11,278 bases of DNA from Candidatus Heimdallarchaeota archaeon (GTDB lineage Archaea > Asgardarchaeota > Heimdallarchaeia > Heimdallarchaeales > Heimdallarchaeaceae): positions 1-11,278 of the forward strand of contig DAOVER010000074.1 in assembly GCA_030668875.1 (NCBI GenBank). The letters run 5' to 3'. Shown here one piece after another: positions 1-11,278 of the stretch. The position numbers and the translations under genes were made by a program. Within the stretch, counting starts at the first letter, position 1. Every line of letters begins with the position of its first letter. The notes below the pieces were generated by a model, which was not told where the DNA came from, made no database searches, and was given only the letters and a program-made list of their open reading frames with translations.

Positions 1-15
1 ATAGAGCACTTGCAC
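1..15 (-). CDS. Possible first five codons (MQVLY, GTG start) of an IS110-family transposase, running off the window
   Basis: GTG at 15-13 with AGGAGG at 30-25; frame open to position 1. Too short to confirm. Confidence 0.3.
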
Positions 16-138
16 ACTCCGCTTCCTCCTACCCCTGATCATGAACCTCATGATTCTTCCCCTCAACGCACGTGAGGGGACCCACTTAAACGACGGTCAG
101 AATGCTTCTTGCAAGTTTGACCAAGTTTCATAACGTGC
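1..138 (-). mobile_element. Candidate left (non-coding) end of an IS110-family insertion sequence, truncated by the window edge
   Basis: Homology of the downstream gene to its paralog (7925..9868) stops at nt 139. Nt 1-138 are 50% GC (69/138) against an AT-rich host and contain three hairpins (38-54, 58-80, about 94-123). On the minus strand, AGGAGG (25-30) lies 9 nt before GTG-CAA-GTG-CTC-TAT (MQVLY), open to the edge, which resembles the N-termini of some IS110 transposases (M-x-V-L-Y-x-x-C-x-G-L-D-V-H-K, from recall). No TGT/TG-type terminal repeat at the junction. Foreign inserted DNA is well supported; the family call rests on only 5 codons. Confidence 0.45.
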
Positions 139-750
139 GTATTAACTGCCAGTCCATTCTGGATGGGCATTGGTATCATTGACGGAGTTGAACAAGATCT
201 AGACATCGAAACATTCAATGTTCGTGTTATTTCTGATATTTCAGCTGATTTAGCAGAATTCAAGGCTGGTAAATTAGACTGGACAAGTCTAACTGCCTTC
301 CCATCTGAAAGAAAGCAAATGCAAGCAGATCCAAGATTTGAAGTACAAAGTTTTGTTGGTGCATCAATGACTTTCATGTTCATAAACATGAGAAGACCTT
401 TCATAGGTGGTGTTGATAATTTCAAATATCTTACCGTTCCTGGTAAAGAGGAATACACCAAAGCAGTAGCAGTTCGTAAAGCAATGTGTTATGCAGTCGA
501 TCGTGACGAGATAAACCAGGTTATTCATGATGGTGAGTACTTAATCTCCCATAGTGTAATCTATCCATACACAGCTTACTACTACTACAATGACATTCTC
601 AAATACAACCGTGATCTTGGTGCAGCCGTAGAATGGTTAAATGCTGCAGGATACTTCCCAGACATTACTGAAGTTCATGTACCTCTTTTTGGTATCTTAG
701 CAGCTATCGGTGCAGCATCTTTCATAGTATTCTTTAAAAGAAAGAAATAA
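139..750 (+). pseudogene. 3' portion of a family-5 (OppA/DppA-like) ABC solute-binding protein gene, interrupted upstream by inserted DNA; C-terminal TM anchor plus basic tail
   Basis: ORF 163..750 matches residues 453-647 of the protein at 7925..9868 (about 161/195 identical by manual count). Homology extends upstream to VLTASPFW (nt 139, paralog V445), then breaks, with an in-frame TGA at 118-120. The ATG at 163 is an internal Met. Confidence 0.85.
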
Positions 751-775
751 TTTTTCTTTTTCTTTTTCCTTTTTC
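751..775 (+). terminator. Archaeal oligo-T terminator tract (TTTTTC)3-C-TTTTTC
   Basis: Directly follows the TAA of the SBP fragment; a near-identical tract follows the paralog's stop codon. Confidence 0.7.
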
Positions 776-880
776 TATTTATTCTATCTTCAGCTTGATA
801 TATTCGCATCAAAATCTACAAACCTCGAATATTCCCAAAGACAAGTCTTTTATTCAAGTAGCGATATCACCTATTCAATA

Positions 881-1813
881 ATGCAAGAAGATGTAGAAGC
901 GGTTCTGGAGAGGCAAACTGTTATAGGAAAATTTCTAGACAGATTAAACTATCGTACACTTCGCCAGATATACACAATAATGAACAGTTTACTTAGTTCT
1001 ATAGACCGCTTTCTAAGTTCGAATGAAGATAGTTTACATAATATGAGATCAACTCTCCTATCTTCTATGTCACTTCTTGCTCGAACCTTTTATCAAACAT
1101 CAATAGTTGATTATCTACGGTCAGGAGGGAAAACTGAACGTGAGTTTAAAGAGGAAATCGAAAGAGCTTACTTGAAGGGAATGAATGAAAGGGAGCTAAT
1201 TGTTCAGAAGACGATAAATAATATGACCAGAGCAAATGAGTTGTTTAAGGTAAAAGAAGAAGTCAATAATAGGTGGCAAAATCTCTACTATCAAACCTCA
1301 CCAGAACTTAAAACAGAGCAAAACATTAGACAGAATCTATCCCTTGTTCTATCCAAACAAGATGAGTATAATGAATTATACAAGCCTAATATCTCAGAGT
1401 TAGAAGAATATCAAAACCAGAAAGATCTAATTAGCCAAGTCACTGATCTTTCCTACGAAGCAATAGATCTTGCAGATAAAGCTCAAATGACATTACACGA
1501 ACTATTAGATATCTGTATTAATCCTTTAGTTATGATTTTTGAGGACGAGATTAGTAGTGCAGAGAAAATCATAGCACAAATACAAATCGGAAATGAAAAA
1601 TCGAAGGATAAGTTAAGTGAAGATGAGATAGGGAAGTTGTGTGATGTGCTGTCTTGGGGGTTAGATGATATTAACAATTATGATGAATTGACTAGATTAG
1701 GAAAGGAATTAAGAAATGAGTTTGCCTCCTTGCTATCTGATTTTTTGGTTTATCTTGTTGATATTGACCTCGGTATTCAAGAACTAGAATCATTCCAATT
1801 AGAACGTGCATAA
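881..1813 (+). CDS. Hypothetical protein, 310 aa, predicted all-alpha/coiled-coil, soluble
   Basis: Long ORF with host-like composition, E/K/L/Q-rich with amphipathic helical patterning, no TM segment, no motif I recognise. Confidence 0.8.
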   Translation: MQEDVEAVLERQTVIGKFLDRLNYRTLRQIYTIMNSLLSSIDRFLSSNEDSLHNMRSTLLSSMSLLARTFYQTSIVDYLRSGGKTEREFKEEIERAYLKGMNERELIVQKTINNMTRANELFKVKEEVNNRWQNLYYQTSPELKTEQNIRQNLSLVLSKQDEYNELYKPNISELEEYQNQKDLISQVTDLSYEAIDLADKAQMTLHELLDICINPLVMIFEDEISSAEKIIAQIQIGNEKSKDKLSEDEIGKLCDVLSWGLDDINNYDELTRLGKELRNEFASLLSDFLVYLVDIDLGIQELESFQLERA

Positions 1814-1850
1814 TAGTGATATGTGTTTGAAGGAAGGATTTTTAATTCTA

Positions 1851-2360
1851 ATGAACAATGAAGAAGTAATGAGCTACGATTTGTTCCTTAGCAGAGACTA
1901 CATGATTTTTTCAAGTGCTCACTTCGTAGTAGGAGAAAAATTTATCGAATCCTTGCATGGTCATAATTATAAAATCCTCATCAATATTTATGGCAATCAG
2001 GATGAGGAGAATATGATCCTAAATTTCTATGATATAAAGAAAGTACTCAAGCCCATAGTTGATAGATTGGATCATAAGGTTCTAATCCCAGAAGATAACA
2101 AACAACTTGAAATCACGGTATCAGGAAAACAAGTAATCATCAAGGTATCTAATTATGATAAAGAGTATGAGTTTCCCAAATCTGATGTTATTATACTCCC
2201 AATTGAGAATACAACAGTAGAAGAAATAAGCCGTTACTTAGCTGATAAATTAATGTGGAACAAGGAGATTAAAAAAGAAAATATTGATCAAGTTACTGTA
2301 ACTGTTTTTGAGTATGAGGGACAAGGAGTGACCTTTGAATTATTTCCTAGATACGAATAG
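1851..2360 (+). CDS. 6-pyruvoyl-tetrahydropterin synthase/QueD-fold protein with PTPS-III-type motif (E-x-L-HGH, no catalytic Cys)
   Basis: FSSAH...ESLHGHNY, LDHKVL, NTTVEEI and terminal VTVFE motifs of the PTPS/QueD family. Start uncertain: GTG 1806 overlaps the upstream gene; ATG 1851 or 1869 is more likely. Confidence 0.88.
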   Translation: MNNEEVMSYDLFLSRDYMIFSSAHFVVGEKFIESLHGHNYKILINIYGNQDEENMILNFYDIKKVLKPIVDRLDHKVLIPEDNKQLEITVSGKQVIIKVSNYDKEYEFPKSDVIILPIENTTVEEISRYLADKLMWNKEIKKENIDQVTVTVFEYEGQGVTFELFPRYE

Positions 2361-2368
2361 GGTTTAGA

Positions 2369-3130
2369 TTAAACAGCATAATTTGATATTCTATTGTTTT
2401 TGTTTAAACACCAATTGATAATTGATTTTGCTATAGTGAACTTCTTTATTTTTCTTTCTAATTGAACTTGATTAATTTTAGAGGCTTTGGAATACTTTCC
2501 AATAGATTCACTAAAATCATATCCAATTAGATGGATAGAGTGTGCTTCAAAGTAAGTCGCTAAACAAATAGCTCTGTCTCCATCAGTGAATCCTAAGAAA
2601 TTGTAGGAACCCTGTAATGGATTGCCTTGAGTTGTAAAAACAAATTCTCCATCACTAAATGCTGTAATGTTCTCTTCAACGGTTTCAATATTATCCTCAT
2701 GCACATGAACCAATACTGTTGCGCCTCTGTTCTGAGCTTCTATTTGATCCTCGATTCTCCCATCTAAATCTGTAACTATTAAATCGGGTATAACATTCTG
2801 TGAGATAAGATATGACGTTGCCCCATCTGAGGAAATCATGAAATCAGCTTTAGTTTTATCTGACTTCAAATACAAGTCAAGCTCAGATTCTAGATATATC
2901 CCAGGAGCGATAGTAAGGATGTTTTTTCCCTTGATTTTCTGTTCTAGAACTTCCTTAGATATATTGCTTGTAAACTTTTGCAATATCCTTTGAAGTGCAT
3001 TAAGATCCCTTTTTTCATCTATATCCAGATATTCACATATCAAAGGGTACCATTTCTCTAACCAAATGGATAAGCTAAATTTGCTTTTTTCTAGATGAGA
3101 AAATGGAGAATTTTTTGTATTAAACATCAT
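2369..3130 (-). CDS. mptE: 6-hydroxymethyl-7,8-dihydropterin pyrophosphokinase (archaeal MptE, DUF115-type)
   Basis: Motifs SDGAT..L, PDLIVTDLDG, HVHEDN (canonical HAHGDN), TTQ..P, NFLGFTDGDRA (canonical NFGGFTDGDRA), LIGYDF. Confidence 0.88.
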   Translation of the reverse strand: MMFNTKNSPFSHLEKSKFSLSIWLEKWYPLICEYLDIDEKRDLNALQRILQKFTSNISKEVLEQKIKGKNILTIAPGIYLESELDLYLKSDKTKADFMISSDGATSYLISQNVIPDLIVTDLDGRIEDQIEAQNRGATVLVHVHEDNIETVEENITAFSDGEFVFTTQGNPLQGSYNFLGFTDGDRAICLATYFEAHSIHLIGYDFSESIGKYSKASKINQVQLERKIKKFTIAKSIINWCLNKNNRISNYAV

Positions 3131-4922
3131 CTTCTAATTCCTCTATAGTTACCTTGCGCTTACTTTGAAGTTCTGTAAGTGCATTTTCATAACAGTCTTC
3201 AATATCTCTGAAGGTTACGAGACCCACAACTTTCAAAGCGTCTTCTTTTGAAACTACAGGCAGATATTCGATGTGATAATCCGTTAGTTTATCAAAAACC
3301 GTAGACAGCGTTTCATCTTCATTAACCGTTATAACATTTCTAGTCATTGCTTCATGGATATACATTTTACTTCTCGCAAATCCGCTCTGAAAATCTGTTG
3401 CACTAATTATACCTGCAAGATTCTTTTCATCATCTATAACAACGATAGCACTAATTCTGTGTAGTTTTAGTAAGGAGTAGGATTCTTCAAGTAAATCATA
3501 ATGTTTTACTCTTGGAAATTTTGTTTTCATGGAATCTTTAACGTTGAGTGTTTCTAAAAGATCGGTATATTGAATCTTTCTTCGCAGTAAAATTTCCTTA
3601 CTTTCAATTTGTCCTCTATAAAGACTGAAATCCATTGAAATAATGAACGCCATAGTATTTGATAAGATGATTGGGATGACTAAATTTGGGAAACCCACCA
3701 TTTCAAGAACTAAAATCATGGAAGCAATTGGGGTTTTTGTGGTGGCTGTGTGCATTGTTGACATACCAACAACAATCAATGCTATTGCCAAGGTGTTGTC
3801 TAAATTAAATATACATGAATACAGAAAACCAAGTGCTGCTCCAGTTACCAGTGTTGGACCCATAACGCCTGCACTATTACCAAAACCAATACAAGTGGAC
3901 GTTACAAGAATTTTACCCAAGAGTAGAACCAGAACAAATTGTATGCTGATTTCACCAAAGTTATCTATTAAATGGTTTATTGAGTTAAAACCTATGCCTT
4001 CTAAAACAACGCCTTCAGGCATATAGAATGTATCAACGAAGAAAACAACAATTGCAGTTAACATCATTCCTATTAAAGGCAAGAGAAAAGCTTTGAGGTA
4101 TTTTGAAACCCATTCTGAGAAAAGTTTGAACAATAATGAGAACATGATGCCTAGAAAACCAGCAATAATACCTAGTAACAAGAAATGTAGAGAACTGGAG
4201 AAGGATAACTCAAATTGAATATTTCCTAGTTCTAGATAGATTGGAGTAGCAGAAAGAAAACTAATCGAAGAGATCAAATTTAGAAGAGAATCATAAATAA
4301 TAAGAGAGATAGCACTAGCAAGGAGAGCTGGAAGAAATACAGTTTCATCTAAGTCACGCTTATATGGAACTTCTGTAGCAAAGACTGTTCCACCTAGAGG
4401 AGCACGAAATACTGCTGCTGTACATGCTGCTGCACCAATAGTAATTGCGTGCATTTCATCTTCTTGAGTCATGCCAAATTTATCACCTATAACGGCTGAA
4501 GCTGTACTACCTATTGTAACAGAAGGACCTTCTCGTCCAGCTGGTGCACTTACTCCAAGAGTCATGATACTAGCAAAGAATTTCGTGAAAATTGTTCTTG
4601 GTTTCATAGGAGTGGTAGTATTCTTATGAGATAGAACATGGGATATACCAGCACCTTTAACCTCATTAAAACCCGCATATATGAGTAGACTTGTGATTCC
4701 TCCAACAAGAGGGTATTTTATGTAAATGGGTATAACTGTCAACCAATTCTGAAGATTTACTACTAAACTAGTAAATATTGCCATAATGATTCCACTGATT
4801 ATTCCAATAAGAATTGAGAATGGAAACCATTTTCGAGAATATTTCCAATATTTTCTTATTTGTCTCTTGAATCGATTCCGTAGCTGCATAGAATCTGTAG
4901 GTTTAAGTTTTTCTTCTGCCAC
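3120..4922 (-). CDS. CLC-family chloride channel/H+:anion antiporter with C-terminal CBS pair
   Basis: GAGIS (GSGIP-like), GREGP, FRAPLGG.VFATE, GVMGP and LYRGQI motifs; many TM helices; two CBS domains (DSMKTKFPRV..., EAMTRNVITV...). GTG start; 3' end overlaps the mptE start by 11 nt. Confidence 0.95.
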   Translation of the reverse strand: MAEEKLKPTDSMQLRNRFKRQIRKYWKYSRKWFPFSILIGIISGIIMAIFTSLVVNLQNWLTVIPIYIKYPLVGGITSLLIYAGFNEVKGAGISHVLSHKNTTTPMKPRTIFTKFFASIMTLGVSAPAGREGPSVTIGSTASAVIGDKFGMTQEDEMHAITIGAAACTAAVFRAPLGGTVFATEVPYKRDLDETVFLPALLASAISLIIYDSLLNLISSISFLSATPIYLELGNIQFELSFSSSLHFLLLGIIAGFLGIMFSLLFKLFSEWVSKYLKAFLLPLIGMMLTAIVVFFVDTFYMPEGVVLEGIGFNSINHLIDNFGEISIQFVLVLLLGKILVTSTCIGFGNSAGVMGPTLVTGAALGFLYSCIFNLDNTLAIALIVVGMSTMHTATTKTPIASMILVLEMVGFPNLVIPIILSNTMAFIISMDFSLYRGQIESKEILLRRKIQYTDLLETLNVKDSMKTKFPRVKHYDLLEESYSLLKLHRISAIVVIDDEKNLAGIISATDFQSGFARSKMYIHEAMTRNVITVNEDETLSTVFDKLTDYHIEYLPVVSKEDALKVVGLVTFRDIEDCYENALTELQSKRKVTIEELEDDV

Positions 4923-4942
4923 AACAGTAAATTTATCATGCT

Positions 4943-4958
4943 AATTTAAACTTTATTT
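4943..4958 (-). promoter_or_regulatory. Possible BRE/TATA promoter for the CLC-mptE operon
   Basis: Minus strand AAATAAAG-TTTAAATT lies about 21-28 nt upstream of the GTG at 4922; the region is AT-rich, so support is weak. Confidence 0.3.
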
Positions 4959-5151
4959 GTTTTCAACTAGAAATTTACTTTTCTACCTTCAAAAACAATA
5001 ATAAATGTTTAACTTGAAGGTATACTAAAAAACAGATTGTCCTCATAGCAAAAACTGTATGTATATTGGTATTTCAGCAAAAATATACATTGTTTAGAGT
5101 TAAATGTATGTGAAATCTGTTAATAAAAGAATTTAAAGAGATATTGAAGGA

Positions 5152-7302
5152 ATGATGATGATAGGATTAGTATTTGCTAAAAAGAAAAGCATGTTTTGTT
5201 TCATAATTTTTGTATTGTTTGCTTCTATAATGTTTAATCAAACACAAGTAGATTCATCTGTGTTGAATGAGAACAATTATTCTTCAGAATCACTAAAAAC
5301 AATATACATAGAAGATCAAAGCAGACAGATTTTCTTGCCTACTGATTATGAATATCCATATTCAACTTTAGTTCTTGATTTTAATGATGACAAAGTTCTG
5401 GAAACAGTTGTAGTAGGAACGATGAAAGAGAGTGTAGGGAAGGCGATATTCCTTATTCGGAATGAAAACATAGTCTCAGGATGGCCATTAGAACTTTATT
5501 GGGATGTAGATTATATTGAAATACTAGGAGAAGTAAGTCTACCAGGTGATCCTGATGAGGGGGTTGCTTTCCGCTACACAGAATTAATTGGAGATAATCC
5601 TCAAGAAACATTTTTCATAGTTACTGAAAATGGAGACATATATGCACCTTTTGGATTTACCTTACCTGGCTCTTTTGCGCCTGGAACCATTTTTCATGAT
5701 ATAAATGACGATGGAGATAAGGAGTTTATTATAGTTCGTACAGATGGTTACATATTTTCTTTGACAAGTGAAGGAAATAATATAACAAACTGGCCAATGC
5801 AAGTTAATGATTCTATAGTTTTCAATCAACCAGTAGTTGAGGATATCAATTATGATAATGAGTTTGATATCATTGTCTGTACAGATAGGGGGATGATATA
5901 TGCTTGGAATCAGAATGGGACATTAGTTGATAATTTTCCACGAAATCTCTCTCTATTCTATCCAGAGGATGAAGAGATAAGAACTATGCCTATTGTGGAT
6001 GATTTTGATAATGATGGGAAAATGGAACTTTTTGCAGCTTCGACATCTAGTTTTATTTATGGGATTTCACTTGACCCATATACTAACAAAACTTGGGATG
6101 CACCAATTCTAGCCAATGTTTACTATATTCAAGGAATTGCATATGATTTAGATAATGATGGAAAGAAAGAGGTTATTCAACAATCATCATACGGAATAAA
6201 TGTTTTCTCTGTCGGTTCAGAGTTGGAAGAAGTTTTTTCATTTTACAGCGAGGCGAATTTTTATGGCACACCAGCTGTAGCCGATATTGACGGGGATAAT
6301 TTTCCAGAAATTATTATTTCAAACAGTATCTATATCTATATTTTGGAACATGATGGACAAATAAAGGAACGAATAGATAGCTGGTTTCTCTATTCTGACC
6401 AGAACTCTCCTTTAATTTATGATATAGATAATGACAGAGAAGTAGAAATCGTACGATTAAGTCAGAGAGGGTTAATCCTTATTGAAGAAACAAATGATTA
6501 TGGGTTAGCTCCATGGATAGACATACTTGGTTCTTCAACTCATACAACAAATTTTGATCAAGACAACGATGGTCTCTGGGATCATGAAGAAGAGATTTTA
6601 GGAACAGACATGTACAATAGCGACTCTGATGGTGATACTGTAAATGATGGGGATGAAATTAATCAATATTTGCTGGATCCATTGGTTCCAGACATCGATA
6701 GCGATACAGATGAAGACGGAATTTCAAATATAGAAGAGATTGATATTTATCATTCAAATGTTGAGAACCCAGATACCGATTTTGATGGTTTAAACGACTG
6801 GGATGAGGTTAATGTATACAACACCAACTTGTTATCCTCTGACACTGATGAAGACGGTTTATCTGACGATTATGAGATTCTCTATGACTTTTTAGACCCC
6901 AATAATCCCGATGACGCTCTTCAAGATTATGACGAAGATAATCTAAGCAATCTAGACGAAAGAAGTTGGGGATGTGACCCTGGCAATCCAGATACAGATG
7001 GTGACGGCTTATTAGATGGGGATGAAGTAAAACGCTACTTCACAAATCCACTATTTAGTGATGCAGAAGCAGATTATGATGGAGATGGCCTCACTAATGT
7101 AGAAGAAGTAGATATTCATGGGACAGATCCTTCGAACCCAGATACGGATGGGGATGGTTATGATGATGGGGTTGAGGTTGAGAATGGTTCTGATCCTCTT
7201 GATGAAAATAGTATCCCAACAGATACAGCCTCTTTCTACTTTGTAGGATTAGTTTTGGTTGTTCCTGTAATTGGAGTAATTTACAGAAAATTAAAGAGAT
7301 AA
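5152..7302 (+). CDS. Cell-surface Ca2+-binding protein: signal/TM N-terminus, FG-GAP/VCBS-like beta-propeller, TSP3-like repeats, C-terminal TM plus basic tail
   Basis: KKK plus hydrophobic N-terminus; seven D-x-[DN]-x-D-x-x-x-[ED] loops; nine D-x-D-x-D-[GTN] repeats; ends FYFVGLVLVVPVIGVIYRKLKR. Confidence 0.9.
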   Translation: MMMIGLVFAKKKSMFCFIIFVLFASIMFNQTQVDSSVLNENNYSSESLKTIYIEDQSRQIFLPTDYEYPYSTLVLDFNDDKVLETVVVGTMKESVGKAIFLIRNENIVSGWPLELYWDVDYIEILGEVSLPGDPDEGVAFRYTELIGDNPQETFFIVTENGDIYAPFGFTLPGSFAPGTIFHDINDDGDKEFIIVRTDGYIFSLTSEGNNITNWPMQVNDSIVFNQPVVEDINYDNEFDIIVCTDRGMIYAWNQNGTLVDNFPRNLSLFYPEDEEIRTMPIVDDFDNDGKMELFAASTSSFIYGISLDPYTNKTWDAPILANVYYIQGIAYDLDNDGKKEVIQQSSYGINVFSVGSELEEVFSFYSEANFYGTPAVADIDGDNFPEIIISNSIYIYILEHDGQIKERIDSWFLYSDQNSPLIYDIDNDREVEIVRLSQRGLILIEETNDYGLAPWIDILGSSTHTTNFDQDNDGLWDHEEEILGTDMYNSDSDGDTVNDGDEINQYLLDPLVPDIDSDTDEDGISNIEEIDIYHSNVENPDTDFDGLNDWDEVNVYNTNLLSSDTDEDGLSDDYEILYDFLDPNNPDDALQDYDEDNLSNLDERSWGCDPGNPDTDGDGLLDGDEVKRYFTNPLFSDAEADYDGDGLTNVEEVDIHGTDPSNPDTDGDGYDDGVEVENGSDPLDENSIPTDTASFYFVGLVLVVPVIGVIYRKLKR
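5374..6453 (+). repeat. Seven FG-GAP/VCBS-like Ca2+-loop repeats (protein level)
   Basis: LDFNDDKVLE, HDINDDGDKE, EDINYDNEFD, DDFDNDGKME, YDLDNDGKKE, ADIDGDNFPE, YDIDNDREVE, each followed by a hydrophobic strand. Confidence 0.8.
6556..7203 (+). repeat. Nine bacterial thrombospondin type-3-like repeats (protein level)
   Basis: DQDNDG, DSDGDT, DTDEDG, DTDFDG, DTDEDG, DYDEDN, DTDGDG, DYDGDG, DTDGDG, each followed by L-x-[DN]-x-x-E and a T[DN]P-like element. Confidence 0.85.
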
Positions 7303-7344
7303 TTTACATTGCTGAAACTAACAGATAAGAGATGAGATATTAAG

Positions 7345-7791
7345 ATGAAATGCCCTTATTGTGGTTATCTTAAACCGAAGCAGAAGAAGGATTCTTTCAA
7401 GATGTATACATGCCCTCGATGTGATTATCTTTTTGAAGTTCCAACAGGAGAGACTATTCTTGATAAAATTCTATCTATTCCTTTCTCTTCAATTATCTAT
7501 ACACCTTTTATTCTAACAATTAATTATTTTATCGCACATTTTACCTATAGTGAAGGACTATTTGATTTTGGTATGCTTCTAGCTTTCCACATACTGATGT
7601 CGATGTTTTCTATTCTCTTCATTCTCTACATAACAACACGAGGGAGCGACCAAATTTTTATAGTCAAAAAGAGAAGTAGTAAAAACCTCTTACATAGAAT
7701 TAGAGACATCTCTCCTCTTATTAAAATAACAGTCTTGCTTGGTATAGCAATGATCATCGTGCCCTTTGTTTTACACCAGAGATTATTCTAA
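7345..7791 (+). CDS. Hypothetical membrane protein with N-terminal Zn ribbon (CPYC-x16-CPRC) and about 3 TM helices
   Basis: Two CxxC pairs in the first 26 aa and three hydrophobic segments; starts 42 nt after the upstream gene in the same direction. Confidence 0.8.
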   Translation: MKCPYCGYLKPKQKKDSFKMYTCPRCDYLFEVPTGETILDKILSIPFSSIIYTPFILTINYFIAHFTYSEGLFDFGMLLAFHILMSMFSILFILYITTRGSDQIFIVKKRSSKNLLHRIRDISPLIKITVLLGIAMIIVPFVLHQRLF

Positions 7792-7811
7792 ACTGAAATA
7801 GACTTAAGTTA

Positions 7812-7837
7812 ATAATGACCTCGTATTTAGTCATTAT
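7812..7837. other. Perfect 8-bp inverted repeat (ATAATGAC-N10-GTCATTAT) in a convergent intergenic region; possible terminator hairpin or protein-binding site
   Basis: Seen directly, 20 nt after the stop of 7345..7791. Function not established. Confidence 0.35.
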
Positions 7838-7894
7838 GCTCGATATTCCAACTTTAATAATTGACAAATAGTGTTGATTTTTTTCAAATAATGT

Positions 7895-7923
7895 AAAAAG
7901 AAAAAGAAAAAGAAAAGAAAAAG
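7895..7923 (-). terminator. Archaeal oligo-T terminator tract (minus strand CTTTTT-CTTTT-(CTTTTT)3)
   Basis: Begins within 2 nt of the SBP stop codon; mirrors the tract at 751-775. Confidence 0.7.
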
Positions 7924-7924
7924 A

Positions 7925-9868
7925 TTATTTCTTTTTGCGGTATAATGCTACGAAAGCTGCTGCACCGATAGCTGCGAGGATACCAAACAATGGAACTGGT
8001 ACTCCAGGTATTGTAATTTCGTATCCAGCTGCGGTTAGCCATTCTACTGCGGCATCAAGATCGCGGTTGTATTTGATAATGTCGTTGTAGTAGTAGTATG
8101 CAGTAAATGGATAGATTACACTGTGGGAGATTAAGTACTCACCATCATGAATAACCTGGTTTATCTCGTCACGATCGACAGCATAGTTTATAGCTTTACG
8201 AACTGCACAACCCTTAGTGTATTCTTGTTTTCCAGGAGCGGTAAGATATTCAAAGTTATCAACACCACCGACGAAAGGTCTGCGCAAATTCATAAACATG
8301 AAGGTGAAGCTTGCAGTTAAGAAACTTTGTACTTCAAATCTTGGATCTGCTTGCATTTGCTTTCTTTCAGATGGGAAGGCAGTTAGACCAGTCCAGTCTA
8401 ATTTACCGGCTTTGAATTCTGCTAATTCTGCTGAAATATCAGGAATAACACGAACATTGAATGTTTCGATGTCTAGATCTTGCTCAGTTCCGTCAATGAT
8501 ACCAATGCCCATCCAGAATGGACTAGCTTGTAATACAGTAACGGAGTTCTTGATGTAATAATCTAACATATATTTTCCACAACCAAAGGCGGATGTAGAG
8601 TAATATACCCAAGCATCACTGTCTAGAATTCCAGTGTAGAAACCTGTACATTCGGCTCCACCAGATGTGTATGAGACAGTAGGATCTGAGGAATTCAAGA
8701 AGAATTCAGGTAGAATTTCCCAAGGTAGTCTGGCCCAAAAGTCGACGTATTGTTCAATTTCTGGGGTTAATGGGTTTCCATCAATTTCGATATGGAAGGA
8801 TAGCTCATCTACTGGGTCAACATATGCTGCTGAAATCCAGTTATGATAAGATGGACTTTCACTAACGATTGAGTTTGCCCATGCAAGATAGGTAAAGACT
8901 GCGTCTTTAGCTGTAACCTGTTGATTCTCACCATCACTAAATCTGTCTTCACCTACTTCATCTTTTAGACCATTCATTAATTGGGTAGTAGCAGGATCAA
9001 GTGCTGCAGAACTAGCATCTCTGCCAGTAACGTTGTATGATGGATTCCAGAATACTTTATCTCTCATAGTAAATTTGAAGTGGAATTCGTCAATTTGTTC
9101 CCAATCTGTAACTAATGAAGTTTTGAGTGGGGCCAAATCAGGACTCCAACCAACAATTGATTCAGCCATTAAGCCGAATATGAAAGAGCTGGATGTATCA
9201 TCTGTTTGTAGTGGGTTCAAATCTCTCCAGTTAGCGTCAGCTACACTGAATTCAGTAAGTGAGTCTTGACCTTCATGTAATCCATCGTATTCGATGTATG
9301 GTAAGGAATCAATTATTCCCCAACGACCATCATAACCGAGTGTGTTTGCCCATGTAGCAACGTATGACCTTGGTGCGAATAATGGTAGCATTGGAACGAT
9401 TTTGTCCATCATCAACTGCTGCCAATCATAGTAGTGTTGTTGTCTTTGTTCAAGATCAACTATGGTAACACCTTCAATTTGCATGTTCTCGCTTTTGTTT
9501 CCGTATGGCATTTCTTTGGTAATTCCGTACATGTTTAGTGAACCATCAGCACCATAACAATCGTACATGTCTGGTGAGGATCCACCGCCAGCTAAACCGA
9601 CTACACCTAGGTCAAAGTCTCTTGTTAATAGCAGAGTTCCAATGAACACTGTCCATTCTTCGACTTTAACTTCTACTTCAATTCCAATCTCTCTTAAGTA
9701 CTGAGCAATGTATAAACCATAGTCAGGTCGGACACCACCGCCGTTAGTCTTGAAGACTAAATTTGCGAGGGGTTCAACAGCTGCCTGTGAGTTATTTGCA
9801 TTAAATGCACTCATAGCTAGTAGGCTAGAAAGAATGAAGAGTGTAAAAATTACTGTTTTTTTCTTCAT
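7925..9868 (-). CDS. Family-5 (OppA/DppA/NikA-like) ABC solute-binding protein, apparently circularly permuted; N-terminal signal peptide, C-terminal TM anchor plus RKKK
   Basis: Family-5 motifs: LNPL..DD.SS, LVTDWE, FKFTMRD, VTAKDAVFT, FGCGKY, VRVIPD.SAELAEFKAGKLD, FMNLRRP, VRKAINYAVDRDEI, D...A..WL.AAGY, plus IAQYLREIGIEVEV and VPMLPLF. The last two normally lie at the C-terminus but are N-terminal here. Confidence 0.92.
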   Translation of the reverse strand: MKKKTVIFTLFILSSLLAMSAFNANNSQAAVEPLANLVFKTNGGGVRPDYGLYIAQYLREIGIEVEVKVEEWTVFIGTLLLTRDFDLGVVGLAGGGSSPDMYDCYGADGSLNMYGITKEMPYGNKSENMQIEGVTIVDLEQRQQHYYDWQQLMMDKIVPMLPLFAPRSYVATWANTLGYDGRWGIIDSLPYIEYDGLHEGQDSLTEFSVADANWRDLNPLQTDDTSSSFIFGLMAESIVGWSPDLAPLKTSLVTDWEQIDEFHFKFTMRDKVFWNPSYNVTGRDASSAALDPATTQLMNGLKDEVGEDRFSDGENQQVTAKDAVFTYLAWANSIVSESPSYHNWISAAYVDPVDELSFHIEIDGNPLTPEIEQYVDFWARLPWEILPEFFLNSSDPTVSYTSGGAECTGFYTGILDSDAWVYYSTSAFGCGKYMLDYYIKNSVTVLQASPFWMGIGIIDGTEQDLDIETFNVRVIPDISAELAEFKAGKLDWTGLTAFPSERKQMQADPRFEVQSFLTASFTFMFMNLRRPFVGGVDNFEYLTAPGKQEYTKGCAVRKAINYAVDRDEINQVIHDGEYLISHSVIYPFTAYYYYNDIIKYNRDLDAAVEWLTAAGYEITIPGVPVPLFGILAAIGAAAFVALYRKKK

Positions 9869-9873
9869 TTAAT

Positions 9874-9879
9874 ATCACC
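9874..9879 (-). promoter_or_regulatory. Shine-Dalgarno GGTGAT for the SBP gene
   Basis: GGTGAT lies 5 nt upstream of ATG 9868 in a 20-nt intergenic gap, supporting co-transcription with 9889..11055. Confidence 0.75.
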
Positions 9880-9888
9880 AATATTTTA

Positions 9889-11055
9889 TTATTTTCTCTT
9901 ACGCACAAATGCGTAACTAACTAGCCCGAGCATTGAGACACTTATAAGTATACCGAAGCCCATTCCTACTCCATCTGCTTCTTCGCCGACAAATACTCTC
10001 ATAACGGCTAAGTCATGACCAACTGCTGGTGCTGCTTCTCCGTATAATTGTGCATAGTCATCAAGTTTGTTTCCAAACAGATTGAAGAATATGAAGTTTT
10101 GTCCTTTCTTTAAAGGTGCGATAGTAGTTGTCATGTTGTTCCAATCAGCATCGTTCACATACCACATGTATGTCAACATTCCCATTGTATTCATTGCTAC
10201 ATAGTTTGATCCATAAGATCCATCAAACAATTCTATTGGATTGTTTGAAGCGTTATAGTTTACGTAAACTTCTGTTACAACTGGATCGCCTTCTAGAGCG
10301 ACAGGTATAGTTTGATATACTGGAGTTGCTGCTTCTGCTACAGGTCTTGGATTGTCTGCCCATTCATTCCACTCATAATATTGTCCTAAATCTTCAGAAT
10401 TAACAGCTGTTGCTACTAATTCTACTTCATTGTATAGGGCGTCTTCAATAAGTGGTGGGACATCTGATCTGTCTTCTGCTACGTAAAAGACAACTTGATC
10501 TTTTGCGTATTCCCAATGGAATTCAGTGTGATTCGCATCGGATACCATTTCTGCGGCTACAACTGTTAGATAATGCCATCCAACTGCTAATTTTAACCTG
10601 ATTTCTTGATAATTTCCATTATCTTCATCAAGCCAAAAGTTGGACATACCTAGGTCATAATCATCAAGCATCAGATTAAACATACCAGCGTATCTGGTGG
10701 TGTTATATAGGTCTGAGCCGGTATAACCTTCGGAAGCATTGTTTTGTGGTTCATAGAACCATGTATCGGTTTGCCATCCATTACCAAGTGTATATAGGTA
10801 GGATGCCCAAGCGATAACAGCTACGTCATAGAAAAATGCAAAGTGAAGAACGTCTTCTGTTGTAAATACATCATTATCTCCGATAAATCTTGTATCAAAT
10901 TCAACATAAACATTATCACTTGGAACCCAAGCTGATGGAATATAATCGATTGTGATTTCGACTTTATTGTCACCTTGTTCCGCATTTGTCAATGCAACAG
11001 CACTAACGGTTGATACTACAAAAAGGAATAGAAAAATTAGTCCTTTTTTATTCAT
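9889..11055 (-). CDS. Hypothetical secreted, C-terminally anchored surface protein (388 aa), beta-rich, possibly two tandem Ig-like domains
   Basis: MNKK plus hydrophobic signal peptide; acidic, aromatic-rich body; ends GMGFGILISVSMLGLVSYAFVRKRK. Confidence 0.85.
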   Translation of the reverse strand: MNKKGLIFLFLFVVSTVSAVALTNAEQGDNKVEITIDYIPSAWVPSDNVYVEFDTRFIGDNDVFTTEDVLHFAFFYDVAVIAWASYLYTLGNGWQTDTWFYEPQNNASEGYTGSDLYNTTRYAGMFNLMLDDYDLGMSNFWLDEDNGNYQEIRLKLAVGWHYLTVVAAEMVSDANHTEFHWEYAKDQVVFYVAEDRSDVPPLIEDALYNEVELVATAVNSEDLGQYYEWNEWADNPRPVAEAATPVYQTIPVALEGDPVVTEVYVNYNASNNPIELFDGSYGSNYVAMNTMGMLTYMWYVNDADWNNMTTTIAPLKKGQNFIFFNLFGNKLDDYAQLYGEAAPAVGHDLAVMRVFVGEEADGVGMGFGILISVSMLGLVSYAFVRKRK

Positions 11056-11106
11056 TTTTTATTCACTTTAACTTACATTAAGTAAGCAAATGTTTCTACC
11101 AAGTTG

Positions 11107-11117
11107 TTATATAAAAA
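11107..11117 (-). promoter_or_regulatory. Probable TATA box (TTTTTATATAA) of the surface-protein/SBP operon
   Basis: Strong archaeal TATA consensus about 52-60 nt upstream of ATG 11055, implying a short leader of about 30 nt. Confidence 0.5.
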
Positions 11118-11139
11118 GATTATGCCTAAAGCTTAACGC

Positions 11140-11278
11140 TGTTAACTCAACAGACATGGGTTACACTTGAGGGTATAGAGAGAGTCAAGGGCACATTCAT
11201 AAACCTTTCACCAGGAGTTTGAAGGTTTATTCCTTGATGAGGGCGGGAGAAGTTGTAATAGTCACGATAACGACGGAG
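11140..11278 (-). mobile_element. Right end of an IS481-like (DDE integrase-core) insertion sequence, truncated by the window edge
   Basis: Terminus reads 5'-TGTTAACTCAACAGACATGG on the plus strand (TGT...ACA type end), composition shifts to higher GC, and a transposase C-terminus stops inside the terminal repeat. Confidence 0.78.
11147..11278 (-). CDS. C-terminal 43 aa of an IS481/IS3-type transposase (not in the ORF track)
   Basis: Manual translation: LRRYRDYYNFSRPHQGINLQTPGERFMNVPLTLSIPSSVTHVC*, containing the integrase-core signature Y-x-x-Y-Y-N-x-x-R-P-H-x-G-I-x-x-x-T-P. Confidence 0.85.
   Translation of the reverse strand, partial: LRRYRDYYNFSRPHQGINLQTPGERFMNVPLTLSIPSSVTHVC

What the first reader, a model, noticed from the sequence alone, without database searches (positions are those of the whole stretch)
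1851..3130. PTPS-III-type enzyme next to MptE: a FolB/MptD-independent pterin route
The PTPS/QueD homologue has IESLHGH (ESLHGH at nt 1947-1964). The catalytic Cys of QueD (C-x3-HGH) is replaced by Ile, and the Glu of the PTPS-III signature (E-x2-HGH) is present. PTPS-III enzymes cleave dihydroneopterin triphosphate directly to 6-hydroxymethyl-dihydropterin, the substrate of MptE. The two genes converge with only 8 nt between stops. This suggests a hybrid pathway: a step best known from bacteria and apicomplexans feeding the archaeal kinase, for folate or methanopterin-like C1 carriers. It would also mean the gene is probably not queD for archaeosine synthesis.
Basis: partly seen in the sequence, partly recalled or inferred. 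Interest (0 to 1): 0.6.

Follow-up and report, generated by a model that had tools for sequence, protein, structure and literature searches.

The report
Glu-type pterin synthase beside MptE
A Heimdall-group (Asgard) archaeon carries, tail-to-tail with its archaeal pterin kinase MptE, a cysteine-free, glutamate-type copy of the QueD/PTPS enzyme that most likely replaces the missing dihydroneopterin aldolase in folate synthesis; this bypass is already known from malaria parasites, bacteria and Pyrococcus, so it is a well-supported but ordinary new example that databases mislabel as QueD.

Summary
The 169-aa PTPS-family gene (1851-2360, +) reads F-I-E-S-L-H-G-H, with ESLHGH at 1947-1964. It converges on an MptE gene (2369-3130, -) with 8 nt between the stops.

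- The protein contains no cysteine, and its Glu33 aligns with the catalytic Glu of Plasmodium PTPS.
- The same genome has a separate Cys-type queD inside a queE-mptA-DUF366-queD-queC cluster.
- The genome has a FolP-type DHPS but no FolB, MptD, FolK or FolE was found.
- The PTPS-MptE pair is conserved in 21 of 24 genomes of the genus, in three other families of the order, in another Heimdall lineage and in a Bathyarchaeia genome.
- Across the 40 genomes of the order, Glu-type PTPS and a FolE-FolB-FolK cluster never occur together.

Two corrections apply. The only GTP cyclohydrolase here is MptA-type, so the substrate may be a dihydroneopterin monophosphate or cyclic phosphate rather than the triphosphate. 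The "hybrid" route is already published for archaea (P. furiosus PF1278).

No beta-RFAP synthase was found, so the end product is probably folate rather than methanopterin.

This scan has noted the same pair in at least nine other genomes. Verdict: new member of a known kind, modest interest. No enzyme activity was tested.

The parts
1851..2360 (+). Glu-type (PTPS-III-like) COG0720/PTPS-family gene, 169 aa, no cysteine in the whole protein
   Evidence: PF01242 at 69.8 bits. Below the NCBIfam QueD equivalog cut-off (64 vs 89.25). AF2 model pLDDT 93. Best structural match is Plasmodium PTPS, TM 0.87-0.90.
1947..1964 (+). Active-site motif E33-S-L-H36-G-H38 (ExxHGH). Ile32 (1944-1946) occupies the place of the QueD Cys.
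   Evidence: Read directly. E33 aligns with Glu37/38 of P. vivax / P. falciparum PTPS in 'FRETLHGH'. H24, H36 and H38 are invariant in the alignments.
2361..2368 (.). 8-nt spacer between the two convergent stop codons
   Evidence: In relatives the tail-to-tail spacer is -4 to 19 nt.
2369..3130 (-). MptE-type 6-hydroxymethyl-7,8-dihydropterin pyrophosphokinase gene, 253 aa
   Evidence: PF01973 at 67.7 bits. phmmer E 2.5e-26 over residues 25-244 to the solved HPPK 8sd5. It is the only MptE-like gene in the genome, and no FolK was found.
3120..4922 (-). ClC channel/transporter with two CBS domains. Its stop overlaps the MptE start by 11 nt. It is a conserved neighbour in the genus, given here as context; no link to the pathway is shown.
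   Evidence: PF00654 and PF00571. Conserved upstream of mptE in relatives.
881..1813 (+). 310-aa ORF of unknown family, 37 nt upstream of the PTPS gene on the same strand. It is conserved in that position throughout the genus, given here as context; function unknown.
   Evidence: No Pfam or NCBIfam hit. 70-97% identical and syntenic in all genus loci. Atlas search blank.

Best explanation
The window holds the two-gene pterin-branch module of a Heimdallarchaeial folate pathway. The Glu-type PTPS paralogue probably uses its Zn site (His24/36/38) and Glu33 as the base to cleave the side chain of a 7,8-dihydroneopterin phosphate ester. That ester would be H2NTP, or more likely here the monophosphate or cyclic phosphate made by MptA with or without the MptB-like protein. 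The product, 6-hydroxymethyl-7,8-dihydropterin, would stand in for the FolB/MptD step. MptE would then pyrophosphorylate it, and the FolP-type DHPS encoded elsewhere (next to a CofE-like glutamate ligase) would couple it to pABA. A separate Cys-type paralogue in the queE-mptA-DUF366-queD-queC cluster would make CPH4 for archaeosine. Shown here: family membership, motif, gene inventory, linkage and phyletic complementarity. Inferred: the reaction, the substrate and folate as the end product.
For: Motif and residues:
- ExxHGH is present with Ile in place of the QueD Cys, and the protein has no Cys at all.
- E33 aligns with the Glu of PfPTPS 'FRETLH'. Mutating that Glu abolishes 6-HMDP formation (PMC2229834).
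- ExxHGH is the published PTPS-III signature (PMC5041015 and PMC5445326).

Fold:
- The model has pLDDT 93 and superposes on Plasmodium PTPS at TM 0.87-0.90, rmsd 1.6 A.

Division of labour:
- A second paralogue with K-C-A-R-V-HGH sits in a queE-mptA-DUF366-queD-queC cluster.
- The same holds in the five relatives I fetched.

Gene inventory of the 92%-complete genome:
- Found: MptA, an MptB-like HD protein, DHPS above the equivalog cut-off, ThyX and SHMT.
- Not found: FolB, MptD, FolE, FolK and beta-RFAP synthase.

Linkage:
- The PTPS and MptE genes lie tail-to-tail, -4 to 19 nt apart, in 21 of 24 genus genomes.
- The pair is also linked in three other families, in Heimdall HM7_B34 and in a Bathyarchaeia MAG, twice in a co-directional arrangement.

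Phyletic complementarity across the 40 genomes of the order:
- 31 genomes have a Glu-bearing MptE-linked PTPS.
- 5 have a FolE-FolB-FolK cluster.
- None has both.

Tree:
- The MptE-linked archaeal proteins group apart from the preQ0-cluster paralogues (SH-aLRT 85-94).

MptE:
- E 2.5e-26 to the solved HPPK 8sd5.
Against: - No activity data exist for this protein or any close relative.
- The strong resemblance to Plasmodium PTPS is not function-specific. The Cys-type paralogue matches the same structures almost as well (65.9-68.2 vs 71.3 bits). The assignment therefore rests on one residue plus genomic context.
- PfPTPS also makes 6-pyruvoyl-tetrahydropterin, so a second product is possible.
- The two genes are convergent and so are not co-transcribed.
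- The MptB-like protein is below its family cut-off (142 vs 172 bits).
- The genome is a 99-contig MAG, so absences are not proof.
- No DHFR (FolA) was found, and pABA synthesis and FolC were not examined, so the downstream pathway is incomplete on paper.
- The tree branches that define the MptE-linked clade have only SH-aLRT 82-89 from a quick search.
Confidence: 0.8

Rival explanations
1. The gene is simply a second QueD (CPH4 synthase) for archaeosine, as databases annotate it, and its position next to mptE is incidental.
For: Source names for orthologues include '6-carboxytetrahydropterin synthase QueD'. It is 42% identical to the genome's Cys-type paralogue. TIGR03367 QueD gives 64 bits.
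Against: The QueD motif CxxxHGH is not met and the protein has no Cys at all. It scores below the QueD equivalog cut-off of 89.25. A canonical queD already sits in the preQ0 cluster. The linkage to mptE is conserved across families and phyla, and the gene is never linked to queC or queE.
Confidence: 0.04
2. It is a Glu-type lyase of the same kind but feeds a non-folate pterin, either a methanopterin-like or other modified C1 carrier or a biopterin-like pterin through 6-pyruvoyl-tetrahydropterin.
For: MptA, the MptB-like protein and MptE are the methanopterin-pathway enzymes of methanogens. PfPTPS gives two products. No FolA-type DHFR was found.
Against: No beta-RFAP synthase was found. The DHPS scores above the FolP equivalog cut-off (196.8 vs 162.6) and abuts a CofE-like glutamate ligase in every genus genome where the DHPS locus was fetched. 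ThyX and SHMT, which use folate-type carriers, are present. In genus g3 of the order the same module goes with a canonical FolE.
Confidence: 0.1
3. The protein is a catalytically different COG0720 subfamily (PTPS-IV, PTPS-V or another) with an unrelated role. The Glu is coincidental.
For: COG0720 holds at least six functional classes that are hard to separate by sequence. In family f4 a third paralogue type lacking both Cys and Glu lies next to mptA (L125, L126).
Against: The PTPS-IV signature FGPAQ is absent from the sequence (with the signature taken). The Glu is present in every orthologue examined except one database relative, which has Asp. Context and phyletic pattern point to the FolB step.
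Confidence: 0.05

Closest known systems
Plasmodium falciparum / P. vivax PTPS (PTPS-III prototype; PDB 1Y13, 2A0S)
   Same: It has the same long-form T-fold with the extra beta-hairpin insert: TM 0.87-0.90, rmsd 1.6 A, phmmer E about 1e-18 over the full length. The Zn His triad is the same. The catalytic Glu is at the identical alignment position (FRETLHGH vs FIESLHGH). Both organisms lack a dihydroneopterin aldolase.
   Different: Sequence identity is only about 27-38%. The partner kinase here is MptE, not a FolK-type PPPK-DHPS fusion. The upstream cyclohydrolase is MptA-type, so the substrate may not be H2NTP. The resemblance is shared by the genome's Cys-type QueD paralogue, so it reflects a common architecture and not the function.
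Archaeal PTPS-III/VI, e.g. Pyrococcus furiosus PF1278 ('dihydroneopterin monophosphate aldolase'), working with MptE/COG1634 (de Crecy-Lagard et al. 2012, as summarised in PMC5041015)
   Same: It is an archaeal COG0720 paralogue beside a separate PTPS-I/QueD. It is assigned to the pterin branch in place of MptD/FolB, and its probable substrate is a monophosphate.
   Different: I could not obtain the PF1278 sequence or the 2012 paper, so orthology with the Heimdall/Bathyarchaeia MptE-linked clade is untested. Whether the published work already shows the tail-to-tail mptE linkage is unknown to me.
Bacterial PTPS-III and bifunctional PTPS-I/III (CExxHGH) enzymes
   Same: They share the ExxHGH or CExxHGH motifs. 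Bacterial long-form relatives (Planctomycetota, Gemmatimonadota, Chloroflexota and others, 31-42% identity) sometimes lie next to DHPS or FolE2.
   Different: In the tree the bacterial proteins form a separate group. Their partner is FolK/FolP, not MptE. The window protein has lost the Cys that most of them keep.
E. coli QueD (PTPS-I; PDB 4NTK)
   Same: It has the same superfamily fold, Zn His triad and Asp-His dyad.
   Different: It is a short form (121 aa), with TM to the model of only 0.55. It has CxxxHGH with an essential Cys and no Glu. It makes CPH4 for queuosine.
Methanocaldococcus jannaschii MptA-MptB-MptD-MptE route
   Same: MptA-type cyclohydrolase, an MptB-like HD protein and MptE are all present.
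   Different: MptD (PF04038) was not found in this genome. Among the 40 genomes it appears in only one, on a 1.9-kb contig. The Glu-type PTPS takes its place, and the end product is probably folate, not methanopterin.

Membership tests
PTPS-III (Glu-type COG0720) | PTPS/QueD T-fold domain with three Zn-binding His | tested here: met
   PF01242 at 69.8 bits. H24, H36 and H38 are invariant. Model pLDDT 93, TM 0.87-0.90 to 2A0S/1Y13.
PTPS-III (Glu-type COG0720) | ExxHGH signature, with the Glu at the position of PfPTPS Glu38 | tested here: met
   E33-S-L-H-G-H aligned to R-E-T-L-H-G-H of 2a0s/1y13. Signature as given in PMC5041015 and PMC5445326.
PTPS-III (Glu-type COG0720) | Genome lacks FolB (and here MptD) while keeping the rest of the pterin branch | tested here: met
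   PF02152 and PF04038 gave no match in the own genome. DHPS and MptE are present. Across the order, FolB and Glu-type PTPS never co-occur. Caveat: the MAG is 92% complete.
PTPS-III (Glu-type COG0720) | Physical clustering with folate or pterin-branch genes | tested here: met
   The pair with mptE is conserved in 21 of 24 genus genomes and in other families and phyla.
PTPS-III (Glu-type COG0720) | Produces 6-hydroxymethyl-7,8-dihydropterin; complements folB | not testable with these tools
   Needs an enzyme assay or complementation.
QueD / PTPS-I | CxxxHGH with a catalytic Cys | tested here: not met
   Ile32 occupies that position and the protein has no Cys.
QueD / PTPS-I | Scores above the NCBIfam QueD equivalog cut-off; clusters with queC/queE | tested here: not met
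   TIGR03367 gives 64 bits against a cut-off of 89.25. queC and queE lie beside the other paralogue on contig C68. That Cys-type paralogue also scores below the cut-off (76.8 bits).
PTPS-II (biopterin) | CxxxxxHGH | tested here: not met
   Position -6 from His36 is Lys30.
PTPS-IV | FGPAQ signature | tested here: not met
   The motif is absent from the 169-aa sequence (signature from PMC5445326).
MptE (archaeal HPPK, COG1634/PF01973) | MptE-like domain above the Pfam cut-off and full-length similarity to a characterised or solved MptE | tested here: met
   PF01973 at 67.7 bits against 34.6. 8sd5 '6-hydroxymethyl-7,8-dihydropterin pyrophosphokinase' at E 2.5e-26 over residues 25-244, sharing the IPDxIVxDLDG, VHxHxDN and FTDGDR stretches.
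MptE (archaeal HPPK, COG1634/PF01973) | Replaces FolK in the genome | tested here: met
   PF01288 was not found in the own genome or in any genome of genera g1-g4.
MptE (archaeal HPPK, COG1634/PF01973) | HPPK activity | not testable with these tools
   Needs an assay.

The most novel reading that the evidence does not exclude
The MptE-linked archaeal proteins (Heimdallarchaeia, Bathyarchaeia) may be a COG0720 lineage of their own. On this reading it arose from a bifunctional CExxHGH ancestor and repeatedly lost the Cys once a dedicated queD was present. It would be specialised for the MptA/MptB product (dihydroneopterin cyclic phosphate or monophosphate) rather than H2NTP. That would make it a functional analogue of Plasmodium/bacterial PTPS-III and of PF1278, not an orthologue. 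The apicomplexan enzyme would then belong to the same long-form architecture as these archaeal proteins.
Probability: 0.3. Interest if true: 0.45.

Novelty: new member of a known kind. Interest (0 to 1): 0.3.

Why it matters
It corrects a systematic mis-annotation: public records call these proteins QueD or generic PTPS. It also closes the FolB/MptD gap in metabolic reconstructions of Heimdallarchaeia, the archaeal group nearest to eukaryotes. The reconstruction predicts a complete MptA, Glu-PTPS, MptE, DHPS pterin branch leading to folate. The order also gives a clean natural example of non-orthologous displacement. One configuration is MptA or FolE with Glu-PTPS and MptE. The other is a bacterial-type FolE-FolB-FolK cluster. 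The two are never found together. It does not reveal a new kind of enzyme or pathway.

Tried and rejected
1. I first took the top PDB matches to Plasmodium PTPS-III as evidence for function. I rejected this because the Cys-type queD paralogue matches the same entries almost equally well. The similarity reflects the long-form architecture.
2. I tried to read de Crecy-Lagard et al. 2012 (PMC3500442), Phillips et al. 2012 (PMC3262898) and de Crecy-Lagard 2014 (PMC4151868). None is held, so statements about PF1278 rest on the summary in PMC5041015.
3. I tried to bring Pyrococcus PF1278 into the comparison through the search for related loci. The first alignment was too diverse. The second returned 80 loci with no Thermococcales among them. 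Placement relative to PF1278 and to Plasmodium in a tree could not be done.
4. The literature search for the enzyme name and EC number returned only unrelated 'MptD' papers. The search for MptE returned nothing useful.
5. The Asgard folate paper (PMC9931769) covers folate-dependent enzymes, not the pterin branch.
6. MptD: a 15-bit match inside a 353-aa ORF was dismissed as noise.
7. The upstream 310-aa ORF has no Pfam, NCBIfam or Atlas lead.
8. I considered methanopterin as the end product and rejected it as less likely, because no beta-RFAP synthase was found and the DHPS is FolP-type.

Full report
WHAT IS THERE

The window is contig C26 of a 3.23-Mb, 99-contig genome bin that is 92% complete and 4% contaminated. 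Close homologues carry the names Candidatus Heimdallarchaeaceae / Heimdallarchaeota, including AB_125.

The ORF with an ATG at 1851 and a TAG at 2358-2360 encodes 169 aa of the PTPS/QueD family: PF01242 at 69.8 bits, TIGR00039 at 70.9 bits, and QueD equivalog TIGR03367 at 64 bits, which is below its cut-off of 89.25. Codons 1944-1964 read I-E-S-L-H-G-H. The protein contains no cysteine.

On the other strand, 2369-3130 encodes a 253-aa MptE-like protein (PF01973 at 67.7 bits). It matches the solved 6-hydroxymethyl-7,8-dihydropterin pyrophosphokinase 8sd5 at E 2.5e-26 over nearly its full length. The stops are 8 nt apart.

THE ENZYME

Against PDB sequences the best matches are P. vivax and P. 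falciparum PTPS at 71 and 70 bits over the full length. Glu33 aligns to the Glu of 'FRETLHGH'. Short-form QueD and mammalian PTPS score only 25-30 bits.

An AlphaFold2 model built from 62 sequences has pLDDT 93. It superposes on those Plasmodium structures at TM 0.87-0.90 and rmsd 1.6 A, against TM of about 0.55 for E. coli QueD.

Mutagenesis of the Plasmodium enzyme showed that this Glu is required for making 6-hydroxymethyl-dihydropterin, and that Glu-to-Cys restores conventional PTPS chemistry (PMC2229834). ExxHGH is the published PTPS-III signature, CxxxHGH that of QueD, CxxxxxHGH that of PTPS-II and FGPAQ that of PTPS-IV (PMC5041015 and PMC5445326). Only the first fits this protein.

His24, His36, His38, Glu124 and Glu154 are invariant in both alignments. 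His75 is invariant and Asp74 nearly invariant (90% or more) in the 62-sequence family alignment.

One control matters. The genome's other paralogue, which is Cys-type, matches the same Plasmodium entries at 65.9-68.2 bits. The Plasmodium likeness therefore reflects a shared long-form architecture. It does not by itself indicate function.

DIVISION OF LABOUR IN THE GENOME

A second PF01242 gene lies on contig C68. It reads K-C-A-R-V-H-G-H and sits in the order queE, mptA, DUF366, queD, queC. That is a complete preQ0 cluster. The same cluster holds the Cys-type copy in the five relatives I fetched. The window gene is therefore not needed as queD.

PATHWAY INVENTORY OF THE OWN GENOME

Present:
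- One FolE2/MptA-family cyclohydrolase, classed as MptA (TIGR00294 at 264 bits against a cut-off of 220; FolE2 model at 165 against 215).
- A TIGR00295-like HD protein, MptB-like (142 bits, below the 172 cut-off). That TIGR00295 is the MptB family is from my memory.
- One MptE.
- One DHPS above the FolP equivalog cut-off (196.8 against 162.6).
- A CofE-like F420_ligase-family gene directly preceding the DHPS.
- ThyX and SHMT.

Not found:
- FolB.
- MptD (only a 15-bit chance match).
- FolE.
- FolK.
- Beta-RFAP synthase.
- ThyA.
- FolA-type DHFR.

The aldolase step thus has no candidate other than the Glu-type PTPS. The lack of RFAP synthase, together with a FolP-type DHPS, points to folate rather than methanopterin.

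CONSERVATION OF THE PAIR

The window protein finds an orthologue in all 23 other genomes of the genus, at 63-93% identity, and each of those genomes also has the Cys-type copy.

In 21 of the 24 genus genomes, mptE lies tail-to-tail with the PTPS gene, with -4 to 14 nt between the stops. In two more it lies 2.1 and 4.5 kb downstream on the same contig.

In three other families of the order the pair is also linked, in varied forms:
- convergent with 4-19 nt between stops;
- convergent with about 640 nt between stops;
- co-directional with 117 or 746 nt between genes.

A Heimdall MAG of another lineage (L041) and a Bathyarchaeia MAG (L042) show the same tail-to-tail pair.

Every MptE-linked copy carries the Glu. 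Within the genus, position -4 is I/F/Y/L/N/E. In families f2 and f4, in L041 and in L042 it is Cys (CExxHGH, the published bifunctional I/III motif). In genus g3 it is I or V.

PHYLETIC PATTERN ACROSS THE 40 GENOMES OF THE ORDER

- Genera g1, g2 and g4 combine an MptA-family cyclohydrolase with Glu-bearing PTPS and MptE.
- Genus g3 combines canonical FolE with Glu-type PTPS and MptE.
- Five genomes of g6, g7 and g9 instead carry an adjacent FolE-FolB-FolK cluster and no Glu-type PTPS.
- No genome has both solutions.
- MptD appears once, on a 1.9-kb contig of G030.
- DHPS is present in 30 of the 31 genomes with the Glu-bearing, MptE-linked PTPS.

These genomes are related, so the pattern amounts to a few independent events rather than a statistical test. 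It is still the pattern expected for non-orthologous displacement of FolB/FolK by PTPS-III/MptE.

The g3 case shows that the module also works downstream of a cyclohydrolase that makes H2NTP. In the window's own genus the cyclohydrolase is MptA-type. The substrate may then be the cyclic phosphate or monophosphate, as suggested for archaeal PTPS-III in PMC5041015.

TREE

The tree has 58 rows and uses IQ-TREE quick search with LG+C20, rooted on E. coli QueD. The long-form proteins fall into three groups:
- an archaeal group tied to preQ0 clusters, with C-only and CE motifs (SH-aLRT 94);
- an archaeal MptE-linked group, with CE and E-only motifs (SH-aLRT 85-89), in which the window protein sits in an E-only subclade (82; the genus clade itself 98);
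- a bacterial group (94) with CE and E-only members, a few of them next to DHPS or FolE2.

This fits descent of the window gene from a CE-type ancestor with later loss of the Cys. Support is moderate. Three divergent paralogues lacking both residues (L125, L126, L128) sit on very long branches inside the second group, and their placement should not be trusted.

WHAT IS KNOWN ALREADY

The PTPS-III bypass is established in Plasmodium and in bacteria. Archaeal PTPS-III/VI enzymes, with P. furiosus PF1278 named, are described as folate or methanopterin pterin-branch enzymes from the study that also identified MptD and MptE (PMC5041015).

The Asgard folate paper I could read deals with folate-using enzymes only. 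I found no description of this module in Asgard archaea.

Public records name the orthologues QueD or generic PTPS.

This scan's notes list the same PTPS-III/MptE pair from at least nine other genomes, with no follow-up shown for any of them.

VERDICT

The finding is real and the reading is very probably right. It is a new member of a known kind. The useful additions here are:
- the separate queD cluster;
- the MptA-type upstream enzyme and what it implies for the substrate;
- the mutually exclusive distribution with FolB-FolK;
- the depth of conservation of the tail-to-tail pair;
- the warning that the Plasmodium resemblance does not discriminate function.

Noticed in passing
L001:833-1462 (+) = G000 contig C68, between mptA and queD: A DUF366 (PF04017, 182 bits) gene sits between mptA and queD in the queE-mptA-DUF366-queD-queC cluster. 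The same position is kept in the five genus relatives fetched and in a 'Methanobacteriota' MAG (L048). Its only solved relative is the hypothetical protein 2ddz, with faint similarity to biotin-protein ligases. It is a candidate unassigned component of archaeal preQ0/archaeosine synthesis. I found no paper on it.
   Followed up: partly
L004:636-1451 (+) and L004:1372-2295 (+) = G000 contig C36: A CofE-like F420_ligase-family gene directly precedes and overlaps the FolP-type DHPS gene. It scores TIGR01916 at 177.3 against a cut-off of 180.65, and the 'folate gamma-glutamate ligase' model TIGR04132 at 122 bits. The pair is conserved in every genus genome where the DHPS locus was fetched, and in G034. 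It may be the folate glutamylation enzyme (a FolC substitute), like the COG1478 member CT611 listed under tetrahydrofolate synthesis in PMC5041015.
   Followed up: partly
window 881-1813 (+): A 310-aa ORF with no Pfam, NCBIfam or Atlas match lies 37 nt upstream of the PTPS gene on the same strand. It is syntenic and 70-97% identical in all genus genomes but was not detected next to the PTPS gene in the other families. Function unknown.
   Followed up: partly
window 3120-4922 (-): A ClC-type chloride channel/antiporter with a C-terminal CBS pair has a stop that overlaps the mptE start by 11 nt, which suggests co-transcription. The gene is conserved upstream of mptE in most genus genomes. In several relatives only fragments of it matched in this interval.
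   Followed up: no
G036:C549:17-2065; also G037:C599, G038:C412, G039:C33: Some genera of the same Heimdall order carry a compact bacterial-type FolK-FolB-(gap)-FolE cluster instead of the PTPS/MptE module. This probably reflects a horizontal acquisition.
   Followed up: partly
L125, L126 (G026:C76, G030:C150): In family f4 a third COG0720 paralogue type lacking both Cys and Glu (TFSLHGH, RPRLHGH) lies next to mptA, while the MptE-linked copy there is CExxHGH. It may correspond to the FolE2-associated PTPS-IV class, but this was not checked.
   Followed up: no
window 163-750 (+) and 7925-9868 (-): The 195-aa SBP_bac_5 ORF at 163-750 is a near-copy of the C-terminal part of the 647-aa binding protein at 7925-9868. 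Earlier notes of this scan cover the binding protein and the transposon end at 1-140.
   Followed up: no

Follow-up and report, generated by a model that had tools for sequence, protein, structure and literature searches.

Organization of the locus

The window, meaning the whole stretch of 11,278 nucleotides analysed here, is an entire contig (C26) of a 3.23-Mb draft genome in 99 contigs, whose closest relatives carry the annotation Candidatus Heimdallarchaeaceae. It contains a leftwards-transcribed gene for a family-5 solute-binding protein (P0001), a second leftwards-transcribed gene directly upstream of it (P0273), and a partial copy of the binding-protein gene close to the left end; the features are listed in Table 1.

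Table 1. Features of the window, with their positions, strands and the observations on which they rest.
Feature	Position (nt)	Strand	Basis or remark
3' remnant of a duplicated copy of P0001	136..750	+	matches aa 444-647, 82% identity
Permuted family-5 solute-binding protein gene (P0001)	7925..9868	-	647 aa + stop; ORF list, translation
Tether (aa 622-626), membrane helix (aa 627-646) and RKKK tail	7928..8005	-	DSSP helix 627-646 in the model
Segment B, aa 205-621, canonical residues 1-345	8006..9256	-	ends ...WLTAAGY
Subfamily-specific insert, aa 276-308, between VFWN and FSDG	8945..9043	-	alignment breaks (phmmer, family HMM against DppA)
Junction, aa 201-204, native C- and N-termini joined	9257..9268	-	alignment ranges, pLDDT, dN/dS
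Segment A, aa 31-200, canonical C-terminal third	9269..9778	-	phmmer, PF00496 profile 287-356, fold alone
Signal peptide of P0001, aa 1-30	9779..9868	-	read from the sequence: basic start, hydrophobic core, ...SQA/A
Partner gene P0273, 388 aa, secreted, C-terminally anchored	9889..11055	-	20 nt upstream of the binding-protein gene

The signal peptide of P0001 lacks a lipobox cysteine and is probably cleaved between ...SQA and the following alanine; aa 3-26 are modelled as a helix of low confidence. Segment A comprises the latter half of lobe 2 (domain III), the second crossing of the hinge and the strand that closes domain I, and segment B comprises domain I, the additional domain II, the first crossing of the hinge and the initial part of lobe 2, to which the C-terminal anchor is attached. 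All 39 aligned homologues have a C-terminal tail of like type. The P0001 tail scores below the cut-offs of the Heimdall-CTERM model (NF045529; 13.8 against 24 bits) and the Loki-CTERM model (NF033507; 10.3 against 19.9 bits), and is best taken as an ordinary membrane helix that ends in basic residues.

The partial copy ends as P0001 does, with AAGY, tether, helix and basic tail, as the earlier note had remarked of a copy placed at 139..750, but its further reading of this copy as a paralog does not stand. The copy has no 5' part and no signal peptide, there are in-frame stops upstream of it, and on long contigs the orthologous loci keep this remnant at the corresponding position, frameshifted by one insertion (1 nt) and two deletions (2 nt and 1 nt). 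The region reads as a decaying partial duplicate, and neither as a working paralog nor as an assembly break.

P0273 is the only conserved partner of the P0001 subfamily. Its product has a signal peptide, several N-x-S/T sequons and a C-terminal helix and basic tail of the P0001 kind; there are no matches to it in Pfam or NCBIfam, and its protein atlas scores reach only 0.76. In 24 of the related loci fetched, with binding-protein identity as low as about 51%, a P0273 homologue lies directly upstream of the binding-protein gene, and the pairing is present in both closed Heimdallarchaeum genomes and in loci L099-L101. Complex predictions for P0001 aa 31-621 and P0273 aa 25-362, both supplied as alignments, scored 0.51, 0.00 and 0.00 and carry no weight either way.

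Metatranscriptome contigs from one sample (four runs), 90-97% identical to the window, cover positions 7897-10904, corresponding to the binding-protein gene and the upstream gene, and cover almost nothing else in the window, though the relatives are syntenic there. This hints that the gene pair is transcribed far above its neighbours, with RNA that comes from relatives in a single sample and not from this strain. The share of C-ending codons in the P0001 gene lies at the 99.3rd percentile of the genome. Codon usage was rejected as a proxy for expression, with aEF1A at the 86th percentile and the thermosomes only at the 72nd-86th, and many of the top-ranking ORFs resemble foreign GC-rich repeats.

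Segment order in the P0001 protein

In sequence comparisons the two segments of P0001 read in swapped order relative to OppA and DppA, with E-values well past chance. The earlier note had proposed this swap from the order of motifs, and the matches to PDB sequences, PF00496, Opp4A and a family HMM are all non-colinear. The PF00496 profile scores 125.2 bits (cut-off 32.4), with aa 309-619 corresponding only to profile positions 28-281 of 368, and the missing end of the profile (287-356) matches nt 9563-9778, corresponding to aa 31-102 near the start of this ORF, which is the arrangement that the earlier note had predicted. Membership of PF00496 (SBP_bac_5) passes the gathering threshold through these two non-colinear pieces. 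Pfam matches on the permuted proteins stop near profile position 281 because of the permutation.

A phmmer search of PDB sequences matches B. subtilis AppA (1xoc) in three pieces (whole-protein E-value 1.6e-9), of which the best aligns aa 38-179 with AppA 363-502 (domain E-value 4e-6), and the others align aa 538-619 with AppA 265-347 and aa 309-329 with AppA 91-109. Positions 416-533 of the 556 in the NCBIfam model Opp4A match aa 53-171. An HMM built from 39 members of the P0001 family and run against E. coli DppA (from NC_000913.3) gives four pieces in non-colinear order: profile positions 220-275 match DppA 46-102, 453-528 match 227-302, 535-615 match 291-370, and 54-179 match 396-519.

The native termini are joined almost directly, with DppA 507 aligned near aa 200 and DppA 1 at aa 205. 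The proposed restart at the canonical N-terminus from about aa 205 is therefore borne out, and the assignment of aa ~37-180 to the canonical C-terminal part holds over the longer range of aa 31-200. Residues 181-204, previously taken for a linker, are mostly canonical C-terminal tail, and the true junction is a few residues long. The chain ends at the equivalent of mature DppA ~345, inside lobe 2 (helix ...LKEAGL / ...LTAAGY), and the membrane helix follows about 8-13 residues on; the opening of the chain after AAGY, the direct passage into a membrane anchor and the move of the tether to the other lobe had all been anticipated. This is the pattern of a natural circular permutant: the reversed segments together account for the whole parent chain, whose original ends are now linked, and the DppA ranges to which they align (1-345 and 340-507) share just a few residues around the cut.

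A further feature of P0001 is an insert of ~33 aa between VFWN, which ends at aa 275, and RFSDG, which starts at aa 309. It splits a motif that is continuous in canonical proteins (...GVKWHDN... in DppA, ...KFHDG... in AppA), in agreement with the earlier estimate of ~35 aa. The insert is well ordered in the model, with pLDDT of 94-97 over aa 271-300 falling to 74 at aa 301-310, and it is conserved within the subfamily, including an N-x-T sequon. In more distant permuted relatives about 8 residues stand where the profile has 36 positions (HMM 72-107), which argues that the insert is a later addition in the Heimdallarchaeaceae subfamily and not a property of the whole permuted family.

Structure models

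Sequential alignments of the full model with Foldseek and VIA cover aa 191-621 and leave aa 31-190 unaligned. As a sequential aligner is unable to place the first 170 residues too, aa 31-204 were folded alone (pLDDT 84). Folded in this way, segment A aligns to DppA 340-507 (368-535 in the precursor numbering of 8z1z) and to AppA 350-519, and all 50 of the matches listed in its fold search are family-5 binding proteins, each aligned over its C-terminal third. The case that the earlier note had named as refuting, an unrelated fold for aa 37-180, is contradicted by these matches.

The full model has the two alpha/beta lobes and extra domain of cluster C and is superposable on solved members; the fold is fully retained, both lobes are conserved, and the junction has a pLDDT of 94-95. 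Segment A would occupy its canonical place in three dimensions, to judge from its complementarity to segment B and the confident full model. Both hinge crossings are apparently retained because the cut lies inside lobe 2, as read from the alignment ranges. Sequence searches, Pfam profile coordinates and the comparison of two AlphaFold models with solved structures confirm one common cut, after the AAGY helix. In a fold search of the atlas, one bacterial cluster aligned over 488 residues across aa 32-621 (TM 0.67/0.79), which would fit a bacterial protein of the same order.

We conclude that P0001 is almost certainly a membrane-tethered circular permutant of a cluster C (OppA/DppA-type, Pfam SBP_bac_5) substrate-binding protein. 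The mature chain would start in the middle of lobe 2 (domain III), pass through the second hinge crossing to the last strand of domain I, continue across a junction of a few residues to the canonical N-terminus, and then run by way of domain I, domain II and the first crossing of the hinge to the lobe-2 helix ...LTAAGY, after which would come a short tether, a lone membrane-spanning helix and a basic tail in the cytoplasm. The bilobed 'Venus flytrap' fold would be kept, with the start and end of the chain altered and hence the lobe that is tied to the membrane.

Selection and distribution

The dN/dS ratio of the P0001 gene is 0.15-0.22 overall in comparisons with six orthologs, five of them 81-87% and the sixth 66% identical at the protein level, and 0.08-0.20 for segment A with the same orthologs. 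For aa 183-204, which include the junction, it is 0.02-0.17 against the close orthologs. In a seventh comparison, with an ortholog of 71% identity, dS was saturated. On these ratios the gene can be taken as real, functional and under purifying selection. Orthologous loci on contigs of 144-239 kb have the same gene order as the window.

A word-indexed search found at least 309 homologues (90% clustering), 54-87% identical and about 640-660 aa long, and all of those with a named source are from Heimdall archaea. An exhaustive search of 1.84 billion cluster representatives (50% clustering) gave matches colinear with the permuted query, 697 of them at E<=1e-3 and 107 at E<=1e-30. Segment models matched 273 of the 276 proteins fetched: 229 have the order A-B, one has A-B-A-B and 43 have one segment only, and the plain order B-A is not seen among the 273.

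In the source genome one PF00496 copy is canonical (contig C3, profile 2-343), and at least 15 copies have the same cut as P0001, with PF00496 stopping at profile position ~276-297 and either the profile end upstream or the block equivalent to DppA ~306-367 directly before the C-terminal anchor. In the closed genome of Ca. Heimdallarchaeum endolithica PR6 all eight of the further, more divergent family-5 copies mapped have the same order and end, and neither of two closed genomes has a full-profile PF00496 match. A search aimed at bacterial proteins of the same order, seeded with an H. endolithica copy of more canonical appearance, gave Heimdall proteins alone among the 120 matches listed.

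Across 300 genomes of the phylum, strong colinear matches are present in all 27 genomes of the taxonomic family of the source organism and in all 11 of a second family, and profile coordinates reveal the same cut in three more, so that permuted copies are present in at least five Asgard families. In G212, a closed Asgard genome of 4.4 Mb from another family, all copies are in canonical order. Asgard archaea also have a second type of permutation, cut near profile position 142. The cut is a family trait, as the earlier note had supposed, and the support for it comes from many intact paralogs and orthologs and not from the copy at 136-750. The permuted form is the standard form in this lineage, and on this distribution the permutation is old and common to several Asgard families, and not universal in the phylum.

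Two explanations without a natural permutation have to be set against this. The swapped order could arise from an unrelated N-terminal domain added to a C-terminally truncated binding protein, as might be supposed from the sequential structure aligner, which covers only aa 191-621; we regard this as highly improbable, for aa 31-200 match the canonical C-terminal third in both sequence and fold and supply exactly the elements absent from the truncated part. An artefact of assembly or gene calling, such as a chimeric contig or two fused genes, could be suspected of a short 11.3 kb contig in a 99-contig draft with a partial copy at its edge. That would be harder still to credit: contigs as long as 3.3 Mb, two closed genomes among them, show the same architecture, synteny is conserved, and purifying selection extends across the junction.

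Origin of the permuted order

Canonical archaeal family-5 proteins begin with a signal peptide and end in a membrane anchor. For this layout compare PMC11284389. The permuted gene may have originated by tandem duplication and in-frame fusion of an ancestral gene of the order signal peptide, binding protein, anchor, followed by loss of the front of the first copy and the rear of the second, which would leave signal peptide, A, B and anchor. By such a route the signal peptide stays in front and the anchor behind. The 1,772-aa protein P0166 has the order A-B-A-B, so in-frame tandem fusions do occur in the permuted family. We consider an origin of the permutation by tandem duplication and fusion likely.

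Transport role and ligand

There is no BPD_transp_1 permease gene within 10 kb of any copy in the source genome, the nearest being 16 kb away (contig C36). The two closed genomes likewise have none within 10 kb of any copy, with the nearest at 11-16 kb and not of Opp type, and at the orthologous loci there is no permease gene within 10 kb. The Opp/Dpp-type importer operons of the source genome have no binding-protein gene, nor do the equivalent operons of H. endolithica; the one on contig C38 (13555-10352) codes for an 870-aa fusion of OppB with an LVIVD beta-propeller, for OppC and for two oligo_HPY ATPases, and a further translocator of Opp type without a binding-protein gene lies on contig C52 (5439-3356).

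Opp-type importers require a binding protein. Given this need, and with all of the mapped H. endolithica family-5 copies permuted, the permuted copies should by elimination be the partners of the importers. The need of Opp/Dpp-type importers for a binding protein is treated also in PMC12136057. P0001 would capture a solute at the cell surface and pass it to Opp/Dpp-type ABC importers encoded elsewhere. That its product feeds such importers has, on this argument by elimination, a little better than an even chance, and the joint reading, of a true permutant that hands captured solute to Opp/Dpp-type importers, seems to us reasonably likely. Counted against a transporter role are the lack of an adjacent permease, the absence of the classical peptide-binding aspartate, and the fact that the sole conserved neighbour is a surface protein.

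The aspartate in question, D436 of DppA in precursor numbering, forms a salt bridge to the alpha-amino group of the peptide; the same source gives the role of R383 (PMC12136057). D436 is aligned with G95 of P0001, a position occupied by glycine in at least 90% of the 39 family members aligned; no counterpart of R383 emerged from the alignment. With a nearly invariant glycine here, classical peptide binding in the style of DppA and OppA is unlikely, and the P0001 ligand is probably bound otherwise than in the classical DppA manner. PDB titles name nickel chelates, opines and oligosaccharides as other family-5 ligands.

A different role can be considered for the same architecture, in which P0001 is a true permutant that is no longer part of a transporter and acts with P0273 as an abundant surface receptor, adhesin or coat protein. 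All of the permuted copies mapped are orphans with no permease nearby, the pairing with an anchored P0273 homologue is kept in 24 related loci, the equivalent of D436 is lost, and coverage by RNA-library contigs is confined to the gene pair. The family has undergone strong expansion and includes lobe-2-only derivatives, which are unable to form a binding cleft. In the cultured Asgard archaeon P. syntrophicum, moreover, a family-5 binding protein far outranks every other detected protein in abundance, and an S-layer protein was not found (PMC11284389). The C-ending codon use at the 99.3rd percentile points the same way, but this signal is unvalidated, with aEF1A only at the 86th. The fold is fully retained and conserved on both lobes, and with no non-permuted family-5 copy mapped in a complete genome, some permuted copies must serve transport if the importers, which need a binding protein, work. 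A dual role is also possible, and to that extent this explanation and a role in import overlap in part. Taken together, we consider an exclusive surface role possible and rather unlikely, and hold to a binding protein that delivers solute to importers.

Broader still is the proposal that the permuted form replaced the canonical binding protein across the family-5 repertoire of Heimdallarchaeia, with the P0001 subfamily, constantly accompanied by its anchored surface partner and apparently expressed at a very high level, both a major component of the surface layer and a nutrient receptor, which we think improbable in this full form. If it were true, the move of the chain ends into lobe 2 would be an adaptation enabling very short C-terminal tethering, and the permutation would also have opened the way to the lobe-2-only anchored proteins and the tandem A-B-A-B proteins.

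Comparison with known systems

Substrate-binding proteins are among the best-classified of protein folds (clusters A-G), and permutants of them have been widely engineered for biosensors. A natural, strongly conserved and lineage-wide permutant in cluster C means that the fold tolerates a cut inside lobe 2, and the P0001 family offers a ready-made scaffold with termini in a new place. Surface nutrient capture in Heimdallarchaeia, close relatives of eukaryotes, appears to rely on a rewired receptor with genes that lie apart from those of the transporters, and one permuted subfamily is a candidate for an abundant surface protein. We found no description of a natural permuted cluster C protein in the literature searched, a scope that left out most subscription journals, and there too no natural permuted ABC binding protein other than TpMglB-2 of Treponema pallidum.

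The canonical cluster C proteins (E. coli DppA 1dpe, 1dpp and 8z1z; B. subtilis AppA 1xoc; OppA; NikA/NikZ) belong to the same Pfam family as P0001. P0001 differs from them in having its order swapped at mature DppA ~340-345, with termini in lobe 2 and not in domain I, in its anchor, a C-terminal membrane helix on a very short tether, in the 33-aa insert in domain I/II and the change of D436 to glycine in its subfamily, and in the location of its gene outside any transporter operon. Other archaeal binding proteins of Opp type, which begin with a signal peptide and are anchored in the membrane at the C-terminus, belong to the same family; the G212 copies differ from P0001 in their canonical order. 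One such archaeal protein is DSAG12_03090, a glycosylated and dominant member of family 5 that is present at very high abundance in the Asgard archaeon P. syntrophicum (PMC11284389).

The closest parallel is Tp0684 (TpMglB-2) of T. pallidum (PMC4990184), which, like P0001, is a natural circular permutant of an ABC-type ligand-binding protein and is tethered to the membrane. TpMglB-2 still binds its ligand and closes, and its authors proposed the designation 'Type Ic / Cluster Bc', with 'c' as a sub-class, raised tethering as a possible reason for the permutation and remarked on a tendency of such proteins to be tethered (PMC4990184). It differs from P0001 in being a bacterial protein of cluster B (MglB-like sugar binders) and a lipoprotein without a membrane-helix anchor; in its permutation three strands of the N-lobe are moved to the C-terminus and a fourth hinge crossing is added, whereas in P0001 the cut lies inside lobe 2.

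Derivatives of the permuted chain and a second permutation

The permuted order, in which segment A (aa 31-200, the canonical C-terminal third) precedes segment B (aa 205-621, canonical residues 1-345), also occurs in shortened and duplicated forms. A recurrent family of proteins of 294-345 aa consists of segment A and the final ~100 residues of segment B and nothing else, corresponding to lobe 2 (domain III) alone, with an N-terminal helix or signal peptide in front and a membrane anchor at the C-terminus. This is a deletion form that only the permuted chain order allows. One is encoded in the same draft genome, and P0155, P0168, P0180, P0190, P0191, P0198, P0213, P0237 and P0251 are further examples.

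The 1772-aa protein P0166 has the order A-B-A-B in one chain, a tandem fusion of two permuted binding proteins, and a fusion of this type is the sort of intermediate that could yield another permutation. A different, second permutation of the family-5 fold is found in G255, a closed Asgard genome of 4.9 Mb from the same class. In single open reading frames there, three of which are tabulated as examples, PF00496 profile positions ~143-358 precede positions 2-141, placing the cut near position 142, and these copies occur alongside others with the AAGY-type cut of the window protein.

Locations of features in the window, the draft genome (contigs C22 and C38) and G255
Feature	Location	Strand
PTPS-family protein	window 1806-2360	+
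MptE-like pterin diphosphokinase	window 2369-3130	-
CLC channel with CBS domains	window 3120-4922	-
Surface protein, 716 aa, FG-GAP / bacterial TSP3 repeats	window 5152-7302	+
148-aa protein, N-terminal CxxC...CxxC motif and hydrophobic stretches	window 7345-7791	+
Secreted, C-terminally anchored protein, 388 aa	window 9889-11055	-
Lobe-2-only protein	C22:51578-52603 (L094:7578-8603)	-
OppB-type permease, 870 aa	C38:13555-16167 (L090:4555-7167)	-
Second permutation, G255	C1:3939194-3940921	
Second permutation, G255	C1:1205460-1207112	
Second permutation, G255	C1:4009750-4011336	

Genomic setting

The gene directly upstream of this binding-protein subfamily, kept in 24 related loci, encodes the anchored 388-aa protein, which has several N-glycosylation sequons and belongs to no known family. 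RNA-library contigs over the binding-protein gene (one sample, from relatives) also cover this partner. Just upstream of the conserved pair in relatives, in a region beyond the window end, are two Ras/Arf/Roc-type small GTPases and an M20 peptidase (orthologous locus L099:3089-8643). Elsewhere in the window, the MptE-like and PTPS-family genes point to archaeal pterin synthesis.

The share of C-ending codons is unusually high in both the binding-protein gene (7925-9868) and its decaying duplicate (136-750), at the 99.3rd and 99.0th percentiles of ~2,300 ORFs, whereas the aEF1A gene reaches only the 86th; GC content is 0.40 in both, against ~0.33 in the surroundings.

Comparison with other transport proteins

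The Opp operon on C38 is without a binding-protein gene, and its OppB-type permease carries a fused N-terminal beta-propeller of LVIVD repeats; the H. endolithica counterpart (573 aa) is likewise extended. With the full predicted model as query, the ESM Atlas gave an alignment of 488 residues, spanning aa 32-621, to a bacterial cluster of the SBP_bac_5 family (102 members, with Pseudomonadota the commonest phylum; 547 aa), with TM-scores of 0.67/0.79; this alignment would fit a bacterial protein in the same permuted chain order.
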